Of a stretch of 64,000 nt of DNA, positions 1-64,000 are shown in pieces; positions within the stretch are counted from its first letter, which is position 1; every line of letters starts with the position of its first letter. The stretch is from an uncultured Candidatus Saccharibacteria bacterium (GTDB taxonomy: Bacteria > Patescibacteriota > 4484-211 > JAGQKX01). The notes beneath the pieces are model-generated. The model was not told where the DNA came from. It saw nothing but the letters and a program-made list of their open reading frames with translations, and searched no databases. The stretch is taken from contig CAYMOT010000001.1 in assembly GCA_964392315.1 (NCBI GenBank), positions 359,318 through 423,317 on the forward strand, given 5' to 3'. A program made the translations under genes and the position numbers.

Positions 1-413
1 CTTCTGCGATTCTTGCAGTACAAGAGGTGTCAGATGAGGATGTACCACGATATGGTACGGTAAAGTACAAGGAGAACTCAGATATTCCTAATGCAATTGA
101 GTTAGGTCTTGAAAAATTGCCAGTAGGTGAAGCTCCTTCAAATAAAGCTCAGTTTGGTAGATTTGTGTTTACTAGAGATGTGTTGGACGAAGCTACTAAG
201 GTAACTACCGGTAAAGATGGTGAATTATGGGTTATCGACTTATTGAACTCGCTAGCTCAACAAGGGAAGACGGTTATTGCTCAACCGATTGAAGGCGAAT
301 GGCTTACGACGGGTGATCCGCTTAGGTATCTCAAGGCAACGGTAGAGTTTGCGTTGGATAGAGAAGAGTATGCGAAAGATTTTAGAAAGTACCTACAAAG
401 TCTCAATTTGTAA
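1..413 (+). CDS. galU: UTP--glucose-1-phosphate uridylyltransferase, C-terminal fragment (5' end lies outside the window)
   Basis: The frame is open from window position 3; the GTG start at 27 in the ORF track is an artefact of the window edge. The translation aligns with the C-terminal half of GalU-type sugar nucleotidyltransferases (..VQEVSDEDVPRYG.., ..GRFVFTRDVL.., ..GELWVIDLLNSL..). Confidence 0.65.
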   Translation, partial: SAILAVQEVSDEDVPRYGTVKYKENSDIPNAIELGLEKLPVGEAPSNKAQFGRFVFTRDVLDEATKVTTGKDGELWVIDLLNSLAQQGKTVIAQPIEGEWLTTGDPLRYLKATVEFALDREEYAKDFRKYLQSLNL

Positions 414-794
414 TCTAAGTTGTTCCTTGCAGTCTGATTCAAACCTTCTTTCAGTGTCTGATATCTTAACAATCCCATTATTAAGTTGATTGGAAAGAGC
501 AAAATATGAGATTGGTATATCAAGATTTTTCGCGAGTATAATTTCCTCACATACCCCATCTGAGATTTCACCAAAAACCCACACTTCATCAGATATTCGT
601 ATCAGGTCATTGTTTGCCTCAATGAGACGTTTACGTTCCACTGTATCCAGTAGAAAATAGGAATACATCATAAACGCGCTGGTAGGAGTGCATCCTTCTT
701 CAAGAATGTATTTGATGATGTGCTCCCGCATGAAGAAGTTACGTTTGCTCATTGCGGCGAATATAACAGGATAGGAGGTGCGTCTTTTTTCCAT
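393..794 (-). CDS. hypothetical protein (possible nucleoside 2-deoxyribosyltransferase-like / DUF4406-like fold)
   Basis: 133-aa ORF convergent on galU. Weak resemblance (..EVWVFGEISDGVCEEIILAKNLDIPISYF..) to small Rossmann-like deoxyribosyltransferase-fold proteins. The function call is speculative. Confidence 0.35.
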   Translation of the reverse strand: MEKRRTSYPVIFAAMSKRNFFMREHIIKYILEEGCTPTSAFMMYSYFLLDTVERKRLIEANNDLIRISDEVWVFGEISDGVCEEIILAKNLDIPISYFALSNQLNNGIVKISDTERRFESDCKEQLRLQIETL

Positions 795-841
795 GGGTTG
801 ATTAAAGTATAGGTAACAAGTTAAAAGACTTGAAGGCGCAT

Positions 842-1624
842 CTATTTATTCCGTTCATTCTTAACAAATAAATACGTACCTACCATCAGGAACACAAAGA
901 TCATGACGATGATAATCAGTGCATTATATGCTGGGGGGTTGATTACTGTATATTGCGCCTCTGCAGAGCCTGTATAATAAACTCCCCTAATCATATCCAC
1001 TGCGTACCGCATAGGCGAAATCTTTGAAAGAATATCTAGGATAAACGGCAATTTTTGAATAGGATTAAAGACACCTGCGAGGAAAAACTGAGGAAACATG
1101 ACGAAAGGGAAAATTTGATTTGCGGCACGTTCCGTCGTTAAGTTAGATAATACCAATACACCAAACGCACCCCCGAGAAAGCAAATAAACAATCCGACAG
1201 GTAGCATTTTAAAAATAAATACAAGAGATATGGGTACACCAATAATGAGTCCAAACACAATAATTCCAATTGCTTGGAGCAGGGCAACTATCGACTCACC
1301 GAGTATTTTACCGATTACAATTGAGTAACGTGAGATCGGAGACACAAAAAGTTCAGCGCTAAAATCATTTTTTCTGTCTTCTATCAAGGAAATAACACCA
1401 GAGGCTGCTGATTGGAAGAGTGTCTGTCCGATGACACCAGTAAATACAAATGTCATAAAGTCATAGCCCACATTTAGGTTGGCGTCCAAGCTTCCTCCGA
1501 GTGCCCCTATGAAAAGCACGGGGAATATAAATGTTGCGATAATACGTGAACGATCCCTTAAAAATTTAAGCATGTCACGCAGTGCGATAATTGTTATAGC
1601 GTTGAGTTCATGTGTTAAATTCAT
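842..1624 (-). CDS. ABC-2 family transporter permease
   Basis: 260 aa with about 6 predicted TM helices. It overlaps the upstream ATPase gene by 4 nt (translational coupling). Confidence 0.7.
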   Translation of the reverse strand: MNLTHELNAITIIALRDMLKFLRDRSRIIATFIFPVLFIGALGGSLDANLNVGYDFMTFVFTGVIGQTLFQSAASGVISLIEDRKNDFSAELFVSPISRYSIVIGKILGESIVALLQAIGIIVFGLIIGVPISLVFIFKMLPVGLFICFLGGAFGVLVLSNLTTERAANQIFPFVMFPQFFLAGVFNPIQKLPFILDILSKISPMRYAVDMIRGVYYTGSAEAQYTVINPPAYNALIIIVMIFVFLMVGTYLFVKNERNK

Positions 1625-2577
1625 TTTTTCTCCTCACCTGCGTCTTCGACAATAGAAAGGTATGCTTCTTCGAGCGTTGGTGTGTGTGTTTTTATATCAA
1701 TCAAGCGCGTGTGTATTGAGGTGATAATATCCTGTACACTTTTATTGTCGAGATTGATTTTAAACCCATTGTCCTCAACAAAAGAATAGTGCATCTCCCC
1801 AAGCTCTTTCCTGAGTTCTTCACGATTCTGTGCATCAACAAATAGGTAATTCTGAATTAGCTGGTCTTTAATTTCTTTTGGTGTTCCCATTGAAACCACT
1901 TCACCGTGGTGGATGATACACACTTTGTCGGATCCTTCGGCTTCTTCCAAATAGTGTGTCGTCAAGAAGATGGTGATGCCTTTTTCTTTCCTGATTTTTT
2001 GCAAATATTGCCACAGAGTTTTACGACTTGCCGGGTCGAGGCCAGTAGTTGGCTCATCAAGAAACAGGACCTTTGGTTCATGCATGAGTCCTCTTACTAT
2101 TTCGAGCTTACGTTTCATGCCTCCCGAAAATGTCTTAATAGGATTGAACATCTCTTTTTCTATACCAAGCACTTCGGTAAGCTCATGGATTTTATTTTTA
2201 TAGTCACTGGGCATCAGGGAATAAGTCGGGCGAGAAGGATACAGTCCATACAAGATAGTATGAAAACGCACATTCTCTTCTGCAGTTAGGTTTTCGTCTA
2301 AGCTTGGTTTTTGGAAAATAATCCCGATGTCTTTACGAACTCTTTGAGCATCTTTTTCAACATCCATCCCATTTATCAAGACATTACCTGAGGTTTTGGA
2401 TAGAGTAGTGGTTAAAATAGAAATAGTAGTAGTCTTCCCTGCGCCATTTGGCCCAAGTAATGAGAAAAATTCGCCTTCTTCTACAGTAAAAGACACGTCG
2501 TCCACCGCGTTTGAATCACTTTTAGCATACTTTTTTGTCAGGTTTTGTACTTCAATCACGTTTGGCACAGGAGTCAT
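1621..2577 (-). CDS. ABC transporter ATP-binding protein
   Basis: Walker A GPNGAGKTT, ABC signature LSGGMKRKL and Walker B LFLDEPTTGLD are all read directly from the translation. Confidence 0.9.
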   Translation of the reverse strand: MTPVPNVIEVQNLTKKYAKSDSNAVDDVSFTVEEGEFFSLLGPNGAGKTTTISILTTTLSKTSGNVLINGMDVEKDAQRVRKDIGIIFQKPSLDENLTAEENVRFHTILYGLYPSRPTYSLMPSDYKNKIHELTEVLGIEKEMFNPIKTFSGGMKRKLEIVRGLMHEPKVLFLDEPTTGLDPASRKTLWQYLQKIRKEKGITIFLTTHYLEEAEGSDKVCIIHHGEVVSMGTPKEIKDQLIQNYLFVDAQNREELRKELGEMHYSFVEDNGFKINLDNKSVQDIITSIHTRLIDIKTHTPTLEEAYLSIVEDAGEEKK

Positions 2578-2666
2578 TATATACCCTATGTTAAAATTCC
2601 GATAAGCTATGAAAAAGGCCTACATTATTCATCGTTGGGGGGGCGTCATCTGAGGATGATTGGTAT

Positions 2667-3182
2667 ATGTCTCTCTCGGAGGAATTGCTAATGCGAGGCT
2701 ATAATTCAGTCGTACCTACAATGCCGAAAACTGATGTACCGGTAATAGAAGCGTGGGTTGACCATTTGCGTAGTGTGGTTGATGAAGATGATTTGGAAGA
2801 TGCAGTGTTTGTCGGCCACTCAATTGGATGTCAGACTATACTTCGTTATTTTGAAACACTCCCAATTGGTGCAAAAGTGGGAGGCTGCTTTTTTGTTGCG
2901 GGTTGGTTGCATCTAGAAAATCTCGAAAATGAAGAAGTCGAGAACGTTGCTGAGCCATGGCTGACAACGCCGATTGATTTTGAGAAAGTGAGAGCTGTAT
3001 GTGATAGGTTTGTCGCGGTGTTTTCGACAAATGATCCATATGTGCCGCCTTCAGATGCAGAGCTGTTCAAAAAATACTGTAATGCTGAAGTAATCATCCA
3101 AGAAAATGCCGGACACTTTACTGCAGAGGACGGATACACTAAACCTCCCAAAGAAATAATTACAACCTTGGAGAATTCATAG
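2667..3182 (+). CDS. alpha/beta hydrolase (YdeN/RBBP9-like serine hydrolase)
   Basis: GHSIG nucleophile-elbow motif and a C-terminal DPYVP...AGHF arrangement. It is a paralog of the ORF at 23782..24372. Confidence 0.6.
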   Translation: MSLSEELLMRGYNSVVPTMPKTDVPVIEAWVDHLRSVVDEDDLEDAVFVGHSIGCQTILRYFETLPIGAKVGGCFFVAGWLHLENLENEEVENVAEPWLTTPIDFEKVRAVCDRFVAVFSTNDPYVPPSDAELFKKYCNAEVIIQENAGHFTAEDGYTKPPKEIITTLENS

Positions 3183-3284
3183 TTCCACCAGGTTTAGGAT
3201 TGTTGTCAACAAACTCTAAAATAAGGTCCAGCTCTATCGAAAAACTCTTACCTGTTTTTAATCTATGCCTCATATAATCAAACC

Positions 3285-4121
3285 ATGGCAGTATGGGACA
3301 AAATCACAAGCCGTGGTAATGTGGAAGACCGGCGCGGTATGGCACCGGTGATGGGAGGACTTGGCATCGGAGGAGTAGTCCTTTACTTAGCTCTGACGTA
3401 CCTAACCGGTGGACAAGTTGATATTGGGGAGATACTTACGCAACTAGAGAATTCCGGTATCACCACACAAAACTATTTATCTCGAGAAGAATTTGAAGGC
3501 CTTGATAGCTATGAGGAGTTTGCAGCGACGGTTCTTGGCTCTAATGATGAAATGTGGCAGGAGCTATTTGCCGAGAGTGGTGAGGTGTATGTGCCGCCAA
3601 AATTAGTCTTATTTCGGACTGCAACGCAATCGGCGTGTGGTGTTGCTTCTTCGCAGGTAGGCCCGCATTATTGCCCATTAGATCAAACCATTTATTTGGA
3701 TGAAACATTTTTTGATGAATTACAAAATCGTTTTGGTGCGCTCGGTGGTGATGTGGCTGAAGCGTATGTTATTGCCCATGAAGTCGGCCATCATGTGCAA
3801 AATCAATTGGGAACCTTACAGCGGGTGCAGCAAGCACGCTCATCGGAAGCAAACGAGGAGTCTATTAAACTTGAGCTTCAAGCTGATTGCTACGCAGGAT
3901 TATGGGCAAATTCTTTGAAGGATATGGAGGTATTTATGCCCGGTGAAATAGAAGAAGCAATCGATGCGGCTGAGGCAGTTGGGGATGACCGAATTCAAGA
4001 AAAAGTGTCTGGATATGTGAACCCGGAAACGTGGACACACGGCTCATCTACACAGCGTAAAGAGTGGTTTAACCGAGGATATGAATCAGGAGATTTGGTA
4101 GCATGCGATACTTTTGAGTAG
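3285..4121 (+). CDS. YpfJ-family putative neutral zinc metallopeptidase
   Basis: N-terminal TM segment (GGLGIGGVVLYLALTYL) and HExxH motif (AHEVGHHVQ). Overall similarity to the YpfJ / Zn_peptidase family. Confidence 0.75.
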   Translation: MAVWDKITSRGNVEDRRGMAPVMGGLGIGGVVLYLALTYLTGGQVDIGEILTQLENSGITTQNYLSREEFEGLDSYEEFAATVLGSNDEMWQELFAESGEVYVPPKLVLFRTATQSACGVASSQVGPHYCPLDQTIYLDETFFDELQNRFGALGGDVAEAYVIAHEVGHHVQNQLGTLQRVQQARSSEANEESIKLELQADCYAGLWANSLKDMEVFMPGEIEEAIDAAEAVGDDRIQEKVSGYVNPETWTHGSSTQRKEWFNRGYESGDLVACDTFE

Positions 4122-4139
4122 TGTGCGATAATTGAGATC

Positions 4140-5009
4140 ATGGATAATCCTCTTAGTACCCAAGCGTTTACTCTAAAGCAAAATGCTGATGACTTACGGA
4201 ATCAAGGTAAAACCAAAGAAGCAATTGAGAAATATCAGGAGACAATACAACTATTTGATCAGGTTGGAGACAAGAATAAAGTTGCCGAAATGTGGCAAAT
4301 GATAGGTGTATGTCATAAAATGGAGAACAATCTCCCACGTGCAATTGAGGCGTTACAAGTTGCTGTCAAGCTATTTGAAGATATCCATGATGATCAGGGT
4401 TTAGGAAATACCTATAGAGATATTGCAATAACATACACGTATGATCATCAATATAGTGAAGCGTTTCCCTGGTTTGAAAAAAGCGTTCACATCTTAGAAA
4501 AAACAGACGACACCGTTGCATTAGGTATAACCATAGTAAAAAGAGGGCTTACATATGTGTACCTAAAGATGTATGAGGAGGCTGAAGAAGATATGAGGCA
4601 GGGGTTGTCATTAATCCGAAGCAAAGGTAACTGGTTTATGGAAATGACTGCCCTGTTAAATTATGCTGGATTAGATGCAGTATTAGAACGCTTTGATGAT
4701 GCATTAAACAAATTGTGGGCAGCGTTTGGCATTTTACTTTATGAGGGCGAGCAAGAACAACAAAGCCGACGTGTCGCGCAGATCTTTGGTCTTCTCGCAC
4801 TTTGCTATTTAAAACTTGGTAATAGAGAATTTGCAATTAAGTTTTTAACTAATGCGCTGGAGTTACTTAAAGGTATGAGCGAGGAAATTAGAAAACCAGT
4901 CTATGAAGATATAAATTTAGCTAGTTTATTAAATGAATTAGACGAATTAGATAAAGAGTCGATAGAAAAACTAAAACACAATTTTGCATTTATAAAAAGT
5001 GTTATTTAA
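4140..5009 (+). CDS. TPR-like repeat protein
   Basis: 289-aa soluble protein with repeated helical hairpin units of TPR type (..AIEKYQETIQLFDQVGD.., ..AIEALQVAVKLFEDIHD..). Confidence 0.4.
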   Translation: MDNPLSTQAFTLKQNADDLRNQGKTKEAIEKYQETIQLFDQVGDKNKVAEMWQMIGVCHKMENNLPRAIEALQVAVKLFEDIHDDQGLGNTYRDIAITYTYDHQYSEAFPWFEKSVHILEKTDDTVALGITIVKRGLTYVYLKMYEEAEEDMRQGLSLIRSKGNWFMEMTALLNYAGLDAVLERFDDALNKLWAAFGILLYEGEQEQQSRRVAQIFGLLALCYLKLGNREFAIKFLTNALELLKGMSEEIRKPVYEDINLASLLNELDELDKESIEKLKHNFAFIKSVI

Positions 5010-5063
5010 TCGAGAAAGTCATAAGGTACACCATTCATGAATGGTAAAAGAATTAGATAGATT

Positions 5064-5792
5064 ATGGACCTGAAAAACAAAGTTGCATTGGTTACTGGTG
5101 GATCGAGTGGCATAGGGCAGGCTATTGCTATTGCCTTGGCACAAGAGGAATGTACAGTAATCTTTACTTATAATACAAACGAAAAGGGAGCGGACGAAAC
5201 GTTAAAGCAACTTGGTGATACAGCTGCAAAATTTAAGGTTGAGATGCACAATGAGGAGGAGGTTACCGAGTTGTTTTCTTTTATAAACTCAAGTTATGGG
5301 AGTCTCGACGTTTTGGTTAACAATGCCGGTATCAATAGGCCGAGAGGGTTGTTTGACCCACAAGACTGGAGAGAAATTTTTGAAGTGGATTTGTTTTCGA
5401 TAGTTTTAACCACGGGGCTCGCAGTCGAGATGATGAGAAACGGGGGGAAAATAGTAAATATCACTTCTATCTATGGAGAGGCGAAAGCTTGTTATAAGGG
5501 GATCGCACCGTATGGTGCAGCGAAAGCGGCACTCAATCATTACACGCAGATTCTGGCCAAAAATTTAGCCCCGAATATATTAGTAAATGCAATTGCTCCT
5601 GGGTATGTGCGAACACCATTGTGGGGAAACAAAACAGAGGAAGAATTCCAAGATGCCGGTAAAGAACAACTAATTGGACGAATGATCAAGCCAGAAGAAA
5701 TCGCTGACATGGCAGTGGCAATCATCAAGAACGATGCAATGACTGGGGAAATTGTTGTCATTGACGGAGGTATTTCTTTGAAAACTGTCTAA
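5064..5792 (+). CDS. SDR-family oxidoreductase (FabG-like)
   Basis: TGGSSGIGQAIA cofactor-binding motif, NNAG, and catalytic YGAAK. Confidence 0.85.
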   Translation: MDLKNKVALVTGGSSGIGQAIAIALAQEECTVIFTYNTNEKGADETLKQLGDTAAKFKVEMHNEEEVTELFSFINSSYGSLDVLVNNAGINRPRGLFDPQDWREIFEVDLFSIVLTTGLAVEMMRNGGKIVNITSIYGEAKACYKGIAPYGAAKAALNHYTQILAKNLAPNILVNAIAPGYVRTPLWGNKTEEEFQDAGKEQLIGRMIKPEEIADMAVAIIKNDAMTGEIVVIDGGISLKTV

Positions 5793-5801
5793 GCAGTTAC
5801 T

Positions 5802-6791
5802 ATGAAAATTGAAATTAGAACAGTAGGAGAGCTACTCATTAACGCACTACTAAACAAAAAATTTTCACGAGAGGAGGCAGAGATTGTGGCGGATGATTAC
5901 TTAGAAGGAGAGCTTCTAGGGAAACCGAGCCACGGATTGATGGCGTTCCCTGGTCTTATTGAGAAACTAGATGGGAAACGGCAGCCGTATGAGATCATAA
6001 AACAATCCCACTCTTGTGTCTTAATAGATGCAAAAGAATCACATGGCGCATACGTCGGGAGAAAGGCTGCTGATATGGCCATTGACATGTCAGAACGTGA
6101 AGGTGTGGGTGTTGCATTGATTAAAGACCAGATGACCTGGCTGCGGCCAGGAGGCATTGCGCAATATGTAGCGGATAGAGGATACATAGGTATAGTGATG
6201 AATAACGGAGGGAAACCAATGATGGCGCCACCTGGAGGATATGATCCGGTCATTGGTACCAATCCAATAGGTATAGGAATTCCGACGGATGCTGATCCAA
6301 TCGTGGCTGACATGGCAACGTCAATTAAGGCATGGGGCGAGGTGAAAATGGCAGAAAATGAGAAGAGGAAACTTCCGGAAGACATGTTTTTAGATAACCA
6401 GGGAGCGTTTGCAGCTAACCCGGAAGACGCGTATTCAGTACTACCGGCGGGTGGGTATAAAGGATTCGCCTTTGGGCTTTTGGTTGAAATTCTGACGGGA
6501 TCATTTCTCGGCAGATTAATGGGACCTGCACAGATGAACAGCGATTATAAAAAGTTAACAAGAGGTGGGGTAATACTCGTTTTGAATTCGAATTTTGGTA
6601 CAACGGTAGAGTTGTTTAGGTCGGCCAATAGTGAACTTGTTAATAACATAAGATCTTCTAGAAAGCTAAAAGATGTAGATGAGATTCTCGTTCCTGGTGA
6701 GAGTGCATTGAGAACGAAGCGTGCGTTTGAGAAGGATGGATGCATAGATATTGACAATACGTTATGGGAGCGGCTTGAAGGTTTGGCCTAA
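5802..6791 (+). CDS. Ldh_2 family malate/L-lactate (sulfolactate-type) dehydrogenase
   Basis: 329 aa with ..KPSHGL.. and ..IGTNPIGIGIP.. motifs typical of the Ldh_2 (PF02615) family. Confidence 0.6.
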   Translation: MKIEIRTVGELLINALLNKKFSREEAEIVADDYLEGELLGKPSHGLMAFPGLIEKLDGKRQPYEIIKQSHSCVLIDAKESHGAYVGRKAADMAIDMSEREGVGVALIKDQMTWLRPGGIAQYVADRGYIGIVMNNGGKPMMAPPGGYDPVIGTNPIGIGIPTDADPIVADMATSIKAWGEVKMAENEKRKLPEDMFLDNQGAFAANPEDAYSVLPAGGYKGFAFGLLVEILTGSFLGRLMGPAQMNSDYKKLTRGGVILVLNSNFGTTVELFRSANSELVNNIRSSRKLKDVDEILVPGESALRTKRAFEKDGCIDIDNTLWERLEGLA

Positions 6792-6859
6792 TCATCTGGG
6801 ACTAAGTTTTATAACTACTACCCATTTATACTCGTTAGATAATCTTATATACTTCCCGC

Positions 6860-7915
6860 ATGTCATTACAAGCAGGGCTTGTTGGCCTGCCAAACGTCGG
6901 AAAATCAACTTTGTTTAACGCACTTCTTTCGCGGCAGGTTGCCGAAGCGGCAAATTACCCGTTTTGCACCATTGACCCAAATGTGGGTGTAGTGGAGGTG
7001 CCCGACGAGCGGTTGGAGGTATTGGCAAAAACTGTACATACCGAAAAAATTGTTCCAGCTGCTATTGAGTTTGTCGATATTGCAGGACTTGTAGAGGGTG
7101 CACATAAGGGTGAAGGGCTGGGGAACAAATTCCTGTCACATATTCGTGAGGTTGATGTGCTTATCTTTGTACTGCGTAATTTTCGTGATGAAAACATTGC
7201 TCGTGCTGGAAGTAAGAGTCCTCTGAATGATCTTCGAGTATTAGAAACAGAATTACAATTAGCTGATCTACAAGTACTCGAACGGCAAAAAGAACCTCGA
7301 GGTGCATTTACGAAGGAAGAGGGTTTTCGGTGGGCAGCAGTGAGTAAACTACGGACAGTTTTGGAAAATGGAGGAAACGCACGAGATGTATTTTTGTCAG
7401 AAGACGAAGATAAAGAGATCAGGTCATTTGGTTTGTTGACACGTAAACCAGCGATTGTTGTTTTAAATGCCGATGAAGAGAGTATTACGGTGCAAGACCG
7501 AGAGATCGAAGGCTATGCAGTTATCACGTTATGTGCAAAACTTGAGGCGGAAATGGCCGGTATGTCATTGTTGGAACGTCGTGAATTATTGCATGCATAT
7601 GGTGTTACTGAACCGGGCCTGAATAGTCTGATCAAGATAACATACACGACATTAGGGTTAATGACATTTTTAACTGCTGGTACGCTAGAGGCACGTGCTT
7701 GGCCGATACCGGTTAGCACTAAGGCGCCCCAGGCAGCAGGAACAATTCACACCGATTTTGAGAAGGGTTTTGTAAAGGCAAAAGTTGTCACCTATGAAGA
7801 TTTCGTATCGTGCGCCGGTTGGCATGGCGCAAAAGAAGCAGGAAAAATCAGACTGGAAGGTAAAGAGTATATTATGCACGAAGGTGATGTGGTTGAGTTT
7901 ATGGTGAATAGTTAA
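6860..7915 (+). CDS. ychF: ribosome-binding ATPase YchF (Obg-family GTPase)
   Basis: N-terminal G1 motif GLVGLPNVGKSTLFNAL, a coiled-coil insert and a C-terminal TGS domain (..HTDFEKGFVKAKV..). Confidence 0.9.
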   Translation: MSLQAGLVGLPNVGKSTLFNALLSRQVAEAANYPFCTIDPNVGVVEVPDERLEVLAKTVHTEKIVPAAIEFVDIAGLVEGAHKGEGLGNKFLSHIREVDVLIFVLRNFRDENIARAGSKSPLNDLRVLETELQLADLQVLERQKEPRGAFTKEEGFRWAAVSKLRTVLENGGNARDVFLSEDEDKEIRSFGLLTRKPAIVVLNADEESITVQDREIEGYAVITLCAKLEAEMAGMSLLERRELLHAYGVTEPGLNSLIKITYTTLGLMTFLTAGTLEARAWPIPVSTKAPQAAGTIHTDFEKGFVKAKVVTYEDFVSCAGWHGAKEAGKIRLEGKEYIMHEGDVVEFMVNS

Positions 7916-7942
7916 ATATTGAAAATTTAGACATATGTATTC

Positions 7943-8749
7943 ATGGAAAAGGATAATATTATCGACCAGCTTAAAGATTTTTACCGCGAGAGTTACCGGC
8001 TTGTAAATAAAGGAGACGTGCATGGGCTGCGTGAGCTGTATATGCAGACTTCGCGCAAATTTGCACAGAATATTCCGGTCACCTACTTTGGGTTACAGCA
8101 CCTGCATTCTATACGCGTACGATATCCGAATATTATTATTGCTGCGAACCATATCACTACACCTAGTTTTTTTCCGATAACCGATGAAGACTTTTTGAGT
8201 GAGCTTGGCCTGGAGAGAGAAACGCTTGACTGGCAGCAAATTCAGCCGTTAATTTTGCGACATTATCCCTTGGTATGTTTAGCAATTGAGTTTGGATATA
8301 CACCTGCAGTAGTGTCGTCTGAGGACCCAACGATACTTGGCAAATTCAATGCTGGATGGGGAAGCATTCTTATCCCACAAATGGGCGGGAATCGGCTAAA
8401 ATATTTAAAAGATCAGATTAAAGAGTATCGAGCCGAACGAAGGGGTTTGATTATTTTTCCAGAAGGACAAGATTCTCCCGACTATCCGCCCGAAAACTAT
8501 TATCGTCTTGAGGAATTTAAAAGCGGATTTGCAGTCGTTGCGCATGACTTCGCGTTTCCAGTCATCCCAGTTTCGATGACATTCAATATGAATGTGTTGA
8601 GTTACACAGTGAGGGTTAACGAACCTCTGCTCCCCCCACATGATGATATTGAGTACGTACGTAAAACTTCAAAAAATCGGGTAGAACAGGGCATACGTCA
8701 GAATTTAGCGGTTCTCAGTATTAGCCGAGTAAGTGTCAGTAATATATGA
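7943..8749 (+). CDS. hypothetical protein, possibly lysophospholipid acyltransferase-like
   Basis: Contains an ..AANH.. block and an FPEG motif (IIFPEGQD) reminiscent of PlsC-type acyltransferase motifs I and III. The match is weak. Confidence 0.35.
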   Translation: MEKDNIIDQLKDFYRESYRLVNKGDVHGLRELYMQTSRKFAQNIPVTYFGLQHLHSIRVRYPNIIIAANHITTPSFFPITDEDFLSELGLERETLDWQQIQPLILRHYPLVCLAIEFGYTPAVVSSEDPTILGKFNAGWGSILIPQMGGNRLKYLKDQIKEYRAERRGLIIFPEGQDSPDYPPENYYRLEEFKSGFAVVAHDFAFPVIPVSMTFNMNVLSYTVRVNEPLLPPHDDIEYVRKTSKNRVEQGIRQNLAVLSISRVSVSNI

Positions 8750-9331
8750 AATGATCCACTGCTTGATCTTTTCGTGGCCGTTGGCGTTTAGATGTAGCCC
8801 ATCAGTATGGAGAAATCGCTTAATAACGATGCGTGAAAATCTCTGATAAAGGTTAATACAGGCAACCTTTTCTTCGTTACAAATTTCTACTAAGCGTTTT
8901 GCATATTCTTTGACGTCTTTGTTGTAATAATAGAATCCAAAAAGGTGTGGGTTTTTTTTATCATCTACTGGAGACGGCGTAAGTACGAGCACATCTTCAG
9001 CAATTTCTTTTGCTATAGTAATCAATGTATAGGCGTTTTTCTCGAATTCAGCAAGGGATATATCGTGCGGGCTGTTTTGCGATGCGTGACCTGTGTCGTT
9101 AGTACCAATATGCAAGACGATGAGGTGCGGTTTGCGATGACCTAATTCGATAGGTGCCCGATGAAGCATGTCGTCAGTTGATTCACCTGGAATACCGAGA
9201 TTGTACAGTGTTACTGGTATCTGTTTCTTAATAAACCATTTATGAATGCGGTTGACATATCCTCCTTCTTTTCGATCTGCTTCGCCGTAGACGCTACTCG
9301 AACCTATGAAAGCAATGCTTGTCACGTGCAT
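8705..9331 (-). CDS. SGNH/GDSL-family hydrolase
   Basis: Block I IAFIGSSSVYG, block III LHIGTNDT and block V DGLHLNANGH. Confidence 0.7.
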   Translation of the reverse strand: MHVTSIAFIGSSSVYGEADRKEGGYVNRIHKWFIKKQIPVTLYNLGIPGESTDDMLHRAPIELGHRKPHLIVLHIGTNDTGHASQNSPHDISLAEFEKNAYTLITIAKEIAEDVLVLTPSPVDDKKNPHLFGFYYYNKDVKEYAKRLVEICNEEKVACINLYQRFSRIVIKRFLHTDGLHLNANGHEKIKQWIISYITDTYSANTENR

Positions 9332-9336
9332 ATAAA

Positions 9337-9936
9337 TTATATTAACAGACTTTTAATTATTTCAATGTCTTTGCTCATGGTTTGTTTGAGGCTCGGGTTA
9401 TAGAGGGCAGCGGCTGGATGGTAGAGGGGTATTATTTGAACCTGTCCATAGGATGTTTTTGCATTAAAAACTTTTCCGTGTATTGCAGAAATGGATTTGT
9501 CACTGTCTGGGACTTTGCACACGTCAAGAATGAATTTCATGGAATATCTTCCTAAGGTTACTACAACGGCTGGTTTAATTATTGCCAGTTGTTGTATGAG
9601 GATTTGGCTATAATATGTTATTTCTTCAGGTAATGGATCTCGGTTTCCGGGAGGACGGTCTTTGACGATATTGGAAATATAAACATCCTCGCGCCTCAAG
9701 CCAATGTGGTCAAACAACTCATCGAGCACTTTGCCGGCAGCACCACAGAATGGCTTTCCCGTTATTGCTTCATTTTCACCAGGTGCTTCGCCAACGAACA
9801 CGATAGTTGCGTTAGGGCTTCCTTCGCCTAGGACTGGTTTGTAATTATGTGTTGTACGGTATGAATATAGTGGTGCGTTGGTATCAGCCAAAAGCTGATC
9901 GTATAGTTTGTCGAGTTGTGCTTGTTTGGTACTCAT
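9337..9936 (-). CDS. uracil-DNA glycosylase, family 4
   Basis: GEAPGENE motif followed by ..GKPFCGAAGKVLDE.., typical of family-4 UDGs. The start is chosen at the internal ATG (MSTKQAQ..) rather than the upstream ATG of the track ORF. Confidence 0.8.
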   Translation of the reverse strand: MSTKQAQLDKLYDQLLADTNAPLYSYRTTHNYKPVLGEGSPNATIVFVGEAPGENEAITGKPFCGAAGKVLDELFDHIGLRREDVYISNIVKDRPPGNRDPLPEEITYYSQILIQQLAIIKPAVVVTLGRYSMKFILDVCKVPDSDKSISAIHGKVFNAKTSYGQVQIIPLYHPAAALYNPSLKQTMSKDIEIIKSLLI

Positions 9937-9998
9937 GTACTCCCATTGTATCAAGAACAATTCGGTTTACTTTTTATATAGACCTTGGTAATCTTTAG

Positions 9999-10370
9999 AT
10001 GATGGACAAAAGAATTCTCATAGTAGAAGACGATACAGATATTGCGTTTCTTTATCAGTCTGCGCTCGAAGAAGCAGGATACGCTGTTGAGGTTGCGCCG
10101 GATGGAGATCAAGGACTCGCAAAAATACATGAAAATCATTACGATCTTGTATTATTAGACATGATGCTTCCTGGAAAGCATGGAATGTCAGTACTCAAAG
10201 AGCTCAAATCATCTGAAGAAAAAAAGGACCTGCTCGTATATGTTCTCTCGGCACTAAGCGATGATATCCTCGAGGATCAGGCAAAAAACAGTGGCGCGGA
10301 TGGGTATTTCGTAAAAGCAGACTATAACCCCGGACAACTTGTAGACGAGATCGATAAGATCTTTGCGTAA
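9999..10370 (+). CDS. single-domain response regulator (CheY-like receiver)
   Basis: ILIVEDD..., the phospho-acceptor context LLDMMLP and the conserved Lys region. There is no output domain. Confidence 0.85.
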   Translation: MMDKRILIVEDDTDIAFLYQSALEEAGYAVEVAPDGDQGLAKIHENHYDLVLLDMMLPGKHGMSVLKELKSSEEKKDLLVYVLSALSDDILEDQAKNSGADGYFVKADYNPGQLVDEIDKIFA

Positions 10371-10372
10371 AC

Positions 10373-11794
10373 TTAAACCGTTACAATCACTAATGTGTTG
10401 GTGTTCCCTGGTACCCCTAAGTTTTGTCCATGTACCACTAAGATTGTTTCTCCTGGAAATATCAGCTGTCGCTCTTTGAGCTCGTTAAAGGCTGCAGTAT
10501 AGCCGCTCTCCTCATCAGTGAGTGGCGTGTTGAGCAGAACAGGAAGTACACCATAAGTCATAGAAAGCTTTCGTAATGTTTCCTTCTTATTCGAGACGGT
10601 GATAATCGGTACCTTTGGCCTGAGGGAAGCAATAACATTACCGGTGTAGCCGGTCTCGGTTAATGCAACGATTTTATGTATCTCTTCACTATTTGTTAAA
10701 GACACTGCTGCTTGAGCGATACGGCGTGCAGTATTAAGCCGCATATGTTCGAACCGGGCGAAGGGGAGCTTTTCTTCATTGTATCTAATAATTTTGGTCA
10801 TGACTTTTGCTGCTTCGGTGGGATAGTCACCTGACGCGGTTTCGCCTGAAAGCATTACACAATCGGTGCGATCAAATACCGCATTAGAAATATCTGCTGC
10901 TTCGGCTCTGGTAGGAAGCGGATTAGTAATCATCGATTGAAGCATCTGGGTTGCCACTATCACCGGTTTCGATTTCTCTCGGCACTTTTTAATGGTCTCT
11001 TTTTGAAAATACGTAACAGATTCAATGGGTGTCTCAATTCCTAAATCTCCTCGTGCTATCATGATGGCGTCAGCATAATCAATAATTTCGTCGATGTTAT
11101 CAACGCCTCGTTGACTTTCAACTTTTGCAACAATATTAGCCTGGATTCCGCGTTCTTCCATTGCATTTCGTAAAGTAGCAATGTCTTCTTTGGAACGTAC
11201 AAATGAAAGTGCCACAAAGTCGATGGCTATTCTTTTTGCTAGCTCGAGTTTCTCTATGTCTTTGTTGGTAAGGGACGGAATAGGAAGGTCTTTCTGGCTG
11301 ATATTAAGGCTTTTGTTTGGCATGATGGTATACGCATTTTGTGCGACTGCATAGATACTTCCTTCTCCTATATGAGAGACAATAAAGTGTGCATATCCGT
11401 CATCGAGTACAAAAGAGTCACCGATATCAAGTGTAACGGCAGCTACTTCGGGGATAATGACATATGGACCTTCTATGTTTATTGTTTCGAGAGTATCAGC
11501 AACAAACTTGATGACATCTCCTGATTTGGCAAGTATATTTACAGAATTGCTCGTTTTGATCCGTAACTCTGGACCCTGTAAGTCTATGAGGACTCCTAAA
11601 GAGGTACAGAGCTCCTCTTCGATTTCACGAACTTGTTGAATTTTTTCTTCATGCCATTCGAGGGTATTATGCTTGAGGTTGAAGCGAAATACATCTACAC
11701 CTCCTAACACAAGCTGGTGCATTACTTCTCTTGATTCACACGAAGGTCCTACAGTTGCTATGATTTTGGTGCGATCACTGTTGTACGTTTGCAT
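10373..11794 (-). CDS. pyk: pyruvate kinase
   Basis: N-terminal RTKIIATVGPS, active-site MIARGDLGIE and full length (473 aa). Confidence 0.9.
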   Translation of the reverse strand: MQTYNSDRTKIIATVGPSCESREVMHQLVLGGVDVFRFNLKHNTLEWHEEKIQQVREIEEELCTSLGVLIDLQGPELRIKTSNSVNILAKSGDVIKFVADTLETINIEGPYVIIPEVAAVTLDIGDSFVLDDGYAHFIVSHIGEGSIYAVAQNAYTIMPNKSLNISQKDLPIPSLTNKDIEKLELAKRIAIDFVALSFVRSKEDIATLRNAMEERGIQANIVAKVESQRGVDNIDEIIDYADAIMIARGDLGIETPIESVTYFQKETIKKCREKSKPVIVATQMLQSMITNPLPTRAEAADISNAVFDRTDCVMLSGETASGDYPTEAAKVMTKIIRYNEEKLPFARFEHMRLNTARRIAQAAVSLTNSEEIHKIVALTETGYTGNVIASLRPKVPIITVSNKKETLRKLSMTYGVLPVLLNTPLTDEESGYTAAFNELKERQLIFPGETILVVHGQNLGVPGNTNTLVIVTV

Positions 11795-13877
11795 TACTTA
11801 CTTGCTGGGGTGGAGTAAGAGGAATACTAAAGCTAAATGTCGATCCCTTATCTACCTCCGATTGAACCCAGATTGTACCATGGTGTAATTCAACAATTGC
11901 CCGAGTGATATATAAGCCTAGCCCTGTCCCTTTGTTTTGTGTAGAAAGCCTATTATCTACCCGATAGAACTTTGAGAACAGTTGCGGAAGTGACTTCTGG
12001 GGAATCCCTACGCCGGTGTCTTGTACATGGGTGATAATGGCTGTCTCAGTCAATTCGGTAGAGACGTATACATTTCCTCCCACTTCTGTATATTTTATGG
12101 CGTTTGAGATAAGGTTCATCAGCACCTCAGACATCCTCAACTTATCTACAAAAATTGTTGGGAATTCCTGCATTGGTTCCTGTAAGTGTACAGTTATTTT
12201 TTTCTCTTTTGCCTGGAAACGAAACTCGTCCACGATGTCTCTTAAGAGTTTTATCCAGTTTACATTTTCTGGATGCAGTTCTAAGGTACTTCTTTCAAGT
12301 CGTGTAACATTGAGTAAGTTATCAACAAGGGATGCAAGTTGCTGTGCGGATATTTGTACGCGTTGTAAGAAGGTGTTTTCTTCTTCACCAAATCGGTCAC
12401 TGAATTCACTCAGTATCACAGACATGTACCCATTGATTGCAGTCAAAGGCGTGCGAAGCTCATGTGCTGCCATTGATACGATATCAAGTTTCATGGTTTC
12501 GATCTGATGTTCTTTTGTTGCATCATGGAGTGCAACGATATATGTAGCAGTGGGTTGACTGCTCTCGTGGATGATTGTGGCAGTGAGGTTTACAATCCGT
12601 ATGTTCTGTCCCTTGGTGGTTAAATTGAGAAGATTCTTCTCGACGGTGTTTGGAGTTTCTTGTAAAGGCGTTGGAACAGGTCGGCAATAATCGTCAGAAA
12701 AATAGTGGTTGCCATCCTTATCTGTAAGCTGGATGATAGCATCGATAGGCTTGTTGAGAACTTCTGACTCTTTCCATCCCGTGATACGTTCCATTGCTTC
12801 ATTGAAGACAATGATGTTTTTTTGCTCATCAAGCGCGACGACTCCATCGATAACTCCGGCTATAACGGCATCGAGCTTATTGCGTTCTGTTTTTAGCAAG
12901 ACTTGCTCTTTGCTTAATTCATTCATTGACGCTTGTAACTTTTGCTGGACCTCTGATAGCTGAGTGACCATCTCGTTTGAATAACGTGCCACGTCAGATA
13001 TTTCGTCGTTAGTTATCATGTGCAACTTGCTATTTGTATCCCCCTGCCTAACATGTTTACTCCATTCAATTGTTTTCTTTAAAGGGTCGGTGAGGGTACG
13101 AGAAGCAGCAGGTGCAAGCACAATAAGATACACGGCATTAAGTCCGATGAGGATTAGGGTGTATACTGAATATTCCATGAATCTGCTGTAGTTGTAGAGA
13201 TAGGTAATTGTTAAGAAAAAGAGAAAGATAGTAGCTTGACCAGCGAGTGCAGTAATGAGTGCAAAAAACAGGACTTTTCGTCCGAGTGGGATTGAACGTA
13301 TTGGGATTTGCTGCTTATCCAGGTTGGGGTATTTGCTCATCAGATACTCAGTATCTTTGCTGAGTCGTTGTTCCATGAAGATTATATTCAAGAGTGATTC
13401 GGTGATCGAAACGATCACACCTAGAACTACTGCGGCAGATCCCGCTAATGTGGTGATTTCTCCTAACTCGGGAATGATGCGCATCCAGAGAAGTAACGCT
13501 GCAAACAGAAAGGCAGATGTTACAACGAAAAATATTTTAATACCGGTATAAACTGGGTAATTAATCATGAACGCGAGAAGCTTCACGATATCTTCATCAG
13601 TGGTGGCTTCATTGGTCATGATCCTTTTACTAATCGCCCACGCAGGTTTATATGTTACATGAGGGAAGATGCCAAAAAAGGGTACGTATATGAATGCGTA
13701 GGTGCCCAAATACAAAAGTATAATTTTGACGAATACCGCGGTACCTACTTGCCATGAAATAATCATGAGGAGTGCGAGTGGAAGGCCAAAAAACAGGTTT
13801 GAAAGTGCTTCGGATTTCCAGTGAATTTTCGATAATTCCCACGGTGTCGTGAGCTGGTATTGGGCAGATTCTTGCAT
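11775..13877 (-). CDS. membrane-bound PAS-domain sensor histidine kinase
   Basis: Multiple N-terminal TM helices, a PAS region, H-box HELRTPLTAINGY and G-box GTGLGLYITRAIVELHHG. The 3' end overlaps the pyk start by 20 nt. Confidence 0.85.
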   Translation of the reverse strand: MQESAQYQLTTPWELSKIHWKSEALSNLFFGLPLALLMIISWQVGTAVFVKIILLYLGTYAFIYVPFFGIFPHVTYKPAWAISKRIMTNEATTDEDIVKLLAFMINYPVYTGIKIFFVVTSAFLFAALLLWMRIIPELGEITTLAGSAAVVLGVIVSITESLLNIIFMEQRLSKDTEYLMSKYPNLDKQQIPIRSIPLGRKVLFFALITALAGQATIFLFFLTITYLYNYSRFMEYSVYTLILIGLNAVYLIVLAPAASRTLTDPLKKTIEWSKHVRQGDTNSKLHMITNDEISDVARYSNEMVTQLSEVQQKLQASMNELSKEQVLLKTERNKLDAVIAGVIDGVVALDEQKNIIVFNEAMERITGWKESEVLNKPIDAIIQLTDKDGNHYFSDDYCRPVPTPLQETPNTVEKNLLNLTTKGQNIRIVNLTATIIHESSQPTATYIVALHDATKEHQIETMKLDIVSMAAHELRTPLTAINGYMSVILSEFSDRFGEEENTFLQRVQISAQQLASLVDNLLNVTRLERSTLELHPENVNWIKLLRDIVDEFRFQAKEKKITVHLQEPMQEFPTIFVDKLRMSEVLMNLISNAIKYTEVGGNVYVSTELTETAIITHVQDTGVGIPQKSLPQLFSKFYRVDNRLSTQNKGTGLGLYITRAIVELHHGTIWVQSEVDKGSTFSFSIPLTPPQQVSNANVQQ

Positions 13878-13957
13878 ATGGTACTTCTATTCTAGCGGAT
13901 CGACTCGCACGATGTAAGAATTAAAAAGGAATTTGTGTAAGTCGATACAATACAGCT

Positions 13958-14542
13958 ATGAGTTCCGTTATACACGCTCGCATAAATGATGTGCTTTCAA
14001 TCTTTGTGGCAATTTTAGGTGTATATCTGGTCGTGAAGCCGTTTTATCCAGAATTACAGTTTGTTTACCAAAAAGAACTCATACATGCCGATGATGCGTT
14101 GAAGGGGATAATCGATGTACCGGGTCAGCCTGTTGATGAAGATGCTCCAGCTGATAATCGACTAATTATTCCGGGGATTTTAGTGGACGCACCAATACTA
14201 GTAGGTGATTCTCCAAATTTATTGCACCAAGGAATATGGCATCGGCCTCATACAAGTACTCCTAATGAGGGCGGCAATAGCGTTTTTGTGGCACATAGAT
14301 TCCAATATACGAGTGGTCCAAATACGTTTTATCATCTTGATAAAGTGGCGGTGGGTGAGCAATTCGTCATATATTGGGAGAAGAAGAAATATACGTATGA
14401 GGTTTTTGTAACCGAAGTTGTGGAGCCTGATGCTGTCTACATTGAATATCAATCTCATGAGCCAATAGTAACTTTGTATACCTGTACGCCACTATGGACT
14501 GCCCAGAAGCGCCTAGTAGTAAGAGCAAAGCTTGTCAGCTAA
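13958..14542 (+). CDS. sortase (class E/F-like transpeptidase)
   Basis: N-terminal TM anchor, His region VFVAHR, the TLxTC active-site motif as TLYTCTP, and a downstream conserved Arg (RLVVRAKL). Confidence 0.7.
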   Translation: MSSVIHARINDVLSIFVAILGVYLVVKPFYPELQFVYQKELIHADDALKGIIDVPGQPVDEDAPADNRLIIPGILVDAPILVGDSPNLLHQGIWHRPHTSTPNEGGNSVFVAHRFQYTSGPNTFYHLDKVAVGEQFVIYWEKKKYTYEVFVTEVVEPDAVYIEYQSHEPIVTLYTCTPLWTAQKRLVVRAKLVS

Positions 14543-14551
14543 ATTATTGAG

Positions 14552-14662
14552 ATGTCTGAGACAAAACGAACCATCATATTAATACTGCTTGTTATTGTAG
14601 GGGTTGTTACCATTCTCTGGGTGCAGGGAAATTACGACCGAAACTTTCTAGACACGTTGTAT
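14552..14662 (+). CDS. possible 36-aa single-TM micro-protein between sortase and its substrate
   Basis: ATG ORF giving MSETKRTIILILLVIVGVVTILWVQGNYDRNFLDTLY. It is below the ORF-track size cutoff. Support is only its hydrophobic core and its position. Confidence 0.2.
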
Positions 14663-14671
14663 TAGAAGAAT

Positions 14672-15952
14672 TTGAGGTTGACATACGCAAGTACTACAGC
14701 TTATGCTGAATACGTGCGGAGATTATTTACTTACTGCCTGTACACCATAACATTTGTAATTGTTGCTAGTTCTTTCCACACAGCTCAGGCTGCTACTCAA
14801 ACACATACCTGCGTTGTTGCCCGTTCTCGACTGGATTGGAGGGTAGATAGCTCGACTGGGTCGGATACGACCAAACACTGCGTTCTCCCTCAGTTTGATA
14901 CCTCACTTGGCGTACTTACAAAAGCTGATCTATCTGTAAGTGCAGATACAGATACCCAACAGAAAGTAGAAAATAAAGATGTTTCCCCGCACACCATGAC
15001 GACTGACGTGACGGTGAAACTCGATGTGCAAAGAAATGATGGTACTGGTTTATTGTCAGTTTCTATCCCTACATCAGATGAAACTTTTCCTGCTTCAGCA
15101 TTTGACGGTACGTTAGATTACGCTGGCACGTCGGGAAAGACGTTTGACGTACAAACAGGCGAGGCAACCAAAACACACACATTCACCGCCGAAAGCGATT
15201 TGGCAATGTTTATGGGTACAGGTTCATATGACTTTCCTCTCCTGGCGGAAGCGTTATGGAATTGTAGTGGGTCTGGGAATGCTGCGTGTGAAGTTGATAC
15301 CTATGCAGCGGCGGCTATGACGATAACGTATTCATATACTCCACCTGCGCCTGATATCGTATTTAACAGCTGCAATATGCCTGAGGTACGTAATGGAGAA
15401 TCCAAAGAATACATCATTACCAGTGCCAACCAAGGTAACGCACCAATAACCGAAACAATTACAATTACTGATCAGTTGCCAAAGTGCTTGTCATTCGTTA
15501 GTTCAGAGAATGGCCAATGGAGTTGTACAGCGGATGCAAACCAACTTGTTACCTGTGAATTCAAGGGAACTGTACCAGCAGGCGCATTTTTGCCTGATTT
15601 ACCCGTCACGGTAAGTGCAGATGGATGTATTGCATCTAGTGTACTGTCGCATACAATACGCGTTTCTACAGAAGGGGAGATACACACAGCAAACAATAGT
15701 CTTGCATGTTCGGGAGTATTGGCCCAAAGTGTGCACCCTACTGCAGAGCCTACTCCGCAGGTATCCCCAACTCAGGAACCTGCTCCATCCCCTACTCCGA
15801 CACCTGCAGTGCTTGGTGATTCTGAGGGCCCACGTGTACTTGCCGCAACAGGCCTGAAAATTATCTTGCCGATAGTAATTGGTGGTTTGCTTATTCTTGG
15901 AGTGATTCTTCTCCGCCGCCGGAAGGCACCTGCTAAGGTCTTAGATAACTAA
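14672..15952 (+). CDS. cell-wall-anchored surface protein with an LAATG sortase sorting signal
   Basis: N-terminal signal peptide (..FHTAQAATQ..). C-terminus is a P/T-rich linker, LAATG (nt 15838..15852), a hydrophobic segment and an RRRK tail. Sits immediately downstream of the sortase gene. Confidence 0.7.
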   Translation: MRLTYASTTAYAEYVRRLFTYCLYTITFVIVASSFHTAQAATQTHTCVVARSRLDWRVDSSTGSDTTKHCVLPQFDTSLGVLTKADLSVSADTDTQQKVENKDVSPHTMTTDVTVKLDVQRNDGTGLLSVSIPTSDETFPASAFDGTLDYAGTSGKTFDVQTGEATKTHTFTAESDLAMFMGTGSYDFPLLAEALWNCSGSGNAACEVDTYAAAAMTITYSYTPPAPDIVFNSCNMPEVRNGESKEYIITSANQGNAPITETITITDQLPKCLSFVSSENGQWSCTADANQLVTCEFKGTVPAGAFLPDLPVTVSADGCIASSVLSHTIRVSTEGEIHTANNSLACSGVLAQSVHPTAEPTPQVSPTQEPAPSPTPTPAVLGDSEGPRVLAATGLKIILPIVIGGLLILGVILLRRRKAPAKVLDN

Positions 15953-16494
15953 AGGGTAAAATTTCCACGCGAAGATGCTTGTTTATATTTTTTGAGAAGG
16001 TCGTCCCATAACGGTTCATCGATCAGATATTCTTCAGTTGTATTAATAAAGTAGTCCATTTTTTTCATTACGTATTCATATACATCTTGCCCGTATTTAG
16101 GGTCAAAAAAGTCACTGTTATCAATAATGTCAGCGGCCTTTACAATAAGAGCATCTTTGCCGTAATTGAACAAATTGTCTAAATTCTTTTTGAAACGTTC
16201 CCATTTATCTTCTATCTCAGAATCGAAAGATAAGGCGAGGACAAGTTGTTCTATTTCTTCACCAAACTCTTTCTTAATTTGTTCAGAAGTTACATCCGAA
16301 TCCTCGAGAACGTCATGTAATAATGTACCAATAATGAGACGTTCAGGGTATTGCTTCTCATATAAGTACAAAGCGGTACGTATTGAGTGAAGAATAACTG
16401 GTTTAGGATTATGGCCAGAGGTTGTTATAGCCCCAACAAGAAAAGCAATGGCTTTTTCTATCTGATGTTGGTTGTAATTATCGTGTATCGTCAT
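15949..16494 (-). CDS. HD-domain (p)ppGpp hydrolase-like protein (SpoT/Mesh1-type small alarmone hydrolase)
   Basis: ..HSIRTALYL.. plus ..LLHDVLEDSDVTSEQIKKEFGEEIEQLV.. match the RelA/SpoT hydrolase HD signature. 181 aa, with no synthetase domain. Confidence 0.6.
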   Translation of the reverse strand: MTIHDNYNQHQIEKAIAFLVGAITTSGHNPKPVILHSIRTALYLYEKQYPERLIIGTLLHDVLEDSDVTSEQIKKEFGEEIEQLVLALSFDSEIEDKWERFKKNLDNLFNYGKDALIVKAADIIDNSDFFDPKYGQDVYEYVMKKMDYFINTTEEYLIDEPLWDDLLKKYKQASSRGNFTL

Positions 16495-16498
16495 ATAT

Positions 16499-17152
16499 CT
16501 AGCTCAATTCGAAATTCCGGAGTTCTTCAAAAAGCGGAAGTACTTTTTCTTCGGTGATATCGTTTGGTGCAATATTACAAAGTTCAAATATTTGTTGTTC
16601 TAACAAAAATAAATGTTCCTGCCCTCTTTTCGTTTCATGAGACATAAACTTATCTTGGTATCGTTTTAGCCCTTCGTCTAGTCGCTCCTGTAATGACATT
16701 ACTCCGTGCGGAGTAACTCTTTGATCTGCATAACAACATATTTTCTTGGCATAGTCATTTTGCTGGCTGTTCAAATGCGCCTTTGTAAAACCTACCGCAA
16801 TAAGCAGTTCATGTGAACGGCGTGAGATTCCAATCTCATCGGCAATTTTATAGGTGCCTGGGTGCTCATCTGAGCCGTATTTACCTATGAAGGATTCGCG
16901 AATAGTATTCCAGTATTCAAACCCTTCAGGTTTTAGAAACTCAGGAAATTTTTGCAAATCGAATTTGATAATGTTTCCCATGTCATGGAGTAAACACGCA
17001 GTAATGATTTCTTCACGATCTAATGGCTCATCGAATGCATCAACAATTAGTGATGCGACTGCGGCGACACGCAATTGATGTAATTGCAAATTTGGCATGA
17101 TGGTATATCTGTCGTATGCTTCTTGCGCGGTCATAAGGTGATTATATAGCAC
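16499..17152 (-). CDS. HD-domain phosphohydrolase
   Basis: H..HD metal-binding motif (..ACLLHDMGNI..). Lies 4 nt upstream of the SpoT-like HD gene on the same strand. Confidence 0.5.
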   Translation of the reverse strand: MLYNHLMTAQEAYDRYTIMPNLQLHQLRVAAVASLIVDAFDEPLDREEIITACLLHDMGNIIKFDLQKFPEFLKPEGFEYWNTIRESFIGKYGSDEHPGTYKIADEIGISRRSHELLIAVGFTKAHLNSQQNDYAKKICCYADQRVTPHGVMSLQERLDEGLKRYQDKFMSHETKRGQEHLFLLEQQIFELCNIAPNDITEEKVLPLFEELRNFELS

Positions 17153-17179
17153 CCTATTCTTTCGGTATAATCACGTGTT

Positions 17180-18019
17180 ATGAATGTCATGCAGCAGGCG
17201 CTTATTCAGGCGTGTATAAACCTATCTATACCATACGAGATTTTGCACAAAGACCAGATAGTAGTTCGAGTAGGCATCAATGGGAAAAGGTATCATTATA
17301 TTCATTGGTTTCTTCCGTTCAATCGTGCTGATGTGCAGCGTATTCTTCGTGATAAGGATCTACAGTACACTCTATTGCAGAATGTTATTACAATTCCCAA
17401 ATGGAGATCATATTTGGCTTCTGAAATTGATGAAGAATATAGTGTGAGCAAACGGCGCGGCGGTAAGATAACTTTGGAAGAGGCGAGACAAGATATTAAC
17501 GAACACTTTGATCTTCCCGTACTTGTTAAACCAAACATGGGCTCAAAAGGGAGGCAAATTAAAATATGCCAAACAGTTGAGGAAGCCATGCATGCTGTCC
17601 TGGGAATTTTTGAAAAGACTACTGATCGATTTAGTTATATTGCTCTTATACAGCAGTTCATCACTATTAAAAATGAGTACCGAGTTGTGGGGTATAAAGA
17701 AAAAGCGTTATTGGTCTATAAAAAAGATATTGCACAGGCAACGTTTGCAGGCAACCTTAGTCCTCTACATTGGGAGGGAAGTAAAGCGATACATGTTACA
17801 GAAGTGCAAATCATTCAGCGATTAAAAGCATTTATAGCACCTGTGTTTAGAGAAATAGATTTAGTATATGGAGGCTTTGATGTAGCAGAAGATACCGAAG
17901 GGAATTTATGGCTTTTGGAAATTAATAGACAACCACAGATAGCTATTTTTGTCCGTGACAACGGTTTGGAGCCTGTAGTGAGGATGCATGAGGAGATACT
18001 GAGAGATTTGACAAATTAA
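17180..18019 (+). CDS. ATP-grasp domain protein (RimK/glutathione-synthetase-like ligase)
   Basis: ..VLVKPNMGSKGRQIK.. and C-terminal ..LWLLEINRQPQI.. are typical of the ATP-grasp fold. Divergent from the HD gene pair. Confidence 0.5.
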   Translation: MNVMQQALIQACINLSIPYEILHKDQIVVRVGINGKRYHYIHWFLPFNRADVQRILRDKDLQYTLLQNVITIPKWRSYLASEIDEEYSVSKRRGGKITLEEARQDINEHFDLPVLVKPNMGSKGRQIKICQTVEEAMHAVLGIFEKTTDRFSYIALIQQFITIKNEYRVVGYKEKALLVYKKDIAQATFAGNLSPLHWEGSKAIHVTEVQIIQRLKAFIAPVFREIDLVYGGFDVAEDTEGNLWLLEINRQPQIAIFVRDNGLEPVVRMHEEILRDLTN

Positions 18020-18840
18020 TTCAGACCGAATAGTTCTTTTGCATTTTGGGTAGTAGCATGGTCAAGTTCTTCTACAGAAATCCCTTTCAGCTCAGCCACG
18101 AATTTTGCCGTGTGTACGATGTTAGCGGGTTCATTAGGGAATTTCTTCGTTTGCTTCACCGGCTCAGGGGTGAGAAAGGGCGCATCTGTTTCGAGAACTA
18201 ACAATTCGAGTGGCACCTCTTTTATGAATGCTGCTTTCTTTTTTGAATACGTCACATCACCGTCTACTCCTATGTAAATATTTCGTTCTTTCGCGAATGC
18301 TAATAATGCTTCATCCGCTTCGCAACAATGAAATACTGCTTTGCCACTGAGTGCATCATTCCAATGTTTATGCAATAGATCCAATAGCCACTCAGCTGCT
18401 TCACGGTTGTGAATAATGACTGCTTTTTTCATGAAAGCTCCTAGGAATAATTGATGGGTGAAGAGTCTTTGTTGTACATCCAAAAAAGTATCGGTAAGTT
18501 GGTAGTTTTCATACATGGTGTTTGTGTATATATGTTTGTCCAATCCTATCTCACCAATAGCAACCACTTCGTCATGATCCAGAAGTTTACCCACACCATC
18601 CAATATCGCAGGAACTTCGGTGTGTGCGTCCGAAATTTCAAAAGCATGATGCGGATGTATTCCTACTGCCGCATAAATATTTTCGTTAGATTTTGCGAGT
18701 TGTATTGCTTTTGAAGAGGTTGGAAGGTCTGTGCCAGGTACAACTATTCTGCTGACGCCGCTGATATACGCACTTTCTATAACGAGGTCAGAAATATTTT
18801 CAAACGCTTCAAAATTAAGATGGCAATGAGTGTCAATCAT
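18016..18840 (-). CDS. tatD: TatD-family metal-dependent hydrolase/DNase
   Basis: N-terminal IDTHCHL, ..AIGEIGLD.. and the overall TatD pattern. Confidence 0.85.
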   Translation of the reverse strand: MIDTHCHLNFEAFENISDLVIESAYISGVSRIVVPGTDLPTSSKAIQLAKSNENIYAAVGIHPHHAFEISDAHTEVPAILDGVGKLLDHDEVVAIGEIGLDKHIYTNTMYENYQLTDTFLDVQQRLFTHQLFLGAFMKKAVIIHNREAAEWLLDLLHKHWNDALSGKAVFHCCEADEALLAFAKERNIYIGVDGDVTYSKKKAAFIKEVPLELLVLETDAPFLTPEPVKQTKKFPNEPANIVHTAKFVAELKGISVEELDHATTQNAKELFGLN

Positions 18841-19703
18841 AATTGTAAGTATAGTAGATACATTCCAAAAAAAGCGATAGTTGCTGCAGTTATTTTTCTA
18901 AGTAATTTTGCGTTATCTTTGAATATCATTATTTCAGCCATAATAATTAGGAATATGTTTGTGTTGTTTATCGCATCCACTTTTCCCACTTCGCCGCCAA
19001 CAGAATAGGCAAGGAAAGTAAACGTATTAAAGCCGAACCCACCTATTGCCGAAATGAGCATTGCTTTTAATGTTGTTTTGGAAATTTTAGGAAGTTCTCT
19101 CACGATTGTTTTTGTTGCTAGTATTAAACCCGCTATTGAACATGCCCAACAAATAATAATGACATATACATGAGGGTTAAGAATAATTGCAAATGACTTA
19201 TCAAGCGAATATGCAAGTCCATACAAAAACCCGCCAATTAGTGCAAACAGATGCGCCTTTTGAAGTGTTTTGTTAGTTTCATAATTCACAAGTGCTATAG
19301 CTGTGATTACCATAACAATCCCTCCAATCTTAATTAATGTTAATGACTCATGAAAGAAAATTATTCCGGCAGTTGTTGATACCACTATTGAGAAAGATGC
19401 AATGGTTGCAGATAAACTTGCGCTCTCTGTCTTAAAGCTTCTGTAATAAAAAATACTAGCAATGAAATATATGAATGCAAGAAGAAGTAGCCGTGCCCAG
19501 CCCAAGATAGGTAATGAAATTGAGAAGGGTATTTGCAAGATTATTACAAAAATAAGGGCATAAAATCCTTGGATTCCCCATACCATAAAATTGTTAGTAG
19601 ATGCACTAATATTATCTTTCGTCGTTAAGGCATTTTTTTGTGCAAGTTCAGAGAGTGCTAAAGCGAATACCGATGCGAGTGAGTAGAGATACCAAGTGGG
19701 CAT
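18837..19703 (-). CDS. EamA/DMT-family transporter
   Basis: 288 aa with about 10 TM helices and a duplicated EamA topology. There is a 4-nt overlap with tatD. Confidence 0.7.
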   Translation of the reverse strand: MPTWYLYSLASVFALALSELAQKNALTTKDNISASTNNFMVWGIQGFYALIFVIILQIPFSISLPILGWARLLLLAFIYFIASIFYYRSFKTESASLSATIASFSIVVSTTAGIIFFHESLTLIKIGGIVMVITAIALVNYETNKTLQKAHLFALIGGFLYGLAYSLDKSFAIILNPHVYVIIICWACSIAGLILATKTIVRELPKISKTTLKAMLISAIGGFGFNTFTFLAYSVGGEVGKVDAINNTNIFLIIMAEIMIFKDNAKLLRKITAATIAFFGMYLLYLQL

Positions 19704-19707
19704 ATAT

Positions 19708-21357
19708 CTAGAGTGCTCTTTCTTTCAGTGGCAGGGTAAACCAAAAGGTTGAGCCTGCACCGACGGTAGAATCAGCACCAAAGTCACCTTGCTGTTGTTG
19801 TGCCATTAATCCAACGAGACGAAGCCCAATTCCTGTCGAGTCAGAAAGTACACCCGCGCTTTGTGTTTGAGTGCTTATAGTTTTCAATACCTCTGGGTCA
19901 ATTCCGCTTCCCGTGTCTAATACTGATATTTTTGCAAATTTTTCGTCTATGTCCGTGCAGACAGTGATACGGCCATGTGTCGTAAATTGTAGCGCATTTG
20001 CAATGAGATTATGGACGGCAAGTCGTACATAGTGGTTAACAGCTAAAACCTGGATTGATGCGGGATACAAGTCAATTTGTAGGTGTAACCCACGGTGTGC
20101 TACAAGCGGTAAATATTGTTGGGATGCCATCTCCACAACATGGTTTAGTTCTATTGCCGAAATTACCGGAGTTTTTTGCTCATACATGATTTGTGAATAC
20201 ACAAGCAAATTTTCTGTATGCAGCGACATGCGTAGGGTATTGGCAGTAATAGCGTTTATATCGTGTGTCATGTTAGGTGAAAACGTATCTGATTCTGAGA
20301 GCAAGTTCTCAAGATATCCATTAATTGCTGTTAAAGGTGTACGTAGGTTGTGGGAAGTCTTTGAGATCATGTCAATGATCTGAGTTCGTATGACACGTTC
20401 ATCTTCCAGGAGCTTGGCGGTGGTTTTCCCCCGACGATAGATAATATATAGCGTTGTGGTTATGGTAAGGATACTGAGGAGCGTAATCGGGTTATATACA
20501 TCGAAACGTGGTGTATGACTGAAAGCAATGGCAATATAGCTTAGTAGTGTAAAAAGAAGCATCACGCTTACAGTGAAAAATGTATATACGAGGGACTCCT
20601 TAATAGCGACACGAATTTCTAGCAATTCATGTTTAATAACTGCGTAGGTAAGTAGGACTGTACTAATCGTTGTGCCAATCATATCCCACGGAAGAATGTG
20701 GATACTGGGAAACGTGATGAGCAAAAAGCCTATTGCAGGAAAAAAAGGGCTAATGGGTAAATACTTCAGTCTTGTTCTTCGTATGGGAACCGTTTCCTTT
20801 TTCAATTCTTTATAAAAGAAGTATGTTGCAATGCCCAAGTATGCATAGGCAAAAAGCATTATGCTGTATAACGGTTCATTCGGAAGGATTACATAGTAAT
20901 TTGTTAAATCACTCCAAACGAATGTGAATAATTCATTCGTGTAAAAAATTGATACTACAGAGATCGCTACGGTGTATGGTGCTAAAAATAACCAGTGTTT
21001 GAGACCTACTCGACCTGTTATGTAGATACGCGCGAAAATATACATTATTACGGGAATAAAAAGGATCAATTGCCCGAATTTCATGATAAGCTGCACAGTT
21101 TCAAGGTTATCCCCTACAACAACAACCAAAAATGACACTGCTTGCAACACGATATTGAGGAAGGTTATGTATAAGGCGAGTACGATGTTGCGAATATCAC
21201 GAAGATCTTTTTTGAGTATAAGTATGACGAGGATAGTGTTTATCAAACCTGTAGATACTGCCACTGCATATACCGTAAACTGCGCGATGGTCATACCTCC
21301 TATTCTATCAGGTAAGGGAGTATTGGGGGTAACCAAGCAATGTGCGATTCTCGCCAA
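19708..21357 (-). CDS. polytopic-membrane sensor histidine kinase
   Basis: About 7 N-terminal TM helices, then H-box HNLRTPLTAINGY and an ATPase domain (..GIGLRLV..). Confidence 0.8.
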   Translation of the reverse strand: MARIAHCLVTPNTPLPDRIGGMTIAQFTVYAVAVSTGLINTILVILILKKDLRDIRNIVLALYITFLNIVLQAVSFLVVVVGDNLETVQLIMKFGQLILFIPVIMYIFARIYITGRVGLKHWLFLAPYTVAISVVSIFYTNELFTFVWSDLTNYYVILPNEPLYSIMLFAYAYLGIATYFFYKELKKETVPIRRTRLKYLPISPFFPAIGFLLITFPSIHILPWDMIGTTISTVLLTYAVIKHELLEIRVAIKESLVYTFFTVSVMLLFTLLSYIAIAFSHTPRFDVYNPITLLSILTITTTLYIIYRRGKTTAKLLEDERVIRTQIIDMISKTSHNLRTPLTAINGYLENLLSESDTFSPNMTHDINAITANTLRMSLHTENLLVYSQIMYEQKTPVISAIELNHVVEMASQQYLPLVAHRGLHLQIDLYPASIQVLAVNHYVRLAVHNLIANALQFTTHGRITVCTDIDEKFAKISVLDTGSGIDPEVLKTISTQTQSAGVLSDSTGIGLRLVGLMAQQQQGDFGADSTVGAGSTFWFTLPLKERAL

Positions 21358-21448
21358 GCGCTTTTTACAGTGCCGATCATGATGGCCTAGGTGTTTGGTG
21401 CATGGTGTCGCTGTGACAATCGAGGTTCAAAGCTTTAGAATAAAATGC

Positions 21449-22381
21449 ATGCGTACTCGGTATTTGAGAATTTTCGTAATGATCGCACTCGTGGGACTTC
21501 TGGTTAGTACAATGCTCGGCTTTTTGGGAGGATTCAACTGGTTCCTTGATCTTTTCTCACATTTTCGAGCTCAATACCTGTTATTGGGTTTGTTGTTTGT
21601 GATTCCCGCCTTTTTACTAAAATCTCGAGACCTTGTTTTGGCTTCGTTACTAATTATTCTCATAAACGGTGTATTCGTATTACCGGTGTATGGCCAGCGT
21701 ACGAGTATACAAAATACGGGAGGTATCAAAGTGCTTTCCTTCAATGTAAATCATGATGGGGTAAGCGCAAATACTCTCTCAACAATGGTACGCGATAATG
21801 AGGCTGACGTGTTAATCCTTGCTGAGGTGGGGAAAGATACCGTATTTCGTGTAGGAGATGAGTTAGGGTATAAGGCACATTTTGCAGCACGTCGCCAAAG
21901 AGACACGTTCGGTGTTGGAATGCTAAGCCGCTTACCAAATTTCGAGATGGAAACGAAAGACTTTGGCGGAGATGACCTGTTGAGTATCGAAGCAACCTTC
22001 AAGGGAACTGATGATAAGGTGTGTACATTAATAGCTGCCCATACATTTTTGCCATTAACTGCAGATGGCTCACTGTTACGCAATCGGCAACTGCGTGCTA
22101 TTGCTGAATATGCGGGAAGCAAAGACTGTTTTATTACGATGGGTGACCTGAATATTACGCCCTGGTCACCGATCTTTTCAGAAGTATTGAAAACAGGAGG
22201 ATTACGAGACAGTCGTGTAGGTTTTGGCATTCATCAAAGCTGGCCAACCTTTTTACCAAGTTTTATGCGAATACCCATTGATCATGCTTTGGTTAGCTCA
22301 AATATTGATATAACGTTTAGAGGGGTCTTAGATTCTGTAGGTTCAGACCATCTGCCGTTATTCATTAATTTACAAAAGTAG
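21449..22381 (+). CDS. membrane-anchored endonuclease/exonuclease/phosphatase (EEP) family protein
   Basis: Two N-terminal TM helices, then an EEP fold ending in ..GSDHLPL... The internal ATG (MRTRYL..) is chosen as start. Confidence 0.65.
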   Translation: MRTRYLRIFVMIALVGLLVSTMLGFLGGFNWFLDLFSHFRAQYLLLGLLFVIPAFLLKSRDLVLASLLIILINGVFVLPVYGQRTSIQNTGGIKVLSFNVNHDGVSANTLSTMVRDNEADVLILAEVGKDTVFRVGDELGYKAHFAARRQRDTFGVGMLSRLPNFEMETKDFGGDDLLSIEATFKGTDDKVCTLIAAHTFLPLTADGSLLRNRQLRAIAEYAGSKDCFITMGDLNITPWSPIFSEVLKTGGLRDSRVGFGIHQSWPTFLPSFMRIPIDHALVSSNIDITFRGVLDSVGSDHLPLFINLQK

Positions 22382-22411
22382 AAAAGAGCGGTGACATGCT
22401 AGGATATAAGT

Positions 22412-23035
22412 ATGATCAGAAAGCGCAGAAATATTTCCGTATTAAAACGAATATGGAATTCTGGCGTATCAATAAACAAAAAGGTTGGGTTGTTTATTAT
22501 CTCTGATGCCTTCTACTACGGAGGAGTGGATATCCCCAATTCGTATCTCGCGGTACTTATTACAATGCAGTTGTCTGATGGTAATATCGGTGCTGTGGGA
22601 TTTGCTTTCACATTAACAATGCTTGCCCGCGGATTTAGCGAATTACCATTCACCTCTATTACTAAGAAGTTCAATGTATCTACAAAAATCTATACAGTGG
22701 GAATATGCCTTATCTTGTATGGATTATTTCTCATACTTATGGGTCAATCGCGACAGTTATGGCAGGTTTATTTGTTACAGATAGGTATTGGTTTGGTTGA
22801 AGGAATTTCTTTTCCGTTAAAGTGGGGTATATTTTCGCGAATAATCGACAAAGGCAAAGAAGAATTGGAATGGGGTGTTGAAGATGTGGCTTCTACGCTT
22901 TTACCTGCATTAGTAGCAATGTTAGCAGGGATTTTTGCTGGGATAGTTGGCTTACCAGCGTTATTCTTTTTCTTTGGCCTTACGATGGTTACGAGTGGTA
23001 TTGTGTTTCTTCTTATACATAGAATGAATGAGTAG
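22412..23035 (+). CDS. 6-TM membrane protein (MFS-half-like)
   Basis: 207 aa with 5-6 predicted TM helices, resembling one half of an MFS transporter. Confidence 0.35.
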   Translation: MIRKRRNISVLKRIWNSGVSINKKVGLFIISDAFYYGGVDIPNSYLAVLITMQLSDGNIGAVGFAFTLTMLARGFSELPFTSITKKFNVSTKIYTVGICLILYGLFLILMGQSRQLWQVYLLQIGIGLVEGISFPLKWGIFSRIIDKGKEELEWGVEDVASTLLPALVAMLAGIFAGIVGLPALFFFFGLTMVTSGIVFLLIHRMNE

Positions 23036-23058
23036 ATACATCAGTAATCTAGGGGAAT

Positions 23059-23769
23059 TCAAGAAGATTGATTACTACTGTTACGATGATGTTCTTGATA
23101 ATGAGCATTGAGATCAAGAACTGTCTTAAGAAGGACCATAATTATAAGTGCTGCAGTAGGAATGTTGGATTCTTCTACTACGATTCCTCCAATTATTAAA
23201 ATAAAATGCATCAATCCAACTCTCTTGTATATAGCAGTTGATTGCTCTTGATTGGTAGTGGTTTCATATTCTTTTTTTCCCAGAAAATTGTACCTGTAAG
23301 AAATTCCATGACTAATAAGTAGTGAGATACCAGAAATAAAAAAGAATGATGGTGCAAATGTAAAGGGTCCAAATAGCGTAATAAGTATTAATAAGTGGAC
23401 AAACATGAATATTCCAAAATGTAAGCAGAAGAAGGGTATAAGAAATAGTGGATTTAATTCTAGGTTCGGGGTATTGGCTATATCTCGTTTTGTTGCAATA
23501 CGTATACCAATGATCCCAAATAATTTGTAAGAAGCAATATTTTTAACATCATCTGGAGCTTGGTCATATACTTCTTGTGGGACAATCAAGCCTTTATGTT
23601 TGTTTGTACTAGATGTTTTGATAATTTTTGGAATCGCATACAGGCCTATTATTGCTGTCTCTAACCAATACAAGAAAAATATAGAAAACAGATCCCAATC
23701 AAAAAACAATACTCCGATTAGAGGAGACATATTTGCCAGAACTAGTGAAATAAGAGGGAGTCTGTTCAT
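23059..23769 (-). CDS. hypothetical polytopic membrane protein
   Basis: 236 aa with 6-7 TM helices and no recognisable family. Confidence 0.4.
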   Translation of the reverse strand: MNRLPLISLVLANMSPLIGVLFFDWDLFSIFFLYWLETAIIGLYAIPKIIKTSSTNKHKGLIVPQEVYDQAPDDVKNIASYKLFGIIGIRIATKRDIANTPNLELNPLFLIPFFCLHFGIFMFVHLLILITLFGPFTFAPSFFFISGISLLISHGISYRYNFLGKKEYETTTNQEQSTAIYKRVGLMHFILIIGGIVVEESNIPTAALIIMVLLKTVLDLNAHYQEHHRNSSNQSS

Positions 23770-23781
23770 TATTAGATTTAA

Positions 23782-24372
23782 CTAAAACAATTCCAGGACG
23801 GGAGGAATTGTTTGCCACCCGTCTTCGTCCATAAAATGTCCTGCGTCTGGGATAAGTATAAATTCGGCAGAAAGACGTTTTGCCATTGCTTCCGCATTCA
23901 TTTTCGTCAGCGTATACGGGTCATTGTCAGAATGGATAACGTATCGTTTTTTGGAATTTTGGATAATTTCTGCATGATTTAGTTTATTCGGCCAATAGCT
24001 GAGTAATGCTTCTGTAAGGTCGTCATAGTCAAAGCCACCGACCACTACCAGTTTGTCAATTTTATGTTTTTCGGCGTATCGCATTGCCACTACGCTACCT
24101 AAACTGTGGCCAACAATTGAAACGTGTGTGTCGTCTTTAAGGAGTTCTTCAAGATATCTAAGCTGTGTCGGCATGTGTGGCTTCTGAGAGAGCATAGTGG
24201 GAAGCTCTGGCAGGTACACCGTATGTCCTTTTAATTCCAACTCAGTTTTAAGCCATGGATACCAATGTGCCGTAGGTGGTTGCGGCCAGCCGTGAAGAAT
24301 AGCGATGGTTTCTTGCATATGCCTATTATATACTCCCTGTATGTCGTGGATTGGATATATAGCGCTAAGCAC
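23782..24372 (-). CDS. alpha/beta hydrolase (YdeN/RBBP9-like), paralog of 2667..3182
   Basis: GHSLG nucleophile elbow and C-terminal ..DNDPY...DAGHF.. arrangement shared with the ORF at 2667..3182. Confidence 0.6.
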   Translation of the reverse strand: MLSAIYPIHDIQGVYNRHMQETIAILHGWPQPPTAHWYPWLKTELELKGHTVYLPELPTMLSQKPHMPTQLRYLEELLKDDTHVSIVGHSLGSVVAMRYAEKHKIDKLVVVGGFDYDDLTEALLSYWPNKLNHAEIIQNSKKRYVIHSDNDPYTLTKMNAEAMAKRLSAEFILIPDAGHFMDEDGWQTIPPVLELF

Positions 24373-25201
24373 CGTTGCCTATTCAGTTGCGGTTGTTGTT
24401 CAGCGTGTCCTCGTACAAGAGAACAAATCACACCCTGTTACCTTTATCGCGTTGTATCAGGTGTTGGTAGGATTATTGGTCTTGGGATATGGCTTCATAC
24501 AAGGAGACTTGTCGTATGACATAGGCGGAAAACTGCATCTTTGGCTGTATGTGATAGTGGCATGCTTTCTCTACGCTGGTGCGAATTACAGTATCTTTGC
24601 TGCACTTGAGAGGATGCAAGCTTCACGGTTTACTATTGCGTTTTCATCTCGGATGTTCTTCACTGGAATTATTGCGTGGGTAGCGCTTGGTGAAAAATTA
24701 TTACCCGTTCAAATCATTGGCGCCATACTGTTATTCGTTGGAATCGTAATTGCTAATTACAACAAATCGTCCGAAAAAATGAATCTTGATGGTCTCAAAT
24801 ATGCAGTGTTGGGCGCAGTTTTCTTTGGCCTTGCGAATGTGGTGGATAGGGTTATTCTACAGACTTTCGAATTATACTCGTATGTGTCGGTCTCTTTTCT
24901 TGGTACTGCAGTACTATTTGCCTTCTTTCTCCCGAAGAAGTTTATTGCCGGTCGAACTTTATTAAAATTAAAGAGCCTTCAAAAGATTGCCGCTTTATCT
25001 GTTCTGTATGGTTTTTCTTCAGTAACATTTTTTGCAGCACTTCAGATAGGCGAGTCGGCATCACAGGTAGTGAGCACCAGTCTTGTGAGTGTTATTGTTA
25101 CCGTACTTTTTGGAATACTCTTTCTCAAGGAGCGTGATGGGTTATTGCAAAAGTCTCTTGGTGCTATTGTAGCGTTTTTGGGTGTGTTGTTATTGGTCTA
25201 G
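24341..25201 (+). CDS. EamA/DMT-family transporter
   Basis: About 10 TM helices. The internal ATG at 24341 is preferred over 24305 to limit antisense overlap with the hydrolase gene. Confidence 0.7.
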   Translation: MSWIGYIALSTVAYSVAVVVQRVLVQENKSHPVTFIALYQVLVGLLVLGYGFIQGDLSYDIGGKLHLWLYVIVACFLYAGANYSIFAALERMQASRFTIAFSSRMFFTGIIAWVALGEKLLPVQIIGAILLFVGIVIANYNKSSEKMNLDGLKYAVLGAVFFGLANVVDRVILQTFELYSYVSVSFLGTAVLFAFFLPKKFIAGRTLLKLKSLQKIAALSVLYGFSSVTFFAALQIGESASQVVSTSLVSVIVTVLFGILFLKERDGLLQKSLGAIVAFLGVLLLV

Positions 25202-27024
25202 GAACCCAATTCCCTAGGTGAACGGCGATGGCGGCGACGTTCAATGTCAGTGAGATAGCGTTTTCGCAATCGAAGTGACTTAGGGGTGATTTCCAGCAAT
25301 TCATCATCTTCTAGAAAATCGAGGGCTTCCTCCAGCGAGTATATTGTCGCTGGGGTTAACTGGATAATGTCATCAGAACCAGCGGCACGCATGTTGGTTA
25401 GTTGTTTATTCTTGCAAATATTTATTTCCATATCGTCCTCTTTGGCGCTCAATCCCACGATCATCCCTTCGTACACTCTTGTGCCAGGTTCTACAAAGGT
25501 TATACCTCGTTCTTGGGCGGCATTAATTCCATAAGCTACTGCATCACCTGGTTTGGTCGCGATCATGGCTCCTCGTCGTAAGCGGGGAAGTTGTTTTCCA
25601 AGTTTTTCCCAGCCAATAAGCTGGGAGTTGTACATAACGGTTCCTCTCGTTAGCGTTAGTAAAAGGCTGCGTAATCCAATGGTTATTCGCGATGGAAGGT
25701 GAAATATCAATTCCATTTCCGTTTCTGATATAGGTTCTATTCGATGTGGCCTACTTAAACGTTTTCCTAATTCCTGGGTTATAACCCCTTGATATTCATG
25801 GGGAATTATTATCGACACTTCTTCCAAAGGTTCACAGCGTATTCCATCAATTTCTTTCAAAATCACTTGCGGTTTGCCAACTTCCATTTCGTACCCTTCG
25901 CGCCGCATCGTTTCTAGCAGAATAGAGAGATGTAGCTCTCCACGGCCTGATACTTTAAAAAATCCTTCCTTTTTTTCTACTCGTAAACTAAGATTGTGCT
26001 CGAGTTCGCGCATTAAGCGGTCTTCTAATTGTCTGCTTGAGGTAAATTCACCTTCTTGCCCTGATAGCGGAGAGGTGTTGGGGCTAATACTGATGTGCAG
26101 CGTGGGTTCGCTAATCGATAACGCAGGGAGTGTGGTAAGGTCAGTAGGCGCTGACAACGTTTGACCAATTTGTACTTCATGTATTCCCGCGATTGCAACA
26201 ATATTTCCTGCTTCGGCAGAAGTAATATCTTCTCTTCCTAGTCCTTTCCATTGAAATAGTCTGGCAACAGTATATGTTTTATTTGGATTCACCGTCAGAA
26301 TTACCGGATCGTTTTTGGAGATTCTGCCAGAATGTATTTTTCCGATAATAATTCTTCCGAGATGATTATCATATTCCAGGTTTGTTACGACCAATTTGAA
26401 TGGACCATTGGCGTCATTGTGAGGAGGTGAGATGTATTCGAGAATAGCATCAAGTAAGGGAAATGTATTAGCAGGTTTGTTAAAGTCAGTTGGCATTGCT
26501 GTGTATACTTTGCCGTCACGTGCGATTGCGTAGAGAGTCGGAAAATATAATTGAGAATCTTCTGTTGCGAGTTCTAAAAAGAGATCATCGATACGTTTTT
26601 TGGTTTTTTCCAAATCAGCATGCGGTTTATCTATCTTGTTTATCAAAACAATAATTTGTAGTTTTAATTCAAGCGCTTTTCTGAGAACAAATCTGGTCTG
26701 CGGCATTGGCCCTTCTTTGGCATCAATAATGAGTAACGCACCATCTGCCATACCAAGGGTACGTTCAACTTCTCCAGAAAAATCAGCATGGCCAGGGGTA
26801 TCGATAATATTGATTCGCGTACTTTTATACGTGACCTCGCAATTTTTCGCCAGGATGGTAATACCACGTTCCTTCTCTAATTCGTTGCTGTCCAAAATCA
26901 GCTTCTGCTGCATTTCTCGTTGGTTATCTCTAAATGTATGAGTTTGTTTAAGCAGCGCGTCGATGAGAGTTGTTTTTCCGTGATCGACATGGGCAATTAC
27001 TGCTATATTTCTTATATTTTCCAT
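25198..27024 (-). CDS. typA: translational GTPase TypA/BipA
   Basis: AHVDHGKTTL, DTPGHADF and NKIDK G-motifs, with the EF-G-like domain order across 608 aa. Confidence 0.9.
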   Translation of the reverse strand: MENIRNIAVIAHVDHGKTTLIDALLKQTHTFRDNQREMQQKLILDSNELEKERGITILAKNCEVTYKSTRINIIDTPGHADFSGEVERTLGMADGALLIIDAKEGPMPQTRFVLRKALELKLQIIVLINKIDKPHADLEKTKKRIDDLFLELATEDSQLYFPTLYAIARDGKVYTAMPTDFNKPANTFPLLDAILEYISPPHNDANGPFKLVVTNLEYDNHLGRIIIGKIHSGRISKNDPVILTVNPNKTYTVARLFQWKGLGREDITSAEAGNIVAIAGIHEVQIGQTLSAPTDLTTLPALSISEPTLHISISPNTSPLSGQEGEFTSSRQLEDRLMRELEHNLSLRVEKKEGFFKVSGRGELHLSILLETMRREGYEMEVGKPQVILKEIDGIRCEPLEEVSIIIPHEYQGVITQELGKRLSRPHRIEPISETEMELIFHLPSRITIGLRSLLLTLTRGTVMYNSQLIGWEKLGKQLPRLRRGAMIATKPGDAVAYGINAAQERGITFVEPGTRVYEGMIVGLSAKEDDMEINICKNKQLTNMRAAGSDDIIQLTPATIYSLEEALDFLEDDELLEITPKSLRLRKRYLTDIERRRHRRSPRELGS

Positions 27025-27037
27025 ATATTGAAAGCAT

Positions 27038-27062
27038 AAAAAAACAACCCGTCAACGGGTTG
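27038..27062 (-). terminator. hairpin (CAACCCG-tcaa-CGGGTTG) plus T7 tract on the minus strand, 13 nt upstream of the typA start
   Basis: 7-bp GC stem, 4-nt loop and a 7-T run read on the minus strand. Its position in a 5' UTR makes a leader stem-loop or attenuator at least as likely as a true terminator. Confidence 0.35.
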
Positions 27063-27182
27063 CCAGTGTGCATATTCTACACGTATTTTCATGCTTTACC
27101 AAGGAACAGATGCAAGTACTGCCCGTATGATAGAAGCAGAGCGTTTACAAGAATTTGTAATTCGTGCTAAAATAGCACCCCG

Positions 27183-27206
27183 CTGCTGAGCATTCAGCAG
27201 TTTTTT
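27183..27206 (+). terminator. hairpin (CTGCTGA-gcat-TCAGCAG) plus T6 tract on the plus strand, 8 nt upstream of the antiporter ATG
   Basis: 7-bp stem with a U-tract. Preceded by a good sigma70-like promoter TTTACA-N18-TAAAAT. Could be a leader stem-loop or attenuator. Confidence 0.35.
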
Positions 27207-27213
27207 GTGTCTT

Positions 27214-29214
27214 ATGGACAGTCACGCTCTCACTAATGCACTTATCTTTATTTTGTATTTTCTGGCGATTATTTCGTTTCTCTCTGCTTTGACCAAGCGC
27301 ATGTCGTTTCCGTTTACCGCATCCCTTTTGTTGATTGGTTTCTTCACGAATTTTATGTTGCATGTACTCCATGTTGAATCACATATAACCCTTGATTCAA
27401 ATATGATTTATTTCGTGCTCTTGCCACTTCTCCTGTTTGATTCGGCTATGAAACTAAACTTTCACCAATTTCACCTGCAATTTAAGACGATCACGTTTAT
27501 GGCATCGTTTGGGTTGCTCCTCTCTGTTTTTATAGTAGGTGTAATTTTGACGTATGTCCTAAACCTACCGTTTTTAATAGCCTTATTGTTTGGTGCCCTT
27601 ATTTCTGCGACTGACCCTATTGCGGTTATTGCGCTGTTTAAGCAGCTTGGGGCACCGAATAGGCTTAAGCTTGTTGCAGAAGGTGAAAGTATGTTTAATG
27701 ATGCGACCGGTGTGATTGCATTTCGCGTTGTGTTAGGTTTGGTGACTGCTGAATATGCGGTTGGGATTGGTCATCTTGCATTTAATGCAGGCATGTTTGT
27801 GTACCTTTTTGTGGCAAGTCTTCTTTTTGGAGGTCTTGCTGGATATCTGGTTGCACAAGTCATTGCCAAAATCGAAAATGATCTTCTTGTAGAGACTACC
27901 TTTACCATAGCATTAGCCATCGGTTCATTTGTATTGGCGGAGCATTTGTTCCATTTATCAGGTGTTATTAGTGCAACAGCAGCAGGCCTTGTTATGGGTA
28001 ATGTCGGAAGAACAAAAATTTCCAGCAGTGTCACGACGTTCATTAATGAGTTTTGGGAATACATCGGTTTTTTGGCAATTTCAATGGTATTCTTTTTTGC
28101 CGCCTTTAATATTGATATACAAGCATTGCTAGAGAATCCTATTCGTCTGGGGATTGCTGTTGCCGCAGTTCTTATTGCACGAACAGTTTCTGTCTATGTA
28201 TCTGCATGGTTGAGTAATAAGCTCCCTATTTTTAAAGATGAGCCAAACCTACCCACTTCCTGGCAACATATTCTCAACTGGGGTGGGATGCGCGGCGTTA
28301 TCCCATTAGTGTTAGTGTACGCAATTCCTGATTCTGTTACGTATAAGGCAGAGATCTTGAATTTCACCTTTGCTACATTCTTGTTTACCCTGTTAGTGAA
28401 TGGACTTACGGTCGAGTGGCTTATTAAGCGTCTAAACATTCATTTGCCCAAGAAAGAAGAGGAAATCCTCAAGGAAGAGCTAGGCATTCTAAAAGCAACA
28501 CATGCACGTGCGCATGTGCACGATTTGTCTACAGAAGAATTTGACCCAGTCATTCTCAAGGACCTCGAGGATTCACTCAAGGAACAAGAAGTATTACACC
28601 GTAATAGACTGATTGATTTGGCCGAACAAGGGAAGCTACTAAATAGTTTGCGCATTCAAGCGATTATTGTAGAAAAAGCTACTGTTGAGCGGCTGTTTAA
28701 CGAAAATCATATTCACGAAGGGGTTTTCTATGATCTAGATGCTGAGCTTGATTTGCAGCATGACGCATTAGAATATCCTGAAGTTTATACGGGTCGTGGA
28801 TTTGAGCGTGGTGGTACGCTCAATCGAGAAAGAGCGTTTCGTCAGACTATGAGGCGATTGAACGGAATTGCAAAGAGGTTCCCGGTTTTTAGGTTCATTA
28901 TCAGGGAGAGAGAAGAGCAATTAATTGAAGAACGTATAGCATTGCTCAAGGCACGCTTGGTAGCTGCGGAAGAGGTTATTACGTATCTTTCAGGTCTTGC
29001 TACGAACTTGAAAGAACATTCTGAAATTACGAGCGCCCTTCAAACAGTATTGCATGAATACGAAGAACATATTCGAACGAATAAAGAAAATATAAAGGAG
29101 TTGGCTGAGAAGTATCCAGAAATAGCAAAAAATTATCAAATGCGTGTTGTCCAGTCAGTGATACAACACCAAATACAACACCACGAAACCTCGAAAATTT
29201 TCCTCCGCCATTAA
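27214..29214 (+). CDS. CPA1-family Na+(K+)/H+ antiporter (NhaP-type) with a large cytoplasmic C-terminal domain
   Basis: About 12 TM helices, then a ~250-aa charged, helical cytoplasmic tail. The start is taken at ATG 27214 (MDSHALTNAL..). Confidence 0.8.
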   Translation: MDSHALTNALIFILYFLAIISFLSALTKRMSFPFTASLLLIGFFTNFMLHVLHVESHITLDSNMIYFVLLPLLLFDSAMKLNFHQFHLQFKTITFMASFGLLLSVFIVGVILTYVLNLPFLIALLFGALISATDPIAVIALFKQLGAPNRLKLVAEGESMFNDATGVIAFRVVLGLVTAEYAVGIGHLAFNAGMFVYLFVASLLFGGLAGYLVAQVIAKIENDLLVETTFTIALAIGSFVLAEHLFHLSGVISATAAGLVMGNVGRTKISSSVTTFINEFWEYIGFLAISMVFFFAAFNIDIQALLENPIRLGIAVAAVLIARTVSVYVSAWLSNKLPIFKDEPNLPTSWQHILNWGGMRGVIPLVLVYAIPDSVTYKAEILNFTFATFLFTLLVNGLTVEWLIKRLNIHLPKKEEEILKEELGILKATHARAHVHDLSTEEFDPVILKDLEDSLKEQEVLHRNRLIDLAEQGKLLNSLRIQAIIVEKATVERLFNENHIHEGVFYDLDAELDLQHDALEYPEVYTGRGFERGGTLNRERAFRQTMRRLNGIAKRFPVFRFIIREREEQLIEERIALLKARLVAAEEVITYLSGLATNLKEHSEITSALQTVLHEYEEHIRTNKENIKELAEKYPEIAKNYQMRVVQSVIQHQIQHHETSKIFLRH

Positions 29215-29250
29215 TCTAACCCTATTGTAGTAGACACTTTGCACGCTTGC

Positions 29251-29613
29251 TTAGGAGATTGTGCTTAAGAGAAATATGCTTATAAGAAAGAAGCTACAGC
29301 AATGCGTGTAGATGAGAGGTTTTATTGCTATGGATTCATTACGTTTGATAAAAAGCACCAGTTGAATACCGATAACATAAGAAAGATATATTCCGATCTT
29401 ACTACAATATGCGATACTACTTTCCCCTGCTTGTATGCTTAATACCGTGCCTGTTACTACTTGTACTAATGACAGTATCCCCAGCAGGTGTATATGCCAT
29501 ACTCGTCTCGCAGGGAGTTGAAAAAAAGCAACTAAAAGTGTGGATAAAGATGTAATACCGAGTATTAATGCGCCAATGAGATGAGTTGCGATGACAACTT
29601 CATGTGCTCCCAT
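29251..29613 (-). CDS. hypothetical small membrane protein
   Basis: 120 aa with 3-4 TM helices. Confidence 0.3.
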   Translation of the reverse strand: MGAHEVVIATHLIGALILGITSLSTLLVAFFQLPARRVWHIHLLGILSLVQVVTGTVLSIQAGESSIAYCSKIGIYLSYVIGIQLVLFIKRNESIAIKPLIYTHCCSFFLISIFLLSTIS

Positions 29614-29675
29614 TGGACTATTGTAAGTTATAGCGCCGTATTTCTCAATAATAGTAGTGATGTGGTTTGATCCTA

Positions 29676-30053
29676 CTAAGTTGCAGCGTTCTCGGCAAAT
29701 GAGGTGATAAGTTCGATAAGCTTGTGAGGTGGGGTATTTGTTTTAAGCAAGTATTTCTCCGCACCTATATCCAATGCTTGCCTGATTATTGTTTCTTGGC
29801 CGAGATTGGTTAAAAGATATACAGGAATACCTGACGTACCTGGGTTTTCTTTGAGCTTTTTTAATACTTCGATACCATTCAGTTTCGGAATCATAATATC
29901 AAGAAGTATCAGTGCGGGGTTTTGTTCTGACGCAATCTTAAGTCCCTCTTCGCCGTCAATGGCTGCGAGTGCTTCAAAACCAGCTTTATGGATCACACGA
30001 ATATATAATTCTCTCAACAGGTAGTTGTCTTCAATGAGAAGAACCTTGATCAT
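29676..30053 (-). CDS. single-domain response regulator (receiver only)
   Basis: ..VLLIEDN.., ..LLDIMIPKLNG.. and the conserved Lys region. Overlaps the upstream kinase gene by 23 nt. Confidence 0.85.
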   Translation of the reverse strand: MIKVLLIEDNYLLRELYIRVIHKAGFEALAAIDGEEGLKIASEQNPALILLDIMIPKLNGIEVLKKLKENPGTSGIPVYLLTNLGQETIIRQALDIGAEKYLLKTNTPPHKLIELITSFAENAAT

Positions 30054-32235
30054 ACAGCGTTGTAGGTAGGGAAAACATAAATGTTGAACCTTTGCCTAAT
30101 TCTGAGTCTACCCATATCTTACCATGATGCATTTCTATAATTGACCGAGAAATATACAATCCAAGGCCGGTACCTTTTGATCCGTGTTCGAGTACCCCTG
30201 ATACCCGGAAAAATTTCGTAAATAGATTTGGGAGTGCTTCCTTTGGTATGCCAACACCAGTGTCTTGTACGTAGGTAATAACTTCGTTATTCTTCGACTC
30301 AAGCCACACGGTGACTTTGCCTCCGGTTTCTGTATAGTTAATTGCGTTTGCAATGAGATTGTTAATCACTTCAGTGATGCGGAGTTTATCTACATACACG
30401 AGAGGAAGCTGGGTCGTTGGCTCAATAAAGGTTAATTCAATATTTTTATCTTTGGCCCGTGATTGTAAATCAGTGGCAGCGTTTCGCACAATGTCTGCCC
30501 ACTGCAGTTGGGTGAGTTGAAGTGTCACTGAACCACGTTCTATTTGTGAAACATTGAGAAGGTTTTCCACGAGTCCGGTGAGTTGTTGACTTGCAATGTT
30601 CGCTCGTCCAATAAGAGTTTTTTGGTCTTCGTTTAGAAGGGTTTCATTCTCAGACATAAATACTGAAAGGTATCCAGTGATTGCCGTGAGAGGTGTGCGA
30701 AGTTCGTGCGCTGCTAGAGACACAAAGTCGAGTTTCATATCTTCTAATTCTTTTTCTTTTGAAAGATCGTGAATAGTAAGGATGCAGCCCAAATCTACAC
30801 TCTCAGCTTCGCGAATTTGACTACTCATTAAGTTTATAGGAACCTTTTTCCCTGCTTTCCCCAGCAAAAGGATATTTTGTTTGCTGAAAACTACTCCTTC
30901 AAAGTTTTCTGCATGCGTGGGGCAGTATTGTTGAACCGGAATCTCAACTTCTCCATCCATGATTTTGATGAATTTCGAAACAGGCTTATTGATGACCTCC
31001 CGAGCCGTATAACCGGTTAAACTTTCGGCCTTGGGGTTGAATAGCAGAATTCGCATGTCTTCCCCGAGCGCAACCACTGCATCATCAATACCGGCAATAA
31101 TCACCTCGAGTTTGTTTCGTTCTGCAGTAATATGTTCTTTTTCTTGTTGCAGCTCTTGTTTTGATTGTAGGAGTCCAAACGTCATCTCATTAAAACTTTC
31201 TGCCAGTTCTTGAATCTCGTCTCCTGTGAAGATATCTGCCTTTACGCTCAAATCGCCCTCCTCGACTCGTTTTGCAAGGGAGCGTAGGGACGCAATGGGT
31301 CGAGTTACGCTACTGCTTAATACAAGAGAGACGACTGCGAGTAAGGCCAATGTGACCACAAGCGTCGGATAGAAGATACGTTCAAGTAAACTGATTTCTG
31401 CAAAAGCTTCACGTGTCGGTTGTTGCACTATAACTGCCCATCCAAGCTGGGGTACGGTAAGTCCATTTTCTACGAACTCAACCTTACGGTCGTCAGTGTG
31501 TACGTAATCTGAGGGTGACTTACCAAGGGTTTCTTCTCTCAGCAACTTGGCAACAACAGGATGAGAAGTAAAGCTTTTTCCTTCATCGACATACTCCTGA
31601 ATTGGATGTGCAAGTAAACGTCCCTCATCATCTACTATGTAAGCAAAGCCATCTTCCCCCCGTTCTACTTCAGAAATCACTTCCCATAGCTGAGCAAGTT
31701 CTAGTTGGCTTTTAATAACACCGATGACGTCGCCGGTATTTGTCGTAATGGGGGAGAAGATATCTATATTAGGTGTGGCGCTGTTCTCAGAAAAATATAC
31801 CTTTGATACCCCTGTCCCGCCATTGAGTCCTAAATTGAATGCATCGGTGGGGATTTCAAAACTAAGATTGTCTTCCGGGATTTGTGCATTTCGTGTTAGT
31901 TTATATAATTCTCTCCCAGTTGGGGAAAGGATACTAAAAGTTTTATAGAAACGGTTCTGCTTAATGATAAATGATGCATGGTTATGAATGGACGGATATA
32001 TAGCACCTTCATTATCAACATATTCACTAGCTATTCCCTGGTGATCTAATTCGATTCGTGCGAAAAAGTTTTCTATATCACGGGATGCACTCGCCGCTTC
32101 TTGTTGCAGCAAATTGATCGTTTGGTTTTGGATAAATCGCTTTATTGTTATAAATCCTACTATTTGAATGATAAATGCGAGACCGAGTACGAAAGAGAAA
32201 CTGAGAAAAAGTTTAGATTTGATGCTGCGTTTCAT
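30031..32235 (-). CDS. sensor histidine kinase with extracytoplasmic Cache-like domain, HAMP and PAS
   Basis: TM1, a ~270-aa periplasmic domain, TM2, HAMP, PAS, H-box HELRTPLTAITGY and G-box GTGLGLYISRSIIEMHHG. Confidence 0.85.
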   Translation of the reverse strand: MKRSIKSKLFLSFSFVLGLAFIIQIVGFITIKRFIQNQTINLLQQEAASASRDIENFFARIELDHQGIASEYVDNEGAIYPSIHNHASFIIKQNRFYKTFSILSPTGRELYKLTRNAQIPEDNLSFEIPTDAFNLGLNGGTGVSKVYFSENSATPNIDIFSPITTNTGDVIGVIKSQLELAQLWEVISEVERGEDGFAYIVDDEGRLLAHPIQEYVDEGKSFTSHPVVAKLLREETLGKSPSDYVHTDDRKVEFVENGLTVPQLGWAVIVQQPTREAFAEISLLERIFYPTLVVTLALLAVVSLVLSSSVTRPIASLRSLAKRVEEGDLSVKADIFTGDEIQELAESFNEMTFGLLQSKQELQQEKEHITAERNKLEVIIAGIDDAVVALGEDMRILLFNPKAESLTGYTAREVINKPVSKFIKIMDGEVEIPVQQYCPTHAENFEGVVFSKQNILLLGKAGKKVPINLMSSQIREAESVDLGCILTIHDLSKEKELEDMKLDFVSLAAHELRTPLTAITGYLSVFMSENETLLNEDQKTLIGRANIASQQLTGLVENLLNVSQIERGSVTLQLTQLQWADIVRNAATDLQSRAKDKNIELTFIEPTTQLPLVYVDKLRITEVINNLIANAINYTETGGKVTVWLESKNNEVITYVQDTGVGIPKEALPNLFTKFFRVSGVLEHGSKGTGLGLYISRSIIEMHHGKIWVDSELGKGSTFMFSLPTTLYDQGSSH

Positions 32236-33129
32236 TTATTCTAACCATTTTTGTTTGAGTAGGGCTAACACACCTTTTTGTTTGAGAGTGTCTAGGATAT
32301 CATCGATTTCCTCAACAAGATCATCTTCGCCTTTCCTCATAACGATGCCGTAATATTCTGATGTAAACGGTTCACTTGCAATCGTGAGTGTGGGATTTTC
32401 GTCGATTATGCTTTTTGCGTTGGTTAGATCTGAAAAAATAGCATCTACTTCACCATTTACAAGTGCTTGGGTTGCTTTAATAAAGTCGTCATATCGTATA
32501 ACGCGCTCATCCGGAGTATAGAGAAGGGCTTGTTCTTCGTTGGTAGTTTCGTCCTGTACCCCGATATTTTTGCCATAGAGGTCTTCAGTAGACGTAATGG
32601 TGGTGTTGCCTTTATTGGTAATTATGACCTGTCCTGCGTTGATATAGGGTTCAGAAAAATTATAGAGGACCATCCGCTCATCAGTAATGGAGACTGAAGA
32701 GATAATAACATCGATGTGGTTGTCCAAGAGAGCTTGAAAAACGTCATCCCAGCTATATTCTACAAACTCTGCGGTTACTCCTAATTCTTGTGCAATACGC
32801 TTTCCTAAATCAATATCATACCCAACTAGGGTATTATTACTGTCTTTAAATTCCATAGGAGGATAGGTTGCGTCTGTACCAATGCGAATGGTGCCACGAG
32901 TTTTGATGTTATCTACATGTGGGGTTGGTATGGTTGGCATGACAGGGGTGTTTTCATACAGCTTCATCGAGTAATAGACAACACCTCCTATAAAGACAAG
33001 AAATAGGGGTATAAGAACCCAAATACTTTTAAAATGATTGGTACGAGAGGGCTGCTTCGGGGTTACCGGCTGTGCGGGTTGTTGAGAATAGGGAGCTTGT
33101 GAGGCAGTACTAACGGGTTCATCAGGCAT
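32236..33129 (-). CDS. membrane-anchored SBP_bac_3-type solute-binding protein (amino-acid-binding fold)
   Basis: N-terminal Pro/Gln-rich region plus a TM anchor, then a periplasmic-binding-protein type-II fold (..TIRIGTDATYPPMEF..). Its stop codon abuts the kinase start. Confidence 0.7.
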   Translation of the reverse strand: MPDEPVSTASQAPYSQQPAQPVTPKQPSRTNHFKSIWVLIPLFLVFIGGVVYYSMKLYENTPVMPTIPTPHVDNIKTRGTIRIGTDATYPPMEFKDSNNTLVGYDIDLGKRIAQELGVTAEFVEYSWDDVFQALLDNHIDVIISSVSITDERMVLYNFSEPYINAGQVIITNKGNTTITSTEDLYGKNIGVQDETTNEEQALLYTPDERVIRYDDFIKATQALVNGEVDAIFSDLTNAKSIIDENPTLTIASEPFTSEYYGIVMRKGEDDLVEEIDDILDTLKQKGVLALLKQKWLE

Positions 33130-33231
33130 TTTTAATAGATACTCATTATAGAGTAGCGAGCCGGACGCTGAAAGTCAATGGTACATTGATAAATCTTTAC
33201 TTTACTATGCTGTGCAGAATATACTTATTAT

Positions 33232-33612
33232 ATGAACGAATTCTTTCGTAAAGCTGCAAAGCGAGCTTCAGATGTAATGGGTTCGTTTTGGGCGTTTTTC
33301 TTGGCAATTCTCATAATAATGGTTTGGGCAGTCACCGGTCCCTTTTTCAATTTCTCGGATACATGGCAACTGGTTATTAATACGGGTACGACAATTGTCA
33401 CATTTCTCATGGTATTTCTCATTCAGAACACACAGAATCGAGATGCAAAGGCATTGCACCTAAAAATAGATGAGCTTATTCGGTCAATGGATAAGGCACG
33501 AAACACGCTACTAGATATAGAGGATCTGCCGGACAAGGAAATACAAGCGGTGCAAAAGGAGTTTCAAGAATTATCTCACCAAGGACTCACTAAACAGGAG
33601 AAACACAAGTAG
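33232..33612 (+). CDS. small 2-TM membrane protein, low-affinity iron permease-like (PF04120-like)
   Basis: ..FWAFFLAILIIMVWAVTGPFFNFSDTWQLVINTGTTIVTFLMVFLIQNTQNRD.. matches, from memory, the conserved core of the small bacterial family annotated as low-affinity iron permease. Confidence 0.4.
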   Translation: MNEFFRKAAKRASDVMGSFWAFFLAILIIMVWAVTGPFFNFSDTWQLVINTGTTIVTFLMVFLIQNTQNRDAKALHLKIDELIRSMDKARNTLLDIEDLPDKEIQAVQKEFQELSHQGLTKQEKHK

Positions 33613-33619
33613 ATTTTTT

Positions 33620-34531
33620 ATGCAACATTACCGAAATAAGGGGTTTACTATTATTGAAGTGTTAGTGGGAGTATGCGTATTTGTGGTCATCGGTACCGTC
33701 GGCTACATGCTTTTCAATAAGCCAACGGCTAACGAAAGTAATCAGACAAGTCCACTTGTAAAGGCCTCACCAACCATACAGGATTCTATTTCTCTTGAAG
33801 AAGTTCGGTGGCAAAGAAATAGTTCGAATGAATGGAGTGCAGGCGGTGAGAAGCCACCTGAGTGTCCGGTGCCATTGTTAACACAGAGTCCTGTTGATGT
33901 GACGAAGGCCACGGCAGTACTGTATCCTGGGCAATACAGGGGATCGCAATATAAAGCCCATGGTGGTTTTCGGTTTGACAACCAAGAGACAAATAGTGTT
34001 GAAGTAGTTCTACCTATGGATGCGGTGTTGACTGAGGCAGCTCGCTATATAGAAGCAGGGGAAGTCCAGTATCTGTTCACGTTTGTTCATCCGTGTGGCA
34101 TTATGTTGCGTTTTGATCATTTGCTCACACTTACGCCGGAGTTCGCCGCAATTGCTGAAACCCTTCCGGAGCCCAAAGTAGATGATTCAAGAGGAACCTT
34201 TTTTGATGAAACACTACCGTTTAAAAAAGGTACCATGATTGCGACAGCAGTAGGTTTCAGCAATCCTCTCAATGTGAGCGTGGATTTTGGGTTATATGAC
34301 CTTCGTGCGCAAAACCAGATAAGTAAAAATACTACTTGGGCAGCTTTACACGTTAACGAAAAGAGTCAAGCCTATTATGCGATGTGTTGGCTTGATGCAT
34401 TACCTGTCTTAGACAAGGAGATGGTACAAAAGATTTTGCCATCATCAACTGACTCTAAGAGTGCTAGTGACTATTGTACGGATGCTGCAGGTGGGACTAC
34501 GCTCAATTATAACAGTGGCAAACCGGTGTGA
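33620..34531 (+). CDS. type IV pilin / pseudopilin-like protein with a large C-terminal globular domain
   Basis: Class III signal peptide: basic leader MQHYRNKG, then cleavage-site G|FTIIE with Glu at +5 and a hydrophobic helix. A ~270-aa C-terminal domain of unknown fold follows. Confidence 0.55.
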   Translation: MQHYRNKGFTIIEVLVGVCVFVVIGTVGYMLFNKPTANESNQTSPLVKASPTIQDSISLEEVRWQRNSSNEWSAGGEKPPECPVPLLTQSPVDVTKATAVLYPGQYRGSQYKAHGGFRFDNQETNSVEVVLPMDAVLTEAARYIEAGEVQYLFTFVHPCGIMLRFDHLLTLTPEFAAIAETLPEPKVDDSRGTFFDETLPFKKGTMIATAVGFSNPLNVSVDFGLYDLRAQNQISKNTTWAALHVNEKSQAYYAMCWLDALPVLDKEMVQKILPSSTDSKSASDYCTDAAGGTTLNYNSGKPV

Positions 34532-34537
34532 GTAGAT

Positions 34538-35422
34538 TTAATAGGTGTACAGTACTTCTAAGTGGCTGGTCGTTTCATTCGAATAAAGGCCTAGTATTTG
34601 AGAGCTATTGGTGTGATTTTGTATTCGGGGGTTTTTTGTGCTGACGTTTTGCATTGTCTTGATAAATATAGCTAATGCACTTGGCGAGTCGGTATATTCG
34701 TTACCAAGCTTTATAATCGTTTCATAATCAAAATTATTAATAAATTGTATTGTTTGTTCGTCATACATTTCAGTTTTGTGTGGATATTGATAGTGTGAAA
34801 AATCAAATGCTCCTACAACCAAAACGTCTGAATCTTTGGCGTACTGTGTTAATACAGCTGCGGTCTCTTCTATTTGTGTTACGTCCAATCCATTCTTAAT
34901 GACTAAGGGAACTACAGAGGCAGAGGGGAGATAGTGTGCGATATACGGTAGAATTGCGGTAATGCCGTGTTCGTTTTGTATTATTTTTGTATCTAATGTA
35001 ACGAATTCCTGTGAGACAAACGGTGCGAGAACTGCTTGATTCGTCTTGATATTCCCCCGAGAGGTTTCAAAAATACTATCACTAGAAATAATATCTGTTG
35101 AACCTGCAGTAAAATGGTTGGGAGCTAATAAGATTATTGTATGGATTTTTTCACTCGCAATTCTTCCAAAAAAGTCAGCAATAAGGCGTCCCGCAATGGT
35201 ATGGTGGGGCACTATTCCACCTTTAATACAACATTCTGAAGTTGTGTTTTGTGTCTCGTTCACCGCTTGGTAAAAACTACCTTGATCTAACGTGGGAATA
35301 TGTATGATCTCCTGTAACGAGCTTCCAGCGCCAAGTACAGCGTCTTCCCTGTGAGGGTTTTCCTGTACATGAACGAAAATAACTGTTCCTATGAATGCAG
35401 CGAATAATAGATAGAATTTCAT
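34538..35422 (-). CDS. secreted/membrane-anchored MEMO1-family (AmmeMemoRadiSam protein B-like) protein
   Basis: N-terminal signal/TM, then ..KGGIVPHHTIAG.., ..ILLAPNHF.., ..HGITAILPY.. and ..DFSHYQ.. matching MEMO1-family motifs. There is a 4-nt overlap with the upstream A2M gene. Confidence 0.5.
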   Translation of the reverse strand: MKFYLLFAAFIGTVIFVHVQENPHREDAVLGAGSSLQEIIHIPTLDQGSFYQAVNETQNTTSECCIKGGIVPHHTIAGRLIADFFGRIASEKIHTIILLAPNHFTAGSTDIISSDSIFETSRGNIKTNQAVLAPFVSQEFVTLDTKIIQNEHGITAILPYIAHYLPSASVVPLVIKNGLDVTQIEETAAVLTQYAKDSDVLVVGAFDFSHYQYPHKTEMYDEQTIQFINNFDYETIIKLGNEYTDSPSALAIFIKTMQNVSTKNPRIQNHTNSSQILGLYSNETTSHLEVLYTY

Positions 35423-38400
35423 CGAGGTTTAATTAGTATAGAGGTGCTCTTTCCTATTGCTCTATCTGATAGTACCTTGTCAGACTGAAATACCGTACCG
35501 TCAAAGACGTAGGTCCCGGGGGATGATACACGCGCGTAGTAGATGAGGGTGCCTGATGCCGTTCTGTTTGTGCTTGTCACCGGCACGCAATAATAAACAG
35601 CGTTTTCATCAATTCTGTAAGGATAGATTTGATCATTTGGAATATAGCCATAGTCACGATATGAGCGAGAAACTGCTTTAAGTCCTGATGGCAAGTAATC
35701 GACAACTGAGTAGCATCCTTCATTGCCGTCTTCTATACGATAGGGAATCTCAACACGCACAATATTGTCTTCATAAATTTCTTTTGAATCCTGTTTTGTG
35801 CTATCACCAGCAAATATGGCACGTTCAATTTTGGTAATATGGGTGTCATTAGGTTGCTGGAAAGCGCTGGCCCATTCTAATGTTGCTCCGACATCGCCTG
35901 AGATATCCTTAAATACAACCTGTGGTGCTTGGTCAGGTTGCACCACAAACGCATGTACTGCTCCATTCGCCAGTTCTATTGCATACTCGGTGCCATCAAG
36001 AACATACGTAACCCTTGAAGGCTCTGTGGATAGGTTGGGTACCTTTTTCATTAGGTAGAAGAGTGATTCGAGCTGTGTTGTGGCGTCATTTGATTGGTAT
36101 TCGGTAATATATTGAAACATTCCTTCCGCACGCGGATCGTCGAGTATGGTACCTACGATCATTGCAAGTGCAGTGCTGGTTATTGATGTATCTTGTGAAT
36201 CACCTGAAATTATTCGTATGTATGGTGTGGCTTCTTCGCCATGCTTTTCTAGTATATCTTTGTATTCTGTATAACCTCGCTCAAAATCTCCCAATATTGC
36301 AAGCCCAATAACAAGTTGCAAGCGTTGGTCGATAGAGAGGTCAAGATTATCAAGTGCGGTATAGACTTCCTGTAATACTGGTTCATTGAGTGCAGCTGAA
36401 CCGAGAAGTGACGATGTTAGTTCGTCATATGATGAGCGCTCTCTTATCCTGAAACCTTCAAAATAAGCAGAGAGTGCGGTACGGTCAAATTTATCTGCTG
36501 CAACAACGGCTAATCTTGCAGATACTATTGGGTCAGGTGCGCCATATGGTAGGAGTGCAATACCATCTTGTTCATATTCACCAGATGTGAACGGTGATTC
36601 TGGTAAATTTGCATTGAAATGTGCGTTGAGCTGTTCTCGGGCCAGGTTACGGACCAAGGCATAGTCAACACGTTCGTTCTGTAGCCATGCCAAATAATTG
36701 AGTTCAGCATAATAGCGATTACGTTGGGCATTTGCGAGTGTTACGGTTGTAGGTTGCTGAATATTTTCTAACCGAGTGTCTGGTGTGATCGGAATATCAG
36801 TAATATTTTTTTGATACGTCCGTGAATGAAGAACCTCAAAGGTTCGCATGACCGTATCCGAACCTTTTTCAGTACGAGCCTCAACGGTCAGCTGATGGTT
36901 CCCTATCGTTAATTCGGGAAGTTGTATCAGGACTTGCTCAAAAGCTTTTTGGGTGTATTCATGGGGGGAATCCCAGCCGAGTGATGGGATACTTACCGAA
37001 TATTTTATTTCATCATTGGCAGTTAGGGCGCTTCCAAACGTACGCAGTGATATGCTAGGGGCATCTCCGATGACATAGGTGTTATTCATGGATGGCTGCA
37101 CAAAGACTGGTTTTGTTGTGTATACCAAAGACTTTCCGGTGCCAACCAAGAGATCATTGGTTACGCCATGGTAGGTGAGCCTCCACTGTGTTAGGTTATC
37201 TGGTAATGCAAATTTTGCAATTCCTTTGCCGGTGTTATTGGTCGTTACTGAACCAAAAAATGGTGTGTCAACAAAAACACTTCGCGTACCATCCTTGCTG
37301 TTATGGACGTAGATATTGTTTGCAATAAATGTATGGTTCTTTTCAATATGAAGATTATAGACGGTAAATGTGCCATATTCTTTTCGTATTGAGGTTATAG
37401 TCACTGGTTTGCCGTTGCTATCTATGAGCGAATCGCCTATTTTTGCTGATCCAATAGGCATCCATGAATTATTGATAAATACAACATGTTCAGGGGTAAC
37501 CTTGAGATGTTCGTTTATAACCAATATCTGAGAAACCGTATGTACATCAACTCCCGTTACGGTATCCTCGATCAGTCCGTTCTCCCGCGACGCTCCGAAA
37601 GTAAATATCGTATCGCCAGTTTGTATATCTTTAATAGGCTTTGTTTGAGTAGGCGATATCGCTATTGGTGTGTCACCTGTAAAACACGCTGCTCCCATTT
37701 CTCCTGCAGATCTGTCGAGGGGATATTGGTGTGTGGCATATGAAAAAGAAATACCAGAATCCACCGTTTGGTAGATGTCGCTCACAGGTTGAGTATACTG
37801 TTCACTTACGGCAAAAACTGCTTCATCCACGACGCTAAAATTAACCAGTGCTGGCACTCCGATGCCTCCTGCATTTTTGGTTTGAATGTCTAAGACGACT
37901 TCCTCACGAGGGCCGTAGGTGCTTTTCTGTGGCTTTACATCGATAGAAAGGGTTCTGGATTCTTGGTTAACTCGTACTGAATCATCCATCACGCGATACG
38001 TCGTACCGTCAAAATATATTACTACTATAGTGATGTTGGGTAGATCTTTTTCCGAGTACGTGAAGCTATATTCTGGTGAAGATGATAAGCGAATATCGCG
38101 AATACCTCTTTGTGCCTTAATGTAGAGGAATTTTTTAGTACCTGTATCGGTCATTGGCGCGCCATCCTTGAGGGCAGCTAGGGTAACATCCTCTCCGATT
38201 GTGTACCCTTCTTGTTGACCTTGTTGGTTCTTATGATGGAGAGAATAACCATCCTGCGAATAAAAAGTATCATACCGTGACCAGTTATAGGCGGTCGTTG
38301 CTTCTCTATCAATCCGGCCTTGTGCATCGGTTACACTAAAGGAGATTTCGTACCACACATCCGGAATAAAGGTGCGGCTGTATTCTACAATACCAGCCGA

Positions 38401-40791
38401 ATTAGTTGGCCGTGTAAGCGATTCAACCGTCTTACTCACTGTATCATATCGATATTTTTTTACTACCTTTTTAGATACAAAATCGTAGTATTGCCCATCT
38501 TCTTTTTTTTCATAGTGCATTTCTTTGACGGTGATCGCGACATTCACGGGTGTATCGGGGTTCTTCCTATATGAGCTGCCAGCATTGTACGCTGCTACAT
38601 CTATCTCAGAAACGGTCGCGCTGGCTAGAAAGGAAGAATTATCTGGATAGGTAACAGTTGTTGAAACGTCGTATTCGGGACCGAACACAGTGATCGGCGC
38701 ACTCGCCTGAATTTCTGCCTCTTCGCTCAGTCGAGGTCTAATCTTCAGAATTTCTTCAGAAGGATAGTATGTACTGGCGTCATAAGTTGGGGTAAAAGGG
38801 AAAGAAAATGTACCACTCTTGTCTGCTTTTATATCGGTATTATTATACGTAAGTTCGAGGCCGGCCACCGGTGCTCCATTATAAAACTGAGCTTCACCGG
38901 TAAACTGTACTGTATCTCCCGCGAAAACACCTTTTCTGTCAGCTTGTAGCGATACGGTGTACGAAGGCTTCGTGTATGGTTTTATATGGATATACTGGGT
39001 ACGTATTCTTTGCTCACCAACAGTAAGTTCTACATAATAATAGCCGGGTGATACGTTTCGTAAGAGAAGGCTTCCTTCAAATGTTCCAAAAGGGCTAAAT
39101 GTTAGATCATTTTCTTGAAGAATAGCGGAATCCTGTGATCGTACGAGCCTGATATGTGCGTTTGTCGGCGAGTTTACTACATCACGATGCTTAAGTATTC
39201 CCCAGTAGTTAACAGTGTCGGATTGCTGATAAATCGGTTTGTCGACATATACATACGACCAATACTCTGAGTTCGTTGCCCAATACGTATGTATATCCTC
39301 AAAGGCACGGTTTTCGCCGTAGTAGGCTTGGTTAGAGGGTACTACCAGGGTTTGGCCTTCATGTTTAATGAGTAAATAGTGTAGTTTTGTAGTATCTGCT
39401 AGTAATACATTAGAGTCGAAGCTAAGGAGACCTTCACTATTGGTGCTTCCCACAGACGTGGTTGGAAGTACGGTTACCTGTGCTCCGCTGACTGGCTGTT
39501 GTGTATCGGTGGTATTAAGCCAGAGGTGTGATGTGTTTTTTGCTATTGTGTGATATGCCGTGAGAGTAGAAACCTGTATTAATACGGAACTCGTAAAATG
39601 TTCGTTTCGTGCAATTGCCAGATATTGGCCTTGTGGCAGTGGCTCGGGAAAGAGTACATATCCTTGATATTGTCCGTATTGAATGTCGCCGGTAAAAGAA
39701 GCAATTCTTTCAAGATCGGTGGTGTCTGGTTGATACACATCCCACTGCTTCGCGCTCCACGTTGGTATAGTGTCACGTCGTGTTATCTCTGCCAGGAATA
39801 GGTCTGTCGATGGGTATTTATATACTTCGACTTGGAGAGAAGTAGGACGGTCCTCACGGTAATAGTAGGAATACACACCGATTGCAGGTTCAGTGCCTGG
39901 TGCTATCTCAACTGATTGTTTGGAAAAATTAAAATAGTATTTGGAGTTGTCAGTATTTTCATCGTAATTCGATGTGGTTTCGAATCTGATTACCACATCT
40001 TCTCCGAGTTTTTCGTCACTTCCTCTAATGGGGAGGTCGCCTTTTATAGTAAATGTGTACACAGTATTCGGCTCAAGTTTTGCTGGGATAAAGACAGCGG
40101 TCTTCTGGTGTCGTTCAAATACAAGTTCAGTGGTAGGCGAGATGCTGACGTATGGTAACGGATCATTGAAGTTTTCATGACTAAAGGTCACTTCTATTCC
40201 TGAGTTTACGGGTACGTGCGTTGCCTGGTTTCGAGGAATGCTCGTTACTACCGAAAAACTGTTTTTTGTCTGGAATGCCCATTTATACGGAATGGTGTCG
40301 TCGACTCCGGCAACTACTCCCTGGGTTAACGAAAAAGTGTATACCGCGTTTTCCCTGAGGTGCTCCTGCGGTGCGACCAGTACCTCATACGGTGTTTTTT
40401 GTGTAATCTCCAGTGGTATTTCAGGTGATACAGAAAGCGATTGTTTAATCACCTCAAGTGGCAATTCCTTTTCGCTTGCTAACACAAACGTGGAGTCCAT
40501 TTCTACACCAATTGAATCACTATATTCAGCTTTCATTTCAATTTCACGGTTGGAAAGTAAGATTGGCTTTCCGTGTAATGTGACTAGCGGTGTTTCAGAT
40601 GCGGTGTTTTGCCTGTTCAAGGCATACGATAGGACGAGGACGCTGGTGAGTCCTACGATGATGAAAATGCCAAAGACCATGGGGGCGGGTAGTCTTTTAA
40701 CTTTTGTAATTATTTGTGTGAGTTTCTCGCGAAGCGGGGATCTTCTTGTTTCGGGTGTTGTAGGAGCAGGTTCGGGAAGTGTAGGATCCAT
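35419..40791 (-). CDS. membrane-anchored alpha-2-macroglobulin-family protein, thioester-less, interrupted by a mini-intein
   Basis: 1790 aa with an N-terminal cytoplasmic tail plus a TM anchor. Contains the A2M-domain signature ..VFVDTPFFGSV..GKGIAKFALPDNLTQWRL.. (compare RSDFRDTAFW...LPDSLTTWR). The thioester position reads ..LLPYGAPDP.. instead of PYGCGEQ. An in-frame Hint domain lies at aa 1036-1164. Confidence 0.7.
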   Translation of the reverse strand: MDPTLPEPAPTTPETRRSPLREKLTQIITKVKRLPAPMVFGIFIIVGLTSVLVLSYALNRQNTASETPLVTLHGKPILLSNREIEMKAEYSDSIGVEMDSTFVLASEKELPLEVIKQSLSVSPEIPLEITQKTPYEVLVAPQEHLRENAVYTFSLTQGVVAGVDDTIPYKWAFQTKNSFSVVTSIPRNQATHVPVNSGIEVTFSHENFNDPLPYVSISPTTELVFERHQKTAVFIPAKLEPNTVYTFTIKGDLPIRGSDEKLGEDVVIRFETTSNYDENTDNSKYYFNFSKQSVEIAPGTEPAIGVYSYYYREDRPTSLQVEVYKYPSTDLFLAEITRRDTIPTWSAKQWDVYQPDTTDLERIASFTGDIQYGQYQGYVLFPEPLPQGQYLAIARNEHFTSSVLIQVSTLTAYHTIAKNTSHLWLNTTDTQQPVSGAQVTVLPTTSVGSTNSEGLLSFDSNVLLADTTKLHYLLIKHEGQTLVVPSNQAYYGENRAFEDIHTYWATNSEYWSYVYVDKPIYQQSDTVNYWGILKHRDVVNSPTNAHIRLVRSQDSAILQENDLTFSPFGTFEGSLLLRNVSPGYYYVELTVGEQRIRTQYIHIKPYTKPSYTVSLQADRKGVFAGDTVQFTGEAQFYNGAPVAGLELTYNNTDIKADKSGTFSFPFTPTYDASTYYPSEEILKIRPRLSEEAEIQASAPITVFGPEYDVSTTVTYPDNSSFLASATVSEIDVAAYNAGSSYRKNPDTPVNVAITVKEMHYEKKEDGQYYDFVSKKVVKKYRYDTVSKTVESLTRPTNSAGIVEYSRTFIPDVWYEISFSVTDAQGRIDREATTAYNWSRYDTFYSQDGYSLHHKNQQGQQEGYTIGEDVTLAALKDGAPMTDTGTKKFLYIKAQRGIRDIRLSSSPEYSFTYSEKDLPNITIVVIYFDGTTYRVMDDSVRVNQESRTLSIDVKPQKSTYGPREEVVLDIQTKNAGGIGVPALVNFSVVDEAVFAVSEQYTQPVSDIYQTVDSGISFSYATHQYPLDRSAGEMGAACFTGDTPIAISPTQTKPIKDIQTGDTIFTFGASRENGLIEDTVTGVDVHTVSQILVINEHLKVTPEHVVFINNSWMPIGSAKIGDSLIDSNGKPVTITSIRKEYGTFTVYNLHIEKNHTFIANNIYVHNSKDGTRSVFVDTPFFGSVTTNNTGKGIAKFALPDNLTQWRLTYHGVTNDLLVGTGKSLVYTTKPVFVQPSMNNTYVIGDAPSISLRTFGSALTANDEIKYSVSIPSLGWDSPHEYTQKAFEQVLIQLPELTIGNHQLTVEARTEKGSDTVMRTFEVLHSRTYQKNITDIPITPDTRLENIQQPTTVTLANAQRNRYYAELNYLAWLQNERVDYALVRNLAREQLNAHFNANLPESPFTSGEYEQDGIALLPYGAPDPIVSARLAVVAADKFDRTALSAYFEGFRIRERSSYDELTSSLLGSAALNEPVLQEVYTALDNLDLSIDQRLQLVIGLAILGDFERGYTEYKDILEKHGEEATPYIRIISGDSQDTSITSTALAMIVGTILDDPRAEGMFQYITEYQSNDATTQLESLFYLMKKVPNLSTEPSRVTYVLDGTEYAIELANGAVHAFVVQPDQAPQVVFKDISGDVGATLEWASAFQQPNDTHITKIERAIFAGDSTKQDSKEIYEDNIVRVEIPYRIEDGNEGCYSVVDYLPSGLKAVSRSYRDYGYIPNDQIYPYRIDENAVYYCVPVTSTNRTASGTLIYYARVSSPGTYVFDGTVFQSDKVLSDRAIGKSTSILIKPR
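37300..37686 (-). other. mini-intein (129 aa, no endonuclease domain) inside the A2M-like gene
   Basis: Begins with Cys (..GAA|CFTGDTPIAI..; block A). Block B is ..KVTPEHVVF... Blocks F/G are ..VYNLHIEKNHTFIANNIYVHN|S.. (terminal His-Asn, Ser at +1). The flanking exteins join into a continuous A2M alignment. Coordinates were verified codon by codon. Confidence 0.65.
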
Positions 40792-40870
40792 CGCAACTAT
40801 GATATCACCGCTTAATCTCTGTATACAATAGGTGTCTGGTATATAATAGACAGGCTAGGAATGAGCTTGT

Positions 40871-40944
40871 TGCGGGATCGTCTAATGGCAGGACGCCTGA
40901 CTCTGGATCAGGTAATCTAGGTTCGAGCCCTAGTCCCGCAGCCA
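40871..40944 (+). tRNA. tRNA-Gln (anticodon CUG) with encoded CCA
   Basis: Manual cloverleaf: acceptor UGCGGGA/UCCCGCA (the U1-A72 pair typical of bacterial tRNA-Gln), U8, D-stem GUCU/GGAC, G18G19, anticodon stem CCUGA/UCAGG, loop CUCUGGA (U33, anticodon CUG 40903..40905, G37), T-arm CUAGG-UUCGAGC-CCUAG, discriminator G73, CCA. Confidence 0.85.
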
Positions 40945-40960
40945 GGCGTATAATCACTAC

Positions 40961-42517
40961 ATGAAAAATAATGGTTATCGTATTGTTAAGTACTCTCTCA
41001 TTGCCCTCGCGGTTGCCGGCCTTTTGGATTCACTGTATCTTACGTACGAGCATTTCAGCGGTACGATCCCTCCTTGTTCCGTAGGAGGACTGTTTGATAA
41101 TTGTGGTACCGTGCTTCGCAGCGAGTATGCTGAAATAATTGGAATACCAGTTGCGCTGTTTGGTGTTCTCCACTATTTCTTGTTAACTTCAATGTTGACT
41201 CTTGGTTATGCGTATGCACAGCAGTGGGCAATAAGATTTGCATTGGTGCTAACCATGATTGGTTTTTTGGGGTCTGGGTATTTTGTATACATCCAATTGT
41301 TTGTTCTCCGTGCGTTATGTCTCTACTGTATGATTTCTGCGATTATTTCTTTAGTGCTTCTAGTTTTGGTATGGGGCTTTGAGAGAAGGGCACGTACAGA
41401 ACTTTTCGCAGGTATCGTTGCTAATTTTTACACAAAAGTACTGAAGAGAATATTCTTTCTTTTAGATCCTGAATATATCCACACGAAAATGGTTACGCAG
41501 GGAGAATTGCTCGGGAGGTCTCCACTAAGAGGAGTCCTTGCGTGGGGTCTTGCGTACAGACCAACATCTTTGGCACAGGAATTAGCGGGAATTACATTTC
41601 TTGCCCCCGTTGGACTTGCCGCTGGGTTTGACTATAATGCACAGCTAACGCAGATATTGCCGAGTATTGGCTTTGGGTTTCATACGATTGGAACGATCAC
41701 CGCGCAAGCCTGTGAAGGGAACCCAAAACCTCGCTTAGGAAGACTGCCACGTTCACAATCACTAATGGTAAATAAAGGATTTCGTAATCCAGGAGTCGGT
41801 GCAATCGTACGTCGTTTGCAGCCCTACACATTCTCAATTCCAGTTGGCATTAGTATAGGACGAACAAATAGTGATGCACTCAATGACGTAGATGATGCTA
41901 TCGCCGATATATTGCAGGCATTCCGGACGATTGATGCGGGTTCACTTACACATGCATATTATGAATTGAACATCAGTTGTCCTAACCTAAAAGGAAGTGT
42001 CAGTTTTTACGAACCCGAATCTTTGCATAGGCTTTTATCTGCAATCAAGACAGTGCACCTCGAAAGACCCGTATTTGTAAAAATGCCAATAGAAAAATCT
42101 GACGATGAATTTTCGGCAATGCTTGAAGTAATTACTGCCTCTCAGGTGGTATCGGGAGTGATTATTGGGAATCTCCAGAAAAATCGGCAGGATGCTTCGT
42201 TTGATATCAACGAAGTATTGCGTTTCCCAAAGGGTAATTTCAGCGGCAAACCTACGTATATACGCTCGAATGAGTTGATCAAACTTACCTATCGACAATA
42301 TAAAGACACCTTGCCTATCATTGGATGTGGAGGGGTGTTTTCAGCGCAAGATGCGTATACAAAAATTACGTTGGGCGCCTCACTAGTTCAGCTTATTACT
42401 GGACTTGTGTACAGAGGACCGCAACTGGTAGCTCAGATTAATCTCGGGTTGGAAGCCCTGCTAAAGAAAAATGGTTATGAGCATATTGCTCAAGCAATAG
42501 GTTCAGCACATACGTAA
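40961..42517 (+). CDS. pyrD: VKOR-domain / dihydroorotate dehydrogenase (quinone, class 2) fusion protein
   Basis: The N-terminal ~150 aa has VKOR topology and motifs: loop Cys pair ..PPCSVGGLFDNCGTV.., ..GIPVALFGVLHY.. and a TM-embedded CxxC (CLYCMISA). The C-terminal ~360 aa is DHODH class 2: ..FLLDPEYIHT.., ..GLAAGFDYN.., ..NISCPN.. and ..IIGCGGV... Confidence 0.7.
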   Translation: MKNNGYRIVKYSLIALAVAGLLDSLYLTYEHFSGTIPPCSVGGLFDNCGTVLRSEYAEIIGIPVALFGVLHYFLLTSMLTLGYAYAQQWAIRFALVLTMIGFLGSGYFVYIQLFVLRALCLYCMISAIISLVLLVLVWGFERRARTELFAGIVANFYTKVLKRIFFLLDPEYIHTKMVTQGELLGRSPLRGVLAWGLAYRPTSLAQELAGITFLAPVGLAAGFDYNAQLTQILPSIGFGFHTIGTITAQACEGNPKPRLGRLPRSQSLMVNKGFRNPGVGAIVRRLQPYTFSIPVGISIGRTNSDALNDVDDAIADILQAFRTIDAGSLTHAYYELNISCPNLKGSVSFYEPESLHRLLSAIKTVHLERPVFVKMPIEKSDDEFSAMLEVITASQVVSGVIIGNLQKNRQDASFDINEVLRFPKGNFSGKPTYIRSNELIKLTYRQYKDTLPIIGCGGVFSAQDAYTKITLGASLVQLITGLVYRGPQLVAQINLGLEALLKKNGYEHIAQAIGSAHT

Positions 42518-42523
42518 AACACT

Positions 42524-43336
42524 ATGCTAGAAACAACTCAGCTCGTTTCGCATACTGACTTAATCGATTTAACAGGAAAAACTGCTATTGTAACCGGTGC
42601 GGTTGGCATTGGGTATGCGATTGCGTATCGTTTTGCAGAGGCAGGGGCAAATGTCGTCATTGCAAGCCTTATCAAAGAAGCAGCAGAAGAAACGGCGAAT
42701 AAACTAGTTGAACAGGGCTGGAAGGCAACAGCGGTGCAGACCGATGTGTCACAAGAAGATCAGGTGCAGGTTATGGTGCACGAAGCGGTTTATCTATATG
42801 GAAGTGTTGATATTTTAGTAAATAATGCCGGGATTTATCCTGCGGTACCGTTTTCTCAGATGACATTGGCTGATTTTAAAAAAGTGCTTGCGGTAAATTT
42901 GGAAGGAGTATTTCTTTGTACAAAGTACGTATCTGAGCAAATGATTTCACAACGCAAGGGAGGCAAGATAATCAACATTACTTCAATCGATGCACTGCAT
43001 CCATCATCGATTGGGCTTGCCCACTATGATGCATCCAAACATGGAGTGTGGGGCTTTACAAAAAACATAGCACTTGAGCTTGCCGCCCATAAAATTTGGG
43101 TGAACGCAATCGCACCAGGTGGTATCATTACCCCAGGTGTACAAAACGCCCAAGAAGGCGGAGCGGAAGGTGCAAATCAGCAGGAAGCCATAAAAACATT
43201 TCTTGCAAATATACCAATGAAGCGATTTGGAGAAGCAGATGAAATTGGTAAAGTCGCTCTGTTTTTGGCATCAGAAATGTCATCCTATATGACTGGTGCT
43301 CAGATTGTTGTTGACGGTGGTGTGTTACTGTCTTGA
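42524..43336 (+). CDS. SDR-family oxidoreductase (glucose-1-dehydrogenase-like)
   Basis: TGAVGIGYAIA, NNAG and catalytic YDASKHG. Confidence 0.85.
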   Translation: MLETTQLVSHTDLIDLTGKTAIVTGAVGIGYAIAYRFAEAGANVVIASLIKEAAEETANKLVEQGWKATAVQTDVSQEDQVQVMVHEAVYLYGSVDILVNNAGIYPAVPFSQMTLADFKKVLAVNLEGVFLCTKYVSEQMISQRKGGKIINITSIDALHPSSIGLAHYDASKHGVWGFTKNIALELAAHKIWVNAIAPGGIITPGVQNAQEGGAEGANQQEAIKTFLANIPMKRFGEADEIGKVALFLASEMSSYMTGAQIVVDGGVLLS

Positions 43337-43359
43337 TTCCCATCAAACCCGGTGACATA

Positions 43360-44772
43360 ATGATACTAATGTCCCTGACACCCTTAAACGTACAACCGCT
43401 TCCCGAACCTCTTCCTATCAAAAAAATAATCGGTCCAAGCTTTATCATTCTCGCCCTCGGGCTGGGGAGTGGTGAGGTTATTCTGTGGCCTTTTCTCAGT
43501 GCAAATTATGGACTTGGCATTATTTGGGGGGCCCTTCTTGGCCTGACGTTTCAATTTTTTATGAACATGGAGATTGAACGATATGCCCTTGCGCATGGGG
43601 AGAGTATATTCGTAGGACTTGCACGCAAACTGCCGTTTGTGCCATTTTGGTTTCTAATCTCAACATTTATTCCCTGGATGTGGCCGGGGATTATCGCGTC
43701 CTCAGCAAAATTTTTCTCAACAATAGTAGGAATTAACCAATCTCACTATGTAGCAATCGTGTTTTTGCTATTAATTGGTATGATACTTTCGCTGGGGCCG
43801 GTGCTTTATAAGACGGTAGAGAAACTACAAAAGACAATTATTATGATCGGTGTTCCATCTATATTTGTCATAAGCATTGTTCTTGCAAAGCCTGAAAATT
43901 GGATAACGCTTGGTAAAGGCGCAATAGGTATTGGTGAGGGTTTTATGTTTTTACCTGCAGGTATTGCTATCGCTTCGTTTTTGGGTGCGCTTGCATATGC
44001 AGGTGCTGGTGGCAACCTAAATTTGGCGCAGTCGTTTTATGTAAAAGAGAAGGGCTACGGTATGGGCAAATATGCGGGGCGTATTACCAGCCTTCTTACT
44101 GGCGCAAGTGAAAATATTTCACTCACTGGCACTCGGTTTGAGCCCACTCCTGATAACCTGCAGCGGTTTAAGATGTGGTGGAAAAATGTAAATATCGAAC
44201 ACTTTATCGTTTTTTGGTTAACCGGTTCTGTCACGATTTTGCTGCTGTCACTTCTTGCGTATTCTGCCGTGTTTGGTCAACCTGGGAATGAGCAAGGGGT
44301 CAGCTTTGTCATTCGAGAAGCACAGTTTATAGGCGAACGGCTCGTTCCACTGGTTGGAACTTTCTTCCTGGCGGTTGTGACGGTGACTCTTTTTGGCACT
44401 CAACTTGGGGTATTCGATGCAACCAGCCGTATTTTGTCGGAGAACGTGATTTTGAGTTCCTTTGGCAAACTCAAAGAGAAGAGTATCCGTCCACTCTATT
44501 ACATTGTATTATGGCTTCAGATTCTGGCAGGGATAGGGATTCTTTTATTGGGCTTTACTGAGCCACTTCAATTGGTTGTTACTGCCGCAGTATTAAATGC
44601 GGTTGCGATGTTTGTACACACGGGATTGACACTGTGGCTTAACATGACATCCCTACAAAAAGAAATACGTCCCTCACTTTTTAGGATTTGTGCAATGGTT
44701 CTCGCATTCCTGTTTTATGGAGGATTTAGCGTGTATGTACTGTACGATCGGTTTATTAAATTGTTAATCTAG
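43360..44772 (+). CDS. Nramp-like polytopic membrane transporter
   Basis: About 11-12 TM helices. TM1 reads ..GPSFIILALGLGSGEV.., a degenerate form of the Nramp DPGN region. The family assignment is tentative. Confidence 0.45.
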   Translation: MILMSLTPLNVQPLPEPLPIKKIIGPSFIILALGLGSGEVILWPFLSANYGLGIIWGALLGLTFQFFMNMEIERYALAHGESIFVGLARKLPFVPFWFLISTFIPWMWPGIIASSAKFFSTIVGINQSHYVAIVFLLLIGMILSLGPVLYKTVEKLQKTIIMIGVPSIFVISIVLAKPENWITLGKGAIGIGEGFMFLPAGIAIASFLGALAYAGAGGNLNLAQSFYVKEKGYGMGKYAGRITSLLTGASENISLTGTRFEPTPDNLQRFKMWWKNVNIEHFIVFWLTGSVTILLLSLLAYSAVFGQPGNEQGVSFVIREAQFIGERLVPLVGTFFLAVVTVTLFGTQLGVFDATSRILSENVILSSFGKLKEKSIRPLYYIVLWLQILAGIGILLLGFTEPLQLVVTAAVLNAVAMFVHTGLTLWLNMTSLQKEIRPSLFRICAMVLAFLFYGGFSVYVLYDRFIKLLI

Positions 44773-44788
44773 CGTACACTGATAACGT

Positions 44789-47251
44789 ATGGGGAAATCT
44801 GATGCATTCATTTTATGGTTTGACGAAATAGGAAGGGAAGACATCCCGCTTGTGGGTGGTAAAAATGCTAATCTCGGCGAAATGTATCAGAATTTGAGCC
44901 ATACCTCGAGTGAATTGTTCCCTGGAGAGAAGATTCAGGTACCGTATGGTTTTGCGGTTACCGCATATTCATATCGATATTTTGTCGAAAAAAACAGGCT
45001 GGACGATGATATCAGAAAAGCTCTGGAAGGACTCGATACTGCTGATATTAAGCAGCTCGAAGCGGTCGGACAGAGAGTACGCGAGCTTATCACGTCTGCA
45101 CCATTTCCATCAGAATTAGAAGAGGCGATAGGTACTGCATATCAAGAAATGGCGAACCGGCTCAATGTTCAAGCCGCGTCTACATTGGACGTTGCTGTTC
45201 GGTCTTCAGCAACAGCCGAAGACCTTCCTGATGCTTCATTCGCAGGTCAACAAGAATCTTATTTAAATATCCGTGGAGAATACGCACTACTCGAAGCCAT
45301 AAAGAAAGCATTTGCGTCTTTGTTTACCAATAGGGCAATATCCTATCGTGTTGATCAAAGCTTCGATCATTTTAAAGTCGCGCTATCTGTTGCTGTTCAA
45401 AAAATGGCTCGAAGTGATCGAGGGTCGAGTGGTGTTATGTTTACGTTGGATACTGAAAGTGGATTTCGCGATGTCGTATTGATCAATGGCTCATGGGGTT
45501 TGGGAGAGTACATTGTGAAGGGCATTGTCACCCCAGATGAGTTTATGGTTTTTAAACCAACGTTAACGAAAGGGTTTCGCTCAATTATTAGTAAGAAACT
45601 GGGGAGTAAAGAAAAGAAGCTCATCTATTCATCCGAAGGCACTTCTCCCACAAAAGAAGTTATCGTATCTCCTAACGAGCGTCATCTATACGTATTGAGC
45701 GACGAGCATATTTTACGATTAGCGCAATGGGGCGCTATGATTGAGGAACACTATCAGAAACCGATGGATATTGAGTGGGCGTATGATGCAGAAGAAGATG
45801 AATTGTATATTGTCCAGGCACGTCCGGAAACAGTACAGGCGCGGAAAGATAATACCGTGTTAGAAGAATATGTTCTTGAAGAAAAGAACGGAAAAATTCT
45901 TGCGCAAGGTGCCTCAGTTGGAAGGAAAATAGGTCAAGGGAAAGCGCACTTCATAAAAGATCCAAGTCAGTTGTCTGAATTCAAAGAAGGAGAAGTACTT
46001 CTGGCGGAAATAACAGATCCTGATTGGGAACCCATTATGAAGATCGCCAGTGCGATTGTGACTAATTCAGGAGGGCGGACAAGCCATGCTGCCATTGTCT
46101 CGAGAGAACTGGGGATTCCAGCAATAGTAGGGTGTGGGGACGCAACAAGTGTAATTCAAACCGGCCAAGAAATCACCGCCAGTTGTGCAGAAGGTGATAA
46201 AGGCAGAGTGTATGAAGGGTTGCTGCCGTTTAAGATAAACAAGACAGACTTAACTGGTTTCGAACTCCCTCAAACAAAAGTAAAAATGATTGTAGCTGAC
46301 CCAGAGTTAGTGTTTAATTACTCATTTATTCCAAACAAGGGTGTAGGTCTTGCACGCGAAGAATTCATTATTTCCAATTTCATCAAGATACACCCGAATG
46401 CACTTTTGGAGTATGACTCGCTTGAGGATGAGTCAGTTAAGAAACAAATTGACGAACTAACAGCAGGGTATCACAATAAAGTGGAATACTATGTTGATAA
46501 GCTTGCCTATGGGATTGCAATTATCGCAGCTGCTTTCTACCCCAATGAAGTTTTGTTGCGCTTCAGTGATTTTAAGTCAAATGAATACGCGGGGCTTATC
46601 GGTGGTAAATACTTTGAACCGCATGAAGAAAATCCCATGATCGGGTGGCGCGGTGCTAGTAGATACACAGATCCGAAATTTGTTCACGCATTTGCATTGG
46701 AATGCCAGGCAGTAAGAAAAGTGAGAAATGAACTCGGATTGTTTAATTTACAGGTTATGATTCCATTTTGCAGGACACCTGAAGAAGGGAAAGCAGTACT
46801 TGCAGAAATGGCAAAAAACGGCCTCGTACATAACAAGGAAAAAAATATGCTCAACCAGTTGGAACTTGATGAGAATCTTCATGTATGGGTCATGGCAGAA
46901 ATACCATCAAATATTCTCCAAGTAGAAGAATTCGCGGCAATTTTTGACGGGTTTTCCATTGGGTCAAATGACTTAACGCAACTTACGTTGGGGCTTGATC
47001 GCGACTCTAAACTGGTTGCACATATTGGTAACGAGAATAACACGTCTGTACATAGACTTATTTCTGACCTCATTCAAAAAGCACACGGATATGGTGTTGA
47101 TGTGGGTATCTGTGGGCAGGGACCGTCAGATTTTCCTGAATTGGCTGAGTTTTTGGTGCGCGAGGGCATAGACTCGATATCGCTTGCACCTGACACTGTC
47201 TTAAAAACAGCAATTCGTATTAAAGAGGTAGAGGATTCATTACACTCCTAA
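44789..47251 (+). CDS. ppsA: phosphoenolpyruvate synthase (pyruvate, water dikinase)
   Basis: N-terminal ATP-grasp region, the mobile His domain ..GGRTSHAAIVSRELGIPAIVG.., and a C-terminal PEP-utilising TIM barrel. 820 aa. Confidence 0.9.
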   Translation: MGKSDAFILWFDEIGREDIPLVGGKNANLGEMYQNLSHTSSELFPGEKIQVPYGFAVTAYSYRYFVEKNRLDDDIRKALEGLDTADIKQLEAVGQRVRELITSAPFPSELEEAIGTAYQEMANRLNVQAASTLDVAVRSSATAEDLPDASFAGQQESYLNIRGEYALLEAIKKAFASLFTNRAISYRVDQSFDHFKVALSVAVQKMARSDRGSSGVMFTLDTESGFRDVVLINGSWGLGEYIVKGIVTPDEFMVFKPTLTKGFRSIISKKLGSKEKKLIYSSEGTSPTKEVIVSPNERHLYVLSDEHILRLAQWGAMIEEHYQKPMDIEWAYDAEEDELYIVQARPETVQARKDNTVLEEYVLEEKNGKILAQGASVGRKIGQGKAHFIKDPSQLSEFKEGEVLLAEITDPDWEPIMKIASAIVTNSGGRTSHAAIVSRELGIPAIVGCGDATSVIQTGQEITASCAEGDKGRVYEGLLPFKINKTDLTGFELPQTKVKMIVADPELVFNYSFIPNKGVGLAREEFIISNFIKIHPNALLEYDSLEDESVKKQIDELTAGYHNKVEYYVDKLAYGIAIIAAAFYPNEVLLRFSDFKSNEYAGLIGGKYFEPHEENPMIGWRGASRYTDPKFVHAFALECQAVRKVRNELGLFNLQVMIPFCRTPEEGKAVLAEMAKNGLVHNKEKNMLNQLELDENLHVWVMAEIPSNILQVEEFAAIFDGFSIGSNDLTQLTLGLDRDSKLVAHIGNENNTSVHRLISDLIQKAHGYGVDVGICGQGPSDFPELAEFLVREGIDSISLAPDTVLKTAIRIKEVEDSLHS

Positions 47252-47255
47252 ATAG

Positions 47256-48953
47256 TTACTCGTATAACCACACTCCACTATAGGCTCCTAAAGTAATGTT
47301 CTTGCTTTGCATATGAACGTCGTGAATTGCAAGGGTGGGGGTGTTACCGGTTGTTTCGATCACGATAGGTTCCGTACCTAAGTTGATAAATATAGATAAC
47401 TCCTTTTTTCTCAGGTAGTACTTTGCTGCAAAAAGATGCAACGTGTTTGGCTCTAACCTTTCAGGATATGTAGTAGCTAATCCAGAAAACTGCTGGCGTG
47501 CAGTAAAAATGCTGGTTAATGTCTCTTGTAGTTCACGTGCGGTTGGTGTTGCCAAATCACGTTCGTGTATGTGTCCGCGACTGATGTCACGGGTATCCTC
47601 TTCCACAGCAATTCCCCTCTTCATTTTTATCTGTGTTTGTTCGTTCATGTACGCAATGTCATTTGTCTTGCCTACCTCATCACCATATATAATGGCAGGG
47701 TTGCCCGGTAAGGATGCAAGGAGCAGGTGTGCAAGGGCACTTCTTTTGGGATCATCATGCAAAAGCGAGAGCGTACGTCCGCTGGTACCTGAGCCGTATT
47801 GAAATACCGCATTTTCATCTGGTAACGCCTCGAACAACTGTGTGCGGATATCCTGATCAGTATATTTAAATGACAAATCATCGTGGTTTCGAATGAAAGT
47901 GACCCATTGGGTGTATTCTGGTATGTCTTGCATAGTTGTAAGCAATTCCCAAATGTGATCGATCTCTCCAAGTATGAGTGCGACCCATAATGCTTCTGTT
48001 AATTCAAATTCATAAGAAAGGTCTGCCTGGGGATGTGTAGTATCAGAAAGATACGATGTTAGTATTTCTGTGGGTTGATTTACCTCTACCAAAAGTGTGC
48101 TCTGTGGATTTGTATATGCCAAAATATACCGAAGTCCTTGGATTAGAGCGTGTGTGGCAGAAGTATGTGCGAGCATGCCTTCTTCCCATTTTTTGCCAAT
48201 ATATGGCACTGCATCAAGACGAAAATTACAACCCTTCTGTGCCCAGTAAGTCAGCACTTTTGCCATCTCAACAAACACCTGTGGGTTGTGCCAGTTAAGG
48301 TCTATCTGCTGTGGATAAAAAGTATGGTAATACCAGTTACCATTGTGTTCGACCCAGTGAGGAATGTCTCCTGCCTGTTCTGGAAATACAATGCGGATGT
48401 CATGTGGTTTCCCGTTGATCTGGTATTGTGCAAAATTAATACCATTTTTTTCGAATACTTTTACAAGCTCAGGTTTTTCATGCAGACTAACAAAGTAGTC
48501 TTGATAGTATTGGTTGCCGGCAATTGCTTTTTGAAACCATGCGTGTTGATAAGAGATATGGTTAAGCACAAAATCAACAAATACATGCATTTCATAGGTT
48601 TTTGCCTCAGCTAAAAACTCTTCAAACGCTTCGTTTCCTCCGTACTCTTCTTTAATAGTATAGTAATCTGCCACGTCGAAGCCTTTATCAATCAAGGGGG
48701 ATTCAAATGGTGGCAAAATATGAATCGCAGTAAAGCCCATTTGCTTTATGCGGGGGATTTGATTGATAAGCTGATACAACGTGCAGTGGCCATTTTCGCA
48801 AAACGAATCAGGGTATACGACATAAAGGTGGAAATTTTTGTGCCAGGAAGGTTGAAGAAAATGAGGTTCTTTTGGTAGGTTTAAAGTTTTTACAATATTA
48901 TCAACGTCTCGCTCATCATAGAGCCCTGAAAGAACTTGTTGCAACGATTTCAT
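47256..48953 (-). CDS. GH13 alpha-amylase-family enzyme (trehalose synthase / sucrose-phosphorylase-like)
   Basis: GH13 conserved regions: ..DFVLNHIS.. (region I), ..GCNFRLDAVPYI.. (region II with catalytic Asp) and ..FIRNHDDLS.. (region IV). 565 aa. Confidence 0.65.
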   Translation of the reverse strand: MKSLQQVLSGLYDERDVDNIVKTLNLPKEPHFLQPSWHKNFHLYVVYPDSFCENGHCTLYQLINQIPRIKQMGFTAIHILPPFESPLIDKGFDVADYYTIKEEYGGNEAFEEFLAEAKTYEMHVFVDFVLNHISYQHAWFQKAIAGNQYYQDYFVSLHEKPELVKVFEKNGINFAQYQINGKPHDIRIVFPEQAGDIPHWVEHNGNWYYHTFYPQQIDLNWHNPQVFVEMAKVLTYWAQKGCNFRLDAVPYIGKKWEEGMLAHTSATHALIQGLRYILAYTNPQSTLLVEVNQPTEILTSYLSDTTHPQADLSYEFELTEALWVALILGEIDHIWELLTTMQDIPEYTQWVTFIRNHDDLSFKYTDQDIRTQLFEALPDENAVFQYGSGTSGRTLSLLHDDPKRSALAHLLLASLPGNPAIIYGDEVGKTNDIAYMNEQTQIKMKRGIAVEEDTRDISRGHIHERDLATPTARELQETLTSIFTARQQFSGLATTYPERLEPNTLHLFAAKYYLRKKELSIFINLGTEPIVIETTGNTPTLAIHDVHMQSKNITLGAYSGVWLYE

Positions 48954-49037
48954 ACACGTATTGTAAATGTGAGATATGCAAATGTGAAATGCTTACCTGC
49001 ATTTGCATATTTGTATATTTGCTTATTTAATTAGACT

Positions 49038-50183
49038 ATGCATATTGGCATCGATGCGTCGCGGCTGAATATTACAAATAGAACTGGTACCGAAAATTAC
49101 ACGTATAACGTCATTTATCACTTGGCACGACTGCAAAGTATCCATGATTTTAGGTTGTATTTTCGGGAACGTCCGGATGAGACATTTTGGAAAGAGCTTA
49201 CAAATAATAATCCACAATTCCACTACAGAGTTATTACATGGCCGCGGTTATGGACACAATGCGGGCTAGCATTTGAGCTGTTATTACACCCTGTTGATGT
49301 TGTTTTTATTTCTTCGCATACGATGCCAGTGCTGCATCGGCCTTCGCAAAGGTTTGTGGTGACCATTCATGGTTTGGAATATATGTATATGGAGGCGTAT
49401 GAAAGGTTCCCGCACAAATTATACTTAACCAAATCGACAGAATTTGTCTCTCGGTTTGCAGACAGGATTATCGCTGTGTCCGAGTTTACAAAAAAGAGCT
49501 TACTTGAACATGGGTGGGGAGCGACAGAAGACCGGATTGAGGTGATTCCTGAAGGGGTAAGTACTGACCACTTTTACCCCCGGCCTAATGCTGAATTTGA
49601 CAACGTTTTAAAAAAATATGAGATTGTGCAGCCCTATTTCTTCTTTATCTCTACGGTTCAACCACGCAAAAATGTCCTTGGTCTATTAGAAGCATATGCT
49701 TTGTTTCTCGCTGAACATGTGGAAAAATGTTCCGTGAAGGAAATGCCACGACTTGTTTTAGCGGGAGGACATGGATACAAGTTTGAAGAAGTTGATAAAG
49801 CAATCAAAAGATTTGGTTTGGAAAATGCGGTCAATGTGTTGGGACGTGTACCAGATGAGGATGTGCCAGCGCTTTTTTCCGGTGCAGTCGCATCGGTATA
49901 TCCTTCATTTGTCGAAGGATTTGGATTACCGGTTTTGGAATCCATGGCATGTGGGACACCGGTGGTTTGTTCTGGTACCGGTGCTTTGCCGGAAGTAGGC
50001 GGAGATGCAGCGTTGTATGTGGATCCGTATGATGTCGAGTCAATCGCACAGAGTTTGACCAAAGTTCTTGAAGATAGGCCTTTCCGTGAAGATCTGGTTG
50101 GGAAAGGTCTTGTGAGAGTAAGGCAGTTCTCGTGGAGTGAGACGGCAAGGAAAATACTGGGTGCATTTGAATCGCTCCAGTGA
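49038..50183 (+). CDS. GT4-family glycosyltransferase
   Basis: C-terminal ..EGFGLPVLESMACGTPVV.. with the EX7E-type GT-B motif. Confidence 0.8.
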   Translation: MHIGIDASRLNITNRTGTENYTYNVIYHLARLQSIHDFRLYFRERPDETFWKELTNNNPQFHYRVITWPRLWTQCGLAFELLLHPVDVVFISSHTMPVLHRPSQRFVVTIHGLEYMYMEAYERFPHKLYLTKSTEFVSRFADRIIAVSEFTKKSLLEHGWGATEDRIEVIPEGVSTDHFYPRPNAEFDNVLKKYEIVQPYFFFISTVQPRKNVLGLLEAYALFLAEHVEKCSVKEMPRLVLAGGHGYKFEEVDKAIKRFGLENAVNVLGRVPDEDVPALFSGAVASVYPSFVEGFGLPVLESMACGTPVVCSGTGALPEVGGDAALYVDPYDVESIAQSLTKVLEDRPFREDLVGKGLVRVRQFSWSETARKILGAFESLQ

Positions 50184-50200
50184 TAGGGTAGAATTCGTAT

Positions 50201-51904
50201 ATGAAATTTTCACAGCTCTTTGGTAAGCCCACAAAAGACACCATAAAATCTGATTTTATCAGTCATGAGTATTTGGTTAAGGGAGGATTTATCCGCGAGA
50301 GTGTTGCGGGAAGATACTTCTTTTTGCCGCTTGGTATGAGGGTTCGTAATAAGGTGATTGCGATTATACGTGAAGAAATGAATACTGCTGGAGCGCAAGA
50401 AATGCTCTCGCCTACGTTACATCCCATCGAATTATGGCAAGAAACCAACCGAGATAATGCGGGTAACTTTGGTCTAATGAATGTGACTGACCGCAGAGGT
50501 GCAGTGTTTGCCCTGGGCGGTACTGCGGAAGAGATGTTTGCCGACGTAGTAAGAAAGTTTCAAATTTCCTACAAAGACTTACCATTTAATGTATATCAGT
50601 TCTCGACAAAATTTCGCGATGAATTACGTGCACGGGGAGGGCTTTTGCGAACGCGTGAATTTACGATGAAGGATGCGTATAGTTTTGATGTGAATGAAGA
50701 GGCATTTAGAAATACGTACCAAACAATGGCAGATACCTATACCCGAATTTTCGATCGTGTAGGCCTAACTACGAAGATGGTTGCCGCTGATAATGGATAC
50801 ATTGGGGGGGAGTATTGTCATGAATTTATTGCTGAATCAGGAGATGGAGAAAGCAGATACCTTGAAAGTGAAGACGGACAATATATAGCCCACGAAGATG
50901 TAGCAACGTTTGCTCTTTTGGATATGAATCCTGAAGAAGAGATACTGCCTCTTGAGGAAATAGAACAGCCTGCATGGGTGCGGACCATGGAGGATAACCA
51001 AAAACATTATGGCGAACCTTCATGGCGGTACCTTAAAAATGTTGTATACAAAAATATAAGCTCTGGAGAAATCGTCATTGTAACGATCAGGGGTGATTTG
51101 GATGTAAATAAGACCAAGCTTGAAAAAGTGCTCGGTGCCGTAGAACTGTTAGAGGAAGCAACAGCAGAAGATCTGGCGAGAATCGGTACGAAGCCGGGTT
51201 ATGTTCATGCATGGGGACACAATGCTACATACATAGCAGATAATTCTCTCAAAACAGTAAGAAATTTCATTGGTGGGCAAAAACAAGAAACAACGGACAC
51301 CATACATGTTAATTATGGTCGTGACTTTCGGCATGATATAGAAGCAGATGTTGCACTTGCACAGGAGGGATACATAACGGCGGAAGGCGAGCATGTTTTA
51401 ATTGAAAAAAAGGGTATAGAGGTCGGGAATATATTCCAATTGGGTACTCACTATTCACAAAAAATGGCTGATGTCGTGTATACCGATGAGAACGGCACTA
51501 AGCAGCTCTTGTATATGGGGTGTTATGGTATTGGGGTTGAGCGAACGCTTGCAACAGTAGTTGAAATGCACCACGACGATAGGGGCATTGTCTGGCCAAA
51601 AGCAATCGCCCCTTACCATATTCATATAGTAAGTCTACACACGAGCGATGATGAAGTATTCAAAACTGCTGGGGAACTGTACAGCAATTTAGTACAGCAT
51701 GGGATTGACGTTCTATTTGACGATAGAAACGATGTTTCCGCAGGTGAAAAATTCGCCGATGCTGATTTGATCGGCATTCCGTACCGCGTAACCATTTCAA
51801 AAAAGACACTAGAGCAGGGGAATTATGAGGTAAAGGATCGGGCATCCGGTGAAGTTTCGTTTGCAACTTCTTTTGAAGAATTGGTGGGTTTCGTAAATGA
51901 TTAA
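50201..51904 (+). CDS. proS: proline--tRNA ligase
   Basis: N-terminus aligns with bacterial ProRS (..ISHEYLVKGGFIRESVAGRYFFLPLGMRV..). It has class II motifs and an anticodon-binding C-terminal domain. 567 aa. Confidence 0.9.
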   Translation: MKFSQLFGKPTKDTIKSDFISHEYLVKGGFIRESVAGRYFFLPLGMRVRNKVIAIIREEMNTAGAQEMLSPTLHPIELWQETNRDNAGNFGLMNVTDRRGAVFALGGTAEEMFADVVRKFQISYKDLPFNVYQFSTKFRDELRARGGLLRTREFTMKDAYSFDVNEEAFRNTYQTMADTYTRIFDRVGLTTKMVAADNGYIGGEYCHEFIAESGDGESRYLESEDGQYIAHEDVATFALLDMNPEEEILPLEEIEQPAWVRTMEDNQKHYGEPSWRYLKNVVYKNISSGEIVIVTIRGDLDVNKTKLEKVLGAVELLEEATAEDLARIGTKPGYVHAWGHNATYIADNSLKTVRNFIGGQKQETTDTIHVNYGRDFRHDIEADVALAQEGYITAEGEHVLIEKKGIEVGNIFQLGTHYSQKMADVVYTDENGTKQLLYMGCYGIGVERTLATVVEMHHDDRGIVWPKAIAPYHIHIVSLHTSDDEVFKTAGELYSNLVQHGIDVLFDDRNDVSAGEKFADADLIGIPYRVTISKKTLEQGNYEVKDRASGEVSFATSFEELVGFVND

Positions 51905-52004
51905 TTTGCTGGGTTGGTCTAAATAGTAAGCGTATTTGCTCTCTTTATAATACTCAAACGTGTTCTTCTACTCACAATGCAAGTTTGTTGATCCAACGTT
52001 CTCT

Positions 52005-52331
52005 CTACTCAATGACTAATGCGTTGCGTATTTCCGCAATAACTCGTTCACCTCTTCTCTTTACCACAGTTTCGATAATATCTACCGCAATACCATGCGG
52101 TTCAAATACTTTGTGTGGGTGTGTGTATATTTGAATATTTTTGAGAAAGATTTCGTGTTCGCTTTCTGGTATGAGACTAAGTACTGCCTCTAGCATCTCA
52201 AGATGCACAATGGACACCACTTTTTCCGTAAGTTCAGTACGTTCCTGTTCTTCTATCTCAAGCGTATGAATTTTTTCTAAGATATCATGCATTGATATCC
52301 AATGGAGGTAAAAGGGCTTTATGGTATCCAT
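52005..52331 (-). CDS. hypothetical protein
   Basis: 108-aa acidic soluble protein, last gene of a 3-gene minus-strand operon (3-nt spacing). No family recognised. Confidence 0.3.
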   Translation of the reverse strand: MDTIKPFYLHWISMHDILEKIHTLEIEEQERTELTEKVVSIVHLEMLEAVLSLIPESEHEIFLKNIQIYTHPHKVFEPHGIAVDIIETVVKRRGERVIAEIRNALVIE

Positions 52332-52334
52332 ATA

Positions 52335-53249
52335 TTAATTGACCGGTCCGAGTGGGACCGAGTTTTCTGGGTCGTCCACGAACAATAGTACCACGGTGGT
52401 CTTTGCGCTGTGTTTACCGTTATTAAGTTCGCGTATTACTTCGGGTGAGCCACCGAACTGTTTCCCAGTCCACTGAGCAGGTCCTGCATCTCCGACGACA
52501 GCAACCACTGCTTTGCCGGTTTGAGGGTTTACGACAAGTACTTTGCGAAATGCAAGCCAGTTTTTGTACGCTCGCGAATTCTGATTCCACTGGGGTGCCA
52601 AAAAAGATTGGACGGCTACGTAGTACTTTTCTTGTTGTATGGTTTCCTCAGTCATAGCGCTTTTAGAGGGCGCAAAATACCCGAACGCTCCGCGGTGTTT
52701 GGTAATGCCCGAAGATTGGTACTCGTCGTGCTGAGCAATAGTATCTCCAGCAAATCGAGGTAAATGCTGTTCTGCTCCCATATACCCATAATCTGTGTTG
52801 AGCGTATTACCATCTAGCTCGGAATATGCTTTGATATGCAGGGTTTGTTCTAATGTGGTACTTATGGCCTGGCTTGTTGACGCGTCCAATCTTTGTGGTT
52901 TGTCAGGAAGTATATCAGACAGGGTACGGTTTACTATACGTTGAGATAGTAACTGTGGGTCTTGTGGCTGATCTATTGGTGCTACGGATGCCTGTGTGTG
53001 GTTAGGATTACTATCCTGATTTTGTGGGGGCACTGCTGACTTGGGTATAAGTAGTGAGCCGGCCAATGCAATTGAAGTGGCAAAACGGCCTGTTTGTTCG
53101 ACGAAATGCTGAATGGGTATTTGACTATCTTGTAGTGATGCCCACGCTTTTTTATGTTTTGTCGCAATGGCGTCTCGTGCATTGTTATGTAGATGGGTAA
53201 TCTTCTGCTGAATTGAAGAGTTTTTTAACGTGTCGCTCATTGAAACCAT
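52335..53249 (-). CDS. hypothetical exported protein with a C-terminal RlpA-like double-psi beta-barrel (DPBB) domain
   Basis: The C-terminal ..VLVVNPQTGKAVVAVVGDAGPAQ...PEVIREL.. resembles the RlpA / 3D-domain core (V.N..nGksvvvrv.DrGP). The N-terminal half is Q/P-rich. Confidence 0.4.
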   Translation of the reverse strand: MVSMSDTLKNSSIQQKITHLHNNARDAIATKHKKAWASLQDSQIPIQHFVEQTGRFATSIALAGSLLIPKSAVPPQNQDSNPNHTQASVAPIDQPQDPQLLSQRIVNRTLSDILPDKPQRLDASTSQAISTTLEQTLHIKAYSELDGNTLNTDYGYMGAEQHLPRFAGDTIAQHDEYQSSGITKHRGAFGYFAPSKSAMTEETIQQEKYYVAVQSFLAPQWNQNSRAYKNWLAFRKVLVVNPQTGKAVVAVVGDAGPAQWTGKQFGGSPEVIRELNNGKHSAKTTVVLLFVDDPENSVPLGPVN

Positions 53250-54343
53250 TCATCGGTTATTGCCGGTACATATGCAACAAAATCAACATTTAGGCGAGAT
53301 GGTTGGAACGCATCCCCGATAAAGATCCACACAGGTTGCAAATACTGTTGGTAAGTTGCGGTATCATAGTAGCCAAGCTCTACCTTTTTTATAACGTATT
53401 CGTTGATGGTAGTTTCGCCACTATTCTGAGCTGCTGTTTCGGCATTTCCCAGGAAAACAATATAATCATTAGGGCTTTGTTGAAAACGTGATACGGCGGT
53501 ATCAGTGGAGAGTACCGGATATGTAGCTCCTTGATTTCGGTCAAACTCCCAATAGGTGTAGTTAATTTCAAGCATTTTTGGATTACTGACCGCAGACATA
53601 AAAACGTTAACTCTACTGCTGTAGAAGTCTGGACTTACAACTTTAATTTCATTAATAGGGATACGAAAATAATCCACACGAATAACCGAAGCTTGTGCAA
53701 GAGTGGAGGATGACACTAAATCTCTCCCATCGTATCGTAGTTTCTGAGAAGAAACCGTTGCTCTAGAAAGATCAGGTCCACGCTCTCCTCCCAAAATTCC
53801 GAGTCGTTCCATTTGAGCATTAGCATCATTGACTGCAAGTTCCTCTCGAGCGAAATTTCCTGGCCGAAACACGGTTGGGTTCGAACGATAGTCATATGTA
53901 TACCTGAAGTTTAATGTGGTTGAATTCATAGTCAAAAACTCAAGGCCTTTTCTCCACACAAGCTGCGTCTCATCAAGGACTTGGGGATCGTCGGTAAGTT
54001 GCAGGTTTCTCGCCAATGCAAGCGCTCTATCACGACTGAGGAATCCATAAGGTGCCGAAAGTATCGGGAATACTTCTAATATCTGTGGCGCAGTTGGTAA
54101 CTGTGTTTGCACCAAATCCAATCTCACCGTGGGCTGATTCGATGCCATGGCAATAGTCTCTATGTCTAGTTTAGGTAATTTCCCAAATTTTGCATTAAAA
54201 GTTGGAGGTGGGGCACTCCCTCCAGGATCGGGTGTCGAAGATATAACACGGAGAATAGTAACTGCAAGTATGGGGATAAAAACTGCCATCCACCCAAACT
54301 GAATCATGAGTCGTGCTTGTCGGGCGGTACTAGTAAGGGACAT
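53237..54343 (-). CDS. hypothetical membrane-anchored extracytoplasmic protein
   Basis: The start is taken at the internal Met (MSLTSTARQ..), followed by a TM helix and a ~330-aa extracytoplasmic domain with no recognised family. There is a 13-nt overlap with the DPBB gene. Confidence 0.4.
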   Translation of the reverse strand: MSLTSTARQARLMIQFGWMAVFIPILAVTILRVISSTPDPGGSAPPPTFNAKFGKLPKLDIETIAMASNQPTVRLDLVQTQLPTAPQILEVFPILSAPYGFLSRDRALALARNLQLTDDPQVLDETQLVWRKGLEFLTMNSTTLNFRYTYDYRSNPTVFRPGNFAREELAVNDANAQMERLGILGGERGPDLSRATVSSQKLRYDGRDLVSSSTLAQASVIRVDYFRIPINEIKVVSPDFYSSRVNVFMSAVSNPKMLEINYTYWEFDRNQGATYPVLSTDTAVSRFQQSPNDYIVFLGNAETAAQNSGETTINEYVIKKVELGYYDTATYQQYLQPVWIFIGDAFQPSRLNVDFVAYVPAITDEWFQ

Positions 54344-54459
54344 ATATCTAGTATAACAAGTAAGAATAAGCCTGTCTGCTGACAGGCAAGCAAATACAAA
54401 CGTTGCAAAAAAACCATTTGCATATTTGTCATTTCTTGTTTGCATATTACAATTGCCCC

Positions 54460-55893
54460 ATGGTCAGAACACGAATTGCACCGAGTCCAACTGGTGAGTA
54501 TCATATCGGCCACTTGCGTACGATGCTCTACAATTATGCATGGGCAAAGAAGAATGGTGGCCAGTTTATTATTCGCATAGAGGACACAGATAGATCTCGT
54601 TTTGTCGAGGGTTCTATGGAAAGAACATTGCAAGTTATTAAAGACTACGGGTTAACATGGGACGAAGGCCCCGAAGTAGGTGGCCCATACGAACCCTATT
54701 TGCAGTCCCAGCGCTTGGAAGTATACGTCCAACATGCAGAGATGCTTGTACAAGAAGGGAAAGCATATTATTGTTTTTGCACTTCTGAGCGCTTGGCTCA
54801 ACTACGTGAGATGCAAGAACAACAAGGGATACGCCCAATGTATGATGGCAAATGTAGGGGTTTAGATGTGCGTGAATCAAAAATACGAATAGAGGAAGGT
54901 GAGGCATATGTTGTCCGCCTGAAAGTTCCTCGTGATGAAACGATAGTGTTTGACGATATTGTTCTGGGACGGCTCACATTTGAGAGTAATGAGGTAGATG
55001 ATCAGGTATTGCTCAAGTCAGATGGTTTTCCTACATATCATCTTGCGGTGGTCGTAGATGATCATACGATGAAAATAAGTCATATTATGCGGGGTACGGA
55101 TTGGGTGCCCTCAACGCCTAAGCACGTCCTGCTCTATAGGTACTTTGGCTGGGAGTTTCCTGAACACGCACATTTGCCAAACTTGAAGGAAGTTGGTGGC
55201 ACGAAAAAGTTGTCAAAACGATTTGGTGCGGTGACTGCACGTGAGTTTTTGGACCAAGGCTACTTACCCGAAGCGATGATCAATTTCTTAATGCTTTTGG
55301 GGTGGAATCCTGGCACTGAACAGGAGATCTTCTCATTAGAAGAATTCATACAAGCTTTCGATATCCATGATATTCATAAAACCGATTTGGTTGCTTTCGA
55401 TCGCGAAAAACTTGCTTGGATGAATGGGGTTTATATTAGACAACTTTCCGGGGATGATTTATCTAAGAAGCTGATCACGCGCAATGAAGAACTAACGAAG
55501 GTAGACAGTGCATATGTATCAAACATTGTCCCGCTTGTGCAGGAGCGGATGAAAACACTGGGAGAATTTGCTGAGTTAACGCACTATTTCTTTGAAGATC
55601 CGCCGGTATCTTTGGAAAGCGTACTACAAAAAGGGAAAACGTCTGAAGAAACGAAAGAAGTTTTGCAGAAAGCTGCTGAAGTATTGGAAGGTATCTCCGA
55701 AGATCAGTGGAATACCGGAAATTTGGAAAAATACTTGAGGGAACTGCAGGAATCGTTACTCGATTGGTCACCCAAACAGCTTTTTATGTCAATCCGTATT
55801 GCAGTAACGGGTGAAACTGCAACACCGCCTCTTTTTGATACACTCGCCGTAATCGGTAAACGGCGCGTACTATCTCGCCTTCGTTCTCTATAG
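54460..55893 (+). CDS. gltX: glutamate--tRNA ligase
   Basis: ..VRTRIAPSPTGEYHIGHLRTML.. (HIGH motif) and KMSKS-like ..KLSKR... The start is at ATG 54460, not the upstream ATG of the track ORF. Confidence 0.9.
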   Translation: MVRTRIAPSPTGEYHIGHLRTMLYNYAWAKKNGGQFIIRIEDTDRSRFVEGSMERTLQVIKDYGLTWDEGPEVGGPYEPYLQSQRLEVYVQHAEMLVQEGKAYYCFCTSERLAQLREMQEQQGIRPMYDGKCRGLDVRESKIRIEEGEAYVVRLKVPRDETIVFDDIVLGRLTFESNEVDDQVLLKSDGFPTYHLAVVVDDHTMKISHIMRGTDWVPSTPKHVLLYRYFGWEFPEHAHLPNLKEVGGTKKLSKRFGAVTAREFLDQGYLPEAMINFLMLLGWNPGTEQEIFSLEEFIQAFDIHDIHKTDLVAFDREKLAWMNGVYIRQLSGDDLSKKLITRNEELTKVDSAYVSNIVPLVQERMKTLGEFAELTHYFFEDPPVSLESVLQKGKTSEETKEVLQKAAEVLEGISEDQWNTGNLEKYLRELQESLLDWSPKQLFMSIRIAVTGETATPPLFDTLAVIGKRRVLSRLRSL

Positions 55894-55922
55894 CCTGATT
55901 ATGTCAGTGCTATACTAACTCA

Positions 55923-57590
55923 ATGCAACGATTTGAGTGGAAGGTACAGGAACGAGATATTCCCACACATCCATCAGATGTTATTACCAGACTTCTCGCC
56001 CTTCGGCACATAGAAGACGAAGAGTATTTTTTCAACGCATCCATGCGTGATATTGTGCCAGAGGTTGCAGAGCTTTTTGATAAGTCAATCCTAGAGACGG
56101 TGCGCCAGGTTATTACCAATACAATGGACAACAATCTGCCCATCGTGATTCATGGTGACTATGACGCAGATGGAATATGTGCTACCGCTATATTGTGGGA
56201 AACATTGTTTCGAGATATTGGCTATAAGAATGTACATCCGTTTATTCCACATCGCGAGCACCATGGGTATGGGTTAAGCCGTGAATCACTTGATGAGATC
56301 AGGAGTTCTGCACCCCAATGCTGTATTGTCAGTGTAGACTGCGGAATTTCTGCGCGAGACTCAGTAGTGTATGGAGAGGCTAACGGCCTCAGTTTTATTA
56401 TTACTGACCACCACACTATCCAGGAGGGCAAGTTGCCACAAAATGTTCCTATATTACACACATACAAATTGTGTGGTGCGGGCATTTCCTGGGCACTCTC
56501 GCTGTTATTGCGGCAGTGGTTTCTCGGAGTCGATGAGGGAGAGTCATACAAGAAAGGGCTTGATCTTGTTGCACTTGCGACCATTGCAGATATTCAGTCG
56601 GTGCTCGGATATAACAGGGCAATTATTAAAGAAGGATTAGAGATACTTTCTCAAACAGAGCGTATTGGTTTAAAAGAAATACTTCTTAAGGCTGGTATTC
56701 AGGGTAAGAAACTTGGAACATATGAAGTTGGTTGGCTTATTGCCCCCCGCCTCAATGCGCTCGGAAGATTGGAACATGCATTAGATAGTCTTCGTCTGTT
56801 GTTAACGACTGATCCCACACGGGCTTCTGAATTGGCAGCGCAGATGGAACAAGTTAACGCTGAACGACAATCCGTGACGATGCGCGCTGTTGAAGAAGCG
56901 ATAGCCGTGGTACAAAAACGCGGTTGGGATTCCGATTTTGCGATCGTTGTTGATTCAGAAGAATGGCACGAAGGTATATTGGGGCTTATTGCGGGAAAGC
57001 TTGTGGAACACTTTTATGTCCCCACGATAGTATTGGGTAAAAGTAACGGTGTGTATAAAGGAAGTGCACGCTCAGTTCTTCCCTTCAATATCATCGATGC
57101 AATCGGGCAGCATAAAAACTTATTAATTGATGTGGGAGGGCATGCAATGGCGGCAGGGCTGAGTATTGAATCAAATCAGATTGATGCATTTCGGAGAGCC
57201 ATTTTACAAACCGCGAAAGAAAGTTTTGGAGAAGTTAAGCCACAAAAAGCACTAAATATTGACATGAACCTGCCTGCTGACTTGATTTCGGTTAATCTGG
57301 TAATGGAACTTGAAACATTAGCACCGCACGGCGTAGATAACCCAAAGCCGCTGTTTCTTGTCCCTAGTCTCACTATCCTTCATAAAAAAACGGTGGGGGC
57401 AGAGGGAAAACATCTAAGTCTTACACTTGGAGGGGTGCAGTCTGAGGTTGAATTAAAGGCAATTTGGTTTGGACAGGGAGGACTTTGCAACGAACTTGTA
57501 TTGGGCCAGACAGTGGATGCCGTGGCGTCTTTGGAGCTTGATACGTACCGGCAACCAGTTGTGCAGCTAAAGATCAAAGACATATCTTGA
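55923..57590 (+). CDS. recJ: single-stranded-DNA-specific exonuclease RecJ
   Basis: DHH motifs (..VIHGDYDADGICATAIL.., ..ITDHH..) and a DHHA1 domain (..GGHAMAAG..). 555 aa. Confidence 0.85.
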   Translation: MQRFEWKVQERDIPTHPSDVITRLLALRHIEDEEYFFNASMRDIVPEVAELFDKSILETVRQVITNTMDNNLPIVIHGDYDADGICATAILWETLFRDIGYKNVHPFIPHREHHGYGLSRESLDEIRSSAPQCCIVSVDCGISARDSVVYGEANGLSFIITDHHTIQEGKLPQNVPILHTYKLCGAGISWALSLLLRQWFLGVDEGESYKKGLDLVALATIADIQSVLGYNRAIIKEGLEILSQTERIGLKEILLKAGIQGKKLGTYEVGWLIAPRLNALGRLEHALDSLRLLLTTDPTRASELAAQMEQVNAERQSVTMRAVEEAIAVVQKRGWDSDFAIVVDSEEWHEGILGLIAGKLVEHFYVPTIVLGKSNGVYKGSARSVLPFNIIDAIGQHKNLLIDVGGHAMAAGLSIESNQIDAFRRAILQTAKESFGEVKPQKALNIDMNLPADLISVNLVMELETLAPHGVDNPKPLFLVPSLTILHKKTVGAEGKHLSLTLGGVQSEVELKAIWFGQGGLCNELVLGQTVDAVASLELDTYRQPVVQLKIKDIS

Positions 57591-57621
57591 CACTTCCTGC
57601 TATACTGGCAATAGAACATAC

Positions 57622-57786
57622 GAATGCGAAGAAGGCGCCCGCTTGAGTGGGCAGTGACACCCTTCAGGTAAGTAGTAGCATTCTGGGTAAGCCCTCAATA
57701 GCTGGACGAGAAAATATTTAGGTGGTACCGTCTTTTTGACCCTTGTTTCATCACGTTTTATGTGGCGAAAGCAAGGGCTTTTTATT
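57622..57786 (+). promoter_or_regulatory. candidate T-box leader (Asp specifier) controlling aspS
   Basis: Stem I-like helix GAAUGC...GCAUUC enclosing an AG-rich bulge (GAAGAAGG). GUGACA carries Asp codon GAC (57656..57658) followed by A. The T-box-like sequence UUAGGUGGUACCG (57717..57730) has UGGU able to pair the tRNA NCCA end. A terminator-like helix CCCUUG...CAAGGG plus U5 lies at 57740..57784. Confidence 0.35.
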
Positions 57787-57841
57787 ATTTAATAAAAATG
57801 CTTGCCTGCGCAGGCAGGCAAATATTACACATAGACACAGT

Positions 57842-59242
57842 ATGGGTAGAATATTAGCGCTTGAGACAATTCAAAAGGTAGGAGAAAAAGTAACCATAAA
57901 GGGGTGGGTGCACTCGCTACGCTCACATGGCAAAATTGCATTCGCGGATATCCGAGATCGATCGGGGTTGGTGCAGGTAGTAGGGGGCGAAGAGTTCGGA
58001 AAGGCACTTCGAGAAGAAAGTGTGGTTTCCCTAACGGGTATGGTCAAAGAACGCGGTGAGCGATATCAGAACCCCGATCTACCGACAGGTATGGTAGAAG
58101 TGGAGGTGGAATCTTTTGAGGTTTTAAATACGGCAGGTGACTTGCCCATTCCTTTAGATACCGAAGGGAAAGAAATCAATGAAGAGATGCGGTTGCGCTA
58201 TCGATATTTGGATTTGCGGCGGACACGAATGAATACAATACTCAAAATGCGTTCGCAGTATATACGTGCATTGCGTGAGGCGCTATACAAACGCGACTTT
58301 ACCGAAGTGGAAACCCCGATGCTTACAAAGACCACTCGCGAAGGAGCTCGTGATTTCGTGGTTCCATCCCGACACCACCCGGGCAAATTCTATGCCCTAC
58401 CCCAAAGCCCTCAACAGTACAAGCAGTTGCTTATGACCGCAGGGGTTGAGCGTTATTTTCAGTTTGCCCGCTGCATTCGTGACGAGGACCTGCGTGCTGA
58501 TCGTGGCTATGAACATACACAGGTCGATTTAGAAGTCAGCTTTGTTGATCAAGAACAGAATATGCAACTCATTGAGGAGATTGTGAAGGAGGCTGTTCTT
58601 GCGATGGGGTGCGAATTGCAACGAGACCCGTTCCCTCGATTTTCGTATCAAGAGGCAATGGAACAATTTGGTGCAGATAAGTTTGATCTCCGTACTGAAG
58701 AAGAAAAAGAACGTAATGTGCTTGCCTTTGCCTGGGTGTATAAATTTCCCTTTTTCAAAAAGGTGGATCAAAACGATGCGGCAGAAGTGGAGGACGGCCG
58801 GAGTGGTTGGACATTTACCCACAACCCTTTTAGCATGCCTTTGCCCGAACATCTTGCATGGCATTTAGCCGGTGAGCATATAGGGGAAATCTTGACGACG
58901 CAATACGATCTAGTCTGCAATGGATATGAAGCAGGTGGAGGAAGTATACGAGCACATACACCTGAAGTTTTGAAGGCAACATTCAAGATTATGGGGTACT
59001 CAGACGAAGAAATCGAGCAAAACGTTGGTCACATGTTGGAGGCTTTCTCTTTGGGTACGCCCCCCCATGGAGGGATCGCGTTGGGGTTAGATCGGCATAT
59101 CATGATTATGGCTGGTGAATCATCCCTCAAGGAGGCGATCGCGTTTCCAATGACTGCCTCAGGAAAGACCGCGGTTATGGATGCGCCGACAGAGATCTCA
59201 CACAAGCAACTTCAAGAGTTACGCTTGGAGGTCAGCAATTAA
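57842..59242 (+). CDS. aspS: aspartate--tRNA ligase (compact form lacking the bacterial GAD insertion)
   Basis: N-terminal OB-fold, class II motifs and C-terminal ..GGGSIRAH...PPHGGIALGLDRHIMIM.. matching AspRS rather than AsnRS. 466 aa from the internal ATG (MGRILALE..). Confidence 0.85.
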   Translation: MGRILALETIQKVGEKVTIKGWVHSLRSHGKIAFADIRDRSGLVQVVGGEEFGKALREESVVSLTGMVKERGERYQNPDLPTGMVEVEVESFEVLNTAGDLPIPLDTEGKEINEEMRLRYRYLDLRRTRMNTILKMRSQYIRALREALYKRDFTEVETPMLTKTTREGARDFVVPSRHHPGKFYALPQSPQQYKQLLMTAGVERYFQFARCIRDEDLRADRGYEHTQVDLEVSFVDQEQNMQLIEEIVKEAVLAMGCELQRDPFPRFSYQEAMEQFGADKFDLRTEEEKERNVLAFAWVYKFPFFKKVDQNDAAEVEDGRSGWTFTHNPFSMPLPEHLAWHLAGEHIGEILTTQYDLVCNGYEAGGGSIRAHTPEVLKATFKIMGYSDEEIEQNVGHMLEAFSLGTPPHGGIALGLDRHIMIMAGESSLKEAIAFPMTASGKTAVMDAPTEISHKQLQELRLEVSN

Positions 59243-59313
59243 TAAGTAATACGTTGTCAGTTTTCAGCTAAAGGAATCTCAACTAATGACTGACAACCGA
59301 TAGCTTATTCAAC

Positions 59314-59781
59314 ATGTCTCTCTACTCTCGTCTCATAATTCTTTTACGTGATAATAAAATAACGTTTACCGAATATGCCCATAGACCAGTGTTCACTTCG
59401 GAAGAAGCGGCGGCGGTACGGGGGACGGATGTTAAGCAAGGAGCTAAAGCAATGGTAGTATTGGCGGATAAGACCCCCTTACTTTTGGTTATTTCCGGCG
59501 TAAAGAAAATAGATACAAAGTCATTTAAAAGGCAGTTTGGTATTAAAGACCTACATTTCGCTACCGTAGAGGAAGTTAAAGAAATTACGACAGTTTCACC
59601 AGGCGCGGTTCCGCCATTTGGTTCTCTCATGAGTATCCAAACGTATGCTGATACTTCCTTGAGCCTCAATGATGAGATCGTTTTCAATGCTGGTGATCAT
59701 ACGAAGTCGATACACATGCACTATAGCGATTATGTAAAGCTAGAAAATCCGGAAATAGCCACATTTGCTTTAGAACAATAG
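59314..59781 (+). CDS. YbaK/ProX-family aminoacyl-tRNA deacylase
   Basis: 155 aa. ..GAKAMVVLADKTPLLLVISG.. and ..SPGAVPPFG.. are characteristic of the YbaK/ProRS-editing (INS) fold. Confidence 0.65.
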   Translation: MSLYSRLIILLRDNKITFTEYAHRPVFTSEEAAAVRGTDVKQGAKAMVVLADKTPLLLVISGVKKIDTKSFKRQFGIKDLHFATVEEVKEITTVSPGAVPPFGSLMSIQTYADTSLSLNDEIVFNAGDHTKSIHMHYSDYVKLENPEIATFALEQ

Positions 59782-59786
59782 TACTT

Positions 59787-60737
59787 TTGGGGAATATCGT
59801 TTGGTATAGTAATAAGGTGCAGGTACAGAAAATACGTACATTTCTTATCATTTCTTCGTTCTGTGTGATGGTGTTTTCCTTATGGAAAATATGGCAAATG
59901 CCAACGGTTGCAGGGTCCGAAGAACTGCTCGGTGTGCAAGACGAGTCGCGTGTAGTGTTTGAGCATGTCCCGCCCCAGCATTTTCCCTATAAAAAAATAC
60001 ACATTCCTGATCCAGCAGTTAGTGCACGCGCGGTGTACCTGTGGGATCCTTCAGTGCGTATGACATTGTACGAATTAAATGCTGATCAAAAACTTCCTGT
60101 TGCTTCCTTGGCGAAGGTGCTTACCGCGCTCGTTGCTGAAGACCTCTATTCCCTTGAAGAATTTGTAACCGTCCCGGCAGATATTCAAACGATTTTTGGC
60201 TCGCAAATTCACCTTATGCCTGGTGAACGGTTACAAGTGTATGATCTCCTACGTGCTCTGTTAATACCCTCGGGTAATGATGCCGCTTACACATTGGCTG
60301 CAGGTTCTTCTCTAGGTTATCAAGGGTTTGTAAAACGAATGAATGATACGGCGGTTACGCTGGGGTTACACAATACTCAGGTAATCAATCCGATAGGGTA
60401 CGATTATACTGGCCAATATAGCTCTGCGCGGGATATGGGTATGCTTACCGCACAATTATTAGTATCGTCCACACTGTCGGAGATTGTACAAACTAAATCT
60501 ACTCACATCACAACCTCAGACGGTAAGCGGTACACTCTCCAAAATACGAATGAGTTATTATCATTACCCGAAGTTACTGGTGTAAAGACTGGTACCAGCA
60601 ATGAGGCCGGAGAAAATTTAATAGTCTCGTGGGTTCACGATAACCGTACATTGATAGGTGTGATACTTGGTTCCACAGATCGTACCAGTGATGCGAAGGC
60701 GCTCATGCGCTGGGTAGGTACAAATTTTGTGTGGTAA
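59787..60737 (+). CDS. D-alanyl-D-alanine carboxypeptidase (S11, PBP5-like)
   Basis: Signal-anchor N-terminus, then SxxK (SLAKVL), SxN (PSGNDAAY) and KTG (GVKTGTSNEAG) motifs. Confidence 0.8.
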   Translation: MGNIVWYSNKVQVQKIRTFLIISSFCVMVFSLWKIWQMPTVAGSEELLGVQDESRVVFEHVPPQHFPYKKIHIPDPAVSARAVYLWDPSVRMTLYELNADQKLPVASLAKVLTALVAEDLYSLEEFVTVPADIQTIFGSQIHLMPGERLQVYDLLRALLIPSGNDAAYTLAAGSSLGYQGFVKRMNDTAVTLGLHNTQVINPIGYDYTGQYSSARDMGMLTAQLLVSSTLSEIVQTKSTHITTSDGKRYTLQNTNELLSLPEVTGVKTGTSNEAGENLIVSWVHDNRTLIGVILGSTDRTSDAKALMRWVGTNFVW

Positions 60738-61167
60738 TTTCTATATACCCTAATTGCCTCTTGTAAAAAAATATTTGACCGCATATTATCTTGTAGCAAC
60801 AGATAAGGTGTGTGTATATAGTAATGGGGATGGCAAAAGTCCCGAAAAAGGCTGTTAGAATGGAGTTTTCTACGAGGTGTATTTCTACCGTAAGACTGCC
60901 CCGCGATAGTGTGAGACCCGAAGCTTTCTTAACATTGTTATAGTAGGTTGAAGGATGGTCTAGTTATTTGTATTCTATAAGTAGTGCTTATAAGAATAGG
61001 CTCTGTTTATCATTGATCTTAAGGGATTGGCCATAGCTGCTATTTGGGTCACTCGATAAAGAAAATTGCCTCGGTAAACTGCTTGACTTTTTAGCAACAC
61101 GTTGATAGAGTCCAGTTATAGCGATAGACATTCGGTCTAAATACGTATAGATACCATTAGATATTTT

Positions 61168-61740
61168 ATGAGACAAACAGTAGCGAGTCCATCAGGAAGA
61201 TTTAATAAGATTGTGGCGGTTGTAAAGGATAATAAGGTAAAAATCCTTGTTACCGTTGTTGTACTTATCCTCATAGCCAACTTTTTTGCCAACAGAAATA
61301 AAAGTGAAGCTGACATCCAGCGTGTTGGTGCTCCCGTAGACATTCAACGTACTTTTTCTATCCCTGCACAAAATGATCAGGAACAAACGGTGAATAAAAA
61401 TTTGACGGTTAAAGTAACTGATGTGCAAAGACAGAAAAGAGTGCTCGTTAAGGGTAGCTGGGTTAAAGCACGTGAGGGAAAGGTCTTCCTTACGATGAAT
61501 CTTGATGTCACAAATGATGTGCGAGCAACGTTATATGGAAGTCCCGTCGATTGGGTACGTCTTGCTTCGGCTGATGATAAGAAGCTCGCTCCAACTGTCC
61601 ACCAAGGGTTAATAGAGGTTCGTCCGCAATCAACTAAAGAAACTAATGTGGGGTTTGTAGTAGACGAGAATGCAACGAACTTTAAGGTAGAGATCGGACG
61701 GGTTTGGGGATTAGAAGACACGATTGATGTTCAGTTCTAG
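61168..61740 (+). CDS. hypothetical N-terminally anchored exported protein (DUF4352-like beta-sandwich?)
   Basis: TM anchor (..ILVTVVVLILIANFF..) followed by a ~150-aa predicted beta-rich ectodomain. It lies immediately upstream of the acidic repeat-protein genes. Confidence 0.4.
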   Translation: MRQTVASPSGRFNKIVAVVKDNKVKILVTVVVLILIANFFANRNKSEADIQRVGAPVDIQRTFSIPAQNDQEQTVNKNLTVKVTDVQRQKRVLVKGSWVKAREGKVFLTMNLDVTNDVRATLYGSPVDWVRLASADDKKLAPTVHQGLIEVRPQSTKETNVGFVVDENATNFKVEIGRVWGLEDTIDVQF

Positions 61741-61805
61741 TAGAGACACATTACAAAGCAAATATTGTATTTACTGATTACTTTATCAAGGGGGGTGAGA
61801 AAAGT

Positions 61806-63008
61806 ATGAACAAAAAAACACTTACACGTATTACAGGAGCAGCTGGTGCAGGTTTAGTAGTTGCGCAAGCAATCATGCCAGCATTGGCAGCTTTTACTGT
61901 TAACATTTCTGGAAACGGCTACAACTCTGATACTGATGTAGACCTAGAATTCACATCCGAAACTGCAATTGCACAAGAAAATGACGTAAAGATCGAGAAT
62001 AAAGTTAACCTCGATGCAAACACCGGTGACAATACAGTAAGCAAAAATACAGGTGGTAGCATTGATGTGACAACTGGAAGCGTAGATCAGCACGTTGATA
62101 TCGACAACGCAGCAGGCGCTAATAGCGCAGTAGTCGAGACTTGCAATTGTGATGAGGACGTAGAAATAATCGTTTCCAAGAATGGTGCTGATTCAGAGAT
62201 AGATGTTGACTATACTCGCGAAACTACCGTTGACCTTATACAGGAAAACGACGTTGACGTAGAGAATGATGTCAACCTCGATGCTGAGACTGGTGACAAC
62301 AAGGTCACAAAAAACACTGGTGGAGACTTAAGGCTCGAAACTGGTGATGTTGACCAGGATGTTAAGATCAGCACGGAAGCAGGCGCAAACGTTGCAGATC
62401 TTGGTGGTGAAGGTAATGGTTCAGAGTTAACAATCGAAGTTTCAGAGAACGGAGCTGATAGCGAAGTTGATCTAGAAGTTGATGTTGAGACTGAACTTGC
62501 TGTTCTCCAAGAGAACGACGTTGAAGTCGAAAATGATGTAGATGCTTGGGCAGAGACTGGAGACAACAAAGTTTCCAAGAACACTGGCGGTAGCATCGAC
62601 GTTATGACAGGTGATGTAGACCAGATGGCAGAAATCGAAAACGCTGCTGGAGCTAACACGCTTGTTGCAGACGCATGCGGCTGCGAATTAGATGGTTCAG
62701 TACTCGTTGAGAAGAACGGTGCTGATGCCGAGGTAGACTTCGATCTGGTCTGGGAAATGATTTCCGATTTCATCCAGGGCGGCGGAAAGAGCGAGACTGA
62801 ACTCGAATCTGATGTCGACTTTGATGGAGAGACCGGAGATAACGACGTTACCAAAAACGGTGGTGACGATATGGAAACTGGCAACGTAAGCCAAACCACT
62901 AAGGTTGCGAACGAAGCTGGTGCTAACGTCATCGGTGGCGAAGCTGATGCTGACGTAGAAGTAAACTTAAGCTTACTTCTTGATCTCTTAGAGATGCTTC
63001 TCGGCTAA
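61806..63008 (+). CDS. secreted, highly acidic tandem-repeat protein (unknown family)
   Basis: Signal peptide (..AGAGLVVAQAIMPALAAFT..). Four ~90-aa repeats share QENDV(K/D/E)(I/V)EN(K/D)V(N/D)LDA(N/E)TGDN.V.KNTGG....TG.VDQ....I.NAAGAN and ..KNGADSE(I/V)D.. with recurring CNC/CGC Cys pairs. C-terminus is a hydrophobic ..NLSLLLDLLEMLLG. Confidence 0.6.
   Translation: MNKKTLTRITGAAGAGLVVAQAIMPALAAFTVNISGNGYNSDTDVDLEFTSETAIAQENDVKIENKVNLDANTGDNTVSKNTGGSIDVTTGSVDQHVDIDNAAGANSAVVETCNCDEDVEIIVSKNGADSEIDVDYTRETTVDLIQENDVDVENDVNLDAETGDNKVTKNTGGDLRLETGDVDQDVKISTEAGANVADLGGEGNGSELTIEVSENGADSEVDLEVDVETELAVLQENDVEVENDVDAWAETGDNKVSKNTGGSIDVMTGDVDQMAEIENAAGANTLVADACGCELDGSVLVEKNGADAEVDFDLVWEMISDFIQGGGKSETELESDVDFDGETGDNDVTKNGGDDMETGNVSQTTKVANEAGANVIGGEADADVEVNLSLLLDLLEMLLG
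61960..62950 (+). repeat. in-frame tandem repeat array (about 258-270-nt period, ~3.7 copies) within the acidic repeat-protein gene
   Basis: Repeat starts at about 61965, 62235, 62493 and a partial one at ~62800 (QENDV.VEN motif). Copies are diverged at the nucleotide level. Confidence 0.6.
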
Positions 63009-63025
63009 TGATCGCTACATGGGTA

Positions 63026-63065
63026 TGACCCCGCATATGTAAATCACATATGCATCATGGGGTCA
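63026..63065. repeat. long imperfect palindrome / stem-loop between the two repeat-protein genes
   Basis: TGACCCC-GCATATGT-aaatc-ACATATGC-atcat-GGGGTCA. The inner 8-bp arms form a perfect inverted repeat and the outer 7-bp arms are also complementary. It lies 18 nt after the stop of the first gene and no strong T-tract follows. Confidence 0.4.
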
Positions 63066-63128
63066 CCCGGTTGGGTATCAATCAAAATGGTACATAACCG
63101 AGTGACTCTAAAAATATAGGAATAACTT

Positions 63129-64000
63129 ATGAAATATCGGACATCTATAAAAACAGCTCTTGTTGCGTTCCTTATATTAAATATTGTTTTGCAAGGAAGC
63201 GGTGTGTTCATGCTGAACACATACGCTGCTCCGTCATACCCATCACGCCCAGATGAGCCAGACGCACCTACGGCACCAGATGATCCTCGTACACCAACGC
63301 CAACACCAACGCCACGGCCAACCCGTATTCCGACGCCGACTCCTACACCTACTGCTATACCAACACCCACCCCTACACCAGACCCAAGTGTGCAAGGTAT
63401 TCAAACAGAGAATGAAGAAGCATCAATTACGCCGACACCTACGCCCATTAATGTGGTGAAAGATACTGCTACTGAGAATGCAGCACTGGCACCTACCTAT
63501 TCCGGGTACGAGGAAAATAGTGGGAATCAGAAAAGTAACGATAATGTCGATGGTCCAGTGGTTATAGATACGGGAGATGCAGAAGTACAAGCTAACCTGT
63601 CGAATCAAGCAAATATCAATACCTTTGGTAATCCTACAACCGATGGACAAGACGTGGTTGCGGTCATAGAAGAAAATGGCGCTGATTCTGGAAATGTCAT
63701 TGATATTTTGGACGATACCGTACAAGAAGTTTCTCAGACCAACAATCTTGAGGCAAACAATATAATTGATGCAGATGTAAACACCGGCAAAAATACCATT
63801 ATTAATAACCTCGGTGGTGGAAGTACTATTACAACGGGTGACGCTACTGCGAATGTAAATGTTATAAATTTTGGTAACGTAAATATGGCAGGTGTTGGGG
63901 TAGCTGAGTATAACGTATTTGACCCAACCGGGGGAGATATTTACCTTGACGATCTTTCGTATATTCCCGCAGAAGTTTTAGCACAAATAAATAAAAATGG
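63129..64000 (+). CDS. second secreted acidic repeat protein (paralog of 61806..63008), truncated at the 3' end by the window edge
   Basis: ATG at 63129. Signal peptide MKYRTSIKTALVAFLILNIVLQG.., then a PTPTPTP-type Pro/Thr linker, then the same motif family (..EENGADSGNVIDIL.., ..NNLEANNIIDADVNTGKNTIINNLGGGSTITTGDATANVNV..). It is absent from the ORF track because it has no stop inside the window. Confidence 0.55.
   Translation, partial: MKYRTSIKTALVAFLILNIVLQGSGVFMLNTYAAPSYPSRPDEPDAPTAPDDPRTPTPTPTPRPTRIPTPTPTPTAIPTPTPTPDPSVQGIQTENEEASITPTPTPINVVKDTATENAALAPTYSGYEENSGNQKSNDNVDGPVVIDTGDAEVQANLSNQANINTFGNPTTDGQDVVAVIEENGADSGNVIDILDDTVQEVSQTNNLEANNIIDADVNTGKNTIINNLGGGSTITTGDATANVNVINFGNVNMAGVGVAEYNVFDPTGGDIYLDDLSYIPAEVLAQINKN

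Follow-up and report, generated by a model that had tools for sequence, protein, structure and literature searches.

Arming of the alpha-2-macroglobulin (A2M), complement and TEP proteins depends in every case on an external protease, which cuts one specific loop. The 64,000-nucleotide stretch of DNA analysed here (the window) encodes an A2M-like protein interrupted by a Hint domain, which raises the question of whether this domain is a canonical mini-intein, as the initial annotation proposed, or a module that processes its host. The features of the locus are as follows.

35419..40791, minus strand: A2M-like host gene, 1790 aa, membrane-anchored and thioester-less (Pfam domains, Foldseek, 121 homologues)
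40618..40686, minus strand: N-terminal transmembrane (TM) anchor APMVFGIFIIVGLTSVLVLSYAL, aa 36-58 (highest Kyte-Doolittle 19-residue window)
37810..38211, minus strand: A2M_BRD, the Pfam bait-region domain, aa 861-994, N-terminal part of MG5/MG6 (47.6 bits)
37687..37740, minus strand: N-side flexible linker, aa 1018-1035, YATHQYPLDRSAGEMGAA, ending in Ala(-1) (pLDDT <50, model residues 169-186)
37300..37686, minus strand: Hint domain, A-type-BIL-like, 129 aa, aa 1036-1164 (Pfam and PDB profile matches, invariant C1 and HN, high pLDDT)
37684-37686, minus strand: codon of Cys1 (Cys1036)
37300-37302, minus strand: codon of Asn1164, the last Hint residue
37297-37299, minus strand: codon of Ser+1
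37294-37296, minus strand: codon of the Hint-coupled Lys+2 (Lys1166)
37285..37299, minus strand: C-side linker SKDGT, aa 1165-1169, followed by the invariant R1170 (alignment mapping)
37045..37257, minus strand: Pfam A2M domain, aa 1179-1249, C-terminal strands of MG6 and MG7, with the LPDNLTQWR motif (Pfam)
36661..36678, minus strand: NERVDY, family consensus G-x-R-x-D-Q (top-conserved motif of the C-terminal region)
34538..35422, minus strand: Memo-like gene, 294 aa, with an N-terminal hydrophobic segment (downstream of the A2M-like gene, with a 4-nt overlap)

A Hint domain in an exported A2M-like protein

The translated Hint segment is exactly 129 residues long (CFTGDTPIAI...TPEH...VYNLHIEKNHTFIANNIYVHN), with ...GEMGAA on its N-terminal side and SKDGTRSVFVDTPFF...LPDNLTQWRL on its C-terminal side. 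It contains the block B motif T1099-P-E-H1102, the block F motif VYN (N1146) and the terminal pair His1163-Asn1164, with Ser1165 as the +1 residue. Searched on its own, the segment scores above the Pfam gathering thresholds of PT-HINT (34.3 bits against 27.7) and Vint (30.2 against 27) and above the cut-off of TIGR01443 intein_Cterm (21.4 against 15.6), and it scores below the cut-offs of Pfam Intein_splicing (26.6 against 35.8) and TIGR01445 (16.7 against 24.5). Hint profiles, PDB Hint structures, the block A nucleophile and the block B TxxH all place it in the HINT superfamily, and the domain has high pLDDT in the AlphaFold model. No second Hint domain was found within the 64-kb window. The GC content of the Hint region is low (0.388 against 0.434 +/- 0.017), yet its GC3 (0.349 against 0.378 +/- 0.044) lies within one standard deviation; thus, the difference follows from amino-acid composition, and a foreign origin judged by composition was rejected.

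The host combines the Pfam domains Big_5, MG2, A2M_BRD and A2M, and this MG-domain architecture places it in the A2M superfamily. The AlphaFold model of the host region resembles the structures of CD109, C3/C4/C5, A2M and ECAM (Foldseek, E about 1e-13); the A2M_BRD aligns with residues about 511-628 of C5, and the Pfam A2M domain with residues 731-806 of human A2M (VRKYFPETWIW...PDTITEWK). Seven basic residues precede the single TM segment, so that the positive-inside rule predicts an N-in/C-out topology. The CxEQ thioester motif is absent from the window protein and from 102 of the 103 family members, and the window protein has no Pfam match to the thioester-containing TED. The invariant R1374 belongs to the region of the G-x-R-x-D-Q motif, which we infer to occupy the GCGEQ position where canonical A2Ms carry the TED. 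As the NERVDY version of this motif contains no Cys, no thioester can form there. The whole protein has only three Cys residues (1036, 1693 and 1735), and Cys1036 is the sole one within its first 1690 residues.

Much of the initial annotation is therefore borne out: a 129-residue Hint domain, recognised by Hint profiles and PDB Hint matches, lies in a 1790-residue A2M open reading frame just N-terminal to the conserved A2M-domain motif, with every junction residue (Ala, Cys1, TPEH, terminal His-Asn and Ser+1) in place, and the host is an exported, membrane-anchored member of the A2M family with one TM segment and no thioester motif. An exact-sequence look-up of the window protein returned no identical entry. 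Among the genome representatives listed, the best identity to it is 32%, and a relative with 98% identity occurs in Logan assemblies only.

The insertion site and its orthologues

The Hint domain has A2M_BRD before it and the Pfam A2M domain after it, and is placed at the C-terminal end of a bait-equivalent loop. The linkers on both of its sides have low pLDDT, and the N-side linker has a Gly-rich AExGG consensus in homologues. The invariant R1170 aligns with Arg732 of human A2M, in which the bait spans Pro690-Thr728 and the release of Glu729-Arg732 is needed for the conformational transition (PMC9181621). By these alignments, the loop that holds the Hint is the predicted equivalent of the A2M protease bait and of the C3/C4/C5 beta/alpha processing site, a placement that the initial annotation did not contain. 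By homology, MG6 would be assembled from strands on both flanks of this loop.

In alignments with Hint-less homologues, the segment stands out as a precise insertion of 129 residues, and its flanks align without a break, so that the two exteins rejoin into a continuous A2M alignment, as had been proposed; the cleanness of this insertion is far beyond chance. Once the Hint is subtracted, the median loop length is 20 aa in both Hint-containing and Hint-less homologues. In total, 72 non-identical insertions were collected at the same A2M-like site. Cys1 and the terminal His-Asn are present in all 72, the length is 129 aa in 64 and 128-130 aa in every one, and no endonuclease-sized variant occurs among them. 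In a 22-sequence alignment, C1 and the T and H of block B are invariant, and the block B TxEH and block F VYN motifs are conserved.

The +1 position is different in character. Asp, Glu or Gln occupies it in 60 of the 72 insertions (D34, E18, Q8) and Ser, Thr or Cys in nine (S6, T2, C1), the remainder being M1, I1 and A1. The nucleophilic residues thus make up 12.5% at this position, and their background frequency in the host is 18%. Ser+1 is found in the window protein and its four closest relatives and is conserved through this clade at 55-98% identity; therefore, clean classical splicing is chemically possible in the clade. A Lys at +2 or +3 is present in 47 of 48 Hint-containing proteins and in none of 55 Hint-less ones (Fisher p 9e-29, with kinship ignored).

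Conservation is higher in the Hint (mean identity 44%) than in its host (32%), and the two co-vary with r = 0.86, or 0.58 for distant pairs. None of the 34 amino-acid differences from the 98%-identical relative fall in the Hint, where one synonymous and no non-synonymous substitution were counted, numbers too small to be informative. Some CPR lineages have Hint-less orthologues, and an extein-only neighbour-joining tree with 100 bootstraps gave supports below 50%, compatible with a single gain and several losses or with repeated gains. Overall, the Hint occupies a fixed site across many patescibacterial (CPR) lineages, in a protein subfamily found mainly in Patescibacteria; it co-diverges with its host and is probably vertically inherited. 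This conservation across CPR lineages suggests that the host may cut or re-ligate its own bait. However, a purely selfish intein should come under purifying selection as well, since failed excision could inactivate the host, and so conservation alone does not prove a role that benefits the host.

Affinity to BILs, inteins and other Hint classes

The closest affinities of the domain are with bacterial intein-like (BIL) domains. The top match of the family profile is the A-type BIL 2LWY (64.3 bits, E 1.4e-16), and Tetrahymena BIL2 is matched at E 3e-15, whereas the Mtu RecA mini-inteins reach only E 8.5e-9 or worse, about eight orders below the BIL. The best single-sequence PDB match to the window Hint is BIL2 (E 1e-6). 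In an exhaustive representative search, the closest relatives outside A2M proteins were tandem Hint arrays in surface-type proteins. The wider subfamily of 239 domains, found in non-A2M hosts with pilin signal, PKD, Laminin_G or Y_Y_Y domains, has the form C1...HN with Lys at +1 in 66% and a nucleophile in 10%; 214 of the 239 have no +1 nucleophile. Type A BILs likewise end in His-Asn, have no +1 nucleophile and yield predominantly cleavage products (PMC4031507, PMC7664689; A-type BIL studies of Amitai 2003, Dassa 2004 and Aranko 2013 as cited in PMC4031507).

Clostridium thermocellum BIL4 (2LWY) and the A2M Hint are alike in being Hint domains of about 130 aa with no endonuclease, an N-terminal Cys, a C-terminal His-Asn, the block F/G signature VYN..V..HTY...VHN and a +1 residue that is usually non-nucleophilic. 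The hosts of known A-type BILs are also secreted or surface-located. Unlike known BILs, the A2M Hint occupies one position in an orthologous family that spans many phyla-level CPR lineages; the loop at this position is functionally defined, a Lys at +2/+3 is coupled to the Hint, and the window copy has Ser+1. Known BILs are described from hypervariable regions in proteins that are not conserved and often secreted (PMC7765530), and the fixed site therefore counts against the BIL label. Nevertheless, the domain is probably an A-type-BIL-like (PT-HINT-type) autoprocessing Hint, fixed in the bait loop of a thioester-less, membrane-anchored A2M-like subfamily. Of the term canonical mini-intein, the genuine Hint and its junction residues stand, but the label itself does not fit a family whose +1 residue is mostly Asp, Glu or Gln and whose profile is nearer to BILs; the alternative offered alongside it, a BIL-type module generating cleaved or branched forms, has become the better-supported reading. 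The accompanying concern that splicing would have to precede or accompany export is unnecessary, since this Hint subfamily typically occurs in secreted proteins, where Hint autopeptidases are known to act (PMC3482391).

Two other Hint classes share single traits with the A2M domain. The BIL2 of the Tetrahymena thermophila BUBL polyubiquitin locus (6Y75/6TMM) resolves its thioester with a lysine epsilon-amine and so ligates to lysines (PMC8616854), and a junction Lys is a feature of Hint-containing A2M proteins only. BIL2 differs in being eukaryotic, Zn-activated and placed between ubiquitin-like domains, and its aligned region ends in His where the A2M Hint has His-Asn; for the A2M Hint, an isopeptide would be a hypothetical product. 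The PT-HINT domain of polymorphic toxins (PF07591), the top Pfam family for the A2M Hint, also resides in exported hosts, but it directly precedes a C-terminal toxin that it releases (PMC3482391). The A2M Hint is instead followed by about 625 residues with A2M architecture, comprising MG7, a TED-like region and a C-terminal domain, and Pfam detected no toxin family in the A2M domain and the about 540 residues beyond it. Release of a polymorphic toxin was rejected because no toxin domain lies downstream of the Hint.

The main competing explanation is that of a canonical class-1 mini-intein, a neutral selfish passenger that would splice scarlessly through a Ser1165 branched ester, leave an ordinary short loop identical with the one in Hint-less homologues and have no role in the host. 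This is possible but unlikely. The window copy shares Cys1, TxxH (here TPEH), His-Asn and Ser+1 with class-1 mini-inteins (Mtu RecA mini-intein, Npu DnaB, Spl DnaX), which are likewise precise insertions with Hint-less homologues, as are known here from some CPR lineages. The retention of Ser+1 throughout its clade and the intein_Cterm score above cut-off agree with such an origin, and splicing would leave ...GAA-SKDG..., a sequence similar to ...AEGG-EGG..., the empty site in Hint-less homologues. A BIL of M. magnetotacticum spliced after Cys had been introduced at its +1 position (PMC4031507). Against this, 63 of the 72 insertions have no +1 nucleophile, with Ser, Thr and Cys rarer there than in the host at large; the closest solved relatives are BILs, with class-1 profile matches about 10^8-fold weaker; Intein_splicing and TIGR01445 remain below threshold; and the VYN of block F is BIL-like. 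The length is invariant, there are no homing-endonuclease forms or endonuclease-bearing relatives at the site, and Lys+2/+3 is strictly coupled to the Hint. In addition, inteins typically sit at conserved functional motifs, whereas this site is a variable, Gly-rich loop in an exported surface protein. If the domain merely spliced, the host would still be unusual for an intein (exported and non-informational), though the importance would be modest.

Proposed processing of the bait-equivalent loop

The Hint shares its topological position, in a disordered loop, with the A2M bait and the C3/C4/C5 processing site, where a cut leads to two chains or a conformational change in characterised A2M and complement members. 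In those proteins an external protease makes the cut (prey protease, furin or convertase), whereas here a built-in Hint is positioned to do so, and there is no thioester. Under the favoured reading as an A-type-BIL-like module, the A2M-like protein would be exported through its N-terminal anchor and the Hint would fold outside the cell. By analogy with the chemistry of the family, Cys1036 would then drive an N-S acyl shift at the Ala1035-Cys1036 bond to give a thioester, and cyclisation of Asn1164 would cut the Asn1164-Ser1165 bond. The thioester could be resolved in several ways. Attack by water would yield a two-chain protein, as in C3/C4/C5, whose chains would stay together because MG6 is predicted to be built from strands on either side of the loop. 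Attack by the new alpha-amine would result in BIL-type peptide ligation, and attack by the Lys1166 epsilon-amine in an isopeptide, as in Tetrahymena BIL2; in the window clade, Ser+1 may add classical branched-ester splicing as an extra route. By any of these routes, the protein would process its bait loop with no need of an external protease. Cleavage at the C-terminal junction would leave a new N-terminus five residues before the Arg732 equivalent, near the segment of human A2M whose release triggers the conformational change (PMC9181621).

A search of the literature found no earlier description of a Hint, intein or BIL in connection with alpha-2-macroglobulin or CPR. Should the Hint indeed cut or isopeptide-ligate this loop, the A2M superfamily would gain its first self-triggering member, and there would be a clear case of a BIL taken into service for a defined function at one fixed site of an orthologous protein family, a point that has been an open question for BILs. 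The Hint-A2M system is also a way into the surface biology of episymbiotic bacteria that have not been cultivated, and a compact 129-residue Hint family that naturally accepts a +1 residue of Asp, Glu, Gln, Ser, Thr or Cys is useful in protein engineering.

The thioester might instead be passed to another molecule, if an amine or hydroxyl belonging to an attacking protease, to a surface protein of a host cell or to cell-wall material reacted with the Ala1035 thioester. The membrane-anchored N-terminal fragment of 1035 residues would thereby be covalently linked to the acceptor, replacing the missing TED thioester. Intermolecular transfer of this kind is rather improbable, although several observations are consistent with it: the family has no CxEQ, the top single-sequence PDB match, BIL2, conjugates its N-extein to lysines of other proteins (PMC8616854), the N-extein of the Hedgehog Hint is passed to cholesterol (PMC7664689), proteases engage A2Ms at the loop that carries the Hint, and a defensive role has been proposed for A2M-domain proteins in a CPR predator (PMC8080830). 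On the other hand, the His-Asn that is invariant at the C-terminus and the coupled Lys adjacent to the junction point to intramolecular resolution, and no acceptor-recognition region comparable to the sterol-recognition region of Hedgehog was identified. In its most speculative form, which we regard as doubtful, the Hint would be a single-shot warhead standing in for the lost A2M thioester, with an amine of a foreign protein capturing the thioester at the C-terminal end of the anchored N-fragment, in the loop engaged by proteases or partner proteins, so that the target would be covalently tethered to the patescibacterial surface. The target would be a protease or, these bacteria being episymbiotic, a protein on the surface of the host cell. 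Such a mechanism would be ATP-independent, like the ubiquitin-like conjugation of BIL2 and the cholesterol transfer of Hedgehog.

That the Hint is catalytically dead and remains part of the mature protein, serving a structural or binding function in the loop, is hardly credible: Hint-fold domains can be co-opted for binding and activity is predicted here from sequence, but Cys1, the block B Thr and His, the penultimate His and the terminal Asn are invariant among 72 diverged sequences, and Cys1036 has no other Cys beside it in the first 1690 residues.

The Memo-like gene lies directly downstream of the A2M-like gene at 19 of 25 Hint-containing loci and at 32 of 41 Hint-less loci, and is a conserved operon partner of the A2M-like family, independent of the Hint.

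The Hint domain and its A2M-like host

The domain and its host lie on the minus strand of the window, with residues in ORF numbering:

35419..40791 (-): A2M-like ORF, 1790 aa; Pfam domains Big_5, MG2, A2M_BRD (aa 861-994) and A2M (aa 1179-1249)
37300-37686 (-): Hint domain, 129 aa (CFTGDTPIAI...TPEH...VYNLHIEKNHTFIANNIYVHN); Cys1 = 1036, Asn = 1164, Ser+1 = 1165

The initial annotation described a canonical mini-intein in a thioester-less, alpha-2-macroglobulin (A2M)-like surface protein, and its description is accurate in all checkable details (the ORF, the 129-aa segment, junction residues, host domains, anchor and the missing CxEQ motif). Scored alone, the segment exceeds the cut-offs of three models, PT-HINT and Vint of Pfam and intein_Cterm of NCBIfam, confirming a Hint domain. 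It is flanked by ...GEMGAA upstream and SKDGTRSVFVDTPFF...LPDNLTQWRL downstream. In the homologue alignment it stands as a sharply bounded block of 129 aa, with ...AExGG on one side and (D/E)(K/G)G..R..F.D on the other, and the median length of the loop from the conserved His1021 to Arg1170, minus the Hint, is 20 residues in Hint-containing (Hint+) and Hint-less proteins alike. Against Hint-less homologues the exteins are thus continuous, as had been proposed. Third-position GC of the Hint is ordinary, and there is no further Hint domain within the 64-kb window.

An AlphaFold model of host residues 850-1340 (pLDDT 86.6) matches CD109, C3/C4/C5, A2ML1, A2M, ECAM and Salmonella A2M with E about 1e-13. 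The only hydrophobic segment is N-terminal (aa 36-58) and preceded by a basic tail, and by sequence rules the protein is predicted to be extracytoplasmic. It has only three cysteines (1036, 1693 and 1735), and CxEQ is absent from it, as from 102 of 103 family members. The best-conserved motif of the C-terminal region, where canonical A2Ms have the thioester domain (TED), is G-x-R-[LVI]-D-Q, represented in the window by NERVDY (36661-36678, minus strand) with its invariant arginine, R1374; that this motif is equivalent to the GCGEQ thioester position of A2Ms is a guess. A whole-protein search found 121 homologues, of which about two dozen (1720-1905 aa) carry the Hint, while the Hint-less ones (about 1600-1720 aa) are mainly from Bacillota and Chloroflexota. 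Their database names are generic ('Ig-like domain-containing', 'polymorphic toxin-type HINT domain-containing', 'hypothetical'). The assembly index has no record of the exact host protein; Logan runs SRR15237800, SRR15237813 and SRR15237815 contain its nearest relative (98%).

Around the insertion site, the invariant R-x-x-F-x-D...LPDNLTSWR of the Hint-less profile aligns with human A2M 731-806 (VRKYFPETWIW...PDTITEWK), so that Arg1170 corresponds to human Arg732, and the N-terminal part aligns with C5 MG5/MG6. The bait of human A2M is a disordered segment, Pro690-Thr728, and Glu729-Arg732, which joins the bait to the next MG6 strand, 'must be cleaved' for the expanded-to-compact transition (PMC9181621). 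The C-terminal junction of the Hint (Asn1164/Ser1165) lies five residues upstream of Arg1170, by alignment where the bait-equivalent loop reaches its C-terminal end. The AlphaFold model folds the Hint confidently, with pLDDT below 50 in its flanks (aa 1018-1035 and 1166-1169). The beta/alpha processing site of C3/C4/C5 occupies topologically the same position as the Hint, with which the C5 alignment is consistent.

Relationship to inteins and bacterial intein-like domains

At the level of sequence, the +1 residue is the decisive datum for distinguishing an intein from a bacterial intein-like (BIL) domain. BILs are defined by the absence of a +1 nucleophile; type A BILs end in His-Asn and yield mostly cleavage products, or splice by an alternative route in which Asn cyclisation frees an amine that attacks the N-terminal thioester (PMC4031507; PMC7664689). 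Across 72 non-identical A2M-hosted Hint domains, combining genome-scan loci with representatives of an exhaustive profile search, the +1 residues are D34, E18, Q8, S6, T2, C1, M1, I1 and A1. Asp, Glu or Gln therefore make up 83%, and a nucleophile is found in 12.5%, below the Ser, Thr and Cys content of the host (18%). The family profile matches the Clostridium thermocellum BIL structure 2LWY (E 1.4e-16), with which it shares a VYN..V..HTY...VHN signature, and Tetrahymena BIL2 (6Y75/6TMM; 3e-15) more strongly than the best true mini-inteins (Mtu RecA; 8.5e-9), while Pfam Intein_splicing and TIGR01445 score below their cut-offs.

The exhaustive search returned 44,616 related Hint proteins, the top of the list being taken by proteins that carry 2-13 Hint domains in tandem (such as P0129, with 13 stretches, P0139 and P0135) alongside type IV pilin N-methylation signals, PKD, Laminin_G_3, Y_Y_Y, DUF7289 and Tim44-like domains. 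Tandem BIL-like proteins number in the hundreds (P0129-P0273), often with one Hint directly following another. Across 239 complete domains taken from such hosts, Cys1 and His-Asn are near-universal; 66% have Lys at +1 and 10% a nucleophile. Together, the +1 spectrum, the BIL profile matches, the sub-threshold intein models and the tandem relatives place the Hint, as judged from sequence, in the A-type BIL / PT-HINT branch of the Hint superfamily. Of the canonical intein initially annotated, Cys1, His-Asn and Ser+1 stand, but the class is not supported, given the rarity of a +1 nucleophile among orthologues and the closer BIL profile.

The window protein and P0001-P0004 form a clade (100% bootstrap) with Ser+1 and Ala-1, which leaves classical splicing chemically open to it; this combination is a clade-specific state upon a BIL background. 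That the Hint of this clade is a purely selfish mini-intein, splicing cleanly, is conceivable on its junction residues and unlikely on its affinities.

Conservation, the junction lysine and proposed processing

Species-representative genomes contain at least 80 loci of the A2M-like family, at least 29 with a Hint at the identical site. Among the loci listed, these span Parcu-, Falkow-, Collier-, Peri/Peregrini-, Kerfeld-, Uhr-, Doudna-, Moranii- and Saccharibacteria, and MAGs labelled otherwise. Seven Hint+ loci come from MAGs whose records name an 'uncultured Pseudomonadales' or 'Gammaproteobacteria'. Two of them, L002 and L003, adjoin Collierbacteria loci in the extein tree, the other five (L006, L007, L018, L021 and L036) fall among other Hint+ sequences of the patescibacterial (CPR) type, and the record taxonomy may be wrong.

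Conservation among the 72 A2M-hosted Hint domains
Cys1: 72/72
His-Asn: 72/72
Residue -1: Gly 66, Ala 6
Length: 129 aa x64, 128 x7, 130 x1
Block B: TxEH
Block F: VYN

Mean pairwise identity is 44% for the Hint versus 32% for the host, the two being correlated (r = 0.86, or 0.58 when only pairs below 45% are taken), and none of the 34 substitutions relative to the 98%-identical relative falls inside the Hint. The A2M-hosted Hint, which has no endonuclease, appears to have been resident for a long time and inherited vertically. Both components belong to known families; the novelty lies in their combination, a thioester-less A2M subfamily whose bait loop carries a conserved A-type-BIL-like domain at a fixed place, accompanied by a coupled lysine at the junction. 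We found no prior description in the literature pairing a Hint, intein or BIL with alpha-2-macroglobulin or the CPR. Protection against host proteases has been suggested as the role of A2M-domain membrane proteins in a CPR predator (PMC8080830).

In an alignment of 103 family members, a lysine occurs within the first three C-extein residues of 47 of 48 Hint+ and 0 of 55 Hint-less proteins (Fisher p 9e-29, ignoring phylogeny):

37294-37296 (-): Lys1166, the coupled lysine, at +2

The best single-sequence PDB match of the window Hint is BIL2, in which the epsilon-amine of a lysine resolves the thioester as an isopeptide (PMC8616854), and Lys is likewise the most frequent +1 residue of the tandem relatives. 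Together with the coupling, these parallels suggest that the junction lysine is a candidate acceptor nucleophile or catalytic helper.

The identity of the Hint, its invariant catalytic residues, its BIL affinity, its place in the bait-equivalent loop, the extracytoplasmic topology read from sequence rules and the missing thioester motif are directly supported. For its function we lean towards a 'self-processing bait', with putative chemistry as follows. After Sec export the Hint would fold, Cys1036 would form a thioester with Ala1035, and Asn1164 would cyclise. The thioester could then be resolved by water, giving a two-chain protein, by the new alpha-amine, giving peptide ligation, or by Lys1166, giving an isopeptide; the window clade would have an extra route through a Ser1165 ester, that is, classical splicing. 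A cut at the C-terminal junction would resemble cleavage of the bait close to the trigger segment. Since strands flanking the loop on either side make up the MG6 sandwich of the superfamily, the protein should tolerate cleavage that is not followed by ligation, which would account for the dispensable +1 nucleophile. Intermolecular covalent transfer, with the Hint as surrogate of the lost TED thioester, would suit a host devoid of CxEQ and is improbable. An inert domain, with Cys1 and His-Asn invariant, is hardly credible.

Genomic neighbourhood

34538-35422 (-): Memo-like gene (PF01875) with an N-terminal hydrophobic segment, overlapping the A2M-like gene stop by 4 nt
40871-40941: tRNA gene, between the A2M-like and VKOR fusion genes
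40961-42517 (+): fusion of VKOR (vitamin K epoxide reductase, disulfide-forming) and dihydroorotate dehydrogenase, divergent neighbour of the A2M-like gene
33620-34531 (+): 303-aa ORF

A Memo-like gene lies immediately downstream in 51 of 66 informative loci (19/25 Hint+, 32/41 Hint-less), a pairing that spans Patescibacteria, Chloroflexota and Bacillota (loci L001-L085) with or without the Hint. The two genes form a conserved module, unlike classical bacterial A2Ms, whose partners are PBP1c or yfaS-type. A Pfam scan assigned no family to the 303-aa ORF; its counterpart in the 98%-identical contigs has a faint N_methyl (prepilin-type) match, so it may be pilin-like. The nearest named relatives of the window TypA share 61-67% identity with it and are Patescibacteria (Collierbacteria, Woesebacteria), so the window is probably from a patescibacterium. 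For a presumed patescibacterium, the window (1-64000) carries many sensory and metabolic genes, including three histidine kinases (one dCache, one 7TM), pyruvate kinase, a PPDK/PEP-synthase-like enzyme, alpha-amylase and Na+/H+ exchangers.

Follow-up and report, generated by a model that had tools for sequence, protein, structure and literature searches.

VKOR (vitamin K epoxide reductase) homologues joined to a redox partner are known from Synechococcus (PDB 3kp9 and 4nv2) and from plants (LTO1). Their four-TM core carries a loop cysteine pair, a serine and a CxxC motif, and a fifth transmembrane (TM) helix puts a thioredoxin-like electron donor outside. CPR bacteria and Actinobacteria also encode stand-alone four-TM VKORs, which Meheust 2019 (citing Luong 2017) describes as re-oxidising MdbA; in 88 of 750 CPR genomes VKOR adjoins MdbA-like proteins (PMC6744442). 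Class-2 dihydroorotate dehydrogenases (DHODHs), such as E. coli PyrD (1f76) and the M. tuberculosis (8ofw) and human (1d3g) enzymes, carry a two-helix N-terminal domain with the His of an LLDPExxH motif. Some anaerobic or facultative fungi have class-II enzymes with a Cys in place of the Ser base (SjUra9, DbUra9 and ArUra9), which allow pyrimidines to be made without respiration (Bouwknegt et al. 2021, PMC8520639). According to the same study, the potential of DHOD-bound FMN lies between -242 and -330 mV, and a Cys base is a class-1 trait, class-1A enzymes reducing fumarate at the same site. ArUra9, which has a Cys base, shows no fumarate activity, has lost the N-terminal quinone domain and uses free FMN/FAD and not decylubiquinone, while fumarase mutations improved the function of DbUra9 (PMC8520639).

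The locus analysed here, in a 64-kb window (the whole stretch of DNA under study), encodes both kinds of enzyme as one polypeptide, a VKOR domain running in frame into a DHODH (Table 1). The source organism looks like a member of the CPR/Microgenomates, for which respiratory complexes and quinone synthesis are reported to be absent and quinone scavenging has been proposed; the original prediction had given the fusion special weight in a cell lacking a respiratory quinone pool. The reported lack of a respiratory chain and of quinone synthesis in its host lineage sets the fusion apart from the class-2 enzymes named above, as does its N-terminus, which is not free and continues from the four-TM VKOR. 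From the VKOR–thioredoxin-like fusions, with which it shares the core, the catalytic residues and the principle of joining VKOR to a redox partner, it differs in lacking the fifth TM helix and in the nature of the fused domain, here a flavoenzyme predicted to lie in the cytoplasm and to be, like VKOR, a reducer of quinone.

Table 1. Features of the VKOR–DHODH locus, in window coordinates
Feature	Coordinates	Strand	Basis and remarks
tRNA-Gln(CUG)	40871..40944	+	ARAGORN; ends 16 nt before the fusion start codon
VKOR–DHODH fusion gene	40961..42517	+	518 aa plus stop; ORF list, Pfam, NCBIfam
VKOR domain, residues 13-138	40997..41374	+	PF07884, 98.6 bits, full profile
Loop cysteine pair C39...C48, predicted extracytoplasmic, putative electron-shuttle pair	41075..41104	+	Invariant Cys
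CxxC active site C120-L-Y-C123, predicted outer end of TM4	41318..41329	+	Invariant in 121/121
Junction, residues 140-157	41378..41431	+	Predicted cytoplasmic end of TM4, one-residue break, start of first DHODH helix
N-terminal helical "quinone tunnel" domain, residues 142-197	41384..41551	+	Class-2 profiles, 8ofw superposition
FMN/orotate-binding barrel (by homology), residues 204-501	41570..42463	+	PF01180, 180 bits
Active-site motif N337-I-S-C340-P-N342	41969..41986	+	Cys at the catalytic-base position
Short-chain dehydrogenase gene	42524..43336	+	adh_short/adh_short_C2; starts 7 nt after the fusion stop

The reading frame is intact. A Pfam profile search of the two halves confirmed that both domains are genuine and lie in a single frame, as originally claimed, and every motif quoted in the original prediction was located in the ORF. 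A check for a missed stop or frameshift found none at the junction. An identical product is encoded by 14 contigs that were assembled independently and stem from several sequencing runs, and M1 is conserved in 92% of family members. The same architecture recurred in all 120 best database matches and is present in about 31 GTDB species of Roizman-, Woese-, Gottesman- and Levybacteria and WWE3. Long contigs with the fusion include Ga0558116_00023 (1.24 Mb), DCTC01000001.1 (UBA1450, 940 kb) and JAAXWF010000001.1 (WWE3, 536 kb).

The N-terminal half belongs to the VKOR family on its profile match, its four-TM core with loop helix, its set of Cys and Ser residues and the predicted outward position of its cysteines. 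PF07884 matched over profile positions 3-134 of 134 (98.6 bits, cut-off 27.5, E=4e-28), and the region aligned with the Synechococcus VKOR (4nv2/3kp9) over TM1-TM4 (E=1e-9, phmmer, for 4nv2), CLYC of the fusion falling on CMYC of 4nv2. Hydropathy across the family placed TM helices at about residues 11-29, 62-82, 92-113 and 118-139, with four hydrophobic segments and no fifth; the AlphaFold2 (AF2) model has helices at 2-33, 64-85, 88-115 and 121-140, plus a short loop helix at 48-53. The signature stretches are PPCSVGGLFDNCGTV (residues 37-51), GIPVALFGVLHY (61-72) and CLYCMISA (120-127). The loop pair is followed closely by the conserved Ser54 and Tyr56, and C39, C48, S54, C120 and C123 recur without exception (121/121 sequences), so that the hallmarks originally named (loop Cys pair, conserved Ser, CxxC starting TM4) are all in place. 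C39, C48 and S54 are conserved in 128 stand-alone VKOR relatives as well. The C39/C48 loop is modelled with lower pLDDT (~71), consistent with a mobile loop.

A complete class-2-type DHODH spans residues ~156-517, with 31-33% identity to class-2 enzymes over the full chains. PF01180 (DHO_dh) gave E=8e-53 for the barrel, and the best PDB matches of the barrel are class-2 DHODHs (E down to 3e-49). The scores against TIGR01036 pyrD_sub2 (233 against a cut-off of 200) and NF003652 (281 against 267), equivalogs for PRK05286-type quinone-dependent DHODH, exceeded their thresholds, the class-2 NCBIfam profiles aligning from profile position 2-3 at residue ~156-160. Class-1 DHODH HMMs reached only ~74-90 bits against cut-offs of 269-330; the Cys base matches class 1, but the N-terminal extension does not fit a class-1 scaffold, and no PyrK-like gene adjoins the fusion in the loci examined. 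The AF2 model of this half superposes on full-length M. tuberculosis DHODH (8ofw) with a TM-score of 0.95 and an rmsd of 1.6 Å. Sequence and fold together thus support the quinone-dependent (class-2) type originally assigned.

Two details of that assignment had to be revised. The original prediction held that the N-terminal ~40 residues of class-2 enzymes were here replaced or extended by the VKOR module. Since the tunnel helices are kept (residues 142-165 and 170-186 in the AF2 model), the region is extended and not replaced: Y157, F166, H174 and G181 are invariant across fused and unfused DHODHs alike, and in the alignment H174 falls on the tunnel His, that of the LLDPESAH motif in the rat enzyme. 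The second concerns the motifs FLLDPEYIHT (166-175), GLAAGFDYN (218-226), NISCPN (337-342) and IIGCGGV (453-459), which are present as quoted; the barrel motifs, whose residues do not vary among the 121 sequences, are assigned to FMN/orotate binding by homology. NISCPN, however, departs from the usual class-2 motif. When ELNISCPN is aligned to VVNVSSPN of the M. tuberculosis and rat enzymes, Cys340 occupies the position of the class-2 Ser, and this Cys recurs without exception in the fused sequences (121/121) and in the unfused CPR relatives (12/12). Class-2 sequence membership and the two-helix N-terminal domain are thus found together with the lack of the class-2 Ser base (NxSSPN), and on its sequence we file the DHODH half as a class-2-type, Cys-base variant rather than a canonical class-2 enzyme.

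The fungal Cys-base enzymes resemble it in their class-2 scaffold, Cys base and low-oxygen niches. They differ in being eukaryotic, of independent origin and without VKOR, and ArUra9 lacks the N-terminal quinone domain that the fusion has kept; their support for respiration-free pyrimidine synthesis is experimental, whereas the function of the CPR enzymes is predicted. The position matching the human tunnel Arg (NPRPR-VFRL) is variable in the family (R/M/Q/L). The tunnel residues are conserved, but in view of this variability and of the quinone-independent enzymes among the fungal ones, quinone use by the DHODH half is putative.

The distribution of charge around the four hydrophobic segments predicts an N-in/C-in VKOR. 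K+R is high at the N-terminus (1.9), in the TM2-3 loop (2.65) and after TM4 (3.2) and low in the TM3-4 loop (0.5), which would place the Cys pair and CxxC outside the cytoplasm and the DHODH within it; the junction is K/R-rich and so cytoplasmic. The VKOR quinone site is by homology at the outer face of the membrane, and the DHODH tunnel is predicted to lie at the cytoplasmic face. The original prediction had asked whether the tunnel opens onto the VKOR quinone site; a direct opening is unsupported by this topology, which puts the two sites on opposite faces, so a quinone serving both would have to shift between leaflets.

The connection between the halves is tightly constrained. C123 and Y157 are separated by exactly 33 residues in 121/121 sequences, whereas the Cys loop ranges in length between 6 and 11. 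In the AF2 structure helix 121-140 gives way, after a one-residue break, to helix 142-165 (pLDDT 96-97 at the junction) within a confident model of the whole fusion (pLDDT 94.4, pTM 0.91). A rigid, indel-free junction strengthens the proposal of a dedicated coupling between VKOR and DHODH, which we regard as plausible.

Neither half is confined to the fusion: CPR also encode unfused DHODHs and stand-alone VKORs that are just as closely related. Stand-alone VKORs of 130-180 aa and 40-51% identity made up 128 of the 150 best representative matches; their chains stop about 29 residues past the CxxC, without a DHODH, and share every invariant position with the fused domain, which shows no residue changes relative to them. 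Two of them scored as high against the fused-family HMM as fused domains do, and the annotation of one gives a Microgenomates bacterium as its source. In the sample, the DHODHs of Saccharibacteria and two Parcubacteria-group lineages (Sung- and Liptonbacteria) are unfused and those of Microgenomates fused. In a neighbour-joining tree of the DHODH part, which is star-like and lacks resolution, fused and unfused forms are intermixed.

Gene neighbourhoods offered little in the way of partners. ORFs of 47 genome loci were clustered, and no recurrent Trx/DsbA, quinone or pyr neighbour was found among them; the two most recurrent neighbour "families" proved to be antisense shadow ORFs inside the fusion gene, and thermonuclease-like, NUDIX, ABC and VIT1-like neighbours reflect patchy synteny. 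Neither the window nor the 10 kb on either side of the gene in about 45 genomes yielded a Trx/MdbA-like partner, a quinol oxidase or a quinone-related gene; some stand-alone VKORs, in contrast, adjoin MdbA-like genes. No second VKOR was found in the sequence examined (±10 kb around matches). In the window, the tRNA-Gln marks the 5' limit of the fusion gene, an adjacency not conserved in relatives, and the short-chain dehydrogenase gene is possibly co-transcribed with the fusion, although none lies beside it at the other loci examined. In 8 loci of one subclade, and not in the window, the gene directly preceding the fusion is FAD amine-oxidase-like; an Amino_oxidase gene adjoins a stand-alone VKOR (L056), and its protein has no detectable homology to those at the 8 loci. 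We treat this gene as lineage synteny and not as a partner. A 233-aa ORF beside stand-alone VKORs (L058-L060) has no Pfam match, is of low complexity and is probably spurious. Counts in a promoter and terminator scan did not exceed the shuffled expectation.

We tentatively read the fusion as a bifunctional, quinone-sharing membrane enzyme that takes in electrons in parallel through both halves, a reading to which we give a little less than an even chance. Both halves are predicted to be catalytically competent, and they would use one membrane quinone, probably scavenged. The DHODH half would oxidise dihydroorotate on FMN and pass two electrons to a quinone that reaches the tunnel through the cytoplasmic leaflet. 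Acting as stand-alone CPR VKORs are thought to act, the VKOR half would draw electrons from an exported thioredoxin-fold partner (MdbA/DsbA-like) and pass them through C39/C48 and C120/C123 to quinone at the outer leaflet. The fusion would also give an otherwise peripheral DHODH a permanent membrane anchor and hold the tunnel mouth beside a quinone-binding protein, which would count in a cell short of quinone. Another acceptor (trace O2 or a partner) would take the electrons back from the quinol. By analogy with the fungal enzymes, the Cys base, which is common to the entire clade of CPR DHODHs, may be an adaptation to respiration-free life rather than a consequence of the fusion.

Several considerations count against this quinone-sharing reading. 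Two joined quinone reducers need the same oxidised quinone, so the arrangement has no obvious catalytic logic and would still need a terminal acceptor. The electron flux of pyrimidine synthesis is, on a rough estimate, far greater than that of disulfide formation, so that a small shared quinone pool would be mostly reduced and the usual direction of VKOR hindered. Plain anchoring would not require so strictly fixed a junction, which suggests closer integration. That neither the window nor the neighbourhoods examined showed a Trx/MdbA partner, quinol oxidase or quinone gene also counts against it, as do the variable tunnel Arg and the fungal Cys-base enzymes that do not use quinone.

In a second reading, which we consider unlikely, the halves work in series as a dihydroorotate:disulfide oxidoreductase. 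The DHODH would reduce a captive, scavenged quinone and a reversed VKOR would re-oxidise the quinol, electrons running from dihydroorotate through FMN to quinone at the cytoplasmic leaflet, then to the outer VKOR site, the CxxC, the loop pair and an external disulfide or oxidant. VKOR would be the quinol re-oxidiser that lets a respiration-free cell run a quinone-type DHODH; equivalently, dihydroorotate would feed reducing power to the cell surface. The second description resembles DsbD/CcdA, which likewise carry cytoplasmic reducing power to extracytoplasmic disulfides. That likeness is conceptual: DsbD/CcdA are thioredoxin-driven Cys relays without quinone or flavin, unrelated to VKOR–DHODH in fold and mechanism.

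A pathway becomes complete when a quinone reducer is joined to a quinol/disulfide exchanger, but not when two reducers are joined, and the serial order would accord with the rigid, indel-free junction, the confident inter-domain model and the invariance of all four cysteines. It would also suit the reported lack of quinol oxidases and respiratory complexes in CPR. A soil study reported ubiquinol oxidase operons in Saccharibacteria, Parcubacteria and Doudnabacteria and none for Microgenomates; in the sample analysed here, Saccharibacteria and two Parcubacteria-group lineages (Sung- and Liptonbacteria) have the unfused DHODH, and Microgenomates, with no oxidase reported, have the fused form. The serial reaction would be downhill overall. 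FMN lies at -242 to -330 mV and dihydroorotate/orotate at about -258 mV, against about -120 mV for DsbA-type disulfides; menaquinone, at about -74 mV, lies above these, and the uphill quinol-to-disulfide step would be small if the quinone were mostly reduced, as expected without an oxidase. With a high-potential quinone, however, the reverse step would be strongly uphill. To our knowledge, moreover, every characterised VKOR/DsbB homologue is a thiol oxidase and quinone reducer, and the absence of residue changes in the fused VKOR speaks against a reversed role. No external acceptor or partner was found in the loci examined, members of the same CPR DHODH clade that are not fused do without VKOR, and protein disulfides alone could not, on a rough estimate, take the pyrimidine flux.

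It is also improbable, in our judgement, that the fusion serves as an anchor only, the DHODH using an acceptor that is soluble or not a quinone (free flavin, fumarate or O2) and VKOR making disulfides independently. The fusion would then be a genome-streamlining merger that simply tethers the DHODH or co-expresses the two halves. The fixed 33-residue junction, free of indels in sequences that share only about 50% identity, points instead to a constrained interface and not a passive tether, and the fusion persists in several candidate phyla. Although the Cys base is common to fused and unfused CPR DHODHs and has a fungal precedent in ArUra9 on free FMN/FAD and in the fumarase effect on DbUra9 (PMC8520639), the tunnel helices are kept with invariant Y157, F166 and H174, in a region that the non-quinone ArUra9 has lost. 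The close unfused relatives, which imply that neither half needs the other, the variable tunnel Arg and the lack of a conserved operon partner would all fit simple anchoring.

We think it very unlikely that the DHODH acts instead as the electron sink for VKOR, with quinol re-oxidised through the tunnel and FMN and orotate or a fumarate-like acceptor reduced at Cys340 in a class-1A-like manner. Such a route would solve the acceptor problem of disulfide formation without respiration and draw on the class-1 character of the Cys base and on fumarate reduction by class-1A enzymes at the same site, but FMN lies about 170-250 mV below menaquinol/menaquinone, making the quinol-to-FMN step strongly uphill, reversed dihydroorotate oxidation would defeat pyrimidine synthesis, and ArUra9, with the same base, has no fumarate activity. 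An artefact (a missed stop, frameshift or chimeric assembly joining two separate genes) has a negligible chance: frameshifts do split two database copies (L044 and L050), yet the identical product on 14 contigs, the continuous ORFs of the homologues, the invariant junction length and the packing of the junction helices in the AF2 model rule it out.

The original prediction had presented the fusion as undescribed, and this holds for the literature: a search of papers on the VKOR family and on CPR, incomplete in coverage, returned no description of it, and we found no paper devoted to it. The fusion is nevertheless not rare, its sequences are already public, and both Pfam domains are precomputed for fusion proteins in the protein collection searched. 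It is to that extent common and already annotated, an outcome that the original prediction had named as one that would weigh against it. The source names of these proteins are only "quinone-dependent DHODH" or "hypothetical". The former hides the VKOR half, so metabolic reconstructions may overlook VKOR or read too much into the DHODH by taking it for a sign of a quinone pool.

CPR bacteria, reported to lack respiration and quinone synthesis, keep two enzymes that are quinone-dependent in every studied organism: VKOR, for disulfides in surface proteins and pili, and a class-2-type DHODH, for pyrimidine synthesis. Their rigid fusion across several candidate phyla links both quinone problems and offers one tractable protein for three questions, namely the electron carrier, the destination of the electrons and the reversibility of VKOR. 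The CPR-wide Cys base extends a pattern experimentally documented so far only in anaerobic fungi. If the halves do work in series, the fusion would explain the presence of a quinone-type DHODH in Microgenomates without respiration or quinone synthesis, and it would be the first VKOR homologue known as a physiological quinol-driven disulfide reductase.

The ORF list gave a single unbroken frame of 518 aa for the VKOR-DHODH fusion (coordinates in the table below), containing every motif quoted in the original prediction of a VKOR (vitamin K epoxide reductase) domain joined in-frame to a class-2 dihydroorotate dehydrogenase (DHODH). Pfam recovered both halves: VKOR at full length (residues 13-138; profile 3-134 of 134; 98.6 bits, cut-off 27.5) and DHO_dh at residues 204-501 (180 bits). 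The NCBIfam equivalogs for quinone-dependent DHODH also exceeded their curated cut-offs (NF003652, 281 > 267; TIGR01036, 233 > 200). Because they align from profile position 2-3, starting at residue ~156-160, the class-2 N-terminal region, predicted to be either replaced or extended, is retained behind the VKOR domain and not replaced by it. Class-2 DHODHs were the top phmmer matches among PDB sequences (M. tuberculosis 8ofw at 3e-49, followed by the rat, human and E. coli enzymes), and residues 1-150 alone matched best the crystallised Synechococcus VKOR (E = 1e-9), in an alignment spanning TM1 to TM4 that sets the CLYC of the fusion on CMYC. Sequence and fold together place one half in the VKOR family and the other in the lineage of class-2-type DHODHs.

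A missed stop, a frameshift or a chimera had been considered as the source of the ORF; the identical 518-aa product occurs on 14 contigs from independent assemblies and several sequencing runs, and an assembly artefact is excluded. Further VKOR-PyrD fusions proved to be numerous: all 120 best matches in a 5.8-billion-protein collection are 500-545 aa long and carry both Pfam domains, the nearest homologue being 57% identical if one 96% near-identical copy is left aside. Among GTDB species representatives, a scan picked up 47 loci, of which about 31 have VKOR and DHODH in one ORF; since it was seeded with peptide words from the fusion protein, these numbers sample the distribution and do not amount to a census. 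Only two fusion copies, at loci L044 and L050, are broken by frameshifts. Relatives with a name that carry the fusion come from Roizman-, Woese-, Levy- and Gottesmanbacteria and from WWE3. Given these relatives and the 57% identity of the nearest homologue, the host is probably a Microgenomates-type bacterium of the Patescibacteria candidate phyla (CPR) from a thinly sampled lineage. Many of the GTDB-representative MAGs with the CPR gene type (among loci L008-L054) are titled "uncultured Gammaproteobacteria bacterium", and the L014 record is titled "Weeksellaceae bacterium", yet shares its gene order with Roizmanbacteria loci. These titles look like placeholders or mis-binning and not like taxonomic spread of the fusion.

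VKOR itself is a widespread CPR family that adjoins MdbA-like oxidoreductases (exported, thioredoxin-fold) in 88 of 750 genomes, in a study that does not mention DHODH (Meheust et al. 2019, PMC6744442). With only the VKOR domain as query, 1.84 billion cluster representatives yielded 936 matches at E<=1e-10. The best 150 of these comprised 128 stand-alone VKORs (130-180 aa, 35-51% identity), about 13 proteins that were fused or were fusions truncated at contig ends, and none with a Trx domain; in one, P0170 (237 aa), a fragment of an S24/S26 signal peptidase sits N-terminal to VKOR, and this protein is either a further fusion of VKOR or two genes called as one. The stand-alone proteins, one annotated as from Candidatus Microgenomates bacterium, have every invariant position of the fused domain, and two of them scored as high as fused domains against the fused-family HMM (147-164 bits). 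We saw no fusion-specific change in the catalytic residues between fused and stand-alone VKORs. In contrast to known VKOR fusions, where a Trx-like domain follows the fifth TM, the partner here is DHODH.

The GTDB scan also contained 12 unfused DHODHs, from Saccharibacteria, Sungbacteria, Liptonbacteria and some Levybacteria, none with a VKOR within 10 kb. At 49-57% identity, they stand no further from the DHODH half than do the fused homologues. With unfused DHODHs and stand-alone VKORs both known, each half has free-living twins inside CPR. NISCPN, originally listed among the marks of a quinone-dependent DHODH, differs from the ordinary class-2 motif: it aligns with NVSSPN of solved class-2 enzymes, so that the catalytic base changes from Ser to Cys340, which is invariant across the fused family. 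The motif is present in 12 of 12 unfused CPR DHODHs and in every CPR DHODH examined, fused or not (including loci L034-L052); the Cys base thus characterises the DHODH clade of CPR and not the fusion. The scaffold otherwise matches class 2, N-terminal helices included: fused and unfused forms alike keep Y157, F166, H174 and G181 of the tunnel helices without exception, and the position matching the mammalian tunnel Arg varies (R/M/Q/L). Because the DHODH half lacks the canonical class-2 Ser base, it is best called a Cys-base class-2 variant. In the incompletely covered literature we found no description of this trait for CPR DHODHs. It parallels rare fungal class-II DHODs with a Cys base, which come from low-oxygen niches and sustain respiration-free pyrimidine synthesis; one of these enzymes uses free flavins, and in another the Cys is needed anaerobically (Bouwknegt et al. 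2021, PMC8520639).

In an alignment of the fusion protein with 120 homologues only 50-57% identical to it (121 sequences), C39, C48, S54, C120 and C123 are invariant in the VKOR half, and GNP, NKG, N337-I-S-C340-P-N342, N404, G457-G458 and T480-G481 in the DHODH half; by homology with class-2 DHODHs, the latter motifs probably bind FMN and orotate. Family-averaged hydropathy revealed four hydrophobic segments (~11-29, 62-82, 92-113 and 118-139) and no fifth. K+R per sequence averages 1.9 at the N-terminus, 2.65 in the 8-residue TM2-3 loop and 3.2 just past TM4, and 0.5 in the TM3-4 loop. The predicted topology is N-in/C-in, with the Cys loop and CxxC outside and DHODH in the cytoplasm, on the same side as its substrate. 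The most telling feature of the fusion is its fixed-length junction: exactly 33 residues lie between C123 and the invariant Y157 in 121/121 sequences and 16 between Y157 and H174 in 119/121, whereas the Cys-loop spacing varies from 6 to 11. AlphaFold2, run on a 57-sequence alignment, predicted the fusion with high confidence (mean pLDDT 94.4, pTM 0.91; pLDDT 96-97 across the junction), with TM4 at 121-140, a single non-helical residue, and helices at 142-165, 170-186 and 189-197; the DHODH part superimposes on the full-length M. tuberculosis enzyme with a TM score of 0.95 (rmsd 1.6 A). Judging by topology only, the VKOR quinone site would lie beside CxxC in the outer leaflet, with the mouth of the DHODH tunnel at the cytoplasmic leaflet, and a quinone head group would need to cross the bilayer to reach both.

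The window gene set looks Gram-positive-like and fermentative, with sortase, DUF11 and A2M-like surface proteins, histidine kinases, aminoacyl-tRNA synthetases, pyruvate kinase, PPDK, Ldh_2 and SDRs; the 64 kb contain no genes for quinone biosynthesis or respiration, no Trx/DsbA-like gene and no further pyr gene. A pair of SDR genes and a malate/L-lactate dehydrogenase of the Ldh_2 type (5064-6791 and 42524-43336, both +), with pyruvate kinase and PPDK, fit fermentation; none of these genes shows linkage to the fusion elsewhere.

Features at and around the VKOR-DHODH gene (window positions)
Feature	Position	Strand	Remarks
Surface protein, 1790 aa	35419-40791	-	Big_5, MG2, A2M bait-region and A2M domains; just upstream of fusion
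tRNA-Gln(CUG)	40871-40944	+	ends 16 nt before fusion ATG
VKOR-DHODH fusion	40961-42517	+	
NISCPN motif	41969-41986		contains Cys340
SDR gene	42524-43336	+	starts 7 nt past fusion stop
Polytopic membrane protein, 467-479 aa	43333/43369-44772	+	no Pfam match; overlaps or closely trails SDR gene

A TATAAT-like hexamer and no obvious Shine-Dalgarno sequence lie between tRNA-Gln and the fusion ATG, as if the gene were transcribed together with the tRNA or its mRNA were nearly leaderless. Neither tRNA-Gln nor the SDR gene is kept as a neighbour in relatives' loci, where tRNA genes are often close to the fusion without a fixed arrangement. By eye, the polytopic membrane protein (GPSFIILALGLGSGEVILWPF...) resembles NRAMP-type transporters. 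The 1790-aa protein, alpha-2-macroglobulin-like, carries a HINT/intein-like module (residues ~1032-1163; starting ...GAA|CFTGDTPI, ending ...IYVHN|SKDG) between its bait-region domain (860-993) and A2M (1178-1248), which looks like a mini-intein; at locus L005 a similarly huge minus-strand gene without a Pfam match precedes the fusion. Loci of a single Roizmanbacteria-like subclade encode an oxidoreductase of the FAD amine-oxidase family (430 aa; PF01593, 103 bits) upstream on the same strand, immediately so at L014, L025 and L030 and 0.5-3.5 kb away at L017, L024, L026, L031 and L051. It may be a coincidence or a lineage-specific redox partner. The Amino_oxidase gene beside a stand-alone VKOR at L056 is not homologous to it.

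In one polypeptide, an outward-facing VKOR thiol relay is thus rigidly joined to an inward-facing class-2-type flavoenzyme with intact tunnel helices. CPR genomes are described as without respiratory complexes, quinones or quinone biosynthesis, and scavenging has been proposed; some soil Saccharibacteria, Parcubacteria and Doudnabacteria have ubiquinol oxidase operons. As the best explanation, we tentatively infer that one membrane quinone serves both halves. An exported Trx-fold partner would be oxidised by the VKOR half, the presumed role of its stand-alone twins, and dihydroorotate by the DHODH half; the fusion would anchor DHODH and hold its tunnel mouth beside a protein that binds quinone, in a cell obliged to scavenge it. 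This reading is weak in that both halves would then be quinone reducers without a known re-oxidising route.

That problem would disappear if VKOR ran in reverse and dihydroorotate electrons left through its cysteines to external disulfides, the main rival, which would also fit the logic of joining sequential steps. Menaquinone lies at about -74 mV and a DsbA-type disulfide at about -120 mV. With DHOD-FMN at -242 to -330 mV (Bouwknegt et al. 2021, PMC8520639), such a flow is thermodynamically allowed overall. We nevertheless consider it unlikely, since the residues lend it no support and, to our knowledge, no characterised VKOR/DsbB enzyme offers a precedent for reverse running. Equally doubtful is that the Cys-base DHODH uses no quinone and VKOR merely anchors it: the invariant, retained tunnel helices and the indel-free junction count against this. 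DHODH as an electron sink for VKOR is highly improbable, failing on the flavin potential.

Public databases contain many of these sequences, labelled "quinone-dependent DHODH" or "hypothetical" though both Pfam domains are precomputed. No description of the fusion turned up in the literature covered, incompletely, on VKOR (a 2026 paper included), VKOR phylogeny, DHODH/PyrD and CPR, which is absence of evidence; the architecture is neither unique nor categorically new. It is a conserved link, integrated at the level of structure, that joins two quinone-dependent functions still unexplained in organisms that do not respire, and it is accessible to direct testing by complementation and reconstitution.

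Follow-up and report, generated by a model that had tools for sequence, protein, structure and literature searches.

The last two genes of the window, the whole 64,000-nucleotide stretch of DNA analysed here, are members of a conserved cassette of four cell-envelope genes found in the ultra-small CPR/Patescibacteria. It codes for a small membrane-tethered DUF4352-like protein and for three paralogs that share an unclassified repeat of 89 residues, predicted to be all-beta. At roughly even odds (a probability of about 0.5), this cassette builds a surface layer or fibre anchored to both wall and membrane, in which the product of the first of the two genes, A, is an abundant free subunit and its paralogs, B and C, are the anchors. 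In such an assembly, A would be exported by the Sec route and released without an anchor, B would be held in the membrane by a C-terminal helix and carry a long low-complexity spacer, and C would be attached to the cell wall through its LPXTG signal by the genome's sortase. In each repeat, small hydrophobic residues together with invariant Asn, Gln and Gly would line a core face, the opposite face in the window lineage being almost pure Asp/Glu, and stacking of the repeats would give a body that is flat, elongated and solenoid-like. At the wall, the bodies of B and C may then bind or nucleate free A through like-with-like contacts, giving rise to a wall-attached protein layer or fibre, while a strong ribosome-binding site and a stable 3' hairpin would make A the most abundant subunit. 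The features on which this reading draws are as follows.

13958-14542, + strand: sortase gene (Pfam Sortase, E 6e-26; TIGR01076, 74 bits vs a cut-off of 39)
60738-61167, + strand: 430-nt spacer upstream of the cassette
61168-61740, + strand: DUF4352-like gene, first of the cassette; 190 aa, N-terminally membrane-anchored, beta-rich
61806-63008, + strand: gene A; 400 aa, secreted, without an anchor, very acidic, four repeats
61806-61889, + strand: signal peptide of A, aa 1-28; predicted cleavage between PALA and AF
61893-62159, + strand: repeat 1 of A, aa 30-118; C113-N-C115 at its end
62160-62426, + strand: repeat 2 of A, aa 119-207; Gly-rich linker at its end
62427-62693, + strand: repeat 3 of A, aa 208-296; C291-G-C293 at its end
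62694-62960, + strand: repeat 4 of A, aa 297-385; more diverged
62961-63005, + strand: C-terminal tail of A; acidic residues, then an amphipathic helix (..VEVNLSLLLDLLEMLLG)
63033-63110, + strand: stable RNA hairpins (63033-63053 and 63058-63110) directly 3' of gene A, without a U-tail
63129-64000, + strand: 5' part of gene B, 290 of 770 aa; the window end cuts the gene

An earlier note on this DNA had described two consecutive signal-peptide genes, the second truncated by the window, and A (61806-63008) and B (from 63129) bear this out. A opens with a Sec-type signal, MNKK..R followed by a hydrophobic core and then PALA before AF; the assignment was read from the sequence and from a family-conserved P-A-F-A, with cleavage after its last residue, ahead of the first repeat. 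The hydrophobic segment covers residues 9-35, and residues 1-25 have low pLDDT in the AlphaFold model. A resemblance to TasA/SipW-type signal peptides had also been proposed; it found no support, as this is an ordinary AxA Sec signal and Pfam and NCBIfam gave no Peptidase_M73/TasA, camelysin or TIGR04088 match at E<=1. A strong Shine-Dalgarno sequence, AAGGGGGGTGAG, can be read 7 nt ahead of the ATG of gene A. At the other end of the protein, the family consensus of the A-type tail (acidic/aromatic residues, then DLLxALGL) is kept across 72 homologs, and AlphaFold predicts a helix at 389-399 with low confidence. A scan of this tail for transmembrane (TM) segments called none, the tail being too acidic and too short for a TM anchor. 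The product of gene A is the proposed major, free subunit.

Between signal and tail, A is made up of four tandem copies of a unit that recurs every 89 aa exactly, in line with the ~90-aa repeats first noticed, and the recurring TGDN and AGAN blocks occur four times each at repeat positions (aa 73, 162, 251 and 343 for TGDN; aa 103, 192, 281 and 371 for AGAN). At a lag of 89 the ungapped self-identity of A is 38% (z=17) vs 8.7 +/- 1.7% in composition-preserving shuffles, the second-best lag is 178, and the repeats share 35-54% pairwise identity. TRF finds no tandem repeats at the DNA level, indicating that the repeats reflect old divergence and not an assembly artefact. Every repeat keeps an invariant Q, N, N, G, N, G and N, hydrophobic and polar residues alternate strictly along it, and the two turn motifs, GNGAD and NTGG, are invariant. 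The only cysteines of A are one pair following repeat 1, at 113/115 (CNC), and another following repeat 3, at 291/293 (CGC); these are the pairs in alternate repeats that the earlier note had pointed out. Since a VKOR homolog is encoded in the window, disulfides at these conserved Cys pairs are plausible.

Structure prediction of A by AF2, using an alignment of 72 sequences as input, returned a confident all-beta model (pLDDT 78.9, pTM 0.65) with strands of 31 and 19 residues in each repeat; a two-repeat fragment was modelled with lower confidence (pLDDT 69). Coupling analysis of 987 repeat units yielded one long ladder at i+j of about 110-112 that consists nearly entirely of core-facing positions, which implies two long layers packed face to face and is compatible with both a parallel-stacked and an antiparallel-sheet geometry. 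Couplings also link positions 11 and 55 and positions 12 and 53. Foldseek searches with the AF2 models found no significant fold match (best E 4.6e-3, TM < 0.13). The weak neighbours are all beta-solenoids, including the FapC and CsgA amyloids, SufBD, ice-binding and pectate-lyase helices and bactofilin, and it is the class of these neighbours that tips the choice towards parallel solenoid stacking over an antiparallel sheet. Of the beta-solenoid or beta-roll fold suggested earlier, the all-beta, solenoid-like part is what the models predict, whereas an RTX beta-roll found no support: a pattern search for the GGxGxDxUx nonapeptide came up empty for A and B and hit C once, in isolation and by chance, at aa 208, and Pfam HemolysinCabind matches none of A, B, C and the 72 homologs.

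The paralogs differ in how they are anchored. The part of B within the window comprises a signal peptide, the PT-rich linker reported earlier (about aa 35-110), a half-repeat (aa 128-169), one complete repeat (aa 176-259) and the first part of another, and these repeats align to A (BLASTP E 8e-19). In a near-identical strain, L001, which has 0 mismatches over 62001-64000, the full B is 770 aa long and ends in a C-terminal TM segment and a KKR anchor. Downstream of it, just past the window end, lies a third paralog, C, of 391 aa, with LPMTG at aa 346, a TM segment at 356-382 and an RK-rich basic tail. Anchoring is therefore none in A, a C-terminal TM segment in B and LPXTG in C, and an L(P/A)xTG sortase motif was sought in A and B and is absent. 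A canonical LPxTG is present in five of the nine C-type proteins, and C orthologs carry LPTTG, LPETG and LPVTG (the last twice). Curated LPXTG-anchor HMMs of Pfam and NCBIfam do not score the window lineage's C, and the ortholog in L010 has a weak EF0750_LPXTG match below the cut-off. The sortase gene lies 47 kb from the cassette, adjoined by a gene (14672-15952) for a DUF11 protein with a C-terminal LAATG, TM segment and RRRK. From these motifs we infer that the window sortase attaches C, through its LPMTG, to the cell wall.

The first gene of the cassette encodes the membrane-anchored, beta-rich protein that had been noticed upstream of A. A single TM segment near the N-terminus, at about aa 15-44, anchors its product, which falls just short of Pfam DUF4352 (PF11611; 25.5 bits vs a cut-off of 25.9, E 1.8e-5); the ortholog in L009 has no DUF4352 score. 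It presumably plays a part in the proposed surface structure. The 430-nt ORF-free leader ahead of it (60738-61167) is real, its + strand being free of ORFs of 50 aa or more, and shows no sign of structured RNA: it folds no better than shuffles (z=+0.4), and Rfam searches of the leader, the A-B spacer, the whole window and eight loci returned tRNAs only. A single sigma-70-like site lies at 61083-61111, and such sites are no commoner than chance. The leader probably serves the first cassette gene as its promoter region and 5' UTR. In sister lineages the long spacer sits ahead of gene A instead, and the complementarity between 5' UTR and 3' loop found in those lineages, of GAAGUGC with GCACUUC, is not above chance in the window lineage.

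The spacer between A and B (63006-63128) folds far better than expected (-40.1 kcal/mol, z=-4.4; 0/200 shuffles as good), so the strong palindrome claimed there stands as structure, albeit as imperfect hairpins and not one perfect palindrome. A long stable hairpin occurs at the same place after A in 8/8 other loci folded (z -3.4 to -9.8). A terminator scan did not call these hairpins, which have no U-tail. Acting as a stabiliser of the 3' end or as an attenuator, they are proposed to lift the level of A above those of B and C, and such control of stoichiometry would favour A.

The family to which these proteins belong is large. At E<=1e-3 it comprises 3,470 clusters at 50% identity, and among the best 150 nearly every one has a length of about 400-440 aa and is matched from end to end. 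Cluster look-ups returned "hypothetical protein" only, and members are unnamed wherever checked. All organism-named family matches are CPR, and so are the titles of related loci, collected with 12 closer sequences as seed, except for five labelled 'uncultured Gammaproteobacteria'. The term "accessory locus" used in the earlier note is hence not supported, whereas its description as a self-contained cell-surface module is borne out by comparison with relatives. The order DUF4352-like gene, A, B is kept in eight related loci, with the third paralog after B in 8/8. A-B-C order is seen in L001, L005, L006, L007, L009, L010 and L013, and a short C is found in L008 and L011. Beyond the eight, L008 and L012 fit to the extent that they can be read: in L008 the upstream gene is no longer next to A, and in L012 the contig ends after A. 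BLASTP matches the DUF4352-like gene upstream of A in nine related loci; it adjoins A in L005 and L006 (65-75 nt) and lies about 350-610 nt upstream elsewhere, for instance in L008, where the upstream gene matches that of L001 and is about 540 nt from A. A small DUF2292-like ORF occupies this spacer in L007, L008, L009, L010, L011 and L013.

The unclassified nature of the repeat, as asserted at the outset, was upheld. Pfam and NCBIfam give no significant match for A, B, C and the 72 homologs, the sub-threshold noise consisting of DUF3858 (E 0.002), a TonB-like match on the PT linker and a lectin SBD in one member. PDB sequence and profile searches returned only C. perfringens beta-toxin (E 0.22), the profile search, which covered CsgA and FapC, giving no match at E<=10. 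The curlin repeat was rejected (no Pfam Curlin_rpt match in A, B, C and the 72 homologs; hhalign probability 0.8% against E. coli CsgA), as was FapC, the top Foldseek match, which is insignificant (E 4.6e-3 and 4e-2, probability <= 0.08, TM <= 0.11) and has no sequence match in the PDB searches. Known S-layer domains were likewise rejected, with no SLH, CWB2 or other such domain found by Pfam in A, B, C and the 72 homologs.

Several known systems nevertheless offer partial parallels. Like curli and Fap, the cassette combines a secreted, putative major subunit with a cell-associated paralog built from the same imperfect repeat, with invariant Gln, Asn and Gly at fixed repeat positions and an all-beta, here solenoid-like, predicted fold; among Foldseek neighbours, fibril structures of FapC and CsgA rank first, albeit without significance. 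However, the CsgA repeat is about 22 aa long vs 89 aa here, and the host has a single membrane, hence no CsgG/FapF-type outer-membrane channel, and would use Sec export with TM-helix and sortase anchoring. A second parallel is found in Streptomyces, whose long, sortase-anchored chaplins ChpA-C and short, secreted ChpD-H share one domain, the secreted chaplins assembling on wall-fixed ones with an L(P/A)xTG sortase signal. The division of labour between wall-anchored and free paralogs of one shared domain is alike, but Pfam finds no chaplin domain in A, B, C and the 72 homologs, the phylum is another, and chaplins are small, hydrophobic and surfactant-like whereas the cassette proteins are large and very hydrophilic or acidic on their exposed face. 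Parallel beta-helix and RTX beta-roll proteins (pectate-lyase-like adhesins, ice-binding proteins and RTX toxins), too, are repeat-built solenoids with Asn/Gly at turns and appear as weak structural neighbours of the models. Typical beta-helix and beta-roll coils have 18-25 residues, yet the coil predicted here has 89 and strands of 31 residues, about a fourfold difference in length, TM-scores stay below 0.13 and no family HMM matches. Finally, bacterial S-layer proteins are secreted and often acidic. A is both and shows signs of high expression (the strong Shine-Dalgarno sequence and mRNA-flanking structures), although attachment would here go through separate anchored paralogs. Some Patescibacteria are reported, in a review (PMC13293708), to have S-layers. 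Literature searches on CPR S-layer, fibre, amyloid or sortase-anchored repeat proteins turned up general statements and no paper identifying the S-layer proteins.

It is possible, if fairly unlikely, that the three paralogs act separately and form no polymer, and that an epibiotic cell uses them for adhesion or contact with its host: B and C would display their repeat bodies at the surface and bind a host-surface ligand, and A would be a soluble decoy, matrix component or host-binding factor. Cultivated Patescibacteria are indeed host-attached and rich in surface proteins (PMC11665869), and the adhesins PfbA, Ag43, tapirin and SRRP are among the weak beta-solenoid neighbours of the models. The exposed face also varies greatly, with D+E spanning 6 to 27% among homologs and outward long-strand positions of low information. 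The predicted C-terminal helix of A could moreover cap the solenoid and keep A monomeric, which speaks against assembly in general. On the other hand, the length of A and its count of four repeats are fixed across about 200 diverged homologs, as better fits a structural building block, the turn motifs at both ends are strictly kept, unlike those of a diversifying ligand binder, and co-operation is suggested by the unvarying order of the genes, two of whose paralogous products are anchored in different ways.

An improbable alternative casts these proteins mainly as cation-binding or mineral-interacting surfaces, with Ca2+, Mg2+ or metals bound by a flat carboxylate array so as to aid folding, as in RTX proteins, or to buffer or nucleate minerals at the cell surface. 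The extreme acidity of A emphasised in the earlier note is genuine (D 13%, E 10%, V 11.5%, G 10% and N 9%, with Asp+Glu at 23% and a calculated charge of about -75 at pH 7), D occupies outward long-strand positions in roughly half of all repeat units, and the Ca2+-dependent beta-helical antifreeze protein 3p4g is another of the weak Foldseek neighbours. Acidity is not a family trait, however, but lineage-specific, some homologs having only 6-9% D+E; A and B contain no EF-hand, RTX or other known Ca2+ motif or family; and the anchored paralogs would be left unexplained. Cation binding is compatible with a structural role and does not exclude it. The chance that the ORFs are spurious, decaying or a low-complexity assembly artefact is vanishingly small, for only their unusual composition speaks for it, while the identical protein occurs on 28 contigs and is seen in contigs of four separate sequencing runs, length, signal peptide and invariant residues are conserved in thousands of diverged homologs of full length, synteny is kept and DNA-level tandem repeats are lacking. 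Samples that carry the organism include the runs SRR36615403 and SRR26868050.

The anchored layer or fibre remains the preferred reading, and in it A would co-assemble with B and C. The stacked Asp/Glu ladders of such an assembly would repel one another unless cations bridge them. A more specific version, which must be regarded as unlikely, has the cassette encode the surface layer or fibre of many ultra-small CPR bacteria, on a new principle of construction. Its protomers would be thin four-coil solenoid planks, about 12 nm wide by 2 nm, that stack via open beta edges in an amyloid-like manner and join end to end via the invariant turn motifs, nucleated and tied to the wall by the sortase-anchored and membrane-anchored paralogs. 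GNGAD and NTGG co-vary strongly despite sitting at opposite ends of the predicted monomer.

Patescibacteria account for a large share of bacterial diversity, and their outer-surface proteins are almost unknown. Here is a large family with no curated domain and no solved fold, encoded in a conserved, operon-like cassette with export and anchoring signals. In practical terms, it could allow a new domain to be defined in the manner of Pfam, give metaproteomics targets to look for, help to assign cryo-ET densities, and possibly supply a self-assembling acidic protein scaffold. Taken together, the repeat family is a candidate for a new, very wide beta-solenoid architecture and a testable candidate for a major envelope structure of Patescibacteria.

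Two consecutive genes near the end of the window had been described in the earlier note as encoding signal-peptide proteins built from ~90-residue repeats, the second cut by the window end, preceded by a gene for a membrane-anchored protein. Both genes are borne out by the ORF table and the sequence.

Genes of the cassette (window coordinates)
61168-61740, DUF4352-like single-pass membrane protein, scoring just below the DUF4352 threshold
61806-63008, + strand, gene A, 400 aa (ORF table and sequence)
from 63129, + strand, cut by the window end, gene B (ORF table and sequence)

The A protein starts with a standard Sec signal (basic MNKK..R, hydrophobic core, PALA followed by AF) rather than the TasA/SipW-type signal suggested earlier; neither SLH domains nor TasA/SipW features were found in the cassette proteins (Pfam, NCBIfam). 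Four repeat units follow, and the period is exactly 89 residues (TGDN at aa 73, 162, 251 and 343; AGAN at aa 103, 192, 281 and 371). The units share 35-54% identity, and self-identity at lag 89 is 38% versus 8.7% in shuffles (z=17). Tandem Repeats Finder detects no tandem repeats at the DNA level, so the protein repeats are old. As had been noted, cysteines come in pairs in alternate repeats: the only ones are C113xC115 and C291xC293, past repeats 1 and 3. The extreme acidity reported earlier holds for A itself (Asp+Glu 23%, calculated charge about -75) but not for the family; with Asp+Glu spanning 6-27% among homologous sequences, it is a trait of the window lineage.

The locus was completed from a near-identical strain (L001), which has 0 mismatches to window positions 62001-64000; over 61001-62000, covering the end of the leader, the DUF4352-like gene and the start of A, 12 positions differ. 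The part of B inside the window includes a signal peptide and a PT-rich linker, and its repeats are homologous to those of A (E 8e-19), in keeping with its earlier description as a PT-linked paralog. At full length (770 aa) B comprises the signal peptide, the PT linker, a half-repeat and four full repeats, a low-complexity spacer and, at the C-terminus, a hydrophobic helix with KKR after it. Directly 3' of B lies a third paralog, C, with 391 aa and three repeats; its C-terminus (LPMTG, hydrophobic helix, basic tail) is a three-part sortase sorting signal. Several membrane proteins, one of them with a CAP domain, are encoded downstream of C. B proteins also share a short motif immediately before the transmembrane (TM) helix and a basic cluster after it, the motif being (I/V)N(L/I)AW(L/F)..P in L007-L013 and LNP(F/L/W) in the window lineage, L005 and L006 (L numbers denote loci from related genomes). 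This layout resembles a sorting signal, although it matches no known one.

C-termini of B proteins
L001 13500-13633 and L005-L013, conserved motif, TM helix and basic cluster

The repeat had been placed outside known families, and indeed neither A, B and C nor 72 aligned homologs have a significant Pfam, NCBIfam or PDB sequence match. A word-indexed search returned 102 homologs, nearly all of ~400 aa; for the few with an organism name, the source is WWE3, Levybacteria or "Patescibacteria group". When 1.84 billion cluster representatives were searched exhaustively with an HMM, 3,470 proteins scored E<=1e-3, and 1,127 reached E<=1e-30; among the top 150 of the 3,470, almost all match over their full length (400-440 aa). 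Annotation of twenty family clusters reads only "hypothetical protein" or is unnamed, and a literature search found no paper describing the family.

Gene order was compared across twelve loci from species-representative genomes, with a 94-position HMM of the repeat run on all ORFs. Organisms given in the titles are Saccharibacteria, WWE3, Woesebacteria, Parcubacteria or "Patescibacteria group"; five titles read "uncultured Gammaproteobacteria" and are taken to be mislabels. The A-B-C order recurs in seven loci (L001, L005, L006, L007, L009, L010, L013): A with four repeats and no anchor, B with four to five repeats, a C-terminal TM helix and a basic cluster, and C with three repeats and an LPxTG-like signal, TM helix and basic tail. 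C is shortened in L008 and L011, and the motif is canonical LPxTG in 5/9 C proteins, the remainder having LSDTS, LAATS or IAAAS. Nine loci have the DUF4352-like gene upstream, and four have the CAP protein nearby. The earlier picture of a self-contained surface module is upheld by the gene order, but not its "accessory" status: the cassette is conserved and lineage-wide, not an accessory island. Several lineages have an additional small paralog nearby (~200 aa, signal peptide, two repeats, no anchor), on the strand opposite the cassette in L008, L010 and L011. A more distant two-gene version encodes a Cys-free, three-repeat A-like protein (288-304 aa) and then a four-repeat protein (614-642 aa).

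Related genes and cassettes
L008 11878-12495 (-), L010 13183-13788 (-), L011 13356-13961 (-) and L014 6983-7570, small two-repeat paralog
L015 6875-9715 and L016 896-3760, two-gene cassette in other Patescibacteria MAGs, one labelled Saccharibacteria

AlphaFold2, given the 72-sequence alignment (pLDDT 78.9, pTM 0.65), predicts in each repeat a 6-residue strand, the NGADS loop, a 31-residue strand, TGDN, two short strands with NTGG between them, TGD and a 19-residue strand, with a low-confidence C-terminal helix past the last repeat. Seven positions (Q, N, N, G, N, G, N) do not vary in any repeat. A 288-unit alignment alternates strictly, one parity holding V/I/L/A/T and the invariant N/Q, the opposite one variable, with Asp in about half of units on the long strand. 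Mean-field coupling analysis of 987 units, controlled by a separate run per repeat class, yields one long ladder (i+j ~110-112; positions 26-52 versus 58-83) almost entirely of core-parity pairs, which indicates that two long layers pack face to face, and a short ladder linking the first strand to the start of the long strand. Foldseek against the PDB returned nothing significant (best E 4.6e-3, TM below 0.13), but its weak neighbours are all beta-solenoids (FapC/CsgA amyloid fibrils, SufBD, ice-binding and pectate-lyase helices, bactofilin). The rmsd of ~40 A, even with a 178-residue two-repeat model, implies a very elongated object. The modelled array is read as a solenoid, flattened and ~10-12 nm wide, in which each repeat makes one 89-residue coil; it may instead be an antiparallel sheet with that same ladder of neighbours. 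Outside the core ladder, the strongest couplings join the GNGAD loop (positions 9-13) to the DNTGG loop (53-57 and 63), the most conserved exposed motifs, which would lie at opposite ends of a straight-stranded repeat. Contact between subunits would be the simplest explanation.

Elsewhere, the window encodes a sortase whose best sub-threshold match is class C. The gene directly after it encodes a DUF11-domain protein of 426 aa with LAATG, a TM helix and RRRK at its end, and the two are a probable sortase-substrate pair. Machinery for sorting is thus present, together with at least one further substrate. A VKOR domain (disulfide-bond formation) lies N-terminal in a 518-aa fusion, and is relevant to disulfides of secreted proteins such as A. 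An alpha-2-macroglobulin-like protein carries an unusual, intein-like Hint/PT-HINT insertion (~aa 1034-1163) between bait region and A2M domain.

Other window genes
13958-14542, sortase (Pfam E 6e-26; TIGR01076 above cut-off); sortase-DUF11 pair 13958-15952
35419-40791, - strand, alpha-2-macroglobulin-like protein, 1,790 aa (Big_5, MG2, A2M_BRD, A2M)
40961-42517, + strand, VKOR homolog fused to a dihydroorotate dehydrogenase domain, single ORF

The favoured reading, at a probability of about 0.5, is a wall-attached protein layer or fibre made from free A and anchored B and C. A would be secreted by Sec, B held back by its C-terminal helix and C transferred to the wall by sortase, their repeat bodies serving as fixed templates or anchors for abundant free A. 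Given the VKOR homolog encoded in the window, disulfides may form at the conserved Cys pairs; the acidic face may need cations, and the DUF4352-like protein would be a conserved accessory. That the proteins instead act as independent adhesins is unlikely. A primarily cation-binding surface is less probable still, and would be compatible with a layer or fibre; the beta-roll-like fold suggested earlier is not supported as an RTX beta-roll, A and B containing no RTX motifs. The exact A protein is recorded on 28 contigs, and an artefact is extremely improbable. The earlier observation is thus confirmed and its interpretation partly supported.

Sequence features may favour expression of A. It has the strongest Shine-Dalgarno of the cassette (AAGGGGGGTGAG), and the A-B spacer (123 nt) has a folding energy of -40 kcal/mol (z=-4.4). 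A 15-25-bp hairpin, mostly without a U-tail, lies past the A stop codon in 8/8 other loci folded (z -3.4 to -9.8). It is interpreted as a 3' stabiliser or partial attenuator favouring A over B and C, for which transcripts of pilus, puf and S-layer genes offer a comparison. No structure was detected in the 430-nt leader, and it corresponds to no known RNA. In a sister clade the hairpin has an invariant loop, GCACUUC, on varying stems with compensatory changes in 11/17 pairs, and its exact complement, GAAGUGC, occurs in the 5' UTR ~45-80 nt upstream of the A start. In L008 both sides have changed to match (GAAGUGA, loop UCACUUC), and a change in L012 retains a G.U pair. These sequences suggest that long-range pairing of 5' UTR and 3' loop brackets the major-subunit mRNA in this clade; the element matches no Rfam family and was not seen in the window lineage. 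L007-L011 and L013 also have a small conserved ORF (~55 aa) in the long spacer separating the DUF4352-like gene from A, followed by a terminator with a sequence-invariant stem, AACGGAGGC...GCCTCCGTTTTTT; both are absent from the window lineage.

RNA elements and small ORF (5' UTR site / 3' loop site)
L007 6940 / 8265; L008 6937 / 8226; L009 about 6921 / 8322; L010 6854 / 8176
L011 6922 / 8263; L012 6928 / 8266; L013 about 4574 / 6001
L009 6415-6582, small ORF, 55 aa, Pfam DUF2292/YezD-like (E 1.7e-7)

Some Patescibacteria are reported to have S-layers (PMC13293708), and sortases and sorted proteins were noted in WWE3 and TM7 genomes (PMC3812714). By analogy, the systems closest in logic are curli/Fap, which combines a major subunit with an anchored paralog and has Q/N/G repeats, and the chaplins, with sortase-anchored long forms and free short forms; membership of either family is rejected, there being no sequence or significant fold match. 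The A/B/C family is new, large and unannotated, within a conserved envelope cassette that is a new variant of a known theme, the surface structure assembled from paralogs, some anchored and some free.
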